Positions 1 to 64,000 of a stretch of 64,000 nucleotides of DNA are shown piece by piece. The notes under the pieces were generated by a model. That model saw only the letters and a list, made by a program, of their open reading frames with translations. It ran no database searches and had not been told where the DNA came from. Positions within the stretch are counted from its first letter, which is position 1. Every line of letters begins with the position of its first letter. The stretch comes from a virus. Taxonomy: Duplodnaviria; Caudoviricetes. Location of the stretch: positions 184,192 through 248,191 of IMG/VR virus record IMGVR_UViG_3300032307_000764; one strand, 5' to 3'. The position numbers and the translations under genes were made by a program.

Positions 1-288
1 TGTCCAGATTGCAGTGCAGCTCCAGGAGAATACCACATGGATGGATGTGACATCGAAAGATGTACTGATTGTGAGGGACAAAGATTATCTTGTAGCTGTC
101 CAGACCACGGAGATTATCAAAGAGAGAAATGGTCAGGAATAGCTTACGAGAAAGCTAGGTTAATAGCAGAAGAAAATAACCTATATGTTAAATGGAATAA
201 AGGCTGGGTTAAATGCTCCAAAGATGATGAAGGAGCATCACACGATCTTAATGAAGCTACATTTCTTTTAATGTCTGGCAAAGTTTAG
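1..288 (+). CDS. Cys-rich hypothetical protein, 5'-truncated by the window edge
   Basis: Frame is open from base 1 (CPDCSAAPGEYH-MDGCDIERCTDCEGQRLSCSC); followed by a terminator. Confidence 0.75.
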   Translation, partial: CPDCSAAPGEYHMDGCDIERCTDCEGQRLSCSCPDHGDYQREKWSGIAYEKARLIAEENNLYVKWNKGWVKCSKDDEGASHDLNEATFLLMSGKV

Positions 289-315
289 TTTTGTTTGTTT
301 AGTTTGTTTGGTTTA

Positions 316-347
316 GAGAGGGACACAATTGTCCCTCTCTTTTTTTG
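316..347 (+). terminator. Intrinsic terminator
   Basis: GAGAGGGACA-caat-TGTCCCTCTC hairpin plus T-tract. Confidence 0.8.
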
Positions 348-450
348 TGCATTCTTTTTCTGTGTAGCTATGCTGCATCATGAGGAGGTTCCCCACACCT
401 GGATACACCTGAAAACACCATAAACACCCCGGGGACACCCAGGAGGGGAC

Positions 451-474
451 TTGCGTATACGTGCGTACGTACGA
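451..474 (+). repeat. 24-nt exact direct repeat, copy 1 (TTGCGTATACGTGCGTACGTACGA)
   Basis: Identical copy at 3544-3567. Confidence 0.95.
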
Positions 475-488
475 GGGTTTTTATAGGT

Positions 489-525
489 AATCATTTTTTA
501 TAATGTAGAAAATTCCATATATTTG
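489..525 (+). promoter_or_regulatory. Bipartite early promoter AATCATTTTTT-N18-TATATTTG
   Basis: TAnnTTTG matches the Bacteroidetes sigma70 -7 element; constant 29-nt start-to-start spacing across many copies. Confidence 0.8.
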
Positions 526-550
526 TAATAACAATCTAAAACACAAACAA

Positions 551-832
551 ATGAGTGAAACAAAATCCCCTATTGGTTTAGTAGTTTATAAAGGAGACTG
601 GGAAGGAGCACAATGGACTATCACAGGAAATCCTAAGAAAGAACTAACTATTAAAGAGTTTGAATCTGCTTATGACTTCGAAGAGTTTATCCAGCAAAAG
701 GTTGACCATGTAGGAATTGAATTTGATTCAGAGTTTTGTCAGTTCTTTGCCTATGCTGAAACAGAAGGAAGAGCAATCAAGTTCCTAAGAGATATTGAAG
801 AATACTTTAAGAAAGTTCGAGATTTACTTTAG
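551..832 (+). CDS. Hypothetical early protein
   Basis: ORF downstream of promoter and A-rich leader. Confidence 0.8.
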   Translation: MSETKSPIGLVVYKGDWEGAQWTITGNPKKELTIKEFESAYDFEEFIQQKVDHVGIEFDSEFCQFFAYAETEGRAIKFLRDIEEYFKKVRDLL

Positions 833-851
833 TAAATCCATCAACATAAAA

Positions 852-876
852 AAAAGGGTCTTCGGACTCTTTTTTT
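852..876 (+). terminator. Intrinsic terminator (cUUCGg loop)
   Basis: AAAAGGGTC-TTCG-GACTCTTTT plus T-tract. Confidence 0.8.
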
Positions 877-925
877 GTGCGCTAAGGTTTTCCTGTAGCA
901 GCCACAAGAATTCGGGAGGAACCCC
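877..925 (+). repeat. About 49-nt extended junction repeat, copy 1
   Basis: GTG..CTAAGGTTTT...GTAGCAGCC.CA.GAATTC.GGAGGAACCCC; near-identical copies at 1561-1609 and 4021-4067. Confidence 0.9.
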
Positions 926-942
926 AGCGAACGAATCTTAGA

Positions 943-979
943 AATCATTTTTTATTTAGTAGAAAAATCTTTATATTTG
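943..979 (+). promoter_or_regulatory. Bipartite early promoter
   Basis: AATCATTTTTT at 943, TATATTTG at 972. Confidence 0.8.
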
Positions 980-1003
980 TATCAACCAATTAAAACAAAT
1001 ATT

Positions 1004-1195
1004 ATGTCATTAAGTCAAGAAGAAAAACAAGAGGTCCTAAAAGGAGTAGACCATGCAATTAACGCTACTGAACAAACAGTGTTGGCGTTGAAGGACACAT
1101 ACGAATTTGCTCATCTCAAAAGGATCTCAGACATCCTAGTTGCTCAAGAGCTTTCGTTGAAGGAATTAAAAGATTTACGAAACTCAATATCATAA
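1004..1195 (+). CDS. Hypothetical coiled-coil protein (start revised from 977 to ATG 1004)
   Basis: The TTG at 977 lies inside the promoter; A-rich leader precedes ATG 1004. Confidence 0.75.
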   Translation: MSLSQEEKQEVLKGVDHAINATEQTVLALKDTYEFAHLKRISDILVAQELSLKELKDLRNSIS

Positions 1196-1198
1196 GAT

Positions 1199-1420
1199 AT
1201 GAAAGCATTGTTAGGCTTAGTAGGATTGGCAATTGGAATTCTATTAATTGCTGCTTACTGTGAAAGCAAAAAGGATCCTTATGAAGAGGGTATGCACATG
1301 GACTATTCTATTGAATGTGAGAACGGTTTTGTTTACAAATCTCTAAATCATCGAAGGGGAACAATTCAAGTTCTAAACTCTGATGGAACACCTTTAAGAT
1401 GTGGAGAGAAAATACATTAA
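1199..1420 (+). CDS. Small membrane-anchored or secreted protein
   Basis: N-terminal hydrophobic segment. Confidence 0.75.
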   Translation: MKALLGLVGLAIGILLIAAYCESKKDPYEEGMHMDYSIECENGFVYKSLNHRRGTIQVLNSDGTPLRCGEKIH

Positions 1421-1530
1421 CTCATAAACGGCCAGGTTGGTAGACTGGGGGATATTCAGCGTACTATCCCAAGTCAAGGAATAATGTCTCGCCAGGCATG
1501 GAAGGCACCAAGATATAAACCGATGAGTTA
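1418..1530 (+). ncRNA. Candidate structured RNA (multi-branch) just before a terminator
   Basis: TAACTCAT/ATGAGTTA, CGG/CCG and TTGGT/ACCAA stems enclose a GACT..GGGATA/TATCCC.AGTC hairpin; GC-rich and non-coding. Confidence 0.4.
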
Positions 1531-1532
1531 TT

Positions 1533-1560
1533 AATCCCAAGAGCAATCTTGGGATTTTTT
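1533..1560 (+). terminator. Intrinsic terminator (GCAA loop); identical copy at 3991-4020
   Basis: AATCCCAAGA-GCAA-TCTTGGGATT plus T-tract. Confidence 0.85.
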
Positions 1561-1609
1561 GTGGACTAAGGTTTTCACGTAGCAGCCGCAGGAATTCTGG
1601 AGGAACCCC
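1561..1609 (+). repeat. Extended junction repeat, copy 2
   Basis: See 877-925. Confidence 0.9.
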
Positions 1610-1650
1610 CGGCGAGCTGATCAGACTAAACCTATAGGTTGATTTATAGG

Positions 1651-1687
1651 AATCATTTTTTTATTTGTAGAAAAATCTATATATTAG
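1651..1687 (+). promoter_or_regulatory. Bipartite early promoter
   Basis: AATCATTTTTT at 1651, TATATTAG at 1680. Confidence 0.75.
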
Positions 1688-1710
1688 CTTAGTAACTAAA
1701 AACAAGAACA

Positions 1711-2166
1711 ATGAATCACGATTTTATTAAAACAGTAAAAGTTATATCTGTTCAAGATTGGGACAGATTAGTTGAAAAAACCTATGGGAAAACTTATTCT
1801 TTTCAGCAACAAGATGATTGCAAAGATAGAGGTACAGAGTACATAACAGTTCCGTGTGAACCTGAAGATTATGAAAATGATACTATTCCTGAAATAATTA
1901 ATGGGGAGGAAATGGGTGTAAGTTTTAAAAGTTGGTTGGAAAGAGATCCAAAAGCTCTTTTAAACCCTTCCGCTAAAGAACTTGAGGGTTCTGATTATTA
2001 TTGGGGTAATACACCAGCTGATGAAAAAGAGTACAAAGAGAACCCAAGTAATATTAGCTTGTTCTGGGAAAGAAATTTTTATCCTCATGTAAGTATGATT
2101 GTTAATGATCTACATGCTAAAGGTATTCTTGAAGAAGGTGAGTATGGAATTGAAATTGATTGGTAA
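1711..2166 (+). CDS. Hypothetical acidic protein
   Basis: 151-aa ORF after promoter. Confidence 0.85.
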   Translation: MNHDFIKTVKVISVQDWDRLVEKTYGKTYSFQQQDDCKDRGTEYITVPCEPEDYENDTIPEIINGEEMGVSFKSWLERDPKALLNPSAKELEGSDYYWGNTPADEKEYKENPSNISLFWERNFYPHVSMIVNDLHAKGILEEGEYGIEIDW

Positions 2167-2182
2167 TTAAACAACAAGAAAG

Positions 2183-2428
2183 ATGAAAACACCAACAGCA
2201 GAAGAGTACATCAAAACAAATCTAACTGATTTTTGGGAAGGGGGTAAAGCACAGTATACAGGAGAAGATGTTGCAAAAGCAATGATTGAGTTCGCCAAGC
2301 TCCATGTAGAAGCTGCAATAAAAGCTTGTATAGAAGATGCACCTTCAGGGTCATCTACTGATACTGTAAGCCAAGAAGATGTTGTAGAAGCATTGAAAGA
2401 CAGTTATCCATTAGAAAACATTAAGTAG
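2183..2428 (+). CDS. Hypothetical protein
   Basis: ORF in operon with the previous gene. Confidence 0.8.
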   Translation: MKTPTAEEYIKTNLTDFWEGGKAQYTGEDVAKAMIEFAKLHVEAAIKACIEDAPSGSSTDTVSQEDVVEALKDSYPLENIK

Positions 2429-2443
2429 CATGGAAATTCCAAG

Positions 2444-2480
2444 AATCATTTTTTTCTTTAAGTAGAATTTTCTATATTTG
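2444..2480 (+). promoter_or_regulatory. Bipartite early promoter
   Basis: AATC at 2444, TATATTTG at 2473. Confidence 0.8.
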
Positions 2481-2507
2481 TAATGTTAATCAATTAAACA
2501 AAAACAA

Positions 2508-2645
2508 ATGGCAGAAAAAATCGTTTTAAGAGCATTTCAAGTTTGGTCAGCAACTTTAGGTTTGACAGTAGTATTTGGGATTGGTTTTGCAATCTATAGT
2601 TTAATCGTTGGTAACTATACCAGCACCGCAAGTTTTGAGTTTTAG
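2508..2645 (+). CDS. 45-aa single-TM membrane peptide (not in ORF track)
   Basis: MAEKIVLRAFQVWSATLGLTVVFGIGFAIYSLIVGNYTSTASFEF*; sits between promoter and terminator. Confidence 0.7.
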   Translation: MAEKIVLRAFQVWSATLGLTVVFGIGFAIYSLIVGNYTSTASFEF

Positions 2646-2667
2646 TTTTGTTTGTTTTGTTTTGGTT

Positions 2668-2696
2668 AAAGAGGAACTTCGGTTCCTCTTTTTTTG
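2668..2696 (+). terminator. Intrinsic terminator (UUCG loop)
   Basis: AAAGAGGAAC-TTCG-GTTCCTCTTT plus T-tract. Confidence 0.85.
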
Positions 2697-2809
2697 TGGG
2701 CTAACTTTTTCCTCCCTGCAGGGTAGGAATCTGGAGGAACCCCCGAACCCCGATTCTAGAATCATTTTTTTCTCCAGATTATAATGATTACATTGTAAGA
2801 AAAATAATA

Positions 2810-3094
2810 ATGGCCGATTGCTATAACTGTAAGTACAGAGGAGAAATTCCGGGGAGTGCACACTCATGCTGTGAAATCACAAAACATGTTCCTGCATTAA
2901 GTAAGGTTAAATCAGAATTTCTAGATATAGCTCTTATGATAGGGAAAGCTAAAATAAAAGGTAGCGATGGTACCAATGCAGTTAAACTAAATCCTGAAGG
3001 TGTTAAAAACGGATGGGCTAGTTGGCCTCTAGACTTTGACCCAGTCTGGATAACATCCTGTGAATTATTCAAAGCCAAACCCAAACGTAAATAG
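2810..3094 (+). CDS. Cys-rich hypothetical protein
   Basis: CxxC...CC...C pattern. Confidence 0.8.
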   Translation: MADCYNCKYRGEIPGSAHSCCEITKHVPALSKVKSEFLDIALMIGKAKIKGSDGTNAVKLNPEGVKNGWASWPLDFDPVWITSCELFKAKPKRK

Positions 3095-3095
3095 G

Positions 3096-3132
3096 AATCA
3101 TTTTTTTCTTTGTAGAAAATTCTATATATTTG
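3096..3132 (+). promoter_or_regulatory. Bipartite early promoter
   Basis: AATC at 3096, TATATTTG at 3125. Confidence 0.8.
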
Positions 3133-3156
3133 GTATAACCAATTAAACAAAAGGAC

Positions 3157-3387
3157 ATGCCAACTACAGACACTTTTTATGTTTCCTCTAAGGACAACAA
3201 AGTAAGAAGAACCACAGAGCCCGGAAGAGAGTACTTCATCAAAGGAGGAAAGAAAGAAGGACAAGCTAAATACTTAATCGAAGTATTTGGATACGGCCAC
3301 GAAGAAGTAGCTAAAGAAGTTAGGGACATGGTTGATAAAGGAGGAATGGACCAAAAATTATTTAGGATCAGAGTAGAGACCAGATAA
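3157..3387 (+). CDS. Hypothetical basic protein
   Basis: ORF after promoter. Confidence 0.75.
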   Translation: MPTTDTFYVSSKDNKVRRTTEPGREYFIKGGKKEGQAKYLIEVFGYGHEEVAKEVRDMVDKGGMDQKLFRIRVETR

Positions 3388-3543
3388 AGATATACAAGAA
3401 TGGAGAAAGCCTAGAGATAGGTACTTGCTAAAGTGATTAAACCTCGCTTGTATGAAATCCCAAGTTAACTCTTGGGATTTTTTGTGTGCTAAGGTTTTGT
3501 GTTAGCACATGCTATAAGCACCCGGGGTTCCCCAGGGGAGGGG

Positions 3544-3567
3544 TTGCGTATACGTGCGTACGTACGA
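3544..3567 (+). repeat. 24-nt exact direct repeat, copy 2
   Basis: Identical to 451-474. Confidence 0.95.
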
Positions 3568-3642
3568 AGGGATTTTCTTGGAATCATTTTTTTCTTTGAA
3601 GTAGGATACTTATATTTAAGATAACCAATTAAAACAAATAAC

Positions 3643-3798
3643 ATGTACTCTTTAAAATGTGATTACTACACAAAACAATTCTCAACTCTTAATCAACTCC
3701 TAGGTGACATTGCACTCTCAGGAATGGACCCAAATTATGAGATTACCTTCAATGGTAAAGGAACCGGTGAACTAGCTATTGATCTTATTCAATTTTAA
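3643..3798 (+). CDS. 51-aa hypothetical protein (not in ORF track)
   Basis: MYSLKCDYYTKQF...LIQF*; follows a promoter motif. Confidence 0.7.
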   Translation: MYSLKCDYYTKQFSTLNQLLGDIALSGMDPNYEITFNGKGTGELAIDLIQF

Positions 3799-3801
3799 AC
3801 C

Positions 3802-3954
3802 ATGTTCATAATACTCTTTATCATCTTATCATTCTTTACCTTGATATCAATAGGAGCAGCTTATGCAATTAAAGAAAGAAAAATGACTATTACAGCAATC
3901 ATTATATCCTCAGTCTGGATCCTTTCTTTATATTTAATCTTATATTTGAGGTAA
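3802..3954 (+). CDS. 50-aa two-TM membrane peptide (not in ORF track)
   Basis: MFIILFIILSFFTLISIGAAYAIKERKMTITAIIISSVWILSLYLILYLR*. Confidence 0.65.
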   Translation: MFIILFIILSFFTLISIGAAYAIKERKMTITAIIISSVWILSLYLILYLR

Positions 3955-4020
3955 GCTTTAGTTCATAGAAGCAGTAATAAATTATCACTAAATCCCAAGA
4001 GCAATCTTGGGATTTTTTTT

Positions 4021-4067
4021 GTGCTGAAGTTTTCTGGTAGCAGCCACAGGAATTCTGGAGGAACCCC
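4021..4067 (+). repeat. Extended junction repeat, copy 3
   Basis: See 877-925. Confidence 0.9.
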
Positions 4068-4216
4068 CGCTGGAAAACCCCTAAAACCCCTAAAGTCCCT
4101 CTCGGAAAAAAGTTTGAATTATTTCCAAGAAATTCCAAGAATCATTTTTTATATCGAGTAGAAGTTTCTATATTAGCTATGTTAATCAATTAAACAAAAC
4201 CAAAAAACAAAACATT

Positions 4217-4531
4217 ATGAAAACTTTAACAGCAGAACAAAAAGCAAAAAAGGCAGCTTATGACAAAGCTTACAGAGCAAAGAAAAAAGCTCAAACTCAA
4301 ATGGAAGCTTTCAAAATCCCAAGCGAAGACAAATTCGAAAAAAGCTTTGACTATCCGGTTCGACTTTACAAAAACTTGAAAATGGAGAAAACAAATTCTT
4401 ACTGTGCAGCAGCAGGAGCACTCTTAAGCTTTGTTAAAATCAAAAACGAAAACAACCAAATCGTTTTCAGAGTTAAAAGAACTGGTCGCAGAACTTTCTA
4501 TACAACTTCAAATGAACTTATCCAAAAATAA
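4217..4531 (+). CDS. Hypothetical basic protein (K/A-rich N-terminus, possibly nucleic-acid binding)
   Basis: KAKKAAYDKAYRAKKKA; ORF after promoter. Confidence 0.8.
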   Translation: MKTLTAEQKAKKAAYDKAYRAKKKAQTQMEAFKIPSEDKFEKSFDYPVRLYKNLKMEKTNSYCAAAGALLSFVKIKNENNQIVFRVKRTGRRTFYTTSNELIQK

Positions 4532-4550
4532 GAGCATCCAAAAAACAAAT

Positions 4551-4574
4551 GAGGAGACTTCGGTCTCCTTTTTT
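4551..4574 (+). terminator. Intrinsic terminator (UUCG loop)
   Basis: GGAGAC-TTCG-GTCTCC plus T-tract. Confidence 0.85.
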
Positions 4575-4686
4575 GTGACCTAAGGTTTTGCAAAAGACGT
4601 ATGCATGTAAGACGAGGGAACCTCCGAGACTTTAAGCAGCTCTAGCAAAAACTGATACATCTATCAAAAACTGATAATACATAGCT

Positions 4687-4711
4687 TTACCATAAGCTCC
4701 TGAGGAACCCC
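4687..4711 (+). repeat. 25-nt repeat TTACCATAAGCTCCTGAGGAACCCC (second junction subfamily)
   Basis: Identical copy at 7363-7387; partial copy at 7004-7026. Confidence 0.9.
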
Positions 4712-4747
4712 AGCCATTTTACTGGAGATCTTACCAGGAGTTTTTGA

Positions 4748-4815
4748 TCCTTTTCTATCCTACTTCTACCTCTTTTCTACTCTTCTTCTACAACTCCTCT
4801 ACTCTTCTTCTAATC
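4748..4815 (+). repeat. Pyrimidine-rich low-complexity tract (TTCTAC-like units)
   Basis: No G on the + strand over about 65 nt. Confidence 0.7.
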
Positions 4816-4909
4816 ACCTGAGGAACCCCAGGAACCCTAGCATTTTCTATTTGGGAATCATTTTTTTATTTGTGGAAAATTCTATACATTTATAACAAAT
4901 AAAACAAAG

Positions 4910-5101
4910 ATGAATAACTACGCTAAACTAGTTTCACCAGACGGAGAAATCGTAGGAGTACTTGAACTTGAGGCAGGAACTTTAAACGAGACCCTCGTTG
5001 TTGAAGCAGCTCTTGAATTGGGTATTAAATTAGAAGCATGCACTGAGGAAGAGTACAACAATTTTGATGGTGATGAAATCAAACCAAGTTGGATGGAATA
5101 A
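4910..5101 (+). CDS. Hypothetical acidic protein
   Basis: ORF after promoter. Confidence 0.75.
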   Translation: MNNYAKLVSPDGEIVGVLELEAGTLNETLVVEAALELGIKLEACTEEEYNNFDGDEIKPSWME

Positions 5102-5172
5102 TTTCAAAAATCATTTTTTATCTTCAGTAGATTTTTCTATATTAGCTAGGTTAATCAATATAACCACTCAAC

Positions 5173-5349
5173 ATGAAACAGGTACTTAAAGTCTTAGCAT
5201 TTCCATTCATCTTGTTATGGAGCTTATGTCAATCATTGCTAGAAATCCTTGAAGCATTATTCGCAAAGCCATTTGTGTTTCGCATGGGAAAGAACAGCAT
5301 AGAAATCGGGATCGTGCCCCTGGTACTAATCATCTGGTTAATCTGCTAG
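5173..5349 (+). CDS. 58-aa membrane peptide (not in ORF track)
   Basis: MKQVLKVLAFPFILLWSLC...IVPLVLIIWLIC*. Confidence 0.65.
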   Translation: MKQVLKVLAFPFILLWSLCQSLLEILEALFAKPFVFRMGKNSIEIGIVPLVLIIWLIC

Positions 5350-5426
5350 AAAATTTACTAAAATCATTTTTTATCTTCAGTAGATTTTTCTATATTAGCT
5401 AAGTAATCAATTAAACACAAATACAT

Positions 5427-5816
5427 ATGCGAATCTTAATTTTATCAGTGTTACTAATGGTAATTACCAGCTTCACCACAGTAACACTAGCTGCTATCCC
5501 TAGCAGCCAAGGCCTGGTTACCGATACAGTGTTAAAGAAGTATTCATACTTAGACACTTCAAAGGTAATCAACACTGAACAGCTCAAGATTGACCCAAGG
5601 TGGGTTCAAGGGCTATCTAATATTTCAAATTACAAACCCATCCTACATATTGACCCTGGCAGCCAGGACACGGTTTCTAATTATACTTTAGCTCGAATCA
5701 CAGAACCAATATTACACATCGACCCTGGCAATCAGGAATTTGGTTCTCTATACAACTATAATTCATTAGCTATTTTTAAGGAACCTGTACTACACATTGA
5801 CCCCGGTCGTGATTAA
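5427..5816 (+). CDS. Secreted protein with three P(I/V)LHIDPG repeats
   Basis: Signal-peptide-like N-terminus; three repeats, the last at the C-terminus. Confidence 0.8.
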   Translation: MRILILSVLLMVITSFTTVTLAAIPSSQGLVTDTVLKKYSYLDTSKVINTEQLKIDPRWVQGLSNISNYKPILHIDPGSQDTVSNYTLARITEPILHIDPGNQEFGSLYNYNSLAIFKEPVLHIDPGRD

Positions 5817-5831
5817 GAAATAAAAAAAAAG

Positions 5832-5856
5832 AAAAGACTCTTCGGAGTCTTTTTTT
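5832..5856 (+). terminator. Intrinsic terminator (UUCG loop)
   Basis: AAAAGACTC-TTCG-GAGTCTTTT. Confidence 0.85.
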
Positions 5857-6011
5857 GTGGCCCAAGGGTTTAAGGCAAATAAGGCAAACAAGGAAGTGCT
5901 CCTGAGGAACCCCCGTACATCTTCCATCAATCATTTTTTTATTTAGAGAAAAATCCATACATTTATACTAGCCAATTAAAAATATTATTACCTTTACCTA
6001 AACAAAAAGAC

Positions 6012-6188
6012 ATGAAAGTAAAAATAGGAGAAAAGATTTACGATTCAGAAAAAGAACCTATTATGGTGATATTATCAGATGCAGACAAAAAAAATATTCA
6101 CAATATGTTACCAACAGCAACAAAATATTGTAGTTTTCCTGATGAAATCCCAACAGAAGATATAAAAGAATTTATGAAGACCACATAA
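6012..6188 (+). CDS. 58-aa hypothetical protein (not in ORF track)
   Basis: MKVKIGEKIYDSEKEPIMVILS...FMKTT*. Confidence 0.7.
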   Translation: MKVKIGEKIYDSEKEPIMVILSDADKKNIHNMLPTATKYCSFPDEIPTEDIKEFMKTT

Positions 6189-6197
6189 TCATAATAC

Positions 6198-6297
6198 AGT
6201 CAGGTGGTGTAATTGGTAACACGGGGTTCGAGTCCCCAATCTTCTCGAAGGGAAGATAAAGGCTGGCAAGATACAGGTTCGAGCCCTGTCCTGACTA
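6198..6297 (+). tRNA. Atypical tRNA-like RNA (possible CGA anticodon, very long extra arm)
   Basis: Acceptor AGTCAGG/CCTGACT, D-arm GTGT/ACAC with GG loop, T-arm ACAGG-TTCGAGC-CCTGT; 100 nt; 4-bp GGGG/CCCC arm. Confidence 0.55.
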
Positions 6298-6362
6298 CAA
6301 AATCATTTTTTTAATTGGAAGTAATTCCTTACATTTATACTAACCAATTAAAACAAAACAAA

Positions 6363-6518
6363 ATGAAAACACACAAATTAGTTTACCCACTAGCTTACAC
6401 TTCACTCTTCACATTAGTAATAGGAGCAATCCTAATGGTAGGAGGAAATCACATAGGAGATTATATGGTTGCAGGAGGTGCAATCGTAGCAACATTACTC
6501 ATGCACAAATTAGATTGA
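6363..6518 (+). CDS. Two-TM membrane peptide (start revised from 6315)
   Basis: The track start overlaps the promoter; A-rich leader before ATG 6363. Confidence 0.7.
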   Translation: MKTHKLVYPLAYTSLFTLVIGAILMVGGNHIGDYMVAGGAIVATLLMHKLD

Positions 6519-6662
6519 GTTTGATTGGTTAACACATACAACTCAAATCAGAAAGACCAGCTTCCTCCAGCTGGTCTTTTTTTGTGGACCTTTGACAAAT
6601 CTTTAAGAAGACAACTGGAACTTAGCAGGAACCCCCGATATATAAGAGATAACAACAACATT

Positions 6663-6878
6663 ATGAAAGAGTATCTTTTATCAATCAAGAATGGTGAAAC
6701 CATCAACACAATCAAAGCACATACACTAGAAGAAGCAATTCTCTACTTTGCAAAGGTTAAAAACCTATCACAAGATTCATTATTAGACATCTATAGTGTT
6801 AATCCTAGACCATTCACAATAAACCTTGCTGATTATTGTGAAGCTCATAAAATAGATCCTTACATGCAAACTAAGTGA
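6663..6878 (+). CDS. Hypothetical protein (start revised from 6525)
   Basis: Upstream extension crosses a terminator and junction motif; GATATATAA at 6637. Confidence 0.7.
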   Translation: MKEYLLSIKNGETINTIKAHTLEEAILYFAKVKNLSQDSLLDIYSVNPRPFTINLADYCEAHKIDPYMQTK

Positions 6879-7075
6879 TAGTAAGTATTCCTTATTCCTA
6901 AGGTTTACATCCCTATTTTCCAGATAATAGTATACTAGCATAAGTCTGAGGAGGTACCCCATTCTATTTTACCATAGCTTAACATAAGGTTTACCATAGC
7001 CTAGCATAAGCTCCTGAGGAACCTCCCTAAGGATACTAAAAACAAGTAACAGGATATATACAATAAAACACAACC

Positions 7076-7303
7076 ATGGAATTACTAAGATTTGAAGATT
7101 ACATCAACGAAAATAACAACATATCTGAACAAGAAGATATGATGATTAAAAATTTTAAAACTGATGTTCAAAGAGTACTTATGCAAGACACAGTAGCTAG
7201 ACCTAACTTTGCGGAAGGAACCTTCGGGAGTAGACCAGCATCTTTACCAGAAATGATCTCTTCTCTAGAATCTATTATTGCTGATTATAAATCTAAGATG
7301 TAA
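7076..7303 (+). CDS. Hypothetical protein with MELLRFEDYINE N-terminus
   Basis: GATATATAC at 7053; N-terminus resembles the MK..F..F.NE family. Confidence 0.75.
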   Translation: MELLRFEDYINENNNISEQEDMMIKNFKTDVQRVLMQDTVARPNFAEGTFGSRPASLPEMISSLESIIADYKSKM

Positions 7304-7514
7304 AGTTAACCACATACCTACAAAAAGAGATCTTAGGATCTCTTTTTTTGTGACCATAAGACTTACCATAAGCTCCTGAGGAACCCCAGAAAAGATCAGC
7401 ATAGCTCCAGCATTATATCTTACATTAGCTGCATGGGATACTGGATCTGGGCTGATTAGAATCATTTTTTATATTGTGGAATTTTCCATACATTAGCTAA
7501 ACAAACAATTAGCT

Positions 7515-7718
7515 ATGAGTGAAAGTAACTTTGAAAAGAATCTCAAAAAGAAGAACCCTGATATTGACATTAATAGGATGCTGAATATCTTTGATGCGAA
7601 GATAGAAGAGGTACAGGCATCACAGGGACTTGAAGAGATTAGATTACCCTTAGGATGTGATCTCAATAAAGCAATCTTTGCTTCTGTGCTTTCAGAATAC
7701 TTAAACACAAAAATATAA
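7515..7718 (+). CDS. Hypothetical protein
   Basis: ORF after promoter. Confidence 0.7.
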   Translation: MSESNFEKNLKKKNPDIDINRMLNIFDAKIEEVQASQGLEEIRLPLGCDLNKAIFASVLSEYLNTKI

Positions 7719-7723
7719 CATCA

Positions 7724-7891
7724 ATGTGGGTTTTTAATATAACATCAATTGGAGTTTTTTTCATTCTATTTTTAATTCTTTGCCTAATGGCAGGTCTTGC
7801 AATTGGCTTGATCATTGGAGATAGTAGAAACAATCTACCGGGTCATAGAAACCCACCACCTCCTCCAACAAAAAAAAAGGATGAAGTTTAA
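7724..7891 (+). CDS. 55-aa membrane peptide with poly-Pro tail (not in ORF track)
   Basis: MWVFNITSIGVFFILFLILCLMAGLAIGLIIGDSRNNLPGHRNPPPPPTKKKDEV*. Confidence 0.6.
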   Translation: MWVFNITSIGVFFILFLILCLMAGLAIGLIIGDSRNNLPGHRNPPPPPTKKKDEV

Positions 7892-8144
7892 TGAGTTCTG
7901 TCATAGAATATGTGATGGTCTATATGATCCACGATTCCCTATGGAAGACCAATGCTCTGGCTATCACCAACTAAGAAACGTAGTACTTAACAAAATCCCT
8001 CCACACCCTTTAGAAATAAAAGACTGGCTGGATGATCCAGAAGCACCACCACCACAAGAAAGATATCTAAGAGCACTACACCCAAAGCTAAGAAAATTCG
8101 TTATAGATAATTGGGACAAAATAAAAGAACTAGAGGTTGATTGA
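7881..8144 (+). CDS. Hypothetical protein (start revised from 7815)
   Basis: ATG overlaps the end of the upstream peptide. Confidence 0.7.
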   Translation: MKFNEFCHRICDGLYDPRFPMEDQCSGYHQLRNVVLNKIPPHPLEIKDWLDDPEAPPPQERYLRALHPKLRKFVIDNWDKIKELEVD

Positions 8145-8353
8145 TTAACACCACATCCGCTAAAAAAAGAAAGAGACTAACTGTCTCTTTTTTTGTGACC
8201 TAATCTTACCCAAATGCTTACCAGATAATCTGCTGGGGTTCCCCAGTACATCTACCAGCATTAACTTAGGACCTCATAACATATTCCAAGAATCATTTTT
8301 TATATTGTAGAAAAATCCATACATTTACTCTATAACCAATTAAACAAAACAAA

Positions 8354-8737
8354 ATGATTATCTTCACTTCAAACATTACAAAAGTACAGGTATACCCTAA
8401 ATACAGACCAAAAATCTATGAATCATCCTTAGCATATAGAAAGGACTACAAAAAGCGAGTAGGAACCAAATTCTTGTTCTTTCCAGTCTATGAAATAGTA
8501 CCTCACGCAGTTATCCATGAAGGAGGATTATTTAATTCAACTGAAGAGTTTGAGTGTGATCTAAAAGACTTCAAAAGTGATTACTACTACTTCGAAGATG
8601 GTGTACTATATGAAAACCCACATTGCACCATCTATATGAACGATCGTTCTAGCAAAGAGGTACACTTTGAAACAGTAGACGAGCTAAATGCCTATGTAGA
8701 AGAGCTCAAATCTAAAGCCCCACATATCATTGTTTAA
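8354..8737 (+). CDS. Hypothetical protein
   Basis: ORF after promoter. Confidence 0.8.
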   Translation: MIIFTSNITKVQVYPKYRPKIYESSLAYRKDYKKRVGTKFLFFPVYEIVPHAVIHEGGLFNSTEEFECDLKDFKSDYYYFEDGVLYENPHCTIYMNDRSSKEVHFETVDELNAYVEELKSKAPHIIV

Positions 8738-9057
8738 ACCCCCCTTAAAACACACATTATATATGAAGTAACTTATCATCCATATATCACATCTAAAGGC
8801 TCTTAAACAAGCCTAAAACAACACCCAAGGTATCACTAAAATATACCCTCCCCGAAGGCCTCCCAAGAAGAGGCCTTTTTTAATGCCCCTAGGAATCCCT
8901 ACCAGCTAGGGATAAATCTGAGGGGGTTCCCCCAATTGGGACAACATTTAAAAAGCAAGGATATCAGGGTATACCCCAGTAGCATAGGCAGCATAAATGC
9001 TCCGGGGAACCCCCATTTAAAACACCTATAAAACACCTTGGAAACACCCCTGGATAG

Positions 9058-9232
9058 GCCCTTAAAATAGGGGTCCAAAATGCCTAAAAAGGACCCCTAA
9101 AATAGGGGGTAAAAACGGGGGGAGAGACCCCTAAAATAAGGGGGGCTAAAAGGGGTAAAAAGGCCCTTAAAATAGGGGGTAAAACAGGGGGCTAGGACCC
9201 TAAAAACGGGCCTTATATACGTATACTATATA
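9058..9232. repeat. About 35-nt period array of CCC(C/T)TAAAATAGGGG inverted repeats plus a TATACGTATA palindrome
   Basis: Copies near 9059, 9094, 9128, 9164, 9198; palindrome at 9216-9225. Confidence 0.85.
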
Positions 9233-9276
9233 GGGGGGGATAAAAATGTAATTGATCCCTTAGTCGGCCTGTTTCT

Positions 9277-9570
9277 AAATTTCTACGTGCGGGCCCATAC
9301 CCCCTTTTTAGGGATTCGCCTCGAAATCTTGGCTACTATCTTGGATAGATCTTGGCTACCCCCCTAAAGGGTAAATCCTGTAGGTGTTCCCATTTTAGAA
9401 ATTTGCGTGCGTATCGGAAAGGGGTGTTTTTAGGGTTCGCCTCGGGCCTTACTATGTTGATCCAGCACTACGCGCGCGAAGAAGGGGGGTAAACCCTCAA
9501 AAACCCTTGGTGTTCAGTTTTGAAAATTTTACGTGCGGGGCGGAACAGGGGTTTCCTAGGGCTCGCCTCG
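9277..9570 (+). repeat. Three ~47-nt imperfect direct repeats AAATTT..(A/G)CGTGCG-N~20-TAGGG(AT/T/C)TCGCCTCG
   Basis: 9277-9323, 9399-9444, 9523-9570 (period 121-126 nt). Confidence 0.85.
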
Positions 9571-9580
9571 ATTACTCTTT

Positions 9581-9589
9581 GATATATAG
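9581..9589 (+). promoter_or_regulatory. GATATATA(A/G) promoter-like motif (probably for a phage sigma factor, late/middle class)
   Basis: About 20 copies directly upstream of starts, e.g. 10283, 10999, 12759, 14095, 15520, 16922, 21974, 28739, 35858, 36854, 42410; minus strand at 15505, 20115, 30056. Confidence 0.75.
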
Positions 9590-9592
9590 AGT

Positions 9593-9949
9593 ATGTCTAA
9601 GATCAATCACGTATTCGGTAACATACAGGTGTTTCATGAGGATCTTCCTAGTGGTAGGGATTATAATAGATATAAATCTTTATGTTTGGCTTTAAAAGGA
9701 GATGGATGGAGAATACCTACTATACAGGAGCTTACTTATCTTTATGGTTTACATGAATTGAATATCTTAGGATTTAATCCTCATGGATCTTATTATAGTT
9801 CAACTAATCGTATTAATTCTCTTGGCCAAGTAAAGACGCATATTTTAGAATGTATTTATTTTGGAGATGGTACATTAATAGGCGGTTCCATTTTAGCATA
9901 TAAAGATGATTTTCTAGTGAGACCTGTTAGGGATATAAGTTTTTTATGA
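9593..9949 (+). CDS. DUF1566/Lcl-C-like small protein
   Basis: WRIPTIQEL...YYSST...VRPVR motifs. Confidence 0.65.
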   Translation: MSKINHVFGNIQVFHEDLPSGRDYNRYKSLCLALKGDGWRIPTIQELTYLYGLHELNILGFNPHGSYYSSTNRINSLGQVKTHILECIYFGDGTLIGGSILAYKDDFLVRPVRDISFL

Positions 9950-10272
9950 TGAGGAGTTACAATCTAGGTATAATAGAGGTTCTTGATCTTTCTGATCTTG
10001 GTGTTATGAGTTACAAAAGGGCTAGTAAGATTAAGAAGGATAGGTATGGTTATGATGGTCGTCGATGGAGATTCCCTACTATGAAAGAGATGGATTATAT
10101 TAGAAATCTGAGTAGGAGTCTTGGTGTTCATATAGCGGATTACAGATATTATTGGACTTCTACGAGTCCTTATCAGTCTTCCACTCTGGGATATCATATG
10201 GAGACAGGTACTGGTAGTTTGATTAAGGATACAACTGCGGCTTGTAAAATGATCTTGATTCGGGATTTGTAA
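9946..10272 (+). CDS. DUF1566/Lcl-C-like small protein
   Basis: WRFPTMKEM...YWTST...ILIRD motifs. Confidence 0.6.
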   Translation: MMRSYNLGIIEVLDLSDLGVMSYKRASKIKKDRYGYDGRRWRFPTMKEMDYIRNLSRSLGVHIADYRYYWTSTSPYQSSTLGYHMETGTGSLIKDTTAACKMILIRDL

Positions 10273-10291
10273 TCTTTATATAGATATATAA

Positions 10292-10849
10292 ATGAAAATG
10301 TTAAAAATGAAGCACGTTAAATTATTCGAGCAATTTATAAGTTCTGAATCAGGTATGAATCCTGTAATTCTGGCAAGAGTTGATTATTCTAAGATAACCG
10401 AGGGTGGAGAAGCTCCTCATGGTTTTTGTCAGCCGAATGCTTACTATGTTTACTATTACACAAACGGTTTACCTCCGGAGTTATCATTTTATGATGACAA
10501 GGTTAAAGAATCATCTGTTGAAGACCCAACTAGTGCTGCTGAATTAATATTAACTGCAGACCAAAATGGACTTTATATGTTACAACATAAGGGATTAGTA
10601 TTTCGTGTTGATCCTAGTTTCTCTCCTGAGGATTACAAGAATGAATTAGAAAAATTTATAACTAGCTTTAATGAAAACCCTGAGGGGTATGAAGGTGATA
10701 CGTGCTATCAATTTTTAGAAGATGAAAGAATGAAAAATATCCTTACTCCTGAATTTTTAGCACACTGTGAGGCAATTACTACGGGAAGCTCAACAAACAC
10801 AATGGAGCCAAGGATAGAATTAGTTTTCAAAGTGGATCAGTTAGATTAA
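10292..10849 (+). CDS. MKHVKLFEQF-family protein (start may be 10307)
   Basis: Conserved N-terminal motif; GATATATAA upstream. Confidence 0.85.
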   Translation: MKMLKMKHVKLFEQFISSESGMNPVILARVDYSKITEGGEAPHGFCQPNAYYVYYYTNGLPPELSFYDDKVKESSVEDPTSAAELILTADQNGLYMLQHKGLVFRVDPSFSPEDYKNELEKFITSFNENPEGYEGDTCYQFLEDERMKNILTPEFLAHCEAITTGSSTNTMEPRIELVFKVDQLD

Positions 10850-11014
10850 ATCATACCATATAAAAATCAAAAAGACCTTCGGGTCTTTTTTTGTGAGATA
10901 ATGATTTGCCCTCCGGGCCCTAGATTTTTCTACAGTTCTTAAAATCGGCCCTGGGGGCCGTGATCTTAGACTGCTTTGAATTCACTTTGATTTTCACGGA
11001 TATATAAGTAAGAT

Positions 11015-12076
11015 ATGAAACATATAAAGACTTTCGCTGCTCTAAATGAATCTTTACAAGATTCTTCTGAGATTTTAGATTTTATTAAAAACTCTCCAGA
11101 AGGAAGGGACTTACTTAAGGTTAGTAAATACCCCACGTTCGAAGAGAATTTCGAGGCCAAAAGATCCGGTAGAGTACATTGTAACGGAATAGGATCTAAG
11201 ACCTATGTAGAAAAAACACCTAGGGGATATTGCTTTCAGAGTCTTTCGAATGGTAAAATATTTGGTCAAGAATGTTACCCAACTATTGAAGAATGTATAA
11301 GAAAATTATGGTCTAATGCAGTTAGTAAATATGTGACTAATAATTACGGTGTTAAAAAACAAGAAATTAGAGATTGGGTATTAGTGAATATACCTGTAGG
11401 TAGTGAATTAGGAAATAAGGAGATATTGGATTCTTTTAGTGAAGCATCTAAAAAAGAAGCTCCAGATTTTGAAGAGATTATTAAAAAAAGCAGATCGATT
11501 AGAATTCTTGAGGATGTATTTGGAGCTAGATTCGCTCGTGCAGAAAATAAGCTAAATCCTAATGATGTCATTTACAAATCAGGACCCATTAATCTTTTTC
11601 AACCATTCGGATTAGATATTTGCGATAATGAAGAAAATCCGTATACTTTCTCTGTAGAGGTTAAGGTTAATCTATCTGGGAAAAATAAATCATCCACTGA
11701 TTATAATAATAATAATAATATAATTTTAGGTGATCCTTCTACCGCTTTAAAATATTTAGATAAAGTTATTCCACCATGGGCTTTAAAAATAGTTGAAAAT
11801 CCTAGTAAATTTATATACTATAGGACTCCTAAGACTTCTCCTGAATTAATAGAATTGTTAAGGAGTCTTTTTCTTAATAACACCGTAGGGTCAACAGTTT
11901 ATGATGCTTTAGATAATGCTTTATCAAGTATTAAATCAAGTAATCCCCTCGCATTTGAATCTGTTATAAAAAAATTAGAATCCGCTGGAGCATTTCCTGA
12001 ATTAACTAGTAAGTACAGAGAATCCGAAAGCGGTACACTAAAAGGAGCATCTATTCTAAATAGATTTGGTATTTAA
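11015..12076 (+). CDS. MKHIK-family protein ending KGASILNRFGI
   Basis: 353-aa ORF. Confidence 0.85.
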   Translation: MKHIKTFAALNESLQDSSEILDFIKNSPEGRDLLKVSKYPTFEENFEAKRSGRVHCNGIGSKTYVEKTPRGYCFQSLSNGKIFGQECYPTIEECIRKLWSNAVSKYVTNNYGVKKQEIRDWVLVNIPVGSELGNKEILDSFSEASKKEAPDFEEIIKKSRSIRILEDVFGARFARAENKLNPNDVIYKSGPINLFQPFGLDICDNEENPYTFSVEVKVNLSGKNKSSTDYNNNNNIILGDPSTALKYLDKVIPPWALKIVENPSKFIYYRTPKTSPELIELLRSLFLNNTVGSTVYDALDNALSSIKSSNPLAFESVIKKLESAGAFPELTSKYRESESGTLKGASILNRFGI

Positions 12077-12115
12077 CATATTAATTCATAATGTATAGAA
12101 CACGTTAATAAAACT

Positions 12116-12712
12116 ATGAAACACATTAAGCTATTCGAATCCTATCATAATGGTAAGTTGTTATGTTATCATGCAACAGGTAATAAAGGGGGAAACTGGA
12201 AAGATATATTTCTTGGAAATTTTAAAATAGGAGGAGGCTCTAATTTTGGACCTGGTCTTTATACTTTTTATAATCTGGAGGATCTAAATAGTGACATGGA
12301 TTGGAGTAGAGTTCCTGTTATTATCGAGTTTGAAGTTACTAACTATGACGGGTTTTATGTGGAAGTACCAGAGATAGCTGTTAAGATGTTTGGAGAGTAT
12401 AATATCAAGAATCAGGTTGATAATATCATGGGTGTAGATTGGGGTAGGAATAATCCTGATTTACTTCAAAAGATTATAGATAGCCCAGAAAGCTTTCCTA
12501 CTATTGCAAATCTTAGTAAATATAGAAGAGAGGATTCTCTTGAGGTAAAGCAAGCTAAGTGGATTTATGGTAGAGAGCTTAAAGGAAGTATTCTCAATAA
12601 TGTGGATGGAATTTTTTGCGTGATCCACGATGTGTCATTAGCTTCTCCTAAAAGATTTTCACTTGATGGTGGTAACACATGGAATACAGGTGAGGAGCTT
12701 AATAATTTTTAA
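12116..12712 (+). CDS. MKHIK-family protein with a possible ADP-ribosyltransferase-like fold
   Basis: LCYHAT...F..GGGSNFGPGLYT resembles the PARP-type YHGT...G.GIYF motif. Confidence 0.5.
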   Translation: MKHIKLFESYHNGKLLCYHATGNKGGNWKDIFLGNFKIGGGSNFGPGLYTFYNLEDLNSDMDWSRVPVIIEFEVTNYDGFYVEVPEIAVKMFGEYNIKNQVDNIMGVDWGRNNPDLLQKIIDSPESFPTIANLSKYRREDSLEVKQAKWIYGRELKGSILNNVDGIFCVIHDVSLASPKRFSLDGGNTWNTGEELNNF

Positions 12713-12783
12713 AGTATAAGATACTTAGGGGTTCTTTGAATACCCTACGATTTTCTTGGATATATAATGTGTTAATTAATACT

Positions 12784-13404
12784 ATGATCAATAAGAGAGA
12801 CTACGAAAGAATCCACGGAGCTAATCAAGATAGCTCTGAAATAGAGAGAAGATGGTTCCTATTTGAACAAGAGCAAGCAGCTTTAACTCAACAGATGTCA
12901 TTATCTGGTGCTGGTGGAGCATCCCCCTTACCTGAGCCAGAGCCAGCTCCTAGCGGGTTACTTATCACATCGGCAGACTTTGTTAGCGGTTCGGTTTTTG
13001 ATTCAGGAACAACAACCGAGTTGGGAACTAATGGTGTTGATGGATTTGAGATCACGTCTGCTGGTTCTAATCAAATGGATGAGGGATACATAGCATACGA
13101 TCTAACAACGGATCTTATTGATAGAATCACTGCTGCATATATAGAGGCTGGTCTAGATCCTACAAGCTCTGAAGGCTATGTTTGGAATGCAACTTGGGGT
13201 GCTGGTAGCACAATAACAACAGGTCTAATTAAATTTGGCTTTCAAGATAGCACACCTGCGTCTCTCTATATTCAAACAATCGACCCTGCGGATACATCTT
13301 GGGAGAATTCTGGATATGATGGAACCCCCTTGGTTGGTACATTCTTATTCCCGTTAACCATAACCATCTACACGCCTTTAACTGATAAAAATAATTGGTG
13401 CTAA
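12784..13404 (+). CDS. Hypothetical protein with Pro-rich linker, possibly virion-associated (start revised from 12736)
   Basis: PLPEPEPAP linker, G/S/T-rich C-terminal domain; promoter at 12759. Confidence 0.7.
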   Translation: MINKRDYERIHGANQDSSEIERRWFLFEQEQAALTQQMSLSGAGGASPLPEPEPAPSGLLITSADFVSGSVFDSGTTTELGTNGVDGFEITSAGSNQMDEGYIAYDLTTDLIDRITAAYIEAGLDPTSSEGYVWNATWGAGSTITTGLIKFGFQDSTPASLYIQTIDPADTSWENSGYDGTPLVGTFLFPLTITIYTPLTDKNNWC

Positions 13405-13418
13405 TCATATAGAATAAT

Positions 13419-14090
13419 ATGATTGTACATAGACCCGCGAACTCTAGAGGTAATCCTAAAAATAACTGGATAAACTCCTATAGGACATTTAGCTTTCCTG
13501 GATACTTTGATCCTAAATATAGAAACTTTGGCAACCTGAGAACAATCAACGATGATCGAGTCCAACCAGGAGGCCACGTACCAATTCACGAGCATAGGAA
13601 CATGGAGATCTTTGGTTACGTAGTGGAAGGAGCTTGTAGACACACAGACAGTCATGGAAATGTGTTTGATATTCCAGCAGGTGCAGTTCAAAGAATGAGC
13701 ACTGGTAGCGGCATCAGTCATACCGAGGGTAATGCTTCAGAAACTCCAAATAGATATCTCCAGCTTTGGATAGAGCCTAATGTTTTAGATACTGAACCTA
13801 TTCATGAGTGGCATCAGTTCACCAGAGAGGATAAGCTAAATAGATTTTGTGATATCACTGAGAAGCTTCCTATAAAACAGGACGCTAGGCTTCTTGCTGG
13901 CATATTTACCAATGATTATGAATTTGTTTTGGATAATGAGCGTAGATATTATCTATATGTTGTTCTAGGTGATCTTGAGATAAATTCGATACCTTTGATT
14001 GAAGGTGACGGGTTAAGCTTTGTTGCAGAATCTTTAATTATGATTAAAAATCCCAATAATTGCGAGGTGATACTATTTGATCTTGTCTAA
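13419..14090 (+). CDS. Pirin family protein (YhhW/quercetinase-like)
   Basis: LRTINDDRVQPG...HEHRNMEI...HTDSHGN...VQRMSTGSGISHTE...LQLWI. Confidence 0.92.
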   Translation: MIVHRPANSRGNPKNNWINSYRTFSFPGYFDPKYRNFGNLRTINDDRVQPGGHVPIHEHRNMEIFGYVVEGACRHTDSHGNVFDIPAGAVQRMSTGSGISHTEGNASETPNRYLQLWIEPNVLDTEPIHEWHQFTREDKLNRFCDITEKLPIKQDARLLAGIFTNDYEFVLDNERRYYLYVVLGDLEINSIPLIEGDGLSFVAESLIMIKNPNNCEVILFDLV

Positions 14091-14106
14091 TACTGATATA
14101 TAAGAT

Positions 14107-14925
14107 ATGAAACACATTAAGCTATTTGAATCTTTTTCAACTGAAGCTGGCAATAAGCTAAAGCATTTTATATTAGATGGTGCATCTTCCGCAGGTAAAA
14201 GCTCAGCCCTGGTTGATTTAGATTCTTCTTGGTGTGTATTAGCTGTAGACTCTTTTTACAATGTTATGTTTGAAGAATTGGGCATGGAAGATTTTGGTAA
14301 TAGTGGAAAGCCAACTATTTCAGAGATCTATCCAGGATGTCCATATAAGTATACTAGTTCAGAAGATTATCCTAATTACGATAAGGCTGCTAGATGGTAT
14401 ATGGCACAAGAAGCTATGTATGGTAAGATTTTTGAAACTGACCTAAAAGATGCTTCGGGAAATCTATTCGGTAAGCCACACGATAAGAATAAGGTGATAT
14501 ATGATGATGTTGAGGGAAGGGTGATTGATATGTTTAATGTGGAGGATAAACCAAAATGGTTACTTATCCATGCTCCTATAGATCACACTATTAAGAATGT
14601 TCAGAGAAGAGGTGACAGACCTTTGGATGGTGTTCTTAAGAATTCTTATTGCTTCAAGTACTATGCAAAGCCTATTCAGGGTGGTGTTGACCCAGATAAG
14701 TCGTGGACTGCTGATGAGATAAGATCTTTACTACCGAAGGAAGAATGGGTAGAGATATTTCTAACAAATCTTGGTATATCAGATGAGAATAGAGAATATT
14801 GGATTTACACTAAACCTCAACCACAAGGCAAATATGATGTGATTATTAACACAAGAGACAGTAGAGGAAATCAAAAGTCTATAGATCAGATTGCAAAAGA
14901 GGCTAAAATAAAATTCGAGCAGTGA
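14107..14925 (+). CDS. P-loop kinase/phosphotransferase-like protein with MKHIKLFE N-terminus
   Basis: Walker A ILDGASSAGKSS. Confidence 0.65.
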   Translation: MKHIKLFESFSTEAGNKLKHFILDGASSAGKSSALVDLDSSWCVLAVDSFYNVMFEELGMEDFGNSGKPTISEIYPGCPYKYTSSEDYPNYDKAARWYMAQEAMYGKIFETDLKDASGNLFGKPHDKNKVIYDDVEGRVIDMFNVEDKPKWLLIHAPIDHTIKNVQRRGDRPLDGVLKNSYCFKYYAKPIQGGVDPDKSWTADEIRSLLPKEEWVEIFLTNLGISDENREYWIYTKPQPQGKYDVIINTRDSRGNQKSIDQIAKEAKIKFEQ

Positions 14926-14939
14926 GACCCTTAAATTAT

Positions 14940-15500
14940 TTAGATAGATTTTAATCTATCTATTGGAAAGTTATCAACTGAATACTTAGTTACAATAGCA
15001 TTAGAATTAGTTAGTCCTTGCATTGCGTCATTGTATATGTCTGTGATGTCTGTTGTTTTTGTAATAATCATTCCTGCATCCTGAGCTTTCTTCATTATGA
15101 AGTGATTGTATATTCTTGATCTTCTATCGTCACCTAATGTTTCGGATTTAGCAACGACTATGATAGATCTTAAATTTCCACCTTTACTTCTTTCTTTAGC
15201 CCATTCCTTTACCGCCCACCATACACTTCCCATAACATCTTGCATGTTGTTTCTACCTGTTAAGGCGTCAGAATATTCGGTATCAGTAATTTCAGATTTA
15301 GACGAGAAATGTATTTCTAATGTTACTGTGTTGTCTTCCCATCTTCTTACCATGATAAAGACCTTGTATATAGCACCATCGATTTCAAATTCGTAGGTCA
15401 TATCCTCGTCCCTTGCGGGAATTCTTTTTATGACACGGAGATCTGGGATTGTGTCCCACATCTCATTAATAAATTGTGAATATCTAAATATCTTTTTCAT
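14940..15500 (-). CDS. Hypothetical protein MKKIFRYSQFINE (start revised from 15533)
   Basis: Minus-strand GATATATAA at 15505-15513, 4 nt before the ATG. Confidence 0.75.
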   Translation of the reverse strand: MKKIFRYSQFINEMWDTIPDLRVIKRIPARDEDMTYEFEIDGAIYKVFIMVRRWEDNTVTLEIHFSSKSEITDTEYSDALTGRNNMQDVMGSVWWAVKEWAKERSKGGNLRSIIVVAKSETLGDDRRSRIYNHFIMKKAQDAGMIITKTTDITDIYNDAMQGLTNSNAIVTKYSVDNFPIDRLKSI

Positions 15501-15531
15501 CCTATTATATATCTTTCGTGATATATAAGAC

Positions 15532-15972
15532 ATGATATTAGATTACGACAAATTTATACTCGAGAAAAATAATCCTTGTTGGAAAGGTTACAAGCAGATT
15601 GGAACCAAGGATAAAAACGGTAGGCCCGTTCCCAATTGTGTAAAAGAAAATTCTGAAGTAAGCGAGAAAAAAGAAACCCATCAGGAATTTGCGGAAAACA
15701 GATTAGCTGGAGCAGCAAAAATATCTAAGGCAGCAAAAGAGAAAGGCGGAGATGCTTTATTGACATATCACCATTTCCATGTTAAACTTCCATACTATCA
15801 GAAAAGTGTAGACGGTGAATTGGATATGCAGATGGTTAAGGAAGAATATGATGATCTATTAACTGATCTTTACGAAGCAACCAGAAACTCTATGAATATC
15901 ACTCAAGTTGAATTCCAAGAGCTTGTTGGTAAGATAGAGGTTCTTGGAGAACTTTTAATCGAAAACAAATGA
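15532..15972 (+). CDS. Hypothetical protein (contains CWKGYKQIG motif)
   Basis: ORF 3 nt after GATATATAA. Confidence 0.8.
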   Translation: MILDYDKFILEKNNPCWKGYKQIGTKDKNGRPVPNCVKENSEVSEKKETHQEFAENRLAGAAKISKAAKEKGGDALLTYHHFHVKLPYYQKSVDGELDMQMVKEEYDDLLTDLYEATRNSMNITQVEFQELVGKIEVLGELLIENK

Positions 15973-16637
15973 TATACACTATGAGACATATTAAATCGAG
16001 GAGTCAATTTGTAAACGAGCAGCTATTCCAAGACGCTAATAGATATGCTAAGTTAATATTAGGAGATGACTCCAAAGGAAAAGATGGAACAGGAGGTGGA
16101 AACGAAACACCTACTGGGCCGGTGGTTAATTCTAGAGATGATGAGAACAGCTGTCCTAATAATAACTGTTGGGCTCATTTCGGTAAGGAGGCTTTCTGGA
16201 ATGGTTCTAGTAAGATTAATGGTAAGACAGTGCCTAAGATCGTTATTAATAAAACAGCGAATTCTTTTAATATAAGTTATGAAGGAGCTGCTTCTGGCTT
16301 CCTTCTTAAGCATGGTAAGGGTGGTAAGGATGATACTATCCACCAATTGTTAAATGTACTAACTGCTGAAATTAATCCGTATCTTAAAGAGAATAAATTT
16401 AAGCCGGATGTGAAGGCTATTAAAATGAATATGTCCGGTAAGAAACTTTCAATATCTGTTCCTTTGCTTAAAATCAATGATGCTAACAAGTATTATGTAT
16501 TGGATAGAAGAGGTGGATTAGGACATGCTGGGGATTACAGTGATCTTGAAAAATATAGGGGTAAAGAAGGTTACGAAGAAGCTATACAAAAATCGGGAAA
16601 TCTCACTGAGAAATTTGTAACTTTCGTTAATGGATGA
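15969..16637 (+). CDS. MRHIK-family protein
   Basis: MRHIKSRSQFVNEQ N-terminus. Confidence 0.8.
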   Translation: MIYTMRHIKSRSQFVNEQLFQDANRYAKLILGDDSKGKDGTGGGNETPTGPVVNSRDDENSCPNNNCWAHFGKEAFWNGSSKINGKTVPKIVINKTANSFNISYEGAASGFLLKHGKGGKDDTIHQLLNVLTAEINPYLKENKFKPDVKAIKMNMSGKKLSISVPLLKINDANKYYVLDRRGGLGHAGDYSDLEKYRGKEGYEEAIQKSGNLTEKFVTFVNG

Positions 16638-16914
16638 TCAAACTATTAATCTTGGTATAATCGAGATCATTTTTTTAGATGGAGAATCTAGAAAAGACGA
16701 ACTTAGTTCGGTTAAGATGAGTGATTGGAGATTACCTACTGAGGCTGAAATTGAATACATCTCAGATATTTATATAGAATATAATATCGTAGGACAGCCG
16801 GGATGGTACTGGACTAACACTGGATTTCTTTATGAGCTAGACACCAAACATTCCTTTCTCGTAGTTCACGAGGACAAAGAATCAGGGAGGGTTATATTAG
16901 TTAAAGACCTCTAA
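16630..16914 (+). CDS. DUF1566/Lcl-C-like small protein
   Basis: WRLPTEAEI...YWT...VILVKD. Confidence 0.6.
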   Translation: MDDQTINLGIIEIIFLDGESRKDELSSVKMSDWRLPTEAEIEYISDIYIEYNIVGQPGWYWTNTGFLYELDTKHSFLVVHEDKESGRVILVKDL

Positions 16915-16933
16915 AATCTAAGATATATAACAT

Positions 16934-18556
16934 ATGTCAACATCAAGACCTTTCGCATATAATACTGGTGCTCCTATACCTGGAACAGAACAAGTAGGAG
17001 ATTTAGCTATTGGATTACCCACAAATGGATTTGAATCTACTGGATTGGCATGGTGGAACGGACCTGACGAGGATTTGGGATATGTTATAGCTAAAGTAAA
17101 TTCTGGTGGAAATCAACCTACACCTGTACCAGAAGATGCTCTTATATTAAGTCCAACATATAAAGGTGCGGGTATTTCTTTAAGTAATAACAATCAAACT
17201 GCTACACAGGCATTCAGTTATTCGCAATCTGTATTAAGTGATGTTAGTATAGATACCTATAATAAAGTGATGTTTAGTGTTATTTACACCTCAACCAATC
17301 CTAGTATTGGTGTTGGTACCCGTACTATAGGATTAGGTAATACATCAATGAATTATTCTGGTCCCTTTAATGGGTATCCGGGAAATGACGGTAACAGTGT
17401 AGGTTTCTCAGACGATGGAAATTATTACTATAACGGAACTGCTGTGTTAACGGGTTTACCGACGTGGACTAGTGGTGACATTATAGATATTGCTATCGAT
17501 AATGATAATGCTTATTGCTGGATTAGAGTAAATGGTGGTAGTTGGAATGGACAATCTCCATCACCCGCGGGTATAGGAGCGTCTCTTTATTCTGTGGGTG
17601 TTATTCGTGCATGCTTAAATCCTTCTACCTACGGAACAATGAAGATTTTAAACTATCCAGTATACGGAAGACCTGTGGGGTACGACTTTCTTGGAAATGT
17701 TACTGCTTCGGTTGCATTTAGTAGATCTACTCAATTAACTCAAAGTTCTTTTATTTTATTGGCTAATTCTATAGGTAACCAAGTATTTGCTAGCGGAGCT
17801 GCTGCTAAGACTTGGCTTAATAATAACGGATATTGGACTAGCTGGGAGGACGTATTGCCTATATTCTCGCTAGATGCTGGTGATGTAAATAGTTATCCAG
17901 GATCTGGAACTACTTGGACAGATACAGTCGGTGGTTTGACTTTTAGTTTAGAGAATGGTCAATCTATAGGTAACAATTCAGGACCAATTTATGACCCAAA
18001 TAATGGTGGTAGTATATACTTCGCTACTATGAATGGTGTTGGTGGCAGTGATTATGCTGAGTGTTTGACAAGTTTACCAAGTTTACCAACATTTACCGTA
18101 TCGGTTTGGATAAGATGGATGGGTACGGTAAATAGTTTGCCTGCGATTATTACAGAAATACAATCAGGCAGTGGTCCAATAAATTATAAGATAGGTAAAA
18201 TAGTTCCATCTTCAGCAGACATAGCAGCAGGTTATCGTAGTAATGGATCTTGGAGAAATACCACTACATTACCTAATAGTATTGACTATAATCAAGTTTG
18301 GTTTAATGTATTAATGACAGTTGATTCTCAACAGAATCTTAAACTATATTTAAACAACAATCTAATACAGTCAGTAACATTTACTGGAGAAATACCATCA
18401 TCATCTGGTCAAGGTATAAGATTAATGAAGAACCACGGAAATCTTGAAGAAAACACCGCTGGATATTTAGCCAAGGTAGATATTTATGATAAAGCATTGA
18501 ATTCTGTTGAAATATCAGATATATGGGATTTAAACAGAAATAGATTTGGGCTCTAA
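16934..18556 (+). CDS. SPRY-like plus LamG (ConA-like lectin) domain protein, probably virion fibre/decoration
   Basis: FSLDAGDVNSYPGSGTTW...WFNVLMT...KLYLNN...IYDKALNS; N-terminus shared with 19101-20111. Confidence 0.75.
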   Translation: MSTSRPFAYNTGAPIPGTEQVGDLAIGLPTNGFESTGLAWWNGPDEDLGYVIAKVNSGGNQPTPVPEDALILSPTYKGAGISLSNNNQTATQAFSYSQSVLSDVSIDTYNKVMFSVIYTSTNPSIGVGTRTIGLGNTSMNYSGPFNGYPGNDGNSVGFSDDGNYYYNGTAVLTGLPTWTSGDIIDIAIDNDNAYCWIRVNGGSWNGQSPSPAGIGASLYSVGVIRACLNPSTYGTMKILNYPVYGRPVGYDFLGNVTASVAFSRSTQLTQSSFILLANSIGNQVFASGAAAKTWLNNNGYWTSWEDVLPIFSLDAGDVNSYPGSGTTWTDTVGGLTFSLENGQSIGNNSGPIYDPNNGGSIYFATMNGVGGSDYAECLTSLPSLPTFTVSVWIRWMGTVNSLPAIITEIQSGSGPINYKIGKIVPSSADIAAGYRSNGSWRNTTTLPNSIDYNQVWFNVLMTVDSQQNLKLYLNNNLIQSVTFTGEIPSSSGQGIRLMKNHGNLEENTAGYLAKVDIYDKALNSVEISDIWDLNRNRFGL

Positions 18557-18654
18557 GCGATTAAATAAATTCAAATTATGAAAAATAAAGTACCGACTAT
18601 TGTTTATGTTATCCTATGGTTTATATTTATAGGAACTGTAGCATACATTTTTGG

Positions 18655-19104
18655 CTAATCTATACATCTTATAGATAAAAGATTTTTTCTGTATTCATCT
18701 GATAGTAATGATGATCCCTCTATTAAAAATCCTAAATATTCTTTAGTTGGAAAAATTCCTTCAACTATATGGTTTTCTTGTGCAATATAGGTTATACATT
18801 CGGTGGGATTTCCTTTAACCATTACTTCTATTTTTTCTCTTCTGTAATGATTAGGAGCTCCTTCGAATTTATCTAATTTTTCTAGGTCGCTTTCGGGTAT
18901 ACTAAAAACTATACCTTCTACTACCTCCCCTTCAATTTTCTCTATGTTTGCAAAAGCCCAATCACCTTTTGATGCTTTTTTGTTGAATTTTAATTTCCAT
19001 CCTTTAAGAATCCCAACTGATCCTGATAAAGGGCTTAGACCTCTTTGGATAATCCTAGGAACACTCATGTTAGATCCGTATGCGAAGTAGTTTATCATTT
19101 TCAT
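18655..19104 (-). CDS. Gamma-glutamylcyclotransferase (AIG2-like) family protein
   Basis: YFAYGSNM...VEGIVF...LDKFEGAPNHYRR. Confidence 0.9.
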   Translation of the reverse strand: MKMINYFAYGSNMSVPRIIQRGLSPLSGSVGILKGWKLKFNKKASKGDWAFANIEKIEGEVVEGIVFSIPESDLEKLDKFEGAPNHYRREKIEVMVKGNPTECITYIAQENHIVEGIFPTKEYLGFLIEGSSLLSDEYRKNLLSIRCID

Positions 19105-20111
19105 AATCCGAATCTTGATTTTTGTGAATTGAAATTCTGTAGTATCTCTGAATCTGACAAAGCAACATCATATATTAAAGCCTGTGCCATCTTTGCTGCT
19201 AAATATTCGTTGCTATATGTTTTTGCTATCTGTATATTACTATTGGTAACATTGTGTCCAGTAGGTGTATCAGATCCTATGGATACCCCGTTGACAAATA
19301 AACTTCTAACTGTTCCGTCGAATTTTGCAACAACATTTACCCATGAATTTGGATTTGCCAATGAACTGTTTGCTGTTAGATCATTTCCCCACCAATAGTG
19401 TATAATTTGATTAGTAGTGCCCGTTCGTAATGCGTTTGATTGATTACCCACTCCAAATGACCCAATACTCATAATTCCTTGTGCTGACCATACAGAATCT
19501 AAGCCAACCCAAGCACTTAGTGTATATGGTGAGTTACCTATGGGTATGTTATTTCCGTTTAATTTACTGAACCATCCATTACCCCCGATCGAAAAGTAAG
19601 ATGCTCCTCCTTGTGTCCATGCTATATTTCCAGAATTTTGCATTGTTACATCATTACCGTTCCCACTAAGATCGTACCATATTGTGTCTGTTCCTGGGTA
19701 GCTAGATGGATCTCCTGCATCTAGATATAATCGTAATCCTGTTGTTATTACATTTGGAGTATAAGAAGTCCAGTATCCATTTGTATCTAACCAGTCTAGT
19801 GCATTTTGAATGTCTCCTTGTGATATACCACTTATACGATTGACAAGCTTTATAAATGCTGAATCATTCTTGTTGCTTTTTTTAAAAAATACAGTGCCTA
19901 TATTTCCTAATGGTGTTGGCCTGTCTCCAGCAGGATAATCCTTTGCTATAATGTACTTAAGATCCTCGTCTGGTCCCATCCACCATGTTAATCCTCCAGG
20001 ATTGCTGCTATAATCTAGATCGTCATCACCAATACATAATGTTCCTATATTGGTAGTTCCAGCTATGACTGATTGTGTTGGATTATACGCGAATGGTCTA
20101 GTAGTTGCCAT
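19101..20111 (-). CDS. LamG (ConA-like) domain protein, paralog of 16934-18556
   Basis: LYLDAGDPSSYPGTDTIWYDLSGNGN...IYDVALSDSEILQNFNSQKSRFGL. Confidence 0.8.
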   Translation of the reverse strand: MATTRPFAYNPTQSVIAGTTNIGTLCIGDDDLDYSSNPGGLTWWMGPDEDLKYIIAKDYPAGDRPTPLGNIGTVFFKKSNKNDSAFIKLVNRISGISQGDIQNALDWLDTNGYWTSYTPNVITTGLRLYLDAGDPSSYPGTDTIWYDLSGNGNDVTMQNSGNIAWTQGGASYFSIGGNGWFSKLNGNNIPIGNSPYTLSAWVGLDSVWSAQGIMSIGSFGVGNQSNALRTGTTNQIIHYWWGNDLTANSSLANPNSWVNVVAKFDGTVRSLFVNGVSIGSDTPTGHNVTNSNIQIAKTYSNEYLAAKMAQALIYDVALSDSEILQNFNSQKSRFGL

Positions 20112-20171
20112 GTATTATATATCCCTTAAATTATCTCTCGTTTATTTAGAAAAATTTTAATTTTGTGTTCT

Positions 20172-20387
20172 ATGGAAAGAAGAGGTAAAGCGAATTTAAA
20201 GTATAAGGAGGGAGATATTATTGTTTTCACGGATAAAGCACCCGAGTGGGTAAAAAGAACTTATATTCCTGGTGCTAGGGGAATAGTTACTAAGTACAAG
20301 GATAAATCCTATCTTATTATGATGGAGGATTCTAAGGAAAAAATATATCTAAGAGTCGATCAAATACAAAAATGTGTGACTTTATAG
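20172..20387 (+). CDS. Small SH3/KOW-like hypothetical protein
   Basis: YKEGDIIVF...GARGIVTK. Confidence 0.55.
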   Translation: MERRGKANLKYKEGDIIVFTDKAPEWVKRTYIPGARGIVTKYKDKSYLIMMEDSKEKIYLRVDQIQKCVTL

Positions 20388-20400
20388 GAATATATAATGT

Positions 20401-20742
20401 ATGAAGGAACTGGTAATGTTTAATGTTACTAAAGATGACTATTTCAAATTTATAGTCAACTTCGGTATTGTTCCTACTCTCATATTATTAGAAAAATTTG
20501 AGAAACTAGAATTTTACGAGGAGTGCTCTAAGATAGTTAAAGCTATAGATGCAGTAAACAAGAAGGTAAAGGTTTATAAAGAGACAAGACTCACTGATAG
20601 TTTATTAAACGAGGTTATAGATGACTATAGAAAACTTGGCCTCGAGTACATGGATCGTGAAAAACTAATGGAAAGATGCGAGAGATACGCTTCTATGTTT
20701 CTATCTGAGAATTCTTACATTAAATATAGACAGTTAGCATGA
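20401..20742 (+). CDS. Hypothetical protein
   Basis: ORF 3 nt after GAATATATAA. Confidence 0.75.
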   Translation: MKELVMFNVTKDDYFKFIVNFGIVPTLILLEKFEKLEFYEECSKIVKAIDAVNKKVKVYKETRLTDSLLNEVIDDYRKLGLEYMDREKLMERCERYASMFLSENSYIKYRQLA

Positions 20743-21044
20743 GATTTGGTAATATAGAAATTTCTGATAAAAGATTCCGCGACATCACTTTTAGGAACGC
20801 TAAAAAAGCATGCGAAATTCTTGGCGATGCATGGCGTTTGCCTACTGAGTTAGAACTAGACGCATTATTTTATTTTTTAAATGAATTAGGTCCTGACAGG
20901 AGAGTTGGACAATTTGTAAAAGATGATAAGCCGGTTTTATACTGGACTGATGAGGGTTCAATAATTGATGATACTGGAAGTACCTATCGTATTATGCCTT
21001 CCTTCCTTTCTGATGTCTGTTCTATAATGGTAAGAGACATTTAA
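20739..21044 (+). CDS. DUF1566/Lcl-C-like small protein
   Basis: AKKACEILGDAWRLPTELEL...YWT...IMVRD. Confidence 0.65.
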   Translation: MRFGNIEISDKRFRDITFRNAKKACEILGDAWRLPTELELDALFYFLNELGPDRRVGQFVKDDKPVLYWTDEGSIIDDTGSTYRIMPSFLSDVCSIMVRDI

Positions 21045-21097
21045 GGAAATCTTTTTTTTTATCTATAGTATAAACTTATATTTGTAGAAAATTAAAT

Positions 21098-21469
21098 ATG
21101 AGTTTCGATTTTTATCCGGATGATATAGTATGCAGATTCTTAGGAATGAGAGAATCTCAGATTGGATATTTTTACGATGCCAAGTTAAAAACTTTAATCG
21201 TTGGAAGAATCAAGGACGGGAAACTCAAAGGAAGAGTTATACATAACGGACGTACTCAGAAAGATTTTGATGAAGGAAGATACTTTAGTGCATGGAGCAT
21301 GGGATATTCCTATTCTGACTGGGATAAACACGATTTCATATACGTTGGTAAAAAAATAAATTACACCTCGTTAAAGGGATATTTTGAATTTATCGACCAA
21401 GCTGATCTTGAATCTATAAAAGCATATTTTAAAGCTAAAGAGTTATTAAAAGATATTAATCAGATATGA
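21098..21469 (+). CDS. Hypothetical protein
   Basis: ORF after a TATATTTG element. Confidence 0.75.
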   Translation: MSFDFYPDDIVCRFLGMRESQIGYFYDAKLKTLIVGRIKDGKLKGRVIHNGRTQKDFDEGRYFSAWSMGYSYSDWDKHDFIYVGKKINYTSLKGYFEFIDQADLESIKAYFKAKELLKDINQI

Positions 21470-21622
21470 GTAAAATATTTTTGTCCTTTCTGTTAAATCG
21501 AACTAGTGGTGTTCCATCCAGGGAATGTTAAAGAATTAATTCAGGAATATAAAAAATAATTTCGGGAATCATTTTTTTCTATGTATAGTTATTTCTACAT
21601 TTGAATTATAAATTTAAACGTC

Positions 21623-21961
21623 ATGGAAAAAAAATCAGCAGAAATTCTTAACGCTATTCCAACAGGGTTGGAATTGAAAGATTATTTTAACACATTAGAC
21701 CCTTTCCAAAAAAGAGAGCTAATCAACGAACTAAAAGAAATTGCATCTTTCTGGGTTTCTAAATCTAAGAAAACTCTTCCTTTAGCAATTCTTTCTTACG
21801 TTGTTTCTTTTGTATGTTACTTTGGAACAGACCAATCTTGGGCTGGATGGTATCTTTTTGCCATCAACGTTCCTTTAACATTTATCCATATTCTCCACTA
21901 CGTTAAAGCATATCGATACACAATCGCTGCAAAGATTTTGGAGAAAGAATTATCTAAGTAA
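21623..21961 (+). CDS. Two-TM membrane protein
   Basis: Hydrophobic segments; promoter at 21567-21603. Confidence 0.75.
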   Translation: MEKKSAEILNAIPTGLELKDYFNTLDPFQKRELINELKEIASFWVSKSKKTLPLAILSYVVSFVCYFGTDQSWAGWYLFAINVPLTFIHILHYVKAYRYTIAAKILEKELSK

Positions 21962-21985
21962 TAGTTCTTACCTGATATATAAAGA

Positions 21986-22585
21986 ATGAAACATTTATCT
22001 TTATATGAAAATTTTGATCCTGGTCAATTCGATTCCGAGGGGGATTTTGAGAATTTTTTAATATCCAGTGGAATCCCAGTAGAAGAATGGGGAAAAGGAT
22101 CAGCAAAGACCGTTAATCATTTGTATAGGGAAGTATTGGATAAGGAGTCTACATTTTCTTATATTGATAATAAATTAACAAGATCTATTGAGTTTGTTAG
22201 TGCTCAGATCTTCTATGATAGTCCTAAGGGTGTTTTAAAACTAGTTGAAGAGAAACAGGTATTCAAGGACGGAAGAGTTAGATCTAGACATTTAGAAAGC
22301 TCTGTATCTGAGAAGATGAAAGCAGGAGAAGATCCAGGTGATAGTATCATAAGAGGAATAGAGGAAGAGCTTAAGATCTCGATTTCAAATGATCAGTTAA
22401 AAAAAGAAGGTGTTATAAACGAAACAGAGGAATCTAATTCCTATCCAGGTCTTACAACACATTACAAAGGTCATAAATATAAAATAGATCTAAGAACACA
22501 TCAATATAGACCAGAGGGATATGTTGAACACCAAAGAGATAAATCTACGTATTTTAAATGGGAAATATACGATTGGGATAGGTAG
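21986..22585 (+). CDS. Nudix hydrolase-like protein with MKHLSLYENF N-terminus
   Basis: EKMKAGEDPGDSIIRGIEEELKI (degenerate Nudix box). Confidence 0.65.
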   Translation: MKHLSLYENFDPGQFDSEGDFENFLISSGIPVEEWGKGSAKTVNHLYREVLDKESTFSYIDNKLTRSIEFVSAQIFYDSPKGVLKLVEEKQVFKDGRVRSRHLESSVSEKMKAGEDPGDSIIRGIEEELKISISNDQLKKEGVINETEESNSYPGLTTHYKGHKYKIDLRTHQYRPEGYVEHQRDKSTYFKWEIYDWDR

Positions 22586-22643
22586 AAAGAAACTTTTAAC
22601 GTAATCTGATATAGGATAATACACACAATCTAAAAATCTGATT

Positions 22644-22823
22644 ATGGGAATTTTTAAAAATGTATTTCTAACTCTTGGATTTAATATCAATATAGATTTT
22701 AAAAATCTTGTCCAAGTAAGAAGAGCTAAGATGATTGAAGAGGGATATGACGTATCAGGGATTAACTGGGATTTATATGCTAGGGTTTTAGAGGCTAAGC
22801 GAGAAATGTTATCAAGGGAGTAA
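22644..22823 (+). CDS. 59-aa hypothetical protein (not in ORF track)
   Basis: MGIFKNVFLTLG...REMLSRE*; followed by a terminator. Confidence 0.55.
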   Translation: MGIFKNVFLTLGFNINIDFKNLVQVRRAKMIEEGYDVSGINWDLYARVLEAKREMLSRE

Positions 22824-22895
22824 CTGGGATAATTCAAAAAATTTAAAACCTGGGTCTCCGGGTTTTTTTGTGTTTAATATTTTATTGTTATAAAT

Positions 22896-23120
22896 ATGAG
22901 TAAAAAGCAAGAAAGATTCTTTGTTGATATCCAATCTGGATTTGCAGCAATAAGGGATAGAAATGAGATCGATCCAGAAAATCCAGAAAAGGAAATGGTG
23001 GTAGAAATACTAGAAGGATCGTACATCAAAGAAAATAACAGCGTCAGATATGAGATAGACGAAAAATCTCTCAACGATCTTATAAAAAAGTGTAAGGCTC
23101 TAAATAAAACAGAATCTTAA
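22896..23120 (+). CDS. Hypothetical protein
   Basis: ORF between terminators. Confidence 0.65.
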   Translation: MSKKQERFFVDIQSGFAAIRDRNEIDPENPEKEMVVEILEGSYIKENNSVRYEIDEKSLNDLIKKCKALNKTES

Positions 23121-23228
23121 TATAATTTTTAAAACCCTAGAATTTTACAGTTCTAGGGTTTTTTGTGATATTAGATAGAAACTTAAGAGATTTTTATTGG
23201 TATAAAATTATATTAGTAAAAAAGACCT

Positions 23229-23936
23229 ATGATCAATTTTAATTTTGACGAATTTATTGCTCCTTATAAGGATGCTATAATAAAAAATGGTGTATCCAGA
23301 TACCATAACTATGAGTATGTTATCAGAAAACTTGTATCCAAGAATAAACCGATTACCATAATAGAGACAGGTACTATGTGGAGCGGTATAGAAGATAACA
23401 TGGGAGCTTTCACTCTAGTTTTCGCAGATCTTATTAAAAATTGGACTGGCGGTAAATTAATAACTATCGATATATCGGAAAAATCAATTAACAATTGTAA
23501 AGAAACAACTAAGGAATATTCGGATGTTATAGATTATGTTCTTTCTGATTCAGTTACTTATCTAAAATCAATGAGTGACGATCAAGTTAAAGAAATAGAT
23601 TACATCTATTTTGATTCATATGATCTGTTTGTTCCTGATCCTGCACCTTCCCAATTACACCATTATCGTGAATTGGACGCAGTATATTACAGATTATCTA
23701 ATGATGTTATATTATCAGTCGATGATAATTTTATGCCTAAATCTTGGGTCGAGTGGCACACTTACGATAGAGCTACTGGAGAGATCACAGATCGTACAAG
23801 ATATGATATAGGTGATAGAATTTTAGGTAAAGGTACTCTTATCGATTTATTTCTCTTACAGGAGGGATGGAAAAGATATGACGATTTTTTACATGTTGAC
23901 ACTGTTCATATACTTACATATGAAAAGGCTATCTAA
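23229..23936 (+). CDS. Class I SAM-dependent methyltransferase
   Basis: IIETGT...LITIDI...DSVTYL...IDYIYFDSYD. Confidence 0.75.
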   Translation: MINFNFDEFIAPYKDAIIKNGVSRYHNYEYVIRKLVSKNKPITIIETGTMWSGIEDNMGAFTLVFADLIKNWTGGKLITIDISEKSINNCKETTKEYSDVIDYVLSDSVTYLKSMSDDQVKEIDYIYFDSYDLFVPDPAPSQLHHYRELDAVYYRLSNDVILSVDDNFMPKSWVEWHTYDRATGEITDRTRYDIGDRILGKGTLIDLFLLQEGWKRYDDFLHVDTVHILTYEKAI

Positions 23937-24792
23937 GGAAGAAGTTTCTTCTATACTTACTGATTATTATAAAGATGTAAATTCTTATAAGGAATTTAGA
24001 CATCCCTTTGAAGCGGATTCTATTTTTAATCTGGCAAACGGGCTAGGAGATTCTCTAATTCTTTCTCCTTTCATTAATGACAAAAAAATCAACAATAATT
24101 TATTAGCTGAATTAAATAATCATATTGCCTTTTGTGAATATGAAAGATTCACTAACGAGAAAGAATTGAATATAGCCGAGATCGCTAATTATAATTGGGG
24201 TGGCGGACACTGTATACAACGAATACAAAGGGGTTTAGGCTTGCCTATTCAGGCTCGTCCATATCCTACATTAGAAAAAGATAGAAGTCCTTTTAAAGGC
24301 TATGTATTTGTTCATTTAATTACCAATACAGACTGGAAAAGAAATACTCCAAATAGTTTGGACATAGATGATCAGTATTTGATAAAAGATTTTTTTGAAA
24401 AAAATCCTAATCTTACTCCTTACTATTTTAAAAACGATCTTCCGTTACCGCTTCTTTTTTACATTATGTCTAAGTGCGAGTATTTCTTAGGTATAGATAG
24501 TGGACCTATGCACATGGCAGCAGGACTTGGATTAAAATCTATTATAGTTATAAACAATATAGGAAATAACATATACTTACCGAGAATTAAGGAATGTGAT
24601 ATACCTAATTCTGAATGGCTATATCCTCAGAACGTTCACCTTAACACGAGAGGAGAAAATCCTTTGGTTTCTTCGTTCTCTTTGGAAAATTTATCAATGG
24701 CTTTTAATGGTGAGATTTACCCTTATTTTTCAGATGAATTTCTGCCAATATATTTTGAAAATAATCTAGATTATGTCGCAAGGAGTACATAA
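23920..24792 (+). CDS. GT9-like (heptosyltransferase-fold) glycosyltransferase
   Basis: GLGDSL and CEYFLGIDSGPMHMAAGLG; start probably MKRLS. Confidence 0.75.
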   Translation: MKRLSKEEVSSILTDYYKDVNSYKEFRHPFEADSIFNLANGLGDSLILSPFINDKKINNNLLAELNNHIAFCEYERFTNEKELNIAEIANYNWGGGHCIQRIQRGLGLPIQARPYPTLEKDRSPFKGYVFVHLITNTDWKRNTPNSLDIDDQYLIKDFFEKNPNLTPYYFKNDLPLPLLFYIMSKCEYFLGIDSGPMHMAAGLGLKSIIVINNIGNNIYLPRIKECDIPNSEWLYPQNVHLNTRGENPLVSSFSLENLSMAFNGEIYPYFSDEFLPIYFENNLDYVARST

Positions 24793-25417
24793 AATAACTG
24801 CAGATTTTGAAAAAGCAGTAGGAGATTATACTGGAGCTCCTTATGTTATTGCACTAGATAACATGAGCAATGCAATTTTTTTAGCTTTGTATTACGAAAA
24901 AAACGTGAAAAAAAGCTTAGTATCGGGTAAGGTTGATTGTCCATCTAGAACCTACCCTTCAGTCCCTTGTGAAATTATTCACGCTGGATTGAACGTTAAT
25001 TTTATAAAATCCGAGGGACCTACGATTAAAGGAGCTTATCAATTGACACCAAGTAATGTTTGGGATTCAGCTTTAAGATTTACTGCTGATATGTATATCC
25101 CAGGATCTCATATGTGTCTTTCATTTACCGGACCATATAAGACCTTAAAATTAAGTAAAGGCGGTGCAATCTTAACTGACGATTACCAGGCAATGCTTTG
25201 GTTTAAAAGAGCAAGGTTTAGTGGAAGGCGAGAGTGTTCGTATCATGATGATTATTTCGATATGCTAGGGTGGAATTTTTATATGATGCCGGAGCTTGCA
25301 GCCAGAGGATTACTAATGATGTCACAGTTTTATGATTTGAACGGTAACAAAAAAAATATAGAAGATTTGGAATTGCCTTATCCTGATTTATCTAAATATG
25401 AAATTTATACTACATAA
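24773..25417 (+). CDS. DegT/DnrJ/EryC1/StrS PLP-dependent sugar aminotransferase (short form)
   Basis: FEKAVGDYTGAPYVIAL...WDSA...LSFTGPYKTLKLSKGGAILTD...GWNFYMMPELAARG. Confidence 0.85.
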   Translation: MSQGVHKITADFEKAVGDYTGAPYVIALDNMSNAIFLALYYEKNVKKSLVSGKVDCPSRTYPSVPCEIIHAGLNVNFIKSEGPTIKGAYQLTPSNVWDSALRFTADMYIPGSHMCLSFTGPYKTLKLSKGGAILTDDYQAMLWFKRARFSGRRECSYHDDYFDMLGWNFYMMPELAARGLLMMSQFYDLNGNKKNIEDLELPYPDLSKYEIYTT

Positions 25418-25973
25418 TATGTTTTATTCAAAAGATGATCTTGATAAAATAGGTTTTAAATCTATAGGTACAAACGTTTTAATATCAAATAAAGCATCAA
25501 TTTATAATGCTCAGGAAATTTCTATAGGTAATAATGTAAGAATTGACGATTATTGTGTAATAAGTGCGGGTAAAAATATTGTTATAGGAAACAATGTTCA
25601 TATAGCATGTTACTCTTCCTTAATAGGTAAATCTGAGATATTTATGGATGATTTTTCTGGATTATCATCGAGAGTTTCAATATACTCATCAAGTGATGAT
25701 TATTCCGGTGAGTTTTTAACAAATCCAACTGTCGATCCTGAATTTACTGGAATAATATCTAAGCCTGTATATTTAGGAAAGCATGTTATAATCGGGGCAG
25801 GATCTGTAATTTTACCCGGGGTTACACTTCAAAACGGTGTTGCGGTTGGTTCATTAAGTTTGGTGACTAAAAGTTTTGGAGAATATAAAATAATTGGAGG
25901 ATCACCTGCTAAATTTATTAAAGAAAGAAAAAGAAAAATAGAGGAACTTGAATGCTTGTATCTGAAAAAATAA
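25398..25973 (+). CDS. Hexapeptide-repeat O-acyltransferase
   Basis: IGNNVRIDD...VYLGKHVIIGAGSVILPGV...GGSPAKFIK. Confidence 0.88.
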   Translation: MKFILHNMFYSKDDLDKIGFKSIGTNVLISNKASIYNAQEISIGNNVRIDDYCVISAGKNIVIGNNVHIACYSSLIGKSEIFMDDFSGLSSRVSIYSSSDDYSGEFLTNPTVDPEFTGIISKPVYLGKHVIIGAGSVILPGVTLQNGVAVGSLSLVTKSFGEYKIIGGSPAKFIKERKRKIEELECLYLKK

Positions 25974-26323
25974 AGATTACTAAAGAAATGGTGATTAATT
26001 TTTCTGAATTGGTCGGGGATAAAAATCCTTTGCATTTAGATACTGAATATTGTGCTAACACTAAATTTGAAAAACCTATAGTTCCTGGTATGTTTCTATC
26101 ATCCTTTTTTTCTAAATTGATTTCGGAAAAATATCCTGGACCAGGTAGCATATATCTGAGTCAAAATTTATCCTTTATTTCTCCTTGTTTTATTAACGAT
26201 ACGGTAAATGTTGTTATTGAATTGAAAGAAAAAATAAATAACAAGTATTATCTTAAAACAATAATATATGACTTGGATGGTAATAAAATAATTGAAGGTG
26301 ATGCTTTAATTTTAAAAAAATGA
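25952..26323 (+). CDS. MaoC family dehydratase
   Basis: FSELVGDKNPLHLD...IVPGMF...PGPGSIYLSQNLSFISP. Confidence 0.9.
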   Translation: MLVSEKIKITKEMVINFSELVGDKNPLHLDTEYCANTKFEKPIVPGMFLSSFFSKLISEKYPGPGSIYLSQNLSFISPCFINDTVNVVIELKEKINNKYYLKTIIYDLDGNKIIEGDALILKK

Positions 26324-27318
26324 AAGATTTAATAATAATTGGTACATACTGCCCGGATAAGGAAAGAAAAAAACTTCTTAATGCGTGCATAGATTCTCTT
26401 TTACCTTCGAAAAAAGATTTCGATCTTTTAATTGTTAGCCATACTATAATTCCTGATTATATTTCAGAAAAGGCTGATTTCGTATTTTACGATAAGAATA
26501 ATGATTTGATTACGGATTTAAAGTATCTTAATAGGCCTTGGTTCATGCTATCTGATAATATGGCAATTTTATCTACATATATTGGATCTCATAGCACTTA
26601 TTTGGCTGTATACAGATTACTTATTGCTGGGTTAGGATTTGCAAAGATGTTCCAATACGAAAAAGCACATTATTTAGAATATGATTCAATTATGAACGAC
26701 TTATCTGAATTATATGATAATTCAAAATTATTGGACAAATATGACGGAGTAGGATTTCAAAAAGATAAAACAGATTTTGAAAATCATCTCCCTTGGCCTA
26801 TTGGTAATTTTCTTTCTTTTAAAGTTAAATCAGTCGATGAAATTTTTACTAATTATAACAAAGAAAAATTGTTAGAGATATTATTAGAAAGCCCTTTTAA
26901 AACAAACGAGAAAATTACCAATGATGTGATGCTAATGAATGGTAATACCATGTATATTAAGGATTATAGCCAGATTAAGAGTAAGGATATAAAATTTGGA
27001 TTGTCCGATAATACTTCAAAAGAAAAAATGAATTATTGGGCAGTTCCTTTTTATAATCCTGAAGAAGATAAAGTTTTTGCCGTTGTTTGGAATAATAAGG
27101 ATGACGAACCGATAAACGTTAATTTTATTATCAACGGAACAAGGATGATTAATTTTAATCAGATACAAAAATTTGACTGGAGAACTGAGGAGATTGGTGA
27201 CATTAATGATATAAATTCTATTTTAGTTTTAGTTAACAATAATATTAAAACTACCATTATTCTAAATAATGAAAATAGGGATTTATTCAAAAAAACTAAT
27301 CATTCGGTACGTACTTGA
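26320..27318 (+). CDS. Hypothetical protein, possibly glycosyltransferase-like
   Basis: Lies inside the sugar cluster; LEYDS acidic motif. Confidence 0.5.
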   Translation: MKDLIIIGTYCPDKERKKLLNACIDSLLPSKKDFDLLIVSHTIIPDYISEKADFVFYDKNNDLITDLKYLNRPWFMLSDNMAILSTYIGSHSTYLAVYRLLIAGLGFAKMFQYEKAHYLEYDSIMNDLSELYDNSKLLDKYDGVGFQKDKTDFENHLPWPIGNFLSFKVKSVDEIFTNYNKEKLLEILLESPFKTNEKITNDVMLMNGNTMYIKDYSQIKSKDIKFGLSDNTSKEKMNYWAVPFYNPEEDKVFAVVWNNKDDEPINVNFIINGTRMINFNQIQKFDWRTEEIGDINDINSILVLVNNNIKTTIILNNENRDLFKKTNHSVRT

Positions 27319-27878
27319 TTTTAAAAAATATGATAGAGAATATACATTTATGGAATGCAGATAGAGGAACTTATTTTGATAGAAATGTCAATATAATTTC
27401 TTGGAGCGATGAATATAGGATCAATGTTGGAAAGTATTGTTCGATAGGTAGAGATTGTAATTTCTTTCTACATGCTAATCATAGATCTGATTGGATTACA
27501 ACAAGTTCACAGCTGTTAGGACCGGTTACTAACGAGATTGCAGAAATGCACATGGGAATGGGTCATCCGTCTTGTAAGGGAGATATAACAATTGGAAGTG
27601 ATGTTTGGATTGGTGCAAAAGCAACAATAATGTCAGGTATTAAAATCGGACACGGAGCGATTGTTGCCGCAGGTTCTTTAGTTACAAAGGATGTTGAGCC
27701 ATATTCTGTTGTAGGAGGAAACCCAGCAAAACATTTAAAGTATAGATTTAGTGATCAACAAATCATTGACCTATTAGATATAGCTTGGTGGAATTGGGAC
27801 GAATCGAAGATAAAAGAAAATGCGATGCTGATGTGGAGCAAGGACATAAATTATTTTATTAAAAAATATAAAGGATGA
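27315..27878 (+). CDS. CatB/Vat-related O-acetyltransferase
   Basis: VGKYCSIG...KGDITIGSDVWIG...VGGNPAK...IAWWNW. Confidence 0.9.
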   Translation: MILKNMIENIHLWNADRGTYFDRNVNIISWSDEYRINVGKYCSIGRDCNFFLHANHRSDWITTSSQLLGPVTNEIAEMHMGMGHPSCKGDITIGSDVWIGAKATIMSGIKIGHGAIVAAGSLVTKDVEPYSVVGGNPAKHLKYRFSDQQIIDLLDIAWWNWDESKIKENAMLMWSKDINYFIKKYKG

Positions 27879-28717
27879 TTACCGTAATATACAACGAAGA
27901 AGGGATTAGAGTTAATGCAGACGAAATTAGCAAATACAATAAAAATACTCCCCTAAGATTAAAAATAAAAAAACATGTAAGCGGTGAGGAGCAATGGGCA
28001 ACGGATCTAAATGACAATTGGTTTGCTACTTTCCCGAACACTGAAATGTTTGATGTTGAGATATTCGATAGTAAAGATATGCTAATCTACAAAAAAGAAT
28101 GGGACATTATGGAACACGGAAACCATTTCTATAAATCGATGTTTATATTTAACAAGGGAATACTATCATCTGGTAAATTCCCAAGGGGTCTGGTTATAGG
28201 AACTCACGACGGTGAATTTGGCGAATGGGTACCAATTGTAGAAAAAAGAGAGTGTGAGGTCGTATTGGTTGAAGCTTCAGAAAAACAATTTAATAGACTA
28301 AAGAATAATTATAGAGATAATTCATTGGTTAAAACAGTTCAGCAATTAGTAACAACTAACGGTGATGATGTTGAATTTTTTGAGGGAGGAGCGGGTTATA
28401 CTAATACAATAGTAGAAAATGTTATAAGAAATTGGGAAACTGAAGAGATTAGTTCATCAAAAAGAAAATCAATTAGTATTACTGATTTAATTATAAATGA
28501 ATGTAATGGACACATAGATTGGTTACATCTAGATGTTGAAGGATTGGACGCCGAGTTAATTATGAGTATAGACGAATCTAAAATTAAATTGCCGAATCTT
28601 ATCATATTTGAGGATTATAATTTACCACAGGATAAAAAAGATGAAATTTATAATTGGTTTCATGATAGAGGATATCAAACTTATTCTAATGGAGGAATTT
28701 GTGAAGCAATTAAATAG
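27875..28717 (+). CDS. FkbM family methyltransferase
   Basis: LVIGTHDG...VLVEAS...IDWLHLDVEGLDAELI...IIFE. Confidence 0.85.
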   Translation: MITVIYNEEGIRVNADEISKYNKNTPLRLKIKKHVSGEEQWATDLNDNWFATFPNTEMFDVEIFDSKDMLIYKKEWDIMEHGNHFYKSMFIFNKGILSSGKFPRGLVIGTHDGEFGEWVPIVEKRECEVVLVEASEKQFNRLKNNYRDNSLVKTVQQLVTTNGDDVEFFEGGAGYTNTIVENVIRNWETEEISSSKRKSISITDLIINECNGHIDWLHLDVEGLDAELIMSIDESKIKLPNLIIFEDYNLPQDKKDEIYNWFHDRGYQTYSNGGICEAIK

Positions 28718-28766
28718 GATTTTTTAATATTATTTTCTGATATATAATCCTACAATATCATTTCAT

Positions 28767-28952
28767 ATGGGACAGTACGAAGATACATTTTATGAGATTT
28801 ACGAACAAGTCGAGGAAAAAGGACTTAGGGATCAATTTTATAAACAGCTGGACAAAATGAAACATCAAGATAAACATAAGTATAAAAGTGTAAAGGATCT
28901 TTGGGAATATGCCTATAGAAGGATAACCGGTCAAATCTCAACTCCTGTTTAA
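28767..28952 (+). CDS. Hypothetical protein
   Basis: ORF after GATATATAA. Confidence 0.7.
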   Translation: MGQYEDTFYEIYEQVEEKGLRDQFYKQLDKMKHQDKHKYKSVKDLWEYAYRRITGQISTPV

Positions 28953-28964
28953 TCTACTTTTATT

Positions 28965-29381
28965 ATGACAACATTTTTTTATCTAATGGCTATATTTTAC
29001 TTCTTTAGCCGCTTTTCTAAAATTTTAGATCCTTCTAGAGATATAAAGGAAATGTCTAGATTTTCTGATAAGGAATTTTTCGATAATGCTGATTCTAAAG
29101 GAAAGAGCGAAGGATGTGCTTGGGCTCTTAAAAATTTCATATTTTCTATATGGTGTATTATTGGAATAGCTTTCTCGAATGTGTGGGGAGCTTTTGCATT
29201 ATTAATGATGGTAGGTGTTGTTTCTGGCTTGTTTAAGAAGATATTAGGCAAAGATCGGGAGAAAACATTAGAAATAGTTTTAAAGGTCGTACAGCACTCT
29301 ATTTCAGCCATTATATTGCTTTACATTTTCTTTTCTTACTTCCACCCTGAAGCATCACAGTATATGAAATCCCTTATATAG
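28965..29381 (+). CDS. Multi-TM membrane protein
   Basis: 3-4 hydrophobic segments. Confidence 0.75.
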   Translation: MTTFFYLMAIFYFFSRFSKILDPSRDIKEMSRFSDKEFFDNADSKGKSEGCAWALKNFIFSIWCIIGIAFSNVWGAFALLMMVGVVSGLFKKILGKDREKTLEIVLKVVQHSISAIILLYIFFSYFHPEASQYMKSLI

Positions 29382-29438
29382 GTATCAATAAAAAAGTCCA
29401 AGTAAACCTGGACTTTTTTATTATGTGTTTAATTGGTT

Positions 29439-30035
29439 TCAGAAGTAGGTGTTCTCGAAATAAAGAACGTCCAATCTATTGTTAACATCTACTAATTCTA
29501 AGGCATTTAAGAAATCAGAATATTCTTCTACCTCTCCGTTTTGTATGTCAACATATTTTTGGATGAAATTAAAAGTTGCAGGATCCATAGAATCTAATTC
29601 TTTTTGATCCTCTGAATATTTCATTAACAAATTATATTCAAGATCGTAAGCCTTATTTATAATGTCAACAAGATTTTCAAATTTTTGTGATGTTGGAACC
29701 TGTGGTATTGCTGGCATTAAGTTCCATTGTGTTAAATAGTCTTGTATTCCTTGTGCATGTCCTAGTTCTCCTTCGGCTTCAGAATTAAAGAATGCTGCTG
29801 CTTTTTTGTAATTTGTGTTTTTACACCAATTAGCTGCATTTCTGTAGAAATAATAAGCTGTGTATTCGTCTCCAAGTCTTTCGTTAAGTATAGACTCAAC
29901 ATCAGATGAAAGAGTTTTAGGCTTAATCATTGGAGATTTTAAATCCATTACTGGTTGAGTTTCAGCAGGTAAATTTGGTGTCATCTCGTTTTGTTCTTTT
30001 AAAGATTTGCCTCTGAACTTATCAAATGTTTCCAT
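29439..30035 (-). CDS. ftn: Non-heme ferritin with N-terminal extension
   Basis: LNERLGDEYTAYYFY...AAAFFNSEAEGELGHA...EYNL...QNGEVEE ferroxidase pattern. Confidence 0.85.
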   Translation of the reverse strand: METFDKFRGKSLKEQNEMTPNLPAETQPVMDLKSPMIKPKTLSSDVESILNERLGDEYTAYYFYRNAANWCKNTNYKKAAAFFNSEAEGELGHAQGIQDYLTQWNLMPAIPQVPTSQKFENLVDIINKAYDLEYNLLMKYSEDQKELDSMDPATFNFIQKYVDIQNGEVEEYSDFLNALELVDVNNRLDVLYFENTYF

Positions 30036-30110
30036 GCAAATTGTTTTTATATCTTCTATATATCTGGAAATCGTTTTTTTATTTTATTCGTTTTTTCTAC
30101 CTTTGTATCT

Positions 30111-30482
30111 ATGCTAAAAACAAAAGTTCGGTTTAATCTATCAAGGGGAAATAACTACAAAAAATGGAAGATAACATACCCAGGTGGAAATATAGAATAT
30201 CTAGATCCGAACGAAGTAACTTTAGTTATGAATAGGTGTAAGCTTAGAAATAACAAAAAGACAGCGGAGAGAATATTCAACGGAGAAGCTAAATCTGTTT
30301 GTGCATGGATATTGTGTGAATACGTAGTTATTACTGGAAGGTCAAAAGATACTTTAGAAGAACAACAAAGACTTAGATACAATCCTAGAGTAAAACCGAA
30401 TTGGGATTTTAAAGATATTAACGTTGATGGAAAAGATTTCAAAATTATAGAGAGCAGAGGTAATAGTCTCTATGTTATTTAA
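30111..30482 (+). CDS. Hypothetical phage protein
   Basis: 123-aa ORF. Confidence 0.8.
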   Translation: MLKTKVRFNLSRGNNYKKWKITYPGGNIEYLDPNEVTLVMNRCKLRNNKKTAERIFNGEAKSVCAWILCEYVVITGRSKDTLEEQQRLRYNPRVKPNWDFKDINVDGKDFKIIESRGNSLYVI

Positions 30483-30526
30483 GGAAATCATTTTTTTATT
30501 ATTTGAGAAATTTCTAAATTTGTGAT

Positions 30527-30736
30527 ATGGAATTAAACGCTAAACAGAAAAGAGCAATCGAAGAGCATTACGATTCGATGGATCCTCGAAACATTGAATT
30601 TGAAGATGCAGTAGAGTTAGTAACAGATCATTTGATCGACGAGAATCTTGTAGATCTTTCTGAAGACGAAGATGGAGATATGCACGAAGATCTTTACAAT
30701 TCAGTTTGGGAACATTTAGAATTTTATGTGGGATGA
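30527..30736 (+). CDS. Hypothetical acidic protein
   Basis: After bipartite promoter at 30486-30522. Confidence 0.75.
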   Translation: MELNAKQKRAIEEHYDSMDPRNIEFEDAVELVTDHLIDENLVDLSEDEDGDMHEDLYNSVWEHLEFYVG

Positions 30737-31044
30737 TGGAAAAAGAAAAATTAATCAATTATTTGAAAACTGAGGGTTACTACGAAATAAGAGAGATCCC
30801 AGGAAAAGGAATCTGTGGATTGAATCAATTTGCATTCACTACTGGATTAATGATAGGAATGACAGAGATAGGATATTACGGAAGATATTGTTATTCCTTA
30901 GAATCTGAAGCTCTTGAAGCATTGAATACATGGAACGGTGAAGGAGATCCTCCAGGACCGTGGATTAAATATAAAGGATCACCTTACGAAAGAAGTAATC
31001 CTTTAATGGAGAACGGATGTTTAAATTGTAAAGCAAATGGATAA
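30733..31044 (+). CDS. Hypothetical protein (start revised from 30706)
   Basis: ATGA overlap with the upstream stop. Confidence 0.75.
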   Translation: MMEKEKLINYLKTEGYYEIREIPGKGICGLNQFAFTTGLMIGMTEIGYYGRYCYSLESEALEALNTWNGEGDPPGPWIKYKGSPYERSNPLMENGCLNCKANG

Positions 31045-31636
31045 TATACTTATACCAGAGGATCTAAAGGCTATAATTTCTAAGGATAGTGACATATTCG
31101 AATACCTTAGATCCCCTAGGCATTCCATAGTCGAGAATTGGGAGAAGAGAGAAGATTTTAGAAGCGGTACATCATGGCACATACCGACTAAAGAACTTGT
31201 AGCTTCCATGGTTGAATATTCACCTCTGGTTTCTGTAGGATCTGGATTTGCTTATACTGAAAGCTTAGCTATTAAAGAAGGAGCAGACATTATAGCTACT
31301 GACTTATCACCAGATTCAAATAACCATTGGTGTAGGGACGGAAAATTCTATTGTGATGTTGAAAAATTAAAAGCTGACGAAGCTGTTAAAAAATATAAAG
31401 ACCGTAACGTTTTTATGGCTTGGCCTCCTTATGATAATCCTATGGCAGCAGAAGTTGTCGAAGCTATGGAGGTAGGAAAATATCTAGTATTTGTTGGAGA
31501 GTATCATGGAGGATGTACTGGAGATGACAATTTCTTTGAGATCCTTTATGCTAATTTCGAAGAGGTTTCTGATCTATCAATACCAAACTGGCCGGGTATC
31601 AGAGATTCATGTATAATCTATAAAAAAATAAAATAA
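31037..31636 (+). CDS. SAM-dependent methyltransferase-like protein
   Basis: LVSVGSGFAY...IIATD...VFMAWPPY...GEYHGGCTG. Confidence 0.65.
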   Translation: MDNILIPEDLKAIISKDSDIFEYLRSPRHSIVENWEKREDFRSGTSWHIPTKELVASMVEYSPLVSVGSGFAYTESLAIKEGADIIATDLSPDSNNHWCRDGKFYCDVEKLKADEAVKKYKDRNVFMAWPPYDNPMAAEVVEAMEVGKYLVFVGEYHGGCTGDDNFFEILYANFEEVSDLSIPNWPGIRDSCIIYKKIK

Positions 31637-31995
31637 TGGCTCTAAATTACGATCTAAGAGAAATTAATGGGTATAAAAGAAGAGTATTCTCCACTGTTAA
31701 ATCAGAATCAGGAGAAATCCAATACAAAATGAAATCTGTTCCCCAGACTATCGTGTTCCTTACCATGACAGTAGGGATGAGAGAAATAACAGAAAAAAAC
31801 TGGGAGAGATTTTACAATAGGGCTCATCTTATTGAGACTATACATGGAAGTTTCTACTTCGTAACAAAAAGAGGAAAATTGGTTCCGAAATATATTTCTA
31901 AGGATGATATCAAATCTATGATAGGTCTAAAAACCAATGCTTCCGAATTAACTACGAAGCAATTTATGAAAAGATTCGATTCACACCAGATATAA
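31636..31995 (+). CDS. Hypothetical protein
   Basis: Translationally coupled ORF. Confidence 0.75.
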   Translation: MALNYDLREINGYKRRVFSTVKSESGEIQYKMKSVPQTIVFLTMTVGMREITEKNWERFYNRAHLIETIHGSFYFVTKRGKLVPKYISKDDIKSMIGLKTNASELTTKQFMKRFDSHQI

Positions 31996-31997
31996 TT

Positions 31998-32351
31998 ATG
32001 CGTAACGAGAAGGGACAATTTATTAAAGGTCTATCTCCCTGGAATAAGGGTAAAAAAGGATTTAATCCTAGCCCTGATACACAATTTACATCTGGTGATC
32101 ACCACACGGGGGAAACACACAACAGCTGGAAAGGTGGTGTTCAGGTAATGAAAAAAGACTGTGTACATCTATGGGATGGTACAGGTAAAAGAGCAAGAAG
32201 ACCAAGGGTTGTTTATGAAATGTATCATGGCCCAATCCCTAAGGGATATGTAATAATCCACAAAGACGGAGATCATCATAACGATCACCCTTCAAATTTA
32301 ATGGCTATTTCTAGATCTGAAAATCTTAAAAGAAACAGGAAAAGAATATAG
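31998..32351 (+). mobile_element. Free-standing HNH homing-endonuclease-like gene
   Basis: KGQFIKGLSPWNKGKKG (NUMOD-like) and GPIPKGYVIIHKDGDHHNDHPSNLMAISRSEN. Confidence 0.8.
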
Positions 32352-32388
32352 AATCATTTTTTTATGTAATTAGATTTTTCTAAATTTG
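32352..32388 (+). promoter_or_regulatory. Bipartite early promoter for the sigma factor gene
   Basis: AATC at 32352, TAAATTTG at 32381. Confidence 0.8.
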
Positions 32389-32414
32389 CTCACTAACATT
32401 TTAAAATCTATCAA

Positions 32415-33275
32415 ATGAGGCAATTAAAGATCACTGCATCCATAACCAGTAGAAGCGATTATTCACTCGAAAAGTATCTTAGCGATATTTCTAAAGAGGA
32501 AATGATTAATTCTGAAGAGGAGGTTAGGCTAGCAAGAAAGATTAGAGAAGGTGATCAGGCTGCACTCGATAGATTAGTTAGAGCGAATCTAAGATTCGTG
32601 GTATCCGTTTCTAAGCAGTACCAAAATCAAGGTCTACCTCTTACAGATCTGATAAGTGAGGGAAATGTAGGATTAATTAAGGCCGCAAAAAAGTTTGATG
32701 AAACGCGAGGATTCAAATTTATTTCCTATGCCGTATGGTGGATTAGACAGTCTATACTTGAAGCATTAGCTGAAAAAGCCAGAATAGTTAGATTGCCACT
32801 AAATCAGGTAGGGGTTTTAAGTAAAATTAACAAGAGCATAACTAAGCTTGAGCAGGATCTAGAAAGACTACCATCACCCGATGAAATAGCCGAAGTCCTA
32901 GATCTTTCTGCTCATAAGGTGGAAGAATCTTTAAAGTCATACAGTAAGCACGTATCTATTGATGCTCCTTTAACCAATGATTCAGACTCTGGAAATTTAG
33001 TTGACGTAATGTCCAATGATGGTCCGGATTCAGATTACCTTTCAATAGAAAGATCTCTAAAAATAGAGATTGATAGAAGCTTAGATACTCTAAGTCAAAA
33101 GGAAAGGGAGGTATTAAAGTTATTTTACGGAATAGATGCAACCAATCCTATATCTTTAGATGAGATAGGTACTAAACTTAGTATTTCTAGAGAGCGGGTT
33201 AGACAGATACGTGAAAAATCAATTAAAAAATTAAGAGCAAATACTAGAAGCGGATTACTGAAATCTTACCTGTAA
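32415..33275 (+). CDS. rpoD: RNA polymerase sigma-70 factor, Bacteroidetes RpoD-like
   Basis: MRQLKITASIT...LVRANLRFVVSVSKQYQNQG...FDETRGFKFISYAVWWIRQSI...RERVRQIREK. Confidence 0.95.
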   Translation: MRQLKITASITSRSDYSLEKYLSDISKEEMINSEEEVRLARKIREGDQAALDRLVRANLRFVVSVSKQYQNQGLPLTDLISEGNVGLIKAAKKFDETRGFKFISYAVWWIRQSILEALAEKARIVRLPLNQVGVLSKINKSITKLEQDLERLPSPDEIAEVLDLSAHKVEESLKSYSKHVSIDAPLTNDSDSGNLVDVMSNDGPDSDYLSIERSLKIEIDRSLDTLSQKEREVLKLFYGIDATNPISLDEIGTKLSISRERVRQIREKSIKKLRANTRSGLLKSYL

Positions 33276-33288
33276 AGGTAAATACAGT

Positions 33289-33498
33289 ATGAAGCATTTT
33301 CTTAAGTATCTTATTGTATGGATAAGTCAAAACTTATCCATTCCTTTTTGGATTGTTGGTCATATACATCTAAGTGTTAATGTTTATGAGGATCTATACG
33401 AAATTCTAGCATCTCTTGGAATGAACATAATAGTTGCAACAGGATTTATCATAGACTATATAGACAATAAAAAGTCCACCAAAAAAGATGATATATAG
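33289..33498 (+). CDS. Small two-TM membrane protein
   Basis: Hydrophobic segments. Confidence 0.7.
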   Translation: MKHFLKYLIVWISQNLSIPFWIVGHIHLSVNVYEDLYEILASLGMNIIVATGFIIDYIDNKKSTKKDDI

Positions 33499-33520
33499 CT
33501 TATATTATTAAAATAGAATT

Positions 33521-35152
33521 ATGAGCAATATCGAATCTTTCCAGTCTTTTCACCTTAGAAATATGGGAATAGACTATGAGGATCTTTTTTCCTTACAAGA
33601 AAATAAATCGCAAGCAAAGTATTCATTTGAGGGATTTAAAAACTATTTTTCAGGACTTCTTTTAGAAAGTGACGGATACATTGACGAATCTCTATTAGAG
33701 GATTCATTTGCCTTCTATGAATACACTATGCTGTACGAAGCAAAGTCTCATTGGTTCGAATCTGAATCAATGAATAAAGCAATGTATCTGGACTGTGATT
33801 CACATATGATGATCTTTACAGAGGGAGAGGGATTCTTAATCGAAAAAAGGACTTTTACTAAAATTAATGAGTGGCTTACTATGGATGATATAGGTAAAGC
33901 ATGGAACTCATTAAAAAGTAAAACTAAATCAGCAGTAGATAATATTAAATCAGTTGCAGGAAAAACTTGGGATTCTATATCTTATGGAGCTAAAAAAGCT
34001 TGGGAATTTGTAAAAATGTGTGCTAATGCAGTTGCAGATTTTGTTAAAGGTATGACATTCTTGGAATGGGCAGCTTTAGGTTTAAGCTTACTTTCTGCAG
34101 TTCTTGGTATAGCTGGAGCAGCAACTACTGCTGTTGGAGTTGGTCCTGCACTTACTGCGATAGGTGGTGTTTGTCAAGGTATTTCTGGTGGAATTCACAT
34201 TTACGAAGGGGTTCATAAGTATAATGGTGCTATTAAAATATTTGGTAAATCTGGGATTACTCCACAGGCAAAATTATATTCTGCAATATCCATAGCATTG
34301 CCTGAGGTTCTTACAGGAGGGGTTTTGATAGCATTAGGAATTAATGACGTTGTACAATCAGCTACTGGACTTGTAGATCCTTCATCAGGTTCAAGAAGTG
34401 TTGCTACTAGCACATCATCTAAAATAACCCTTAAAAGCTTTATAAAAAGTATATCTAAACCTGGACATGCTATAGAACATGCAATCCACGGATTAGCTGA
34501 AGGAGCACTAAAGAAAGCTGGTATAGAGGTTTCGAAGGTAGCGGGAGAAGGAGTAGCTAGGGTTGCAACAACAGTTTTTGCTACTATAGCTCCTGCAATA
34601 ATGAGTAAATTATTTGGATGGCTTTTCGAGTTTATGTTAAAAGCAGGTAAAACTGTAACCAAAGGATTCGATTACCTAATTAATATTCCTTCTAAAATAT
34701 CTTCTGCTATAGCTAGCTTCCAAAAGAATGCAGATTCTACTTTGACTAAAATATTGTCTACAGGACTAGGAAAGATAGTTAAGCCGATGACCGATGGAGC
34801 AAGTTCAATTATTAAAAAATATGTCCAGCCGAATGTAAATTTTGCTAAAATTTGGATTGATCTACAGATTAAAGGATATAACGAAAATAAGAAGATTCTC
34901 GAAGAATATAAACACGAGCTTCATACAGGTATTAAGCACGAGCATAAAAAAGAGGATAAGGTTAAACCCATTTTTAAATTAGAAAAGAAAACTGACGTCC
35001 CTAAAAGTGATGTGGATAAATTAAATAAGCTAAACGATAAATCTAAAAACCAAGACAAATCGAAGAAAGCTAAGGTAAAAGGTAAGGTAAAAGAATCTCA
35101 AGTCTGGGAAATGAAATATATAAAAGGATTCGATAACCTAAACTTTATTTAA
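33521..35152 (+). CDS. Large protein with central G/A-rich hydrophobic helices, possibly an ejected membrane-inserting protein
   Basis: 543-aa ORF; MSNIESFQSF N-terminus; MKYIKGFDN motif near the C-terminus. Confidence 0.7.
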   Translation: MSNIESFQSFHLRNMGIDYEDLFSLQENKSQAKYSFEGFKNYFSGLLLESDGYIDESLLEDSFAFYEYTMLYEAKSHWFESESMNKAMYLDCDSHMMIFTEGEGFLIEKRTFTKINEWLTMDDIGKAWNSLKSKTKSAVDNIKSVAGKTWDSISYGAKKAWEFVKMCANAVADFVKGMTFLEWAALGLSLLSAVLGIAGAATTAVGVGPALTAIGGVCQGISGGIHIYEGVHKYNGAIKIFGKSGITPQAKLYSAISIALPEVLTGGVLIALGINDVVQSATGLVDPSSGSRSVATSTSSKITLKSFIKSISKPGHAIEHAIHGLAEGALKKAGIEVSKVAGEGVARVATTVFATIAPAIMSKLFGWLFEFMLKAGKTVTKGFDYLINIPSKISSAIASFQKNADSTLTKILSTGLGKIVKPMTDGASSIIKKYVQPNVNFAKIWIDLQIKGYNENKKILEEYKHELHTGIKHEHKKEDKVKPIFKLEKKTDVPKSDVDKLNKLNDKSKNQDKSKKAKVKGKVKESQVWEMKYIKGFDNLNFI

Positions 35153-35153
35153 T

Positions 35154-35363
35154 ATGATAATTTATACCTTATCAGTAATATTAGGGACTTTAATGTTCTC
35201 TATTGGTATTATCTTTTTTATTATATCACTATTTTCCCAAAAAGTAGAAAGGCCTTTTATCTTTCTAATCGGATGTCTCTTTTGGCCTTTTAGTCTAATT
35301 ATTATCTATGTCTACATATTTGTACATAATAAGTTCTTTTCTAAAAAATCATTTTTTTCTTAA
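35154..35363 (+). CDS. Small membrane protein
   Basis: Two hydrophobic segments. Confidence 0.6.
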   Translation: MIIYTLSVILGTLMFSIGIIFFIISLFSQKVERPFIFLIGCLFWPFSLIIIYVYIFVHNKFFSKKSFFS

Positions 35364-35399
35364 GAGAATATTCTATAAATTTGTATAAAATCCAAAAAA

Positions 35400-35852
35400 A
35401 TGAATAGAAGTTCAATCTTTATCATACTACCTACATTTATTACTACTATTGTTTTAATGTCGCTTAATGCTTGTAATTCCGGAACTGAAAAAAAAGTGGA
35501 TAAGCCTGAGATTATAGAAGCTAGTCACTATGCCATTTATACTCTGGAAGGATGTGAATATATTTTAGTCGGAGTTGGTAATAATAGATGGGGATCACAC
35601 AAAGGAAATTGTTCCAATCCCATACACAAAGGTCAGCATCCTAGTCCTTACGAGCTAGAATCATATGACATAGAAAAATCATTATTAGATGAGGAAAAGC
35701 ATTTTGACTGTTACGTAAACAGTATAGATCTGGACCCTAAAGATGGAAAAAAGTATTGGGTGGAAACCGAATGTGGTATTCTTTTTCAGAGTGACAAGCC
35801 TTATAAAGTTGGGGATGTGCTTAAAAATTTCAAGTCAGAGAAGCACAAATAA
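35400..35852 (+). CDS. Putative lipoprotein
   Basis: LMSLNAC lipobox-like motif; promoter at 35347-35383. Confidence 0.75.
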   Translation: MNRSSIFIILPTFITTIVLMSLNACNSGTEKKVDKPEIIEASHYAIYTLEGCEYILVGVGNNRWGSHKGNCSNPIHKGQHPSPYELESYDIEKSLLDEEKHFDCYVNSIDLDPKDGKKYWVETECGILFQSDKPYKVGDVLKNFKSEKHK

Positions 35853-35866
35853 TCCATGATATATAA

Positions 35867-36481
35867 ATGGTGAAACACATAAAACTTTTTGAAAATTTCG
35901 ATAATGCTTATAAATGGCCGGAAGCTAAATTCTGGATTGATAAGCTAGAACCAGAGGAGATATGTTTTCTTGGTCTATATTCACTAGATTCTAAGAAAGA
36001 AAAATTATTCCAATCCGAATATGAAGGACCTGATGATGCAGAATCTGACGAAAATGGATCGGGTTCTTTAGAAATGTTTTTTCAATTTCCTATAGCTAAA
36101 GGACAGGGATATTCAACGTTGTCATGCGAAATAAGTTTCAGTGGAGATTTCACAACTTTTCATCCTGGAGATTATTATACACCTCCTGAAGGCGGTGATT
36201 ATATCTTGGAAAATATAGAGACAGAATCAGCATATTATCTAGACGAGTCTGAGGATAAAGAATACGATCTTTTAGAAATGGAATACAGATCTGAGTTTAT
36301 TAAAAAAACCGATCTGATTAATATGATCGAATATTTTGCATTAAACAATATAAGCTACGGCGAGGATGAAACTGATGTAAAGAAGCCAGAAATACCTCAA
36401 GGACTACTAGAAAAGTGTGAGAATATAAGAAACCAAAATCCTGATATGCTTAAGGGCCACGGATTATTAAACAGATTTTAA
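35867..36481 (+). CDS. MKHIK-family acidic protein ending LKGHGLLNRF (start may be GTG 35870)
   Basis: GTG AAA CAC ATA AAA lies 3 nt after GATATATAA. Confidence 0.8.
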   Translation: MVKHIKLFENFDNAYKWPEAKFWIDKLEPEEICFLGLYSLDSKKEKLFQSEYEGPDDAESDENGSGSLEMFFQFPIAKGQGYSTLSCEISFSGDFTTFHPGDYYTPPEGGDYILENIETESAYYLDESEDKEYDLLEMEYRSEFIKKTDLINMIEYFALNNISYGEDETDVKKPEIPQGLLEKCENIRNQNPDMLKGHGLLNRF

Positions 36482-36554
36482 ACATTTTTCCACTATCTTA
36501 AAATAAAAATGGAACAATCCTTATTTTTTAGTGTATAAAAAGCTAAAAGATATT

Positions 36555-36836
36555 ATGAGAATTTTACTATTTTTAATCTATTTGTCCATTTCAGTTTCTG
36601 CAATTTCACAAAGCACAATGTCTGCTGGAGGTGAAAGAATTTCTTATTACACACCAAATAGAGATACTCTATGGTTAGTAAATAAGGAAATAGGTAGACT
36701 TATTGCATCCACTTGGGAAATGAGTACAGATGTAAAAGTCAAGCCAGTGATAGTATTAGTTGAAACTCTTCCTGTCAGAAATGAGGATCTTATAGAAGCA
36801 AAATATGTGAGACCAAGAAAAAGAAAGGATCAATAA
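36555..36836 (+). CDS. Secreted hypothetical protein
   Basis: Signal-peptide-like MRILLFLIYLSISVSAISQ. Confidence 0.7.
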   Translation: MRILLFLIYLSISVSAISQSTMSAGGERISYYTPNRDTLWLVNKEIGRLIASTWEMSTDVKVKPVIVLVETLPVRNEDLIEAKYVRPRKRKDQ

Positions 36837-36874
36837 TTTTTATTTTAAACCCGGATATATAAAATAAAAAAAAG

Positions 36875-37303
36875 ATGAATCACATCAAACTTTTCGAACA
36901 ATTCAAAAACGGATTATTAAAAGAAAGCGTACAAGATAATATGGTATTCGATTGGCTTCCTTATGACGCTCAAATCGATAATCCTATTCAATCGTCCATG
37001 CCCGAATCTTTGTCTTATGACGATCTTATTAAATATTGCAACGAGAATGATTGCTCAGGAGCACAAGAGGCTGGTCTTTTTATAGCTCACGTTAAAAATA
37101 ATGACGGAGGTTTTACTAGATATATTGCCACATCTTTAATGCCTTTGAAATTTGACATTTCTACCTTTAGTAAGGATTTTGAAATGAAAAACGAAACTAA
37201 GGATGTAGATCAAGCGGATCTAGATCCTACTGCTTATAAAAAAGCATCATCTCTTTTAGGAAGATCTGGTATGTTTGATTTTAAACCTAAAGATTCGGAA
37301 TAA
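36875..37303 (+). CDS. MNHIKLFEQF-family protein
   Basis: N-terminal motif; C-terminal KKASSLLGRSG. Confidence 0.8.
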   Translation: MNHIKLFEQFKNGLLKESVQDNMVFDWLPYDAQIDNPIQSSMPESLSYDDLIKYCNENDCSGAQEAGLFIAHVKNNDGGFTRYIATSLMPLKFDISTFSKDFEMKNETKDVDQADLDPTAYKKASSLLGRSGMFDFKPKDSE

Positions 37304-37463
37304 TAGAAAAATATAGTTATTATTAAAGCCTGGACGCTAAGCGACCGGGCTTTTTTGTGCTCTGTAGAAAAATTTTCAACTTTTTTTCAAAAAACCTTAA
37401 ACTTTTTTAAAACCCCCGCATATAATATCTGTATAATATAAAAACAATTAAAAAATAAAAATT

Positions 37464-37937
37464 ATGGAAAATTTAGAAACAACGTTAACAGCAATTAGAG
37501 CTTTAAGAAATGACAAGGGTGTAAAAGCTTGGTTAGCACCCAATGAAATTCTCTTTAGAGAGAGCGAAACAAACAGTGATATGTTTCTCACCACTTATCG
37601 AATTAGAAACGCTTACGAGGAGCTTTTAAGCAAATTAAGAGTGGGCGAGGAAGTTACTGAAGAAAGAGATATCCTATTAATTCAAAGATTCTTTGATATG
37701 ACTTTCTATCCTCCAAGAAAAATGAGTCTTTCCGCTTGGAAAGAGGGAAGAGATCCTAAAGTGAGAATCGTCAGAGCTTATAAGGATAGAAGATGGAAAG
37801 GTAACAGAAGAAGACAACACGAGATTACCCTATTATTAGACGACGGGAAAACATATCAGATAAATCCTAATGATGTACTTAATAAGTTTTTGCACATTAG
37901 AGAAAACTTTGTTAGCCTCTTAGGATCTAATCTTTAA
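37464..37937 (+). CDS. Hypothetical protein
   Basis: 157-aa ORF with its own terminator. Confidence 0.8.
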   Translation: MENLETTLTAIRALRNDKGVKAWLAPNEILFRESETNSDMFLTTYRIRNAYEELLSKLRVGEEVTEERDILLIQRFFDMTFYPPRKMSLSAWKEGRDPKVRIVRAYKDRRWKGNRRRQHEITLLLDDGKTYQINPNDVLNKFLHIRENFVSLLGSNL

Positions 37938-38035
37938 TTAAGAATATTCTCCTGAAATAATAAACCGATGCTTTAGAGCATCGGTTTTTCTTTGTTTTTA
38001 TTTATTGTAAATAATTTTCGAAATATATACTTAGT

Positions 38036-38344
38036 ATGGCTAACATCAGAATAGACGGAATAGAAATAATGGAAGCAGACCTTCCAGGTAAAATGGCTTG
38101 GACCTCAGTAAGCGAGGAAATAGAAGCTCTTGGTGGAAACGGATGGAGATTACCTACTGAAAAGGAATTTGCAACTATCTATAGACTATATAAGCTAGGT
38201 ATAGGAGGGTTTAAAAAGACAAAATACTGGTCAGCATCTTCTTATCTTACTGATTCCTGGTATTTCGATTTAAGCGTAGGTTATTCACCTCATGTGACTT
38301 CACAAGAGAACCTTTTCTACGTTAGACTGGTTAGAAGCTTTTAA
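38036..38344 (+). CDS. DUF1566/Lcl-C-like small protein
   Basis: GWRLPTEKEF...YWSAS...FYVRLVRSF. Confidence 0.75.
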   Translation: MANIRIDGIEIMEADLPGKMAWTSVSEEIEALGGNGWRLPTEKEFATIYRLYKLGIGGFKKTKYWSASSYLTDSWYFDLSVGYSPHVTSQENLFYVRLVRSF

Positions 38345-38345
38345 A

Positions 38346-38558
38346 TTATTCTTCTCTTAATCTTCTAAGTGCCTTAGAGACAGCTTTATCAAGATCCTCT
38401 GTAGATTTTCTTAGACCTACATCATGAATACTAGATAATGATCTTGCAATTCTGTTCTGCTCTAATACAACCTGATAGGAGTGATCTTTTTCTTTTCTGA
38501 TGATTTCGTCTGCTATTTCTACAGCAAGCTCTTCGATGTGTTTTTCGTATGATTTCAT
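38346..38558 (-). CDS. Hypothetical protein
   Basis: 70-aa ORF. Confidence 0.7.
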   Translation of the reverse strand: MKSYEKHIEELAVEIADEIIRKEKDHSYQVVLEQNRIARSLSSIHDVGLRKSTEDLDKAVSKALRRLREE

Positions 38559-38659
38559 AATTATAATAGTTAAGATATTCTAAAATATTTCATATAACTA
38601 AAATAAAAATACCAATTGAATATAAAATGGGAAGATCCTAAGATCTTCCCATTTTTAAA

Positions 38660-39001
38660 TTACGGCTTAATCTTATTAAAAACACTTCTCCTAATGGATT
38701 TATACCCATGATCTTTGGGAAATAATCTCAGTTTCAAATACTGTTTCATATCTGAATAATAACTAAAGATAAGATTCAGATCGATATGTGAACTAGATTT
38801 TATCTCATTCTTATATTCGTACCACTTACCATCTTCATCCTTAGCAATTCTTAAAAAATTCCCGGACTCTGTCATAAATACGTGCTTTGATGTTTGCTCT
38901 AAATAGTTAAAACCGATTTTTACTTGTTCTTCTTTTGTTTTCATAATTTTTAATTTTAATTGTTGAATATAGATTTCGTTTTCTTCTTCTCTTGTTTTCA
39001 T
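38660..39001 (-). CDS. Hypothetical protein
   Basis: ORF in the minus-strand operon; duplicated MKT(R/K)EE start. Confidence 0.7.
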   Translation of the reverse strand: MKTREEENEIYIQQLKLKIMKTKEEQVKIGFNYLEQTSKHVFMTESGNFLRIAKDEDGKWYEYKNEIKSSSHIDLNLIFSYYSDMKQYLKLRLFPKDHGYKSIRRSVFNKIKP

Positions 39002-39007
39002 AATTTA

Positions 39008-39634
39008 TTATTTTTTAATCCATTGGTAGTAACCTTCCATTACTCCATTATCGTGTCTTTCAAATAGCCCAGACCTGTAAACTGCTTCCACGTTATGCAG
39101 ATTCGATCCCTGATCTTTACCTTTTTCGTCATACACCTTCCATGTATAGTAATGGTGAATGTTTGGCCTAATTGTGAGGTCATCTACTAGTTTATTCTGA
39201 AACCATGACCACCCTTTTTCTGAGTTCTCTAATGCACGTTTCTCTCCTTCCAATTGAAATCCCTTGTGCATTTCTACCGAGTGCTCATAAGATTCTTTAG
39301 CATCCTTTAGACTGTTCTCTTCCCTTTCTTTTCTTTGAGATTCAGAATATCCCAGACTAAATTTGAATTTAGAAACGACCTCTTCCCAAGTGGGAATATT
39401 GTAAGTGCTGATCATGTCAGATACGTAGTCCCATCTGTCTATGCAGTGGATATCAACTTTATTTCCTTCGGTGCTGTAAACCCAGTTACCTTCTTCATCT
39501 AGGTAACTATAAGGTCCGTCCCAATATCCTGCTTTTAATTCTGCAAATCTTGGAATACCCCCCTCCATTCTGATGTGTGCTTCTCCTGAAGGGTCTGCTT
39601 CTTGGAGCATCTTAATAAATTCACTTGTTTTCAT
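39008..39634 (-). CDS. Hypothetical protein; start overlaps the end of the PTH2-like gene
   Basis: 208-aa ORF. Confidence 0.8.
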   Translation of the reverse strand: MKTSEFIKMLQEADPSGEAHIRMEGGIPRFAELKAGYWDGPYSYLDEEGNWVYSTEGNKVDIHCIDRWDYVSDMISTYNIPTWEEVVSKFKFSLGYSESQRKEREENSLKDAKESYEHSVEMHKGFQLEGEKRALENSEKGWSWFQNKLVDDLTIRPNIHHYYTWKVYDEKGKDQGSNLHNVEAVYRSGLFERHDNGVMEGYYQWIKK

Positions 39635-39992
39635 AACTTTCTTTTTTTATTTGATTTTTAGGATTACATAGGGACAAATGAGAAAGGCCCTTACGGATAT
39701 CTGGCGATCCATAAAGGCACAATGATGTATACTCGTCTACGTCTGGCTCGAAAAACAACGATGCCTCTGTTAGACGAGAATATTTCTCATAAAGCTTTAA
39801 TAAATGTTCTTGTGATTTTGCGGAAAGACAAATTATAGAGTTTGACTCTTCTTTCCATTTTTTAAAGACCTCAGGATGCTCGTAAGCGAAGTCTGCAATT
39901 GAATGTGTGGATTGCACCACTTGATAACCTGGGTTGATGTCTTGTCTGGTTATAATGACAAGCTTCGGTTGTTGGAATTTAATCTATTTCAT
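39621..39992 (-). CDS. PTH2-family peptidyl-tRNA hydrolase-like protein with in-frame TAG at codon 3 (ATG AAA TAG ATT...)
   Basis: MK*IKFQQPKLVIITRQDINPGYQVVQSTHSIADF...WKEESNSIICL...FFEPDVDEYTSLCLYG; the track start (GTG 39920) cuts off the conserved first strand. Confidence 0.72.
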
Positions 39993-40015
39993 GGTATCTT
40001 GTTTTTAATTCTACA

Positions 40016-40023
40016 CAAATGTA
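40016..40023 (-). promoter_or_regulatory. TACATTTG (-7 element) upstream of ATG 39992
   Basis: TAnnTTTG followed by a 23-nt A-rich leader. Confidence 0.65.
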
Positions 40024-40080
40024 ATAAAAAGTTTCTAAAGTTTATCGAAAATTCTAAATTTTTTCAAAAAATATTTTACA

Positions 40081-40419
40081 CTATATTTTTAAATTCTTAT
40101 TTCTTTCTCTTTTATATTTTTCTAGAGCATCAGTACACTCCTTGTATTTCTTTATCCTTCTCTCCTCGTTCTCGTCGATAAGCTTTGGATTTTTTTTCAA
40201 TCTTTTTGCCGATTCCACTGCATCCTCAAATTTTTCGAAAAGGTGTGGCTGATGTTGATCAAAAAACTCTACTGATAGTGTCCATGTGTAATCGTATCTT
40301 TTCCACCGATTAAACAAGTTAAATTTCTTTTTTTCCCTATAGTATATGACATAGTGAGTCTTTCTCTCGCTAAAAGGCTCTACTATAATCTCTACTTCTT
40401 TACCCTCGTATTTTTTCAT
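40081..40419 (-). CDS. Hypothetical basic protein
   Basis: 112-aa ORF. Confidence 0.75.
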   Translation of the reverse strand: MKKYEGKEVEIIVEPFSERKTHYVIYYREKKKFNLFNRWKRYDYTWTLSVEFFDQHQPHLFEKFEDAVESAKRLKKNPKLIDENEERRIKKYKECTDALEKYKRERNKNLKI

Positions 40420-40554
40420 TCTCTTATTTATAATCCTCCGTATTTTTTAAAGTCCTCGTTGTAATCGTCCCATCTTCTCTTGAACCAATTAACTATTGAT
40501 TCTCCTATTTTTTCTACTACTTTCATATTATTAAGATTTTAATTCTATTTTATA

Positions 40555-41415
40555 TTACATAATTGGAGATTGGTTGTCAGGTGTACATGGCATTAAAAAA
40601 CGTAGATATCCTTTTTCTTGAGAGAATATAGGAGTCTCTAGATCAGCTTCCCATTTACTTCTTTTGTAAGATTCAATTACGCGAGTCTTTCCGTCCATGA
40701 TAGGCTCGCTCTTTTTAGGATACACATGTTCAACTTTTCGAATAAGACTACCTCTCTTTTCTCTTGGGCTATAGTCATTCCAGTTGATTCCCTTTTGAAA
40801 AATCATCTCCTGCATCTCGTCAGTCTTCTTACCATGCAATTCTTTTTGTGAATATAGACTTTGAGCAACAGAAGAAATTGAATTTCTAGTAGCATCTTGC
40901 TGTCTCCAGATAAAGTAGTTAATCACCTCTTCTTGATAAGGGATCTGAAATACACGAGCGTCAAACATTGCAAGTTTGAAGATTTCAATTTCCGTTTCTG
41001 AAATGTAACATTCATCTCTAAACTTTGGTTCAATACCAGAATTTCTAGCAAATCTTGCCATTCTCAATTGATTAAACTTTGCAGTTGCCAATGAAGCAGC
41101 GATACTCGCCATTTTCTGCAAGTTACAGTCAAACCAAGCATGAGTTGAGATGTCATCGTAATCAGTGATGAGAATTGAAATCTCATCTGATTGAACGTAT
41201 CCAAATTTTGCTCCTTGGATATTCTGACATAAGTACTCGGTTGTTTTGTTCATGTCTTCCATTAACCCGACATCGAATGGACGATTAAGTCCTTTGGTGT
41301 AAGTGTGGAATGCTTTTCCGTCAATACGGATGATCGTGTTGGTGCGACGTACCAACTTGTGTCGTGTTCGGTCTTCGTAGAAGTCCTTCATTCTGTCGCC
41401 TAGCGAATCTTTCAT
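40555..41415 (-). CDS. thg1: tRNA(His) guanylyltransferase Thg1-like protein (3'-5' polymerase)
   Basis: LGDRMK...IIRIDGKAFHTYT...YVQSDEISIL...QKMASIAASLAT...FDARVF...YFIWRQQDATRNSIS. Confidence 0.93.
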   Translation of the reverse strand: MKDSLGDRMKDFYEDRTRHKLVRRTNTIIRIDGKAFHTYTKGLNRPFDVGLMEDMNKTTEYLCQNIQGAKFGYVQSDEISILITDYDDISTHAWFDCNLQKMASIAASLATAKFNQLRMARFARNSGIEPKFRDECYISETEIEIFKLAMFDARVFQIPYQEEVINYFIWRQQDATRNSISSVAQSLYSQKELHGKKTDEMQEMIFQKGINWNDYSPREKRGSLIRKVEHVYPKKSEPIMDGKTRVIESYKRSKWEADLETPIFSQEKGYLRFLMPCTPDNQSPIM

Positions 41416-41420
41416 TTATT

Positions 41421-41921
41421 TTAATTTTCAATTACAATTTCCTCAACCTCCTCAAATATGAAATCATCATAATCTAAACCTAACCACTTAAATCTTCCTT
41501 CGTGGTTTAGATAATGATTGAATACTTTTATCATGTCATCCACCTGTGGCATGATCTCAAGAAGATTAGATGACTTGCTCTCTAATACGAATGTGAGTGG
41601 TTCTGGTCCCGTATCACTAATGTAAGTTGTAATTTTCCAATCTCCTCCATATTGCCAATAACGCCTATCGATGCAAGATTGAATGAATCTCAATGCTGAC
41701 AGGTTGTGACACTTGAAAAAGATAAGATATGGTTTGTAATTGTGGCCACAGCACGATTCATTTGTTTCAATCCCTTTAATTGAATTAAGAGTGTCACACA
41801 GGTCAACACATTCGGCGTCCATCCATCCTCTATCCTGATTGTCTTTACCCATTTGGCTTAAGATCTCGCTATTACTAAGAACCTTGTCGCCGTAATCTAC
41901 TTTGTTGTTTAATCTTTTCAT
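41421..41921 (-). CDS. Hypothetical protein, weak resemblance to the TYW3-like N-terminal motif
   Basis: D..CVDLCDTLNSIKGIETNESCCGH. Confidence 0.45.
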   Translation of the reverse strand: MKRLNNKVDYGDKVLSNSEILSQMGKDNQDRGWMDAECVDLCDTLNSIKGIETNESCCGHNYKPYLIFFKCHNLSALRFIQSCIDRRYWQYGGDWKITTYISDTGPEPLTFVLESKSSNLLEIMPQVDDMIKVFNHYLNHEGRFKWLGLDYDDFIFEEVEEIVIEN

Positions 41922-41935
41922 TCTTTATTATTTAG

Positions 41936-42018
41936 AAGTCAGGACAGGATTCGAACCTGTATTGGCTCCATCCTTAACGGATGGGTTCGGATCCCACACC
42001 TCTTTACGCCACCTGACT
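41936..42018 (-). tRNA. Atypical tRNA-like RNA (ambiguous anticodon, CCG or TTA reading)
   Basis: Acceptor AGTCAGG/CCTGACT, T-arm ACAGG-TTCGAAT-CCTGT; weak D-arm. Confidence 0.55.
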
Positions 42019-42027
42019 ATATTAATA

Positions 42028-42252
42028 CTAGTTTTCCTGTTTTGATAAACGCTCTAATAACTCTTCAGCTTCCTTGATTACTTTAGAAGTATTGTCTAGC
42101 ATTTCAGAAATTCTTTTATCCTCCCCTTTATATTTAGTAAAAAGAAGAGCTCCAATAACTTCTAAATCACAACCCATTAATCCGCCTTCTTTTAATTTTT
42201 GAGCTATTTCGTCTGCCTCTCTCTTTAGTCCTTCTAGTCTATAATTTTCCAT
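42028..42252 (-). CDS. Hypothetical protein between the two tRNA-like genes
   Basis: 74-aa ORF. Confidence 0.7.
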   Translation of the reverse strand: MENYRLEGLKREADEIAQKLKEGGLMGCDLEVIGALLFTKYKGEDKRISEMLDNTSKVIKEAEELLERLSKQEN

Positions 42253-42265
42253 TTTTAATTTTTTG

Positions 42266-42346
42266 TGGTCTTAGCAGGATTCGAACCCGATGTAATCCGT
42301 TTTAGAGGCGGACCTACCTAGCCATGGTAGTTTAAACTCTAAGACC
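42266..42346 (-). tRNA. Putative amber suppressor tRNA (anticodon CUA) with non-canonical D-region
   Basis: Acceptor GGTCTTA(G)/(C)TAAGACC, anticodon arm TCCGC-CTCTAAA-ACGGA, T-loop TTCGAAT, discriminator A. Confidence 0.62.
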
Positions 42347-42362
42347 TTTTTAATTTATAATC

Positions 42363-42399
42363 CAAATCTATAGATAATACTAAAAATAAAAAAATGATT
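42363..42399 (-). promoter_or_regulatory. Bipartite early promoter directly upstream of the CUA tRNA
   Basis: Minus strand AATCATTTTTT from 42399 and TAGATTTG from 42370 (29-nt spacing). Confidence 0.8.
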
Positions 42400-42423
42400 T
42401 CTTGATAAAGATATATAATTGTA

Positions 42424-43197
42424 ATGAAGCACATCCATACAATAGAGCAATTCAAGTCATTAAATGAACAATTATTTGCTGCAGAGATATCAAAATTCAA
42501 TAAACTTATGGGAATTTCAGTTGAAGAGACTGGAATGGAAGAACCTAATCTTTTTGCTGCTGAAAATCCTGCTGGTCTAGGGCAAGCATTAGTTCCTATT
42601 GCTAGAGTAGATGTAAACCAGATGGATTCTTACGGATCCACTGTTGGTATAGCTGATAAAAATGACAGTGCTGACATACAACAACCAGCAGCTGGGCCTA
42701 TAGGAAATATAGTTAACTCAGCTTATGCTAATCTTAATGTTTCTACAAGAAAAATACCAGGTACTGGGGGAGGTAACTTAGGATGTGCAGCAGCAGTTTC
42801 GATTATATTCTATAGAGCTACTGGTTATGCTATAGCTGGATCTGGGGCAGTAACGCTAGGAACAGGATCTCTTTGGTCGTATATGGATGCAGAGAGTAAA
42901 AAATCTAACGGGGTCTGGAGAAAGATAACTAATTGGAAAACTGAATCACAGCCGGGTGATATAATATTAACAGCTAGAGGATCTAAAGCTGGACACGTTG
43001 GTGTTGTTGTAGATGGCGGAAATATAATTTCTAATTCTTCTGGAGGATTTAAAGGAGACAAAAGAGGACAAATAGAATTGAACTATAATCTTAATAGCTG
43101 GGACAGTGTTGCTAATAGAAACCCTTCTCAAACTGCATCTTTTAGATATGTTGGTCCTTATAAGAGAACTTGGGGTCCTTCACAACCTATTGCATAA
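42424..43197 (+). CDS. MKHI-family protein with C-terminal papain-like (NlpC/P60/CHAP-type) domain
   Basis: LGCAAAVS...PGDIIL...GHVGVV (Cys/His dyad). Confidence 0.65.
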   Translation: MKHIHTIEQFKSLNEQLFAAEISKFNKLMGISVEETGMEEPNLFAAENPAGLGQALVPIARVDVNQMDSYGSTVGIADKNDSADIQQPAAGPIGNIVNSAYANLNVSTRKIPGTGGGNLGCAAAVSIIFYRATGYAIAGSGAVTLGTGSLWSYMDAESKKSNGVWRKITNWKTESQPGDIILTARGSKAGHVGVVVDGGNIISNSSGGFKGDKRGQIELNYNLNSWDSVANRNPSQTASFRYVGPYKRTWGPSQPIA

Positions 43198-43258
43198 TTT
43201 CTGAAATCATTTTTTTCTTCTAACCGAAGTTTCTATATTTGGATCTTAAAATCTAAAT

Positions 43259-43483
43259 ATGGGAGAAAAAATAATTAAAGTAAAGGACAATTTCAGGACT
43301 AACCCTGAAAGCTTAGTACCAGGGGGACACGTGGTTGAGATCTTCAATAACGATGGACTTAGACTTGTATATGACAAGATAAAAAATCCGGGAGCTTACA
43401 TAGCTAGAATCACCAAGGATCAAACCATTAAACAGGTATATGTTGACGGAGAACTTAAATTTGATAGAAATGGAGAGCAGTAA
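43259..43483 (+). CDS. Hypothetical protein
   Basis: After promoter at 43205-43241. Confidence 0.75.
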   Translation: MGEKIIKVKDNFRTNPESLVPGGHVVEIFNNDGLRLVYDKIKNPGAYIARITKDQTIKQVYVDGELKFDRNGEQ

Positions 43484-43817
43484 GAAAATGATGGATCTTG
43501 TTTATTTCGGATATGCTTACGAGAGTGATTCGAAAAAACTAGAAAATGAATTCATCGAGGAAATAAAAGTTAAATTCCCGGAATGTGATCTCAAAGATGC
43601 TTATGACGAAATCAAGGGATACAGGAGAGAGGTAATTCTTCCTGGTGAAAAGAAAGACGATTACTACTCATGGGTATTTGCTTTCGGGTGGGCAGAATGT
43701 TCACTTAGCGCCAATCTAATGATGATGGGAGATGATGCTAATTCCGCTAGAAAATACATAGCTATGGCAAAATCTCAGTACCCGGAGAATTTTAAATCTG
43801 ATGATTCTTCTATGTAA
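43470..43817 (+). CDS. Hypothetical protein
   Basis: Overlapping operon ORF. Confidence 0.75.
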   Translation: MESSKKMMDLVYFGYAYESDSKKLENEFIEEIKVKFPECDLKDAYDEIKGYRREVILPGEKKDDYYSWVFAFGWAECSLSANLMMMGDDANSARKYIAMAKSQYPENFKSDDSSM

Positions 43818-43857
43818 GAATAACCATCGATATTTTATAACACCAAAGATTAAAATA

Positions 43858-44376
43858 ATGAATTATTTAGATTACGAAGTAACAAAGAAAGAAGATTCTA
43901 TAGAAAATATTTTCTGTAAAGAGCTAGAGGCCAAGGGAAAAACTAAACCCATGAGCGAACAGGAGACGATGATATTAATGCACATTATGCTAGAGAAAGG
44001 AAAAGGTAATTCTAATTCTATAGATGATCTCTACGATAAGGTGGAAAAACAATCAGCGCCATTGCTTATCCTAAAAGATAGATTGGAGAGTCTTAAAAAA
44101 TCTTCAGATAAGGAGTCACTTATTTTGTGTTCAGTATTTTGTAGAACACCCGGAGAATGTGTTATGTATGCTAACTATATAGCTTATAAGATGAAGGAGA
44201 ATAATACCGACCATCTAACGATAGAGGATCTGTGTAGTAATATTTTTCCCTTCGGATTTTTTACAGATGAAACCCTTGAGCAATTTTGGGATTTGCAGAA
44301 AGTAAATACTGAAGGAAACTACGGAAGTGATAATTTGTTGGATTATACTTTTGCTGCTACCTCTATTATGAAATAA
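43858..44376 (+). CDS. Hypothetical protein (start revised from 43801)
   Basis: A-rich leader before MNYL. Confidence 0.75.
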   Translation: MNYLDYEVTKKEDSIENIFCKELEAKGKTKPMSEQETMILMHIMLEKGKGNSNSIDDLYDKVEKQSAPLLILKDRLESLKKSSDKESLILCSVFCRTPGECVMYANYIAYKMKENNTDHLTIEDLCSNIFPFGFFTDETLEQFWDLQKVNTEGNYGSDNLLDYTFAATSIMK

Positions 44377-44412
44377 TCTATAGATTTCTCTCTATAATAA
44401 ATAAAATAATTT

Positions 44413-44547
44413 ATGGAAGAGAATGGTCTGCTGGAATTTATTGAAGAGCTGGTGATAAAATATCCCAACGATAACGAACTAGGAAAAAAGGTAAGAGAGA
44501 TTTTCTTGTCTAAAGCCTTAGAAAAAAAGAGAGAAAATGATAATTAG
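44413..44547 (+). CDS. 44-aa hypothetical protein (not in ORF track)
   Basis: MEENGLLEFIEELVIKYPNDNELGKKVR... Confidence 0.5.
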   Translation: MEENGLLEFIEELVIKYPNDNELGKKVREIFLSKALEKKRENDN

Positions 44548-44947
44548 TGTAGATTTTGATGGAACTTGCGTGACTCACGAATTTCCATATGTTGGTAGAG
44601 ATATCGGTTCGGTTCCTGTTTTAAAAGAATTAGTAGAAAACGGCAATCAATTAATTCTTTTTACTATGAGATCCGATAATAATAAAGGTAATTTTTTAAA
44701 AGATGCTGTATCTTGGTTTAGTGAAAACGGTATCCCTCTTTACGGTATACAAACTAATCCTTCTCAATCTTCTTGGACATCTTCCCCAAAGGCATATGCT
44801 GAAATGTATATAGATGATGCTTCATTAGGATGTCCGTTGATTTATCCAGAAAATGGTGAAAGACCGTATGTTGACTGGGTAAAAGTTAGGGAAATCCTAA
44901 TAGATAAGGATATAATCAAAGAAAATGGAAACTCACAAATATCCTAA
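44537..44947 (+). CDS. HAD-superfamily hydrolase (BT0820-like)
   Basis: IISVDFDGTCV...LILFTMR...KAYAEMYIDD. Confidence 0.85.
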   Translation: MIISVDFDGTCVTHEFPYVGRDIGSVPVLKELVENGNQLILFTMRSDNNKGNFLKDAVSWFSENGIPLYGIQTNPSQSSWTSSPKAYAEMYIDDASLGCPLIYPENGERPYVDWVKVREILIDKDIIKENGNSQIS

Positions 44948-45227
44948 ATTTCAAGACTGGGAAGCTTTTGTTGAAAATGAAAATTGTGTCAATGTTAAAA
45001 TTGATGAGTCGTTAGATATAGAAGGTGCAAAAATAAAATTCCTAGGAAAGAACAGAGAGCCGTTGATCGAGATGAAGCTTAATTCTAGAGACATCCATAT
45101 CTGTCTTGCCATAGGTAATCCAATATTCGTAGAGCTTCATACGTCAGGCGGTGTATCTGTACAATATGTTAAAGGCTCCGGTAAAGAACTTTATAAATCT
45201 TTTAAGGATGAGCCAAACCAAAATTAG
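44925..45227 (+). CDS. Hypothetical protein
   Basis: Operon ORF. Confidence 0.7.
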   Translation: METHKYPKFQDWEAFVENENCVNVKIDESLDIEGAKIKFLGKNREPLIEMKLNSRDIHICLAIGNPIFVELHTSGGVSVQYVKGSGKELYKSFKDEPNQN

Positions 45228-45738
45228 ATATTACGCAGGAATAGGATCTAGAGAAACCCCTCCAGGGATTGAACCCTCGATAGAAGAAGCTGCAGGATTT
45301 TTGGGAAGGATGGGATTCGTTTTAAGATCCGGTGCGGCTCCAGGAGCAGATGCTATGTTTGAAAAATATTGCACCGGTGAAAAGGAGATCTATTTACCTT
45401 GGAGCAAATTCAACGATAGCGAATCAGATCTAATTATAGATAACATGGATCAGAACTTGGTATTCAGAGCTAGAGAAATAGCAAAGAAATATCATCCTGG
45501 TTGGTCTTACCTTTCACCAGCAGCTAGAAAATTAATGTCAAGAAACACTTTTCAAGTTCTTGGCTATGATCTTGAGACCCCATCATCATTTATTGTTTGT
45601 TGGACCCCCGGAGGTAAAATATCTGGTGGAACTGGTCAAGCACTTCGAATAGCAAAAGATCTTGGTATACCCATTTTTAATCTTTTCGATAAAGACGCAT
45701 TACATAAAATAAAAGTTTATATTACTAATCTCAAATAA
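45208..45738 (+). CDS. SLOG/DprA-like Rossmann-fold protein
   Basis: YAGIGSRETP...LRSGAAPGAD...RN..QVLG...GGTGQALRIA. Confidence 0.75.
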   Translation: MSQTKIRYYAGIGSRETPPGIEPSIEEAAGFLGRMGFVLRSGAAPGADAMFEKYCTGEKEIYLPWSKFNDSESDLIIDNMDQNLVFRAREIAKKYHPGWSYLSPAARKLMSRNTFQVLGYDLETPSSFIVCWTPGGKISGGTGQALRIAKDLGIPIFNLFDKDALHKIKVYITNLK

Positions 45739-45744
45739 AAATAA

Positions 45745-46317
45745 ATGTCAAACACATTAAATCTCCCAGGACCACATTCAAGAAATCTTTTTTTAGCTAA
45801 ACAAGTAGACCAAGATTCAATCAACTCGATCACTAAATCTATCATCGAAATAAATGAAAGCGATGAATATGTTTCTAAGATCTACGAAGCTCATGATTTG
45901 GAATATAAGCCAAAGCCAATAAAACTTTATATCGATTCTTACGGAGGTTATGTTTACCAGTGTATGGGTTTACTTAGTATTATGAAATCTAGTAAAGCTC
46001 CAGTACATACTATTGTAACTGGCTGTGCTATGTCTTGTGGATTTCTTATTTCTGTTTCAGGGCATAAGCGTTTTGGATATCCTAAAGCAACTTATATGTA
46101 CCATCAGGTATCATCAGTAGCTGTAGGAAAAGTAAAAGACCTCGAGGAAGATGTAATAGAAACAAAAAGATTACAAACTATTATTGAGGAAATTACATTA
46201 GAAAATACAAAGATTACACAGAAAAAATTGGATAAGATCTATAAAACCAAGAAAGATTGGTTTATGGATACTAACGAGGCACTTAAGTTAAAAGTAATCG
46301 ATGAGGTGATAGATTAG
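45745..46317 (+). CDS. clpP: ClpP-family protease subunit
   Basis: LYIDSYGGYV...TIVTGCAMSCG...MYHQ...DWFMDTNEALKLKVIDEV. Confidence 0.9.
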   Translation: MSNTLNLPGPHSRNLFLAKQVDQDSINSITKSIIEINESDEYVSKIYEAHDLEYKPKPIKLYIDSYGGYVYQCMGLLSIMKSSKAPVHTIVTGCAMSCGFLISVSGHKRFGYPKATYMYHQVSSVAVGKVKDLEEDVIETKRLQTIIEEITLENTKITQKKLDKIYKTKKDWFMDTNEALKLKVIDEVID

Positions 46318-46339
46318 TACTATTGAATATATAGTATTA

Positions 46340-46993
46340 ATGAGAAAAAATGTATTGCCTTTCAAAATGTTCGAGAAGAATGAATCTTTAAGATTCGAAC
46401 AGCTTTCAGAAGAAGCTAAAAAGAATGCTATAGATAAATTCAGATCTGAAATGTGGGAAGGAAAACATGGTGCAGATGATATAGCAGAATGGGTAATAGA
46501 TGACGATTATCTTTTTGAACCTACCCACAAAGAGCTGGAGGAAGTTTTTGGGTCTAGATACAATGATGATCTCAAAGATGTTCCTATGATAGGAAATACA
46601 AGAAAGGACATATCTTATATTTCTAAGGACGATCAGAACTATTACCTACATTGTGCTAAAGCTTTAGATGTAAATCACCAGGAGATGTTTTTTTCATGGC
46701 TAGGATTCTCTCTTATATTTTGGTACGATACATCTTATGAATTTTTAGACAGGGGAACTTACACTGAAATAGAATTTGAATTTTTATCTGATGAAGATGA
46801 CTTTACACCACAGCATATACAACTTTGGGAAAAAGAAGTTGAAACAGCAGAGAAAAAGTGGAAGGAGCATATGAGCGAGGTATTGGATAGGATTACTGAA
46901 AGTATAGAATCCGAATATTCTGATGAGAGAATAGAGGAAAGAATAGAATCTAACGATATTCTTTTTGACGAGGAAGGAAACACAGTGGAATAA
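46340..46993 (+). CDS. Acidic hypothetical protein
   Basis: MRKNVLPFKMFEKNES N-terminus; promoter at 46325. Confidence 0.8.
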   Translation: MRKNVLPFKMFEKNESLRFEQLSEEAKKNAIDKFRSEMWEGKHGADDIAEWVIDDDYLFEPTHKELEEVFGSRYNDDLKDVPMIGNTRKDISYISKDDQNYYLHCAKALDVNHQEMFFSWLGFSLIFWYDTSYEFLDRGTYTEIEFEFLSDEDDFTPQHIQLWEKEVETAEKKWKEHMSEVLDRITESIESEYSDERIEERIESNDILFDEEGNTVE

Positions 46994-47062
46994 TTCCTCT
47001 ATAATCATCAATCGATTTATTTATTTTGTTTTAAATTTGGGAATATTCTACAGGATTGTGTT

Positions 47063-48493
47063 ATGACAAAGATTGCTACTAAAAAATATGAGCCAACTTT
47101 TGATCTTTCTATTTTAAATGAGGATCAAAAAAAGGCTTTTGACGAATTAAGGGATTTTATATACGATGCCCATGATGATAACATATACGTTTTAAAGGGA
47201 TGGGCAGGTACAGGAAAGACATTTTGCGTCAGTCTTTTAGTTAGATACGTTCTTGATGTTATTTACCCAAGTAAAAATTGGTATAGAGTAGCAGTTACAG
47301 GTCCTACGAATAAATCTGTAAGGGTAATAAAGAAAACCACAGGAATAAAAAATGCTAGAGTTACATTCCAAACCATTCACAAACTATTAGGTTTAACTGA
47401 AAGAATAACACCAGACGGTCAGCAGGAATTTGTAAACCAAGGTGATTTCGTTCCACAGATCCAAAAGACTAAGTTATTAATCATAGACGAAGTTTCTATG
47501 CTTAACGATGAGCTATTTCACGAGATACTCAGATACAGAGACAAGGTTAAAATAATCTGTATGGGAGATCCAGCTCAGATTCCTCCAGTTGGAAAGCCTG
47601 ATTGTATTCCTTTTAGAGACGAACTTTCCGAAATGTATGGGATTAAGACAATAGATCTTAAAACCATAATGAGACAGAAAGAAAATAATCCGATAATAGA
47701 CAAATCCGTTAAGATAAGAAAAGATCTAGAAAATCCTTATGTCGATACAGGGACAGAAACAATGGTAAATGAAAACGAAGAGGGTGTTGAATTTTTAAAT
47801 CTCAATTCATCAGATATCAGAAGTACATTTCCTGATATTCTTTCAAAGTATTTTAATAGCGAAGATTTCAAAGAAGACCCGGAGTATTCTAAGATAATTG
47901 CGTGGAGGAACAAGACCGTTGAGAAAATGAATCATGTAGTTAGAAAGGTTATCTACGGTGAAGAAAACGTCGGTGAAAAAATACTAATAGGAGAAAAGCT
48001 TATAGCAAACAATCCTATCATAGAAATGAACCAGATCCTATTTAACACGAACGATGAGTTTACCGTTGATAGATTCGATATTAAATTTTGGAGGACTAGC
48101 ATAGAGGGAGAAAAATACGAACTTAAATTCTATGAGACTGGTGTTAGTTTTATCAATGACGAGGAGAAAAGAGTGGTTTATTATATAGATATTCTACACG
48201 AGGATTCTGAATCACTTTTCCATGTACTTGCTAATAGACTTAAAAAGATAGCAATAGAGAAAAGAGGAAAGGAAAAAACATGGATCAAGTATTATGATTT
48301 TCTAAGAAGATTTGCAGATGTTAGTTATGCTTATGCTATCACAGCACACAAATCACAGGGAAGTACATATACAACTGCTTTTGTTCTCGAGGATGATATA
48401 GATGTTAACCAAAATGTAGTAGAAAGAAATAGGATCAAGTACACAGCTTACACAAGATCTAGTAAGAAATTGTACGTTCTTAAGAGGTTTTGA
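47063..48493 (+). CDS. dda: Dda/RecD-like SF1B helicase
   Basis: GWAGTGKT, TIHKLL, IIDEVSM, GDPAQIPPV, YAITAHKSQGSTY, YTAYTR. Confidence 0.9.
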   Translation: MTKIATKKYEPTFDLSILNEDQKKAFDELRDFIYDAHDDNIYVLKGWAGTGKTFCVSLLVRYVLDVIYPSKNWYRVAVTGPTNKSVRVIKKTTGIKNARVTFQTIHKLLGLTERITPDGQQEFVNQGDFVPQIQKTKLLIIDEVSMLNDELFHEILRYRDKVKIICMGDPAQIPPVGKPDCIPFRDELSEMYGIKTIDLKTIMRQKENNPIIDKSVKIRKDLENPYVDTGTETMVNENEEGVEFLNLNSSDIRSTFPDILSKYFNSEDFKEDPEYSKIIAWRNKTVEKMNHVVRKVIYGEENVGEKILIGEKLIANNPIIEMNQILFNTNDEFTVDRFDIKFWRTSIEGEKYELKFYETGVSFINDEEKRVVYYIDILHEDSESLFHVLANRLKKIAIEKRGKEKTWIKYYDFLRRFADVSYAYAITAHKSQGSTYTTAFVLEDDIDVNQNVVERNRIKYTAYTRSSKKLYVLKRF

Positions 48494-48532
48494 AATATTT
48501 CTGTTATTTCTTCTACAATATAAAACATTAAA

Positions 48533-48811
48533 ATGAAAAGATATACCGTTTTATTTGTCGCTGCTGCACTTTTAACCCTTAGTGGATGTGCAGATAGTCA
48601 AAACGTAAATGAGTGCGTTAGCGGTCATTTATATGGATTCTGGGGAGGTCTATGGCATGGATTAATTGCTCCTTTTGATTTTATCGGAATGTTAATATGG
48701 GATGACGTTTGTGTATATGCTCCTAACAATAACGGGGGATGGTACGCATTTGGATTCTTGTTAGGAACCGGGGGATTTACTTTTGGAAGCTCTAAAGTGA
48801 AAAAAGGATGA
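48533..48811 (+). CDS. Membrane lipoprotein
   Basis: LTLSGC lipobox; GFWGGLWHG. Confidence 0.8.
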   Translation: MKRYTVLFVAAALLTLSGCADSQNVNECVSGHLYGFWGGLWHGLIAPFDFIGMLIWDDVCVYAPNNNGGWYAFGFLLGTGGFTFGSSKVKKG

Positions 48812-49140
48812 GCAAGAATTTCTATCTAGTATTTCTTTCAATAGCTTCTGCTGGAGAGGTAGGATGTATTCTCGGATTAAATAACGGATTAGTTGAAATA
48901 GTATATTTTTTCCTTCTCATTTATGTTATCATCAACTATATTTTTGGTAGAGTAGAACCTTGGCTTTGGAGCAAGGGATTAGTTATTATAGGACTTACTT
49001 CCCTAGCATCTTTAATACTAATGATTTTTGGCCAATATACAGGAATTTTTAAAAAAGTTGAAGCAGCAATATCATTATATGTTTGGATTAGATCTGTCAA
49101 ATATATGGCAGATTGGAAAAATAAAAATTTAGAAGAATGA
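48808..49140 (+). CDS. Multi-TM membrane protein
   Basis: Hydrophobic segments. Confidence 0.7.
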   Translation: MSKNFYLVFLSIASAGEVGCILGLNNGLVEIVYFFLLIYVIINYIFGRVEPWLWSKGLVIIGLTSLASLILMIFGQYTGIFKKVEAAISLYVWIRSVKYMADWKNKNLEE

Positions 49141-49571
49141 AGGTATCAGAAAAGTATAGACACATAGGATATTCATATCCAGGTGTTCCTAAAGGATGGC
49201 AAAAAATAGTAGAAAAAACCATTGAGGATATAGAGAAAGCCATGTGGCCTAGATGGATTCCACTATTTATAAAAAGAAAAATCCATTATCTGGCTACAGG
49301 TAATTCTGTAGTTGGTGTTAAAAGCAGATTCTGGTATAAAGTCAGAAAATTTCTAACTAAGGGGCAAATAGTAACAGATATTAAGGATAAGTATGCAACA
49401 CTTAGAATATATGGATATTTTAGTCCTGAGATAGATGAAATCATCAAAAAAGCGGAGGATCAATGCTTCGCTACCTGTGAGAGATGCGGAAGCCAGCAAA
49501 AAGTAAGAACAGTTGGTAAAAACTGGGTATATAATCTATGTAAATCATGCAGATACGGTAAGAAGAAATAG
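49137..49571 (+). CDS. Hypothetical protein with C-terminal CxxC...CxxC
   Basis: IKDKYATLRIY...TCERCG...LCKSC. Confidence 0.8.
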   Translation: MKVSEKYRHIGYSYPGVPKGWQKIVEKTIEDIEKAMWPRWIPLFIKRKIHYLATGNSVVGVKSRFWYKVRKFLTKGQIVTDIKDKYATLRIYGYFSPEIDEIIKKAEDQCFATCERCGSQQKVRTVGKNWVYNLCKSCRYGKKK

Positions 49572-49612
49572 AATCATTTTTTTATCTGCTTATTTAAAAT
49601 TAAATTTATAGT

Positions 49613-50434
49613 GTGAAAAAGATACTGACCATAGGGGATGTACATGGCCGTGATAGATGGATGTTCCATACTCACGGAAGCCCGTACGAATTTAATCATT
49701 GGATGACAATGGTGGAAAGCGGGGTTCCTGCTGATGCGGAGGATTTCTGGAATGAAATGCCTTATACACAGTACGATCAGATAGTATTTGTTGGAGATTA
49801 CGTTGATAGCTTTGATCTTAGCAACGTAGTAATACTAGACAATCTTAAAAAGATACTTTTCTTTAAAAAAGCATTACCTGATAAGGTTGTACTTCTACTT
49901 GGTAATCATGATATACAATATTTTGTTCCTAACGAGGTATGCAGCGGATATAGAGCTGAAATGAAACCGGATCTTTATCAGATTTTTGATGAGAACAAGG
50001 AGTTATTTAAAGTGGCTCATTTAATTAAGGATAACACAGGAATTAAGTATCTGTGGACCCATGCAGGGGTTACTGACAGATGGTTAAAAGACACCCGTAG
50101 GGACATTTATAATCCAAAATATAGACATTACGAAATAACTAAGGATTTCGATACTGAAGATTTAGAAAAATTTCTAAATGATCTATTTGAGCTACGCGTT
50201 GATAATATATTTAATGTTGATGCACATAGTGGCGGTTATAACTTATGGGCGGGTCCTTTTTGGGTTAGACCTATGATTCTAAATGAATTTCCTTTAGAAG
50301 GCGTCAATCAGATAGTAGGACATACACCTCAGAAAATGGTTAAAGATATTATCTGTGGAGACGTAACTCATTATTTAGTAGATTGTCTTTGGGACGATTG
50401 CGACGACGTTTTAGTATTAGATATTGAAGTATGA
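49613..50434 (+). CDS. Metallophosphoesterase (calcineurin-like)
   Basis: GDVHG, GDYVD, GNHD, THAG, GHTP. Confidence 0.92.
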   Translation: MKKILTIGDVHGRDRWMFHTHGSPYEFNHWMTMVESGVPADAEDFWNEMPYTQYDQIVFVGDYVDSFDLSNVVILDNLKKILFFKKALPDKVVLLLGNHDIQYFVPNEVCSGYRAEMKPDLYQIFDENKELFKVAHLIKDNTGIKYLWTHAGVTDRWLKDTRRDIYNPKYRHYEITKDFDTEDLEKFLNDLFELRVDNIFNVDAHSGGYNLWAGPFWVRPMILNEFPLEGVNQIVGHTPQKMVKDIICGDVTHYLVDCLWDDCDDVLVLDIEV

Positions 50435-50754
50435 TAAGAAAATTTAGATTCAATAAAGAGGAAAATAATAGATGGTTCGTAGATCTTCCTGAATGGGAGG
50501 GAGAAAAGGAAGACCTTGAAATGGTTCTAGGAGCGGATTTACTTTTGGATATATTATCAGGAAATTCTGATTATTGCTATCTTACACTTGGTGATGAACC
50601 ATTTGAAGGATGTAGTACATTAACCTATGATCATAACGAATCTACTCCAGGATATTACAACAACGATGCATGGCATGGTCCTTCTACTATTTGGCTTTGT
50701 TATGTTACAGAATTTGTCTTTGGAAGATATCCTGAGAAGATTTATTTCTCGTAA
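50431..50754 (+). CDS. Conserved hypothetical protein (DUF6717-like)
   Basis: WFVDLP...LEMVLGAD...IWLCYVTEFVFGRYPEKIY. Confidence 0.7.
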   Translation: MIRKFRFNKEENNRWFVDLPEWEGEKEDLEMVLGADLLLDILSGNSDYCYLTLGDEPFEGCSTLTYDHNESTPGYYNNDAWHGPSTIWLCYVTEFVFGRYPEKIYFS

Positions 50755-51194
50755 TATTCTATCATCTTTACTGCATTAGAGACTAGCCAAGGATCTACAC
50801 CCGGTATTTTCATTAGAAAATTGAGCTCGTATTTGTAGCAAAGAACCTCTTCCTTATTAGGATCTAATTTAGTATAAAGCTGTTTGATATAAAGGTGCAT
50901 AGATTCATGAACCAGAATAGCAGCAATGTTATAGATATTTGGATTCTTTATATCATTAACTGCTATGGTTATCATCGAATCGCCTTCAGTTGTTGAAAAT
51001 CCACCGTTCCAATATCCTATGTTCTGACAAGTTTCTAATAGAACGTCGTATTTTTCCGGATCGTATTTTTTGATGATCGATATGGCGCTATCTACTTTAT
51101 TCTTCCATCCATCACCAACATCTGCTACTTTAATCTGTCCAAATGAATATGTTATTGAGAAATAGAATAATAGTAATAACCCTATAATTTTCAT
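50742..51194 (-). CDS. Secreted HEXXH zinc-peptidase-like protein
   Basis: Signal peptide; ILVHESMH...EE. Confidence 0.65.
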   Translation of the reverse strand: MKIIGLLLLFYFSITYSFGQIKVADVGDGWKNKVDSAISIIKKYDPEKYDVLLETCQNIGYWNGGFSTTEGDSMITIAVNDIKNPNIYNIAAILVHESMHLYIKQLYTKLDPNKEEVLCYKYELNFLMKIPGVDPWLVSNAVKMIEYYEK

Positions 51195-51643
51195 AGTTTT
51201 ATTGCTGCTTCATGAATTGCTTTTTTAAGAGCAGATGATACAGTCATTTTTTCGAAGGGTATAGATCCTTCCTGTACTTCTATCATTATTGCTCTTATCT
51301 CTGTATCAGATTCACCCATTCCCTCGTATTTTTCTCCTTTGTAGTGTAATCTAACACCTACTTGAGTTATAGTATTAGTCTTTTCTATACCAACAACTCT
51401 TATAGTTGTTTTAGGCAATCCGAAGTAATAAATTTCAACCTTAATAGGAGATCCGTCATCGGACAGACAAAATTTTTGAGATAATTCCTCTTCGACTATT
51501 TGTTTTATACCGAATCTTATATCTCTAGATCCTAATTCTCTAAGTTTTGCTGTAACGTAAACAGTGTCTACTTTTACACAATCTTGTGCTTTAGCTGTTA
51601 TACAAAATAGTATAATCCCAAAAAATATGATAAGTCTTTTCAT
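51191..51643 (-). CDS. Secreted protein, CsgG-like C-terminal region
   Basis: Signal peptide; SSALKKAIHEA resembles STKKALETA of 55642-56388. Confidence 0.55.
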   Translation of the reverse strand: MKRLIIFFGIILFCITAKAQDCVKVDTVYVTAKLRELGSRDIRFGIKQIVEEELSQKFCLSDDGSPIKVEIYYFGLPKTTIRVVGIEKTNTITQVGVRLHYKGEKYEGMGESDTEIRAIMIEVQEGSIPFEKMTVSSALKKAIHEAAIKL

Positions 51644-52233
51644 TATTTAATAATGTATTTAGTGTAGTCAGTAGATGCTGGCTTTTCGTTTTTGAAATAA
51701 TATTTTTCAACCTTATTTCCATATTTTATAGTTTTAATGTAACCGTCTGGTACTGTTGCACCTGTAGGTAAAACAATAGATTTTGCCGAGAAAATACATC
51801 TAATTTCAACTGTAACAGTTTTATTAGTTTTTGCTAATTCTCTTTCTCTAACCTCAAGCAATCTCCAAGTTGTTCTGTTCAAGTTCTCCTGCTGAAGAGA
51901 GCAGTTTAGGTATGTAAAAGTTTTGTATAGTGATTCTTTTGTACAGTTAAAATCCGCTGCTGGAGCCAAATGCCCTTTATCGTATGGATTATTTTCATAA
52001 TCCTTATTATCTGATGTTAGTATCGAATCGCAAACGTAAAAGTCCATTCCTTTTCTGGGAGCAGTTCCATTTGGGCATTGAACTGTATACCTAATAAATT
52101 TAGGCTGCTGCAATTTTTCAGAATATACAATCTCAAACATAGGTGTTTTTATGTATATTGAATCCCTTAATACTTTTTGACTTAAAGAAAATAGGGGTAG
52201 TGTTAATAATAGTGCTAGAATTAATTTTTTCAT
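51643..52233 (-). CDS. Secreted DNA/RNA non-specific endonuclease (NucA/EndA type)
   Basis: YDKGHLAPAADF...TFTYLN..LQ..NLNRTTW..LE. Confidence 0.9.
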   Translation of the reverse strand: MKKLILALLLTLPLFSLSQKVLRDSIYIKTPMFEIVYSEKLQQPKFIRYTVQCPNGTAPRKGMDFYVCDSILTSDNKDYENNPYDKGHLAPAADFNCTKESLYKTFTYLNCSLQQENLNRTTWRLLEVRERELAKTNKTVTVEIRCIFSAKSIVLPTGATVPDGYIKTIKYGNKVEKYYFKNEKPASTDYTKYIIK

Positions 52234-53945
52234 TAGTTTGATTGACCTGTTTTTATTATATAAAATACCGAAGACCCACCGGCTGTCGGATTTGTTAAGG
52301 TAATACTTTGTGAACCTGGATAGGTTGGTACTAAATTAACGGATGAAGAATTTATTATTGACCATTCCTGCTGAGTAAGTATCCTATAATTAGGTACTCC
52401 TGATGGCCAAGAGCTTCCATTTATTCTCCTATATATTAAGTATATATCGTTAATAGACAGAATCGAATTGATGTTTCCGTCCATTCTATAATAGTCTATT
52501 GGTGTAAAATTCTGGGTTAAGATCTTATTAGTAAAGAAGCTTATATCTAAATTGGTTGGAGATCCTGCTGGTACATCTTCTATAACAACCTGAAAGTCAT
52601 ATTGATCTATATCTAGCTGAGTTATAATTGAGAATATACCGGATGAATTAGTAGTGTATGTTTGGAATAAAGCATATGGTGATGCTGAGGATTTCGTTTT
52701 ATATAATAATTTAATCTGTATGTTAGCTAATCCTATAGATTTAGAGTTGTATATGGTACCTGAATAAGTAAAAGGAGTTGGATAGTTTACTGTAGCAATT
52801 ACTGGGGTTCTCGTAGAGCTTACACATCCATTAGAGGAGTTACGTGCTTGTACATAATATGTTGTTGTATTGGAAATGCTAGGTGTTGTAAACGATAAAG
52901 TTCCTAATCCGCCAGATAAAACGTTACCTCCAGTTTGGTTTGCATACCAATCGGAAGTAATACCAGTTCCTGTTGTTGATGATAAATTAACTGTTCCTGC
53001 AAGAAATCTACTTCCGTTTATACCTACTGGTGCTGCTGGGGATGATGCAGGTGTACACGCAATCTGGTGAGTAACAAATCCGGTAAAGAAATTTGTAAAT
53101 GTTTGATTCGCTGGGTCAGTCCAAGTACCATATTCAATAACATATGCACAACTAAAATTATTAGGTAAGTCGTTCCATTGGGATCCATTCCATTTAGTAA
53201 CTGCGTAATGTTCACCTCCTGCATTATTTGGTTCCCCTCCAGCCCAGTTATTATATTGGCCAGCGATGTTACCTGCAAATTGACCATTTGATGTTTTAAT
53301 AAGAGTTCCATTTTCTGGGCCAGCATCTATTCTCCAATAACCTTCTTGTGCGACATCAGAAAGGGCAAACCATATGTTTGTCTGTGGTACGTTATTATAT
53401 ATGAATAGATCCTCATCCGGTGATGTTATTGTAACTAAATAACCTTGCTGTCCTTTAAATGTAGTTGCTAGTGCAGCGGATCTAGCTCCAGTATAAGTAG
53501 TGCCAGTAGAGATAGGTCTATAAAAGTGCCCATTTGATGGAAGGTAGAAATATCCAACCGGATTCTCAGTAGCAGTTACTGCAATATAAACATTACCTGG
53601 AGTAGAACCAGTGTTCAATCTTAAGGAAGCCAATACTGTATTAACATTAGACTGAGTTCCAGTAAAGCTTATTCTGGTAAAATTGGATGCGAGGTTATAT
53701 CCAGTACTTGCAGTAACCCCTGATGTTGTGTTTAATCTGAGGGTTGTTCCCGAAGGTGGATTAACAAGTCCCACTGTTATTAAAAGTGTTGATGATGGAG
53801 TAAACCCATCTACAGAAAATCCACTTACTATTTGATTAGATGTGCTTTGCGGGTATGTAGCTGCACTCGGACTCACAACACTTTGTGCATACAAAGAAGC
53901 AGATGAAAATAATATTATTGCCCAATTACTAATCTTGTACCACAT
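52233..53945 (-). CDS. Secreted multidomain protein: C-type lectin, Ig-like domain and dockerin-like C-terminus
   Basis: GYLVTITS.DE...YNNWAGGEPNN...WNDLP; YVQARN; DYYRMDGNINSILSIND. Confidence 0.75.
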   Translation of the reverse strand: MWYKISNWAIILFSSASLYAQSVVSPSAATYPQSTSNQIVSGFSVDGFTPSSTLLITVGLVNPPSGTTLRLNTTSGVTASTGYNLASNFTRISFTGTQSNVNTVLASLRLNTGSTPGNVYIAVTATENPVGYFYLPSNGHFYRPISTGTTYTGARSAALATTFKGQQGYLVTITSPDEDLFIYNNVPQTNIWFALSDVAQEGYWRIDAGPENGTLIKTSNGQFAGNIAGQYNNWAGGEPNNAGGEHYAVTKWNGSQWNDLPNNFSCAYVIEYGTWTDPANQTFTNFFTGFVTHQIACTPASSPAAPVGINGSRFLAGTVNLSSTTGTGITSDWYANQTGGNVLSGGLGTLSFTTPSISNTTTYYVQARNSSNGCVSSTRTPVIATVNYPTPFTYSGTIYNSKSIGLANIQIKLLYKTKSSASPYALFQTYTTNSSGIFSIITQLDIDQYDFQVVIEDVPAGSPTNLDISFFTNKILTQNFTPIDYYRMDGNINSILSINDIYLIYRRINGSSWPSGVPNYRILTQQEWSIINSSSVNLVPTYPGSQSITLTNPTAGGSSVFYIIKTGQSN

Positions 53946-55645
53946 GTTATAGTATAATTTAAAGCACTTGTTTTTAAATCCCAAGCACCTCCACCATTTA
54001 TGTTAAATTTAAACTTCTTAGTTATCTTAATATTTGTTCCTATGCTAGGAAGCATTACATATGGAGATTTTAAAACCACGTCATTGTAATAACTTACATA
54101 AGGAGCGTAAACGAACAAGTTCATTAGTTTTATATCAAATCTTTTACCTAATTTAAAATCGTACATAGCCCCTGCTATTAATGCAGTACCTAAAAATGAT
54201 TCTCTATATACATTTCCGTAGGAAACCGTCCCCATATATAACAGTTTAAGATTTTTAGGCTTCTTCATATTAAACATTTGTCCTGCTGCAAATGTTCCAT
54301 ATAATGATCTATTACCTTCAAAACCTATCGTTAAAGTTCCTGAAGTTAGAATTATAGACTTAGGTTTAACCCAAGCATAAAAAGCTGTTATATTCGGTCC
54401 TTTTAGTGCTGAAGTGTAATCAGCCATAGCACCGTAACTTCTTTTTCCGTCCCACCTCATCGCAGTGTATCCTCCAGTTGCTTTAGCACCTGTTTTAACT
54501 TCTGAGTTTTTAAAATTGAATCCGATGAAATCTGCGCTACCGACAACAGTTGGCTTACCCCCTTCTTTGCTAGTTGGAGTAGATTTAACTGTTGTAGAAG
54601 CACCCGCAGTTATATTTGTTTTACCTTGTCCCTGCTCTGATTGTCCTTCTTCCTGTCCATTAGAATTATTATTCCCTGAACCATTCCCACCATTCCCAGT
54701 GTTACCAGTATTCCCATTGGAATTATTATTACCAGATTCTCCATTTCCTGCTGATTGATTATTTGTTTGTTCACCTCCGGTTCCTTGATTTCCTTCAGTA
54801 GTACCAGATTGTGTATTTGTTTGTTCTCCTTGTTGTGTTGTGGTACCGTTTTCTGTAGTTTGACCAGTTTCGGAGGTACCCCCACCATTTGGATTTGCCG
54901 TACCGCTTTGAGTATTACCTGATGTATTATTACCCGTTGTTGATCCAGGATTTCCCTTAGGCTCTGTTGTGCTAGTGTTATTGTTTACAGGCGTGACAGT
55001 CTGTTGATTTCCATTTTCATTTGATCCAGTCTGAGCTGAATTTTCTCCTCCTCCTTGTTGAGTCTCTCCTCCAGTTCCTTGATTAGCTGTTCCCGTTCCT
55101 TGAGCTTGCGAGTTGCCAGTATTTTCTCCAGTATTGGTTGTACCTCCCTGGTTATTATTATTTTCTCCAGATCCATTATTTTGATTGTTTTTTTTGTTTC
55201 CTTTTCCTCCGCCAGATTCGTTACTGTTACCTGAATTAGAAACTGAGCCTATTGAACCTCCTAGTATATTTGTTGACCCTGATCCTGCTATTTCTGCTAT
55301 TGTTGATAGCGAATTTAAAATACCTATTACATTTAATGCAGTGCTTTGTGTTACATTTACTGCTGTTCCTAATCCTACAATCTCAGAACATGGACTATTT
55401 GTACCATATTGAGAAAATATGTTACTTGCCCATGATTCAAATGTACCGTTAGTAAAATCGTTGTAGCTGAATGATCCGACTTCTCCATAATATCCCACAG
55501 TGACGTTACCGTTTATAGGAACTATTATTGTTTTGTCATTACCTGTACAGGGATCTGTATAGGTGTAGTTGTAAGTCTGGGCACTTAATTTATAAGAACC
55601 GAACAGACAAACAAATAAAAGTAATATAACTGCATCTAGTCTCAA
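53915..55645 (-). CDS. Secreted protein with N/G/Q/T-rich linker and C-terminal outer-membrane beta-barrel
   Basis: Signal peptide; ~170-aa low-complexity tract; amphipathic beta-strands. Confidence 0.7.
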   Translation of the reverse strand: MRLDAVILLLFVCLFGSYKLSAQTYNYTYTDPCTGNDKTIIVPINGNVTVGYYGEVGSFSYNDFTNGTFESWASNIFSQYGTNSPCSEIVGLGTAVNVTQSTALNVIGILNSLSTIAEIAGSGSTNILGGSIGSVSNSGNSNESGGGKGNKKNNQNNGSGENNNNQGGTTNTGENTGNSQAQGTGTANQGTGGETQQGGGENSAQTGSNENGNQQTVTPVNNNTSTTEPKGNPGSTTGNNTSGNTQSGTANPNGGGTSETGQTTENGTTTQQGEQTNTQSGTTEGNQGTGGEQTNNQSAGNGESGNNNSNGNTGNTGNGGNGSGNNNSNGQEEGQSEQGQGKTNITAGASTTVKSTPTSKEGGKPTVVGSADFIGFNFKNSEVKTGAKATGGYTAMRWDGKRSYGAMADYTSALKGPNITAFYAWVKPKSIILTSGTLTIGFEGNRSLYGTFAAGQMFNMKKPKNLKLLYMGTVSYGNVYRESFLGTALIAGAMYDFKLGKRFDIKLMNLFVYAPYVSYYNDVVLKSPYVMLPSIGTNIKITKKFKFNINGGGAWDLKTSALNYTITCGTRLVIGQ

Positions 55646-56388
55646 TTCTTAAATACTCCTTTCGTGATTAGCCTGCTCACGACTCTGGATGATGCGGTTT
55701 CTAAAGCTTTCTTTGTAGATATACCTATCGTCGATTGATTAAATTTAACATCATCAGAAATATCACCTAAAATATTAGATGTTTTTACCGTGCTTGCTTC
55801 TCCCAGACCTGATCCTACAATAACTTGACTTGTCTCAGCATCTACGAATTTTATTTGTAACCCTAATCTGGTTGTTTGTGTGGTTGTTTGTTGTCCGTTG
55901 ATCTTAACAACTTCATCTTCAGAAACGCTAAAGTCATATACTTCGATGTATACGAAATATTTGGCTAGTATTACATTTCCTTTAACATCTATTTTATTAA
56001 CTGATATACCTTTATCCGAAGCTTTATCCTGAGCTATCATTCTTTGTTTGATATCTTCCTTCTCTTCAGTAAATACGAATCTACCAGTATATTCTAGATA
56101 TTCTATAACTATATTAGTTACACCTAAACCTACTCTTTTGTCTTTAAGCTCTGGATATAATTCATATAATTCTTCATTTATACCAATTTTTAAAAGTTGT
56201 ATGGGAACTTGTATTGTATCTGTATAATCAGAGACATCGTTTATGGATTGCTTTTTCTCAAACTCCGCTTGATATTGTTCAGTTTTTACAGAGCCAATGC
56301 CCCCACCATTATTTTGAGGGGGCTGGGCCTGTAAAGTTTTACAACTGAATAAGCTTAATATAGATATTATGATTATTAGATTTTTCAT
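55642..56388 (-). CDS. CsgG/HfaB family lipoprotein (start revised from 56466)
   Basis: LSLFSC lipobox; GLGVTNIVIEYL..TGRF...LQIKFVDAETSQVI. Confidence 0.75.
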   Translation of the reverse strand: MKNLIIIISILSLFSCKTLQAQPPQNNGGGIGSVKTEQYQAEFEKKQSINDVSDYTDTIQVPIQLLKIGINEELYELYPELKDKRVGLGVTNIVIEYLEYTGRFVFTEEKEDIKQRMIAQDKASDKGISVNKIDVKGNVILAKYFVYIEVYDFSVSEDEVVKINGQQTTTQTTRLGLQIKFVDAETSQVIVGSGLGEASTVKTSNILGDISDDVKFNQSTIGISTKKALETASSRVVSRLITKGVFKN

Positions 56389-56390
56389 TT

Positions 56391-57020
56391 TTATTCTTCT
56401 ATTTGGCTTCTTAGTAATCCGCAAGTTTGACATTCTTCGAAACCGTCTCCATCTGCGTCTCCCCAAATGTGCTCACAATTTCTATGCTCGAAATATTCAT
56501 CGATGTTTCCGTCACCGTCAGTATCGTATCCATCATTAATCCCGTCACCGTCCTCATCAACTTCGACTTTTTGAAGTTCCTCGATTTCAGCTTCTTCTAC
56601 AGGAGCAGAATATTCTACTACAGGTTCTTCGTAAACTTCCTCTACTACTTTAGTTTTTTTTTCAGCAGTATAAGAATCATCAGCTACGTTGGAAAGTGTT
56701 ACACCATCTTCCTCGTCAACTTTTTGAATTAACATCTTATCTCTGTCCTCAGAGTTGAACCAGTAATCTACAACTTTGTTTAAGTTACCTACAAAGGCTC
56801 CTAATAGGATTAATAACATTTCTTTCCAATCCTCCCCGATTGATTTACCTAAGAATACACCTGCATTAATACCTAGGATGATAAGGGTAAATAATCCTAG
56901 TACTATCGCTGTAATTCTCCATCTATTTGCTTGCATCTGCTGAAGCATGTAGTAGAATCTATTTTTATCCTCTACTTTCACATAATCTGTTTTACTGCTA
57001 AAGAATTTTTTCATTGACAT
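56391..57020 (-). CDS. Two-TM protein with acidic DxDGDG Ca-binding-like repeats
   Basis: LLGAFVGNLNKVVDYWF; DEDGDGINDGYDTDGDGNID; C-terminal CxxC. Confidence 0.7.
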   Translation of the reverse strand: MSMKKFFSSKTDYVKVEDKNRFYYMLQQMQANRWRITAIVLGLFTLIILGINAGVFLGKSIGEDWKEMLLILLGAFVGNLNKVVDYWFNSEDRDKMLIQKVDEEDGVTLSNVADDSYTAEKKTKVVEEVYEEPVVEYSAPVEEAEIEELQKVEVDEDGDGINDGYDTDGDGNIDEYFEHRNCEHIWGDADGDGFEECQTCGLLRSQIEE

Positions 57021-57042
57021 TTTTATATATTATTTTATTTGG

Positions 57043-57384
57043 TTACCAAGATTCCTCTTCCTCTTTTTTAGGTTTAACGGGTTCTTGTGTTGCTGCAGGT
57101 TTTTCAATAACTCTTTCACGAATTACTGTACCACCTCCGTTATTCTCAGTCTTTTGTTTGTTCTCTTGGTTTTGTTGTACGTTTAAATTAATAACCGGTT
57201 GTTGCGCAGGAGCAGCTTGTTCAGTTTTAGTTTCTTCACTGTCCTCACTACCACCACCGAACATAATAGTACTTAACCATACTCCACCACCTGCAATTAC
57301 TGTAGTTAGTGTTCCGTAAATTGTTTTTTTCAGACCAGACCAAGTTCCGTCATTGGTCTCTGGTGCATTTGTTTCTTCGCTCAT
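57043..57384 (-). CDS. Single-TM protein with low-complexity tail
   Basis: One hydrophobic segment. Confidence 0.75.
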   Translation of the reverse strand: MSEETNAPETNDGTWSGLKKTIYGTLTTVIAGGGVWLSTIMFGGGSEDSEETKTEQAAPAQQPVINLNVQQNQENKQKTENNGGGTVIRERVIEKPAATQEPVKPKKEEEESW

Positions 57385-57388
57385 TTTT

Positions 57389-59320
57389 TTATTTTATTTT
57401 AGCTATCTTCTCCACTATAGTGTTTCCGTTCTCAGTAGTTAGAGTTACGAAATATAATCCCGATTGTAATTTACCAAGATCAGTATAGTATGAGAATTGT
57501 CCTTCTGGTACTTGACCAGTTAATATTGTAGCTAGCTTTCTTCCTTGTAAATCTGATACGTATAAAGTAGCATCAGCAGTTTCTGCTAGACTAAATGTTA
57601 TTGTTACGTCCTCTTCGAATGGATTAGGATATACGAGCATAGAGTTTGCATCTATTATTTGTCCGTTAGATATCTTTAATACTTGTAGTATTCCATTTGT
57701 TGGAGTTAATGTTAAGTCTTTGGAATTAGATGCACTACCAGCAAATTTTCTAGTAGTATATAAAGGACTCTCGTCCCATTCATTTTGTGGCTGTAGTGCT
57801 ACGAATTGTAGAGTTACCACATCATCACCATCTTTAATAGAATTTGTGTTATTGGTTACATCGTAACCACCCCAATCTATTTCGCCTCCATTTGCATTAA
57901 TATAAGTTAACCATTTCATTGCAGAAGATGAAGAATAAACTCCTTTGAATGAAAGTATAGTATCGTTATATTTTAATCCAAATTGTAGAGAGCTAAGATC
58001 AATACCATTGGTTAATACTTTAACCGGTATGTTTACTAAATTGCCCTCCTGTACTGAGATGTGAGGAACGTTAACTTCTATCGAAGATGTAGGGAAATCA
58101 TATTCTACTTTAGTATCAATTACGTTGTAGATCTGACTTTCTAATCCTGGTGCAGGGCCAACTAATACCTCGATTGGAGTTACACGAGCCATATTGTAAC
58201 CTGTACCATTAGCATCCCCTGGTACAACTACGTAGTAAACTACAGAATCAGGTTGTCCTGGTAATATATCAAATGTAAAGTTAGTTGCTCCTGATATTGA
58301 TGATGTATAGTTAGTTGCAGATCCGTTGATTGTGTTATATTCGGATTCCGTGAAGAATTTAACATCTTTAGTATTGTTAGGCCATACTGAGAATCTTCCA
58401 GATATTCTACCAAATACCCCATATGCGTCAGTAATAGTTACATTATCAGATTCATTGACATCTGCTGCATAATAATCAAATCCTGACATTGTACCGTTAC
58501 CTAATACCCATTGATTAATTAATTGAGCATCAGCAGTTGAAATAACGTTACCTACTGTCATTGAATCTCCTTGTACTGCTAATCTCACGTCCCAATAAGT
58601 TGTATCTAAGGGTACAGATATAGCAAAGTCACCGTTTATATCGGTAATATAAGTTGAATGTTGTGACCAGGTGCTACCTCCCAAAGGTCTTGTTTCTAAA
58701 GCTAATGTTAAGTTTTTAGCTGGCGTACCAGTTACATTTGTAAATGTTCCATGATAGTCAAAGTTCTGGAATATGAAGTTACCACCATAACTATGTAAGT
58801 TTAAAGTTGTATCTGCGCCTTCCTGTGTAGCTGCGTATTGTTGGAATGTATTAGCTGCTGGAACAACTGACCAAGCTAAAGGCGTGATTGTTACTAAGTT
58901 GTTAAATACAGATGAAGCAGCGTGAGTAAAAGTAATCTCAAATCTTTCACCATCTGGTAACGTATAAGTTGCACTAGATCCAGTGTAAACTAGTGTCATG
59001 GTGATATAACCATTAGCAGCATTAGTTATGTACTGGAAATCTAAGTTTGTTGGAGATCCTAGAAGAGATACAGTAGCATTGGTGAATGCTATTTTATCAT
59101 AGAATACTCTGAATTGAATACCTGTATATTTTGTAAGCGTAGTATTTTTAGAAGTAATTTTTGCAGTAGTAATTCCCTGTGCAGTTGTACCTACTGTGTA
59201 ATTTGTGTCAATAATTGCCCAGATTCCTGTTGAAGGAGCGGGTGGCCCGCTTTGTGAAAATAAGTCGAGAGTTAGCGTCATAAAAAACGTTAGAACGCTC
59301 AACATTCTTAATGTCCTCAT
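57389..59320 (-). CDS. T9SS cargo with cohesin-like and dockerin-like domains
   Basis: Signal peptide; AADVNESDNVTITD; cohesin VNIPV..SLQFGLKYN; CTD VYPNPF...DLQGR...SGLYFV. Confidence 0.85.
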   Translation of the reverse strand: MRTLRMLSVLTFFMTLTLDLFSQSGPPAPSTGIWAIIDTNYTVGTTAQGITTAKITSKNTTLTKYTGIQFRVFYDKIAFTNATVSLLGSPTNLDFQYITNAANGYITMTLVYTGSSATYTLPDGERFEITFTHAASSVFNNLVTITPLAWSVVPAANTFQQYAATQEGADTTLNLHSYGGNFIFQNFDYHGTFTNVTGTPAKNLTLALETRPLGGSTWSQHSTYITDINGDFAISVPLDTTYWDVRLAVQGDSMTVGNVISTADAQLINQWVLGNGTMSGFDYYAADVNESDNVTITDAYGVFGRISGRFSVWPNNTKDVKFFTESEYNTINGSATNYTSSISGATNFTFDILPGQPDSVVYYVVVPGDANGTGYNMARVTPIEVLVGPAPGLESQIYNVIDTKVEYDFPTSSIEVNVPHISVQEGNLVNIPVKVLTNGIDLSSLQFGLKYNDTILSFKGVYSSSSAMKWLTYINANGGEIDWGGYDVTNNTNSIKDGDDVVTLQFVALQPQNEWDESPLYTTRKFAGSASNSKDLTLTPTNGILQVLKISNGQIIDANSMLVYPNPFEEDVTITFSLAETADATLYVSDLQGRKLATILTGQVPEGQFSYYTDLGKLQSGLYFVTLTTENGNTIVEKIAKIK

Positions 59321-59425
59321 TTTTTTTAGTTATTTAATTGGTTGTCTATCTATATATTTTTAGATGAGAAAAAAATGGGAACTTCCTGATAAAAAATTAA
59401 AAAATAGTTTAATCTATTTAAAATT

Positions 59426-59508
59426 AAAAAAGGGCCAAGGTGGTTGCGAATTCCTTGACCCTTAGATGATACTTTCGTAACATCACGGTCCTAAGCCGTG
59501 TAAAGTGG
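59426..59508. ncRNA. Candidate structured RNA or attenuator upstream of the T9SS operon
   Basis: Three hairpins; CTTAG/CTAAG pseudoknot potential; on the minus strand a GAAA tetraloop and a final hairpin plus U-tract. Confidence 0.5.
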
Positions 59509-59557
59509 AAATTTTTAGATCTTTTTATCTATAATAATAATACTATTTATCTAAATC

Positions 59558-59734
59558 ATGGAAGAAAATGTAAGAATTCAGCACGACAGAAAGCTAGAAG
59601 GGGAAAGACTTGAATTATTTGAGCTTTTTAGAAAAAAATATCCGAAAGGTAAAGAGGAGAGCCAGATGAATATGTGTTTACAAGTATCGGATGAAAGGAT
59701 AGCGGTATATAAAGAAATATTTACAGCTAAATAA
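59558..59734 (+). CDS. 58-aa hypothetical protein (not in ORF track)
   Basis: MEENVRIQHDRKLEG...IFTAK*. Confidence 0.6.
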   Translation: MEENVRIQHDRKLEGERLELFELFRKKYPKGKEESQMNMCLQVSDERIAVYKEIFTAK

Positions 59735-59786
59735 TGCTGTAGAAATTTCTTTTTTTTTATTAAATATAAATTTCTACATTTGCCAT

Positions 59787-60038
59787 ATGAAAAAATCTTT
59801 GTTAATATTATCTTTGATTTCTCTATTCTTTACATCTTGTTTAGAAATAAAAAAGAAAGAAGAAATTATAAAATGCGTAGTTACATCTTGTGAAGAAATA
59901 GAGGCTAGTTCTGTACACGAGGAAATGAATAGACCTCTTGGGTATAGATTAGAAACATCTTGTGGAAGATCTTTTAGAACTAAGATTAAGTACCAATCCG
60001 GAGATACTATAGAAGTTACCAAAGTTAGCTATCAATAG
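59787..60038 (+). CDS. Putative lipoprotein
   Basis: LFFTSC lipobox; TACATTTG upstream. Confidence 0.75.
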   Translation: MKKSLLILSLISLFFTSCLEIKKKEEIIKCVVTSCEEIEASSVHEEMNRPLGYRLETSCGRSFRTKIKYQSGDTIEVTKVSYQ

Positions 60039-60080
60039 TTTTATCCTAAAAAGGGAATATATAATGAAAAATATATTCCT

Positions 60081-60914
60081 ATGTTACTTAAAAATGGATC
60101 TAAGGGAGAAGATGTAAAAAAACTCCAAGAAAAATTGGGCCTTACCGCAGATGGTTCTTTCGGTCCTGGCACAGAAACAAAAGTTAAAGAATGGCAAGCA
60201 GCTAATGGACTAAAAGCCGACGGTATTGTTGGAGCCGGTACTTGGGCTAAGATGTTTGGTTCAGCACCAGTAGCAGCAGCTCCTGCATCAGCACCAGTTT
60301 CTATACCACCTTCAGCTTTCAAGCTAGAAAATTTAAAGGGACATATTCCTGATGCAGTTCTTGCACAGATCCCAGATACAGCAGCTAAATTTAATATCAC
60401 TAACACATTAAGACTTGCACACTTCTTAGCACAGTGTGGCCACGAATCTGGTGGTTTTAAAGCTGTTTCAGAAAATCTTAACTACTCTGCTGATGGCCTT
60501 AAAAAGATCTTCCCTAAATATTTCCCAGGAAATCTTAATGAGTCTTATGCAAGACAACCAGAGAAAATTGCTTCTAGAGTTTATGGAAGTAGAATGGGTA
60601 ACGGCGACGAAGCTTCTAAAGAAGGATTCAAATTTAGAGGTAGAGGTTATATCCAATTAACTGGTAAATCTAACTATGCTTCTTTCGATAAATTCGTAGA
60701 CGATGATATACTAGGAAATCCTGATCTAGTTGCTACTAAATACCCTTTAATGTCTGCAGCATTCTTCTTCAATAACAATAGCTTATGGTCAATTTGTGAC
60801 AGAGGAGCGGACGATGCTACAGTTACAGCAGTAACGAAAAGAGTAAACGGGGGAACTATTGGATTACCTGATAGAATCAAGCACTTTAAGGAGTATTATT
60901 CTTTATTAAAATAA
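60081..60914 (+). CDS. Endolysin: PG-binding domain plus GH19 chitinase/lysozyme-like domain
   Basis: GSKGEDVKKLQ..LG..ADG.FG..T; RLAHFLAQCGHESGG; FRGRGYIQLTGKSNY; TKRVNGG. Confidence 0.92.
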   Translation: MLLKNGSKGEDVKKLQEKLGLTADGSFGPGTETKVKEWQAANGLKADGIVGAGTWAKMFGSAPVAAAPASAPVSIPPSAFKLENLKGHIPDAVLAQIPDTAAKFNITNTLRLAHFLAQCGHESGGFKAVSENLNYSADGLKKIFPKYFPGNLNESYARQPEKIASRVYGSRMGNGDEASKEGFKFRGRGYIQLTGKSNYASFDKFVDDDILGNPDLVATKYPLMSAAFFFNNNSLWSICDRGADDATVTAVTKRVNGGTIGLPDRIKHFKEYYSLLK

Positions 60915-60922
60915 AAAAAGAT

Positions 60923-61444
60923 ATGAAAAAATATAATCTAGACCCGCTACATTCTGATGTAGCATTCAGAATAAAGCATTTGATGATATCGAATGTTAAT
61001 GGATTCTTCGGAAAATTTGACGCAACTATGGAATCTAGTAGTGAAGATTTCTCTGATGCTAAAATCTGGTTTCAGACTGAAGTTAATTCAATTTCAACAA
61101 ATATTACTGACAGAGATAACCATTTAAAGTCCCCAGATTTCTTTGACGTTGAAAACTTCCCACACTTAACTTTTGAATCTTCTAGTATAGAAAAAGAAGA
61201 TAATGGTTATTTAATCAAAGGTAATCTAACAATCAAGGGAGTATCCAGAGAAGTAACTATAAAAGGTAACTATAATGGTAACGACGTTGACGCATACGGG
61301 CAAACTAAATACGGGTTTGAACTAGAGGGTGTTATCAGTAGAAAAGACTGGGGTTTAACATTTAACTTAGAGGGTGGTAAAGGATCGCTTTTAATAGGAG
61401 ATGAGGTTAAACTTATGGCTAATATACAAATGTTAGAGGCGTGA
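60923..61444 (+). CDS. yceI: YceI family protein
   Basis: DPLHSDVAFRIKHLMIS.V.G.F...RDNHLKSPDFFDVENFP...GNLTIKGVS. Confidence 0.92.
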   Translation: MKKYNLDPLHSDVAFRIKHLMISNVNGFFGKFDATMESSSEDFSDAKIWFQTEVNSISTNITDRDNHLKSPDFFDVENFPHLTFESSSIEKEDNGYLIKGNLTIKGVSREVTIKGNYNGNDVDAYGQTKYGFELEGVISRKDWGLTFNLEGGKGSLLIGDEVKLMANIQMLEA

Positions 61445-62325
61445 TAATATCAACAAAAAGCAAAATAGCATTAGGGTTTGCTGGATTTTATATGCTGGTA
61501 TTCTTTATCGTTAAGACTTTTACCCTATTTGGCATATTTGAGCAGTGCTGGGCAACTAACTGGATTGAGTACGGATGTTTTATCCTATTCTGTCCTCCTG
61601 CATTTTGGTTTGTTAGAGACTTCTTAAGAGAGAAAGAGAAAATTCACCAATCAACCGTTGATCAGCTTCAATATAAAAATACCTATTTAGAGCATGCAGC
61701 TAAGATACTTAGACATGATATGCACTCAGGTATTAATGTTTACATACCTAGAGGGATTAGTTCATTAGAAAGAAGGATACCACCTGATGCTATAGAAAAG
61801 TATAATTTAGCATCTCCACTAAAACTACTTAAAGAGGGACTAACTCATACACAGAAAGTCTATAAAGGTGTATATGAATTTACAAACCTGGTAAAGCAGG
61901 GTAGTTCTTTAGAATTCAAAGATATTAAACTCGATGAATGCTTAAGGAATTATCTAGAAACTACATCATATAAGGATCAGGTTATTATTGACGTTCTTCC
62001 GACTGTAAAAATAAACGAATCCTTATTTTGTACTGCCATAGATAATTTAATAAGAAATGGTCTTAAATATAATGATTCAGAAAATAAGCTGGTAATTATC
62101 TATATGCTAGATAACGAAACTCTTGTTGTACAGGATAACGGTAGAGGCTTAACTAACGATGAATTAATAGAATACTCTAAAAAAAATAAAAGGAGAGAAA
62201 ACCAAAAGGAAGAGGGAAGTGGCCTTGGACTTGGAATTTGTATAGCAATAATAAAAGAACATCATTTCGACGTCTATGCTGAAAAAATACCACAAGGAAC
62301 ACAAATAAAAATTAAATTAAAATGA
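61441..62325 (+). CDS. Membrane sensor histidine kinase
   Basis: Two TM; H-box ILRHDMHSG; N-box DNLIRNGLKY; G1 QDNGRG; G2 GSGLGL. Confidence 0.88.
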   Translation: MIISTKSKIALGFAGFYMLVFFIVKTFTLFGIFEQCWATNWIEYGCFILFCPPAFWFVRDFLREKEKIHQSTVDQLQYKNTYLEHAAKILRHDMHSGINVYIPRGISSLERRIPPDAIEKYNLASPLKLLKEGLTHTQKVYKGVYEFTNLVKQGSSLEFKDIKLDECLRNYLETTSYKDQVIIDVLPTVKINESLFCTAIDNLIRNGLKYNDSENKLVIIYMLDNETLVVQDNGRGLTNDELIEYSKKNKRRENQKEEGSGLGLGICIAIIKEHHFDVYAEKIPQGTQIKIKLK

Positions 62326-62759
62326 TTAATTCAATAATGTTAATAGATGATGAAAATCTTTTTCATCTTGTTTTTGAAGACGCTTGTAGTCTTCTCGATA
62401 TAGCTCTTTCGTTCGAAGCTCTTTCTTCATCGGATGAAGCAGATAAACTTTTCAAAAAATGGTTTCCAGACGATCCGCATAACGAAAAACCTGATTGTGT
62501 TTTTGTAGATCTTAATATAGTAGGATCCTCTTTCGATGGTATCGAAATGATACGTAAAATTAATTTCGATTACGGCGATGGAGTTGTAGTAGGTATTATA
62601 TCATCTTCATCAGATGTTCAAGAGATAGACAAAGCAAAATCCGTAGGAGCTCAATTCTGGATTATTAAATCTGATGAAATTGAGCCTAGATTAGAGGAAT
62701 TTAAAAAAGACTACGAAGGATATCGAACTAAAAATGCTCCTTTTAAAATTTATAAGTAA
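62322..62759 (+). CDS. Single-domain response regulator (receiver)
   Basis: MLIDDE...VFVDLN...DGIE...ISSS...WIIKS. Confidence 0.88.
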   Translation: MINSIMLIDDENLFHLVFEDACSLLDIALSFEALSSSDEADKLFKKWFPDDPHNEKPDCVFVDLNIVGSSFDGIEMIRKINFDYGDGVVVGIISSSSDVQEIDKAKSVGAQFWIIKSDEIEPRLEEFKKDYEGYRTKNAPFKIYK

Positions 62760-63349
62760 TGATAGTAGACAAATCCACCAGAGATTTTTTAATTAAAGCT
62801 TTTAAGGATAATAAAATATCTCTGGAGGGAAATATATTAAAAATTATCGAGGCAGATCCAAATGATCTAGAATTTAACGAGTATATAAAAAGCTCAATAG
62901 AGAAGGATAAATCATCTAGGAGAAGGAGACTTGAAATCACGAAACAGGTCCAGAATCAGAATAAAGAACTTCTTGTATCACAGGAAGAAAATCAGAAGTT
63001 AATGAATGATTTAAAGAACGCTTTATTTCTGGCAGAAAACTCAAAAAATGAGGCTATGGAAGCTATGAAAAAAGCTGAAACAGCTAAAGAAATCGCATTA
63101 GGAGATCTTGATGTATTACAAAAAAAATCTCAAACAGAGTTAATCGGTACTATAGTCAAAGTTGCACTGTATGTAATTATTGGGGTGGGTGTTACCACTA
63201 CTGTTATGTATGGTATAGCTATAGCTTCAAATAAAGATACCCAAATTATAGGATCTACCTGGGCAAATATGTTTGGTATATTACTAACAAATGCTTTCTC
63301 CATAGTTGGTACTATAATGGGTGTAAAATACGCATCAGAAAATAAATAG
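62759..63349 (+). CDS. Coiled-coil protein with C-terminal two-TM holin-like segment
   Basis: RRRRLEITKQVQNQNKEL coiled coil; two TM helices at the C-terminus. Confidence 0.7.
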   Translation: MIVDKSTRDFLIKAFKDNKISLEGNILKIIEADPNDLEFNEYIKSSIEKDKSSRRRRLEITKQVQNQNKELLVSQEENQKLMNDLKNALFLAENSKNEAMEAMKKAETAKEIALGDLDVLQKKSQTELIGTIVKVALYVIIGVGVTTTVMYGIAIASNKDTQIIGSTWANMFGILLTNAFSIVGTIMGVKYASENK

Positions 63350-63353
63350 AATT

Positions 63354-64000
63354 ATGGAAAGACAAAGATGGAATAGCTTAGAAGAATTCGGTCAAGCAGC
63401 TTATAAAGCTGCATTAGCTAGAAAAAGTATAGGCGACATTTGTAAAGGACATTGCAGTGGAGCAGTCAAAGGAAAAGTTAGAACATCTGACCCTGAGGGA
63501 TTTACTATACATTCGATTGGTAACAATTATAGCTCAGTTGCCCAATCCTATCTTAATGATAATACCAAAATACAAAAGGTTAGTGCTACTCCTTATGCTC
63601 CATCTTCTGTTGATTGCAGGGGTAATATTACTGTTACTGAAACAATCAGCAATGTTAATTGGACATACTTTAAATATGAGGTAACAACTTCAAAAAGCAC
63701 TAGTTTTGGAATTTCAGGGGAGGGTGAATATGAAGGTGCAACTTTAAGCGGTGATTATAATCAGCAAAACGGTAAGACCACAGATAAGGTAGACGAGGGA
63801 TCTTCTTATAAAGCACAATCCATGACCATTACAATTGGACCGGATGCTGGAATTGTTGATTTTTATGTTAACAATTATATCTGTAGTGATAACCCAACAT
63901 TGGATGTTAATTATGATTTTGATACGATAAACATAAAGGCTGTTTGTACATACAAAGATAAAAATACGGGTGTCAAGTTTTTAGGAGGAAAGAAAGAGCA
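63354..64000 (+). CDS. 3'-truncated ORF with aerolysin/ETX-MTX2-like beta-pore-forming signature (not in ORF track)
   Basis: Open for 215 codons to the window end; EVTTSKSTSFGISGEGEYEGATLSGDYNQQNGKTT...SMTITIGP. Confidence 0.5.
   Translation, partial: MERQRWNSLEEFGQAAYKAALARKSIGDICKGHCSGAVKGKVRTSDPEGFTIHSIGNNYSSVAQSYLNDNTKIQKVSATPYAPSSVDCRGNITVTETISNVNWTYFKYEVTTSKSTSFGISGEGEYEGATLSGDYNQQNGKTTDKVDEGSSYKAQSMTITIGPDAGIVDFYVNNYICSDNPTLDVNYDFDTINIKAVCTYKDKNTGVKFLGGKKE

Follow-up and report, generated by a model that had tools for sequence, protein, structure and literature searches.

Organization of the locus

The DNA analysed here (the window, a single stretch of 64,000 nucleotides) originates from an uncultured freshwater jumbo phage of T4 type and virulent type, represented by a 248-kb record with a completeness of 85%. 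The initial annotation had described five open reading frames in this part of the window, encoding an endolysin, a YceI protein, a histidine kinase, a receiver and a coiled-coil protein with transmembrane (TM) helices, and all five were recovered where it had placed them. The last protein is referred to as P5 below. With a lipoprotein gene at its 5' end, the cassette runs in the order lipoprotein, endolysin, YceI, kinase, receiver, P5, and comprises the following features.

59558..59734, + strand: small open reading frame of 58 aa, 5' of the lipoprotein gene; no Pfam match
59787..60038, + strand: lipoprotein of 83 aa, with signal peptide and lipobox LFFTSC
60054..60079, + strand: 9-bp hairpin, GGAATATAT...ATATATTCC, found by folding; ends 1 nt ahead of the endolysin ATG
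60081..60914, + strand: endolysin, PG_binding_1 plus GH19 (muramidase/chitinase fold), from Pfam, PHROG and motif
60923..61444, + strand: YceI-like lipid/isoprenoid-binding protein (PF04264, 4e-44, residues 4-169)
61441..62325, + strand: histidine kinase with two TM helices and a DHp/CA core (HATPase_c 6e-12, motifs)
62322..62759, + strand: stand-alone receiver, a single-domain response regulator (PF00072, 31.3 bits against a cut-off of 30.2)
62759..63349, + strand: P5, 196 aa, N-domain plus coiled coil plus TM hairpin (alignments, AF2 model, domain-swap variants, lysis contexts)

The overlap of stop and start codons reported for the last four genes was borne out by direct reading of the junctions, which are GTGA (YceI/kinase), ATGA (kinase/receiver) and TAATG (receiver/P5); the spacer between the endolysin and YceI genes measures 8 nt. 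At the 5' end, the 58-aa open reading frame resembles, by eye, a 64-aa frame located ahead of the lipoprotein-endolysin pair of L037. Non-coding scans of the stretch 59300-59800 with Rfam and for tRNA were empty.

Endolysin, lipoprotein and upstream hairpin

The endolysin combines a PG_binding_1 domain (PF01471, 7e-14) with a Glyco_hydro_19 domain (PF00182, 2e-8), matches the endolysin family phrog_181 at 2e-64 and displays the GH19 Glu-x8-Glu pair (GHESGGFKAVSEN, E122/E131). Neither a signal peptide nor a SAR sequence was found in it, and the enzyme is predicted to be cytoplasmic. It is the sole lysin/PG_binding_1 gene of the 248-kb record. In L037, L043 and L057 a homologue of the lipoprotein is likewise encoded immediately 5' of the endolysin; in L046 the homologue follows P5. 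The lipoprotein is possibly an outer-membrane lysis protein of the o-spanin-like type.

The hairpin preceding the endolysin folds with -10.7 kcal/mol (z -2.0) and its 5' arm holds, at 60055-60063, a one-mismatch copy of GATATATA. The count of this motif is 19 where 6.7 would be expected, and most copies lie 5-25 nt upstream of starts, an enrichment and a position that make it late-promoter-like. Motif-bearing hairpins are also present ahead of the L037, L043 and L057 endolysins, their stems differing by compensatory changes. In T4, a hairpin masks the start of gene e and is bypassed by late transcripts; the present hairpin is likewise predicted to be a start-masking element of the endolysin.

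YceI, histidine kinase and receiver

The phage YceI lacks a signal peptide, unlike secreted YceI proteins, and shares 69% identity with its counterpart encoded ahead of the homologous cellular kinase. It is confined to some lineages and missing from most. A role as a lysis-specific sensor was dropped for these two reasons, and YceI is best described as an optional accessory inherited from the cellular ancestor along with the kinase.

The boxes of the kinase are located at 91 (H-box RHDMH, with H92), 201 (N-box), 232 (G1) and 259 (G2), and its motifs read RHDMH, DNLIRNGLKYND, DNGRG and GSGLGLG. The box cores R-H-D, DNL..NGL.YND, DNG.G and GLGL do not vary among 13 homologues from phages and cells. 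Pfam did not find HisKA in the phage protein. TM1 (~8-32) is joined to TM2 (~41-58) by the loop EQCWATNW (~8 aa), and the DHp region follows immediately, an architecture that assigns the protein, by prediction, to the intramembrane-sensing kinases of LiaS/BceS type, which are devoid of a sensor domain. In the slot just 5' of such two-TM kinases, either YceI or a 62-aa two-TM protein, itself conserved, is encoded, depending on the lineage, which would suit sensing through an accessory protein. The sensor part varies as well and consists of PAS, GAF+PAS, TM segments or two kinases; in several lineages the kinases are soluble. A tblastn comparison of the kinase with the INPHARED phages gave zero matches.

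The receiver possesses D9, D10, D63, S94 and K116, D63 being the predicted phospho-acceptor. Four of these residues (D10, D63, S94 and K116) are the same in all 13 receiver sequences compared; D9 is found in 12 of the 13, and all 8 close phage homologues have it. The description of the pair as a kinase with intact boxes and a receiver-only regulator thus holds, the catalytic residues being present and conserved among 13 homologues. A profile search returned the stand-alone regulators Rcp1/RcpA, Spo0F and CheY as the closest solved relatives of the receiver. Its mean column identity reaches 84% among phage homologues, and the receiver shares 66% identity with its cellular counterpart.

The membrane protein P5

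P5 has no match in Pfam (E<=0.1), PHROG, NCBIfam or PADLOC, and the small two-TM, spanin-like and lipoprotein neighbours are equally without a family in PADLOC, NCBIfam, Pfam and PHROGs. Searching the PDB and BFVD with the P5 model gave nothing informative, the single match being an uncharacterised homologue encoded by an uncultured phage; PDB sequences searched with a profile produced coiled-coil noise only, and a protein atlas search returned exclusively viral clusters bearing an uninformative automatic name. Three parts can be distinguished in the protein: an N-domain (1-~60), a coiled-coil helix and a TM hairpin (~127-194). In the AF2 model (pLDDT 87), a small N-domain is followed by a helix (37-156) that continues into TM1, and TM2 spans 162-194. 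The predicted topology is N-in/C-in, with ~125 cytoplasmic residues ahead of the hairpin; the protein is larger than typical holins and its charged tail is short (~7 residues). The hairpin is the best-conserved part of P5 and is nearly invariant. Residues T177, S181, G184 and G188 give TM2 a small/polar face that is invariant, a pattern that suits helices packing together or the lining of a pore.

Conservation and linkage to lysis genes

P5 is present on more than 548 IMG/VR contigs, as part of a conserved triad with the kinase and the receiver, and in more than 7000 metagenome proteins. In a synteny survey covering 27 viral lineages (112 loci), the kinase, receiver and P5 genes were tightly packed, in that order, in nearly all lineages. 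The same gene set recurs across many diverged phage contigs and the arrangement is therefore far from chance. Of the 27 lineages, 17 encode a peptidoglycan hydrolase at a distance of no more than 2.5 kb, against a chance expectation of ~3% that assumes one lysin per 248 kb, the 17 not being independent events since the lineages are related. At least six gene orders are represented among these lysin placements, including upstream and co-directional, divergent at 51-74 bp, and downstream past a small TM gene; the catalytic domains of the adjoining lysins are GH19, Amidase_2, GH46 or unknown. In the remaining 10 lineages no lysin was found in the flanks examined, which are truncated in 3 of these lineages. 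In one record of 74% completeness, PG_binding_1 (the sole lysin marker searched) was found in a single gene, far from P5, and no receiver was detected.

Other neighbours were recorded in particular cases. Upstream of P5 in L063, the kinase and receiver are replaced by other genes in which Pfam finds nothing. A caspase-like peptidase with an N-terminal TM helix is encoded immediately after P5 in L029, and the neighbours in L030 and in the P0156 contigs comprise glycosyltransferases, a zeta-toxin-like kinase and LRR proteins.

The initial annotation had called P5 holin-like. The predicted TM hairpin and the vicinity of lysis genes fit this view; the size of the protein, its short tail and the separate two-TM holin-like gene of many relatives speak against it. 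P5 is directly 5' of such a small gene and a lysin in L090-92, L104, L098 and L020. P5 and the endolysin are separated by a distinct small two-TM gene in many relatives, and P5 may thus be an antiholin-like regulator of a holin instead of a holin. An HMM search of the present 85%-complete genome for the two small two-TM families was empty. Lysis genes are often dispersed in the genomes of T4-type phages, and a holin could therefore sit elsewhere. P5 is accordingly described as a candidate signal-gated holin or holin regulator.

Domain exchanges and the probable cellular ancestor

Two sets of P5 relatives allow the function of its parts to be addressed. The N-domain is replaced by a sensor in the first set, P0141 consisting of GAF, coiled coil and hairpin and P0165/P0170 of PAS, coiled coil and hairpin. 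Kinase and receiver genes are absent from these loci, and such one-component variants sit among a two-TM holin-like gene, spanin-like genes and lysins. The tie of the module to lysis genes claimed at the outset is thus strengthened by these variants in addition to the 17 lysin-linked lineages.

The hairpin is replaced in the second set. P0253, P0246, P0268 and P0270 consist of the N-domain, coiled coil, HisKA and HATPase_c, and each comes after a homologous kinase and receiver on cellular-type contigs. On these probable Bacteroidota contigs the order is [YceI]-HK-RR-HK2, HK2 being composed of the P5 N-domain, a coiled coil and a kinase core. The residues invariant in phage and cellular N-domains are E23/G24, F39, Y42, D50, R54, R57, L58, T61, K62, Q65, N68 and L71. 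In the models, a single helix leaves the N-domain and continues as TM1 in P5 and as the H-box helix in HK2. Identity between the phage and cellular cascades amounts to 62-69% for YceI, kinase and receiver and to 45-49% for the N-domain.

These exchanges designate the N-domain as input, probably the docking site of the phosphorylated receiver, and the hairpin as output; the proposal that the signalling pair acts through the membrane protein as its output is hence backed by comparative evidence. The receiver likely docks on the conserved N-domain and the beginning of the helix, which recur in the cellular kinase that follows the same receiver, and not on the coiled coil itself, which is variable. 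A complex prediction with the receiver and P5(1-125), both chains being supplied as alignments, scored 0.51, and one unrelated control scored 0.49. The N-domain itself constitutes a new family without annotation. The phage module as a whole looks like a captured cellular cascade in which the second kinase core was exchanged for a membrane effector.

Proposed mechanism and alternatives

Hundreds of related phages keep this gene set beside lysis genes, and the module therefore probably times the bursting of the host according to a sensed signal. We assign a probability of about 0.55 to signal-gated lysis timing with P5 as a holin or a holin regulator. The two-TM kinase, probably aided by the lipid-binding YceI, would read a membrane or metabolic signal; in other lineages this sensing would be performed by PAS or GAF sensors on the kinase. 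The kinase would phosphorylate the receiver-only regulator, which would then dock onto the small N-terminal domain of P5, and the signal would run along the continuous coiled-coil helix to the TM hairpin. The hairpin might itself make the membrane lesion that frees the cytoplasmic endolysin, or might promote or block a separate small holin. The operon would be transcribed late, jointly with the endolysin. Its origin would be the Bacteroidota [YceI]-HK1-RR-HK2 cascade, the hairpin having taken the place of the kinase core. The complete proposal is held more tentatively, at slightly less than even odds: a phosphorelay-gated lysis clock in which kinase and receiver control a new family of membrane effectors, protein to protein, via a hitherto unrecognised receiver-sensing N-domain, with swappable sensors, the same N-domain defining a 'receiver-activated kinase' cascade of the Bacteroidota that is likewise undescribed.

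An alternative that we consider unlikely is that the membrane effector is gated for a purpose other than lysis, such as superinfection exclusion, depolarisation for host takeover or a counter-defence/abortive switch, the vicinity of lysis genes then reflecting a shared late 'envelope' neighbourhood. It would account for the 10 of 27 lineages with no lysin nearby, for the peptidase following P5 in L029 and for the neighbours seen in L030 and the P0156 contigs. Lysin adjacency nevertheless survives at least six rearrangements as well as swaps of the catalytic domain, the one-component variants are lodged amid holin-like, spanin-like and lysin genes, and PADLOC gave no match. Slightly less probable still is a role of P5 as an accessory, anchor or decoy, where the phage receiver would rewire a host HK1-RR-HK2-AraC pathway and the P5 N-domain would titrate the host or phage receiver. 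The closeness of the phage proteins to the cellular cascade fits this proposal, as does the dependence of intramembrane-sensing kinases on accessory membrane proteins, which is established for LiaS/LiaF and BceS/BceAB. The sensor-fused variants that occur without kinase or receiver argue instead that the hairpin is an endpoint and not a helper, conservation within P5 is highest in the hairpin, and the soluble kinases of several lineages indicate that a membrane partner is not needed. That the module is a passenger (moron) from the host without a role in the phage cycle is highly improbable: clear cellular homologues do exist, but all catalytic motifs have stayed intact in hundreds of phage contigs despite their divergence, the output domain is phage-specific, sensors are swapped, translational coupling is tight and no sign of decay or of sporadic presence was seen among close relatives.

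Relation to known systems

Signal-gated lysis timing can be compared with several characterised systems. T4 lysis inhibition involves the holin T and the antiholin RI (PMC11413866). In both cases, a T4-type phage would tune its lysis time to a sensed signal by means of proteins acting on a holin, from the membrane or the cytoplasm. The antiholin RIII also acts in T4 lysis inhibition. The path proposed here differs in passing through a kinase and a receiver, as opposed to direct binding by a periplasmic antiholin, and in relying on sensors that are swappable PAS, GAF or TM modules. A search of this genome for the T4 holin T family (PF11031) found none.

In Staphylococcus and Bacillus, the two-component system LytSR, which is linked to the membrane state, controls the holin/antiholin-like proteins LrgAB/CidAB (PMC4830213). 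The association of a two-component system with a holin/antiholin-like membrane protein would be common to both; P5, however, has no Pfam match to LrgA/CidA at E<=0.1. LytR binds DNA and acts on transcription, whereas the present receiver has no output domain, so that control would have to be exerted from protein to protein. LytSR is moreover cellular and the present module phage-borne.

Proteins are likewise the targets of the receiver-only regulators in CheY-FliM, DivK-DivJ/PleC/DivL and Rcp1/RcpA, and the nearest solved relatives of the phage receiver include Rcp1/RcpA and CheY. DivK acts on the kinases DivJ/PleC/DivL, and similarly a second kinase with the P5 N-domain as input comes after the receiver gene in the cellular homologue. 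The proposed phage target is a TM hairpin and not a motor or a kinase.

With class II holins or pinholins (phage 21 S68), P5 shares a predicted N-in/C-in TM hairpin, a small/polar TM2 face and a location beside a cytoplasmic endolysin. It differs by its ~125 cytoplasmic residues before the hairpin, its short tail and the small two-TM gene that occupies the classical holin position in many relatives; no sequence similarity to class II holins was found for P5.

Phage quorum sensing has been reviewed (PMC7790227). As in those systems, a sensor carried by the phage would inform a decision of its life cycle. Phage-encoded sensors include the AgrC-type kinase of phiCDHM1, VqmA of VP882 and arbitrium, which act on the transcription of lysis-lysogeny genes; to our knowledge, phiCDHM1 has no cognate regulator and no dedicated effector. 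By contrast, the jumbo phage studied here, which is of virulent type, has a full chain of kinase, receiver and proposed effector in its lysis cassette. No description of a phage-encoded two-component system tied to lysis was found in the literature searched, and a survey of jumbo phages reported nothing beyond a divergent receiver, in no case linked to kinases (PMC7824862).

Significance

Jumbo phages bearing P5 are abundant in freshwater, and the proposed chain of sensor, relay and effector located in their lysis cassettes is modular. Lysis timing is a central trait of phage fitness, and we know of no well-understood signal-dependent control of lysis other than T-even lysis inhibition. The lysis-timing model is directly testable, as it involves three small proteins and the endolysin. 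The module documents, on the comparative evidence, how a phage may have rewired a captured bacterial cascade by the exchange of the output domain alone. If the model is true, a new receiver-binding input domain and a signal-gated membrane hairpin would become available as parts for synthetic biology. Phages would compute their burst time from sensed cues, via phosphorylation and without transcription, and swappable sensors would let different phages couple bursting to different cues from the host or the environment.

The five genes and their genome

The following genes were read directly from the sequence, at the coordinates assigned in the initial annotation (60081-63349).

60081-60914 (+), GH19 endolysin
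60923-61444 (+), YceI
61441-62325 (+), histidine kinase (HK)
62322-62759 (+), receiver-only regulator (RR)
62759-63349 (+), P5, a coiled-coil protein of 196 aa with a transmembrane (TM) hairpin

The overlap of stop and start codons described for the last four genes is found at junctions GTGA, ATGA and TAATG, while 8 nt separate the endolysin from YceI. The domain assignments made at that stage were equally borne out. The endolysin possesses PG_binding_1 and GH19 domains (phrog_181, 2e-64) with the Glu-x8-Glu pair E122/E131, and YceI matches its family at 4e-44; no export signal was found in the endolysin sequence and no signal peptide in YceI. In HK a loop of 8 residues connects two TM helices, and the H, N, G1 and G2 boxes are complete, their core residues being invariant across 13 homologues. 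RR is limited to a receiver domain (145 aa) where D9, D10, D63, S94 and K116 are all present, its closest solved relatives being the stand-alone regulators Rcp1/RcpA, Spo0F and CheY. P5 has no family match in Pfam, PHROGs, NCBIfam or PADLOC.

The record is a single viral sequence of 248,191 bp, estimated to be 85% complete, of which the window is the final 64 kb. Phage helicase, Thg1, sigma-factor and structural genes are present, and endolysin, HK, RR and P5 each occur in one copy in the whole record. The ORF following P5 (window 63354-64000) is open across the contig junction to genome positions 1 to about 1300; the contig break is probably located inside its collagen-like repeat. It continues with long collagen-like GAQGAQGAAGSSGTSG repeats and a C-terminus resembling that of a fibre; joining the two ends gives a protein of 654 aa. 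This favours a fibre protein over a free-standing pore-forming toxin. Between two divergent operons, a non-coding segment rich in GC (59425-59512) contains three hairpins (-23.3 kcal/mol, z -2.0) and gave no match in Rfam and tRNA scans.

Conservation of the HK-RR-P5 unit

Searches of IMG/VR returned 12 matching contigs with the kinase, 8 with P5 and more than 548 with a P5 profile; a profile search of a metagenome protein collection produced more than 7000 matches, with contigs of up to about 350 kb. The 112 loci compared were grouped at 75% identity into 27 viral P5 lineages. HK, RR and P5 are tightly packed in that order in nearly all of them, and the flanking genes, lysin aside, differ from lineage to lineage. 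The receiver is the most conserved member (mean column identity 84%). The kinase retains its catalytic core and its sensor part is swapped across lineages (2 TM only, PAS, or TM+GAF+PAS). Two different histidine kinase genes precede one receiver and P5 at loci L009, L010, L045, L047, L093, L103 and L104, an arrangement suggestive of several inputs converging on a single output. P5 is composed of a conserved N-domain (residues 1 to about 60), a coiled coil whose length varies by a 27-residue indel, and a nearly invariant TM hairpin (about residues 127-194), with an invariant small/polar face on TM2 (T177, S181, G184, G188).

Loci L063 and L040 are exceptions where the P5 N-domain is intact and no kinase or receiver lies upstream. 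The whole 177-kb record of L063 (74% complete) yielded no receiver, and its sole PG_binding_1 gene is about 70 kb from P5.

Association with lysis genes

The link to lysis made in the initial annotation was upheld by the synteny survey for part of the lineages: a peptidoglycan hydrolase or PG_binding_1 protein is encoded within 2.5 kb of the module in 17 of 27, these being related lineages and not 17 independent events, versus about 3% expected for one lysin gene per 248 kb and a 2.3-kb module. The remaining 10 have no nearby lysin, with truncated flanks in 3 of them.

Gene orders around the module
lysin-YceI-HK-RR-P5: this window
lysin-x-2TM-HK-RR-P5
lysin encoded on the other strand, with 51-74 bp between it and the kinase
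HK-RR-P5-small TM gene-lysin, gaps of 4-23 nt: L090, L104, L098
HK-RR-P5-...-orf-lipoprotein-lysin: L037, L043, L057
holin-like-lysin-HK-RR-P5: L035

The L037, L043 and L057 clusters include homologues of an 83-aa lipoprotein of the window, and L037 also a look-alike of its 58-aa ORF. The catalytic domain of the lysin is GH19, Amidase_2, GH46 or unknown. Since the neighbourhood is kept through many rearrangements and domain swaps, gene order argues for a functional tie between module and lysis genes. One-component P5 variants are embedded in apparently complete lysis cassettes: L020 comprises a lipoprotein, a GAF-P5, a 78-aa 2-TM protein, an N-TM/coiled-coil protein, a second lipoprotein, a GH19 lysin and a glucosaminidase, and L021 is arranged similarly. 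At L029 a divergent P5 is overlapped at its end by a caspase-like peptidase (Peptidase_C14, 3952-4917) whose N-terminus carries a TM helix; a 118-aa 2-TM protein and a GH46 enzyme come next.

Expression of the cassette

The late-promoter-like motif GATATATA occurs 19 times in the window (6.7 expected), most often 5-25 nt upstream of a start codon. One copy, with a single mismatch, is located in the 5' arm of a 9-bp hairpin (60054-60083). This hairpin buries the sequence immediately ahead of the endolysin start, its 3' arm stopping 1 nt short of the ATG. Motif and hairpin are both kept before the endolysins of L037, L043 and L057, and other related phages have the motif alone. Compensatory stem changes are observed in the hairpins of relatives (GGAATATAT/ATATATTCC, AGAGATATA/TATATCTCT, GGGATATA/TATATCCC). 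The arrangement resembles the one known for T4 gene e, with its temporal translation switch. It suggests late expression of the endolysin together with the overlapping genes that follow it.

Predicted input and output ends of P5

P5 representatives were clustered at 50% identity (252 clusters). In P0141 a GAF domain, and in P0170 and P0165 one or two PAS domains, are fused straight onto the coiled coil and hairpin; the loci of these proteins have neither kinase nor receiver. Conversely, the N-domain and coiled coil are joined to a HisKA/HATPase_c core in P0253, P0246, P0268 and P0270. Classical sensor domains can therefore take the place of the N-domain, and a kinase core that of the hairpin; on this basis, domain architecture designates the N-domain as the predicted input and the hairpin as the predicted output. 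AlphaFold2 models agree with this assignment: in both proteins a single helix is predicted to run from residue 37 onwards, extending along the coiled coil and into TM1 in P5 (pLDDT 87) and reaching the H-box helix in a kinase-fused relative. The metagenome protein P0188, where the N-domain and coiled coil are joined to a FecCD-type ABC permease and the hairpin is absent, may be a genuine fusion or else a chimera created during assembly.

The kinase-fused form occurs on cellular-looking contigs (about 41% GC versus about 34% in the phage), one of them from a freshwater Bacteroidetes MAG with CreD, HAD, AP-endonuclease and T9SS genes. The gene order is [YceI]-HK1-RR-HK2, with an AraC-type protein next in one locus; this undescribed cascade is carried by L022, L023 and L024, probable Bacteroidota contigs. 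Because HK2 has a small P5-type N-domain in place of a sensor, its sequence suggests a receiver-activated kinase. The phage proteins are 69% (YceI), 62% (HK, compared over its full length with the 2-TM part included) and 66% (RR) identical to their cellular counterparts. The N-domains share 45-49% identity, with E23/G24, F39, Y42, D50, R54, R57, L58, T61, K62, Q65, N68 and L71 invariant in both settings. The receiver is the only other component common to the phage and cellular settings and is always encoded just upstream; for this reason we propose that phosphorylated receiver docks on the N-domain. The receiver had initially been expected to bind the coiled coil of P5; binding to P5 is retained as a proposal, and the phage/cellular comparison shifts the likely docking part to the N-domain. 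In a complex prediction, the receiver with P5 residues 1-125 scored 0.51, close to the 0.49 of one unrelated control, and this score counts neither for nor against docking.

Holin or regulator

Several lineages encode an unannotated family of small 2-TM proteins (73-120 aa, consensus DEKG.PSSKR...LV.AVA.LAFG.LGL.S.DK), either between P5 and the lysin, which is the classical holin position, or elsewhere inside the cluster. These proteins are holin candidates of their phages and, where they are present, P5 looks like their regulator. A second, conserved 2-TM protein of 62 aa, without family match, always immediately precedes the 2-TM kinase at a distance of 21-24 bp, where the window has YceI, and is a possible co-sensor.

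Small 2-TM proteins of the clusters
73-120 aa: L090 5247-5489; L104 8591-8959; L002 7891-8112; L020 6955-7191; also L035, L036, L110
62 aa (...VGVWTKFCPSKW.FEK.G.KKSEL): L014 4491-4679; L052, L054, L061, L068, L090 and many others

No member of either family was found in the 85% complete record of the window, so that P5 is the sole non-kinase integral-membrane protein of this cluster. P5 could be the holin itself in this genome; alternatively, the holin is encoded elsewhere or in the missing 15%.

Proposed mechanism and comparison with known systems

The sensor kinase would phosphorylate the receiver, which would then dock on the N-domain of P5. The signal would be transmitted along the coiled-coil helix to the TM hairpin, which would open, or control, a membrane lesion admitting the cytoplasmic endolysin to the wall. 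A probability of about 0.55 is assigned to this whole chain. It is unlikely that P5 is a gated membrane effector serving a role other than lysis. That P5 is an accessory or decoy, the real target being the homologous cascade of the host, appears rather improbable, and sensor-fused P5 variants that exist without HK and RR speak against it. A functionless passenger is very improbable.

The proposed chain from kinase to lesion is akin to T4 lysis inhibition in its signal-dependent holin control, without homology to the module. LytSR-LrgAB/CidAB likewise places holin-like proteins under two-component control, but LytSR is transcriptional and cellular, unlike the present system. CheY and DivK, single-domain regulators acting on proteins, are also among the closest known systems, as are class II holins and phage-borne quorum sensors. 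None of these joins a complete phage-encoded kinase-receiver pair to a dedicated membrane output in a lysis cassette, and no description of such an association was found in the searchable literature. The module would join two known kinds of system, two-component signalling and regulated lysis, and is built on two unannotated domains.
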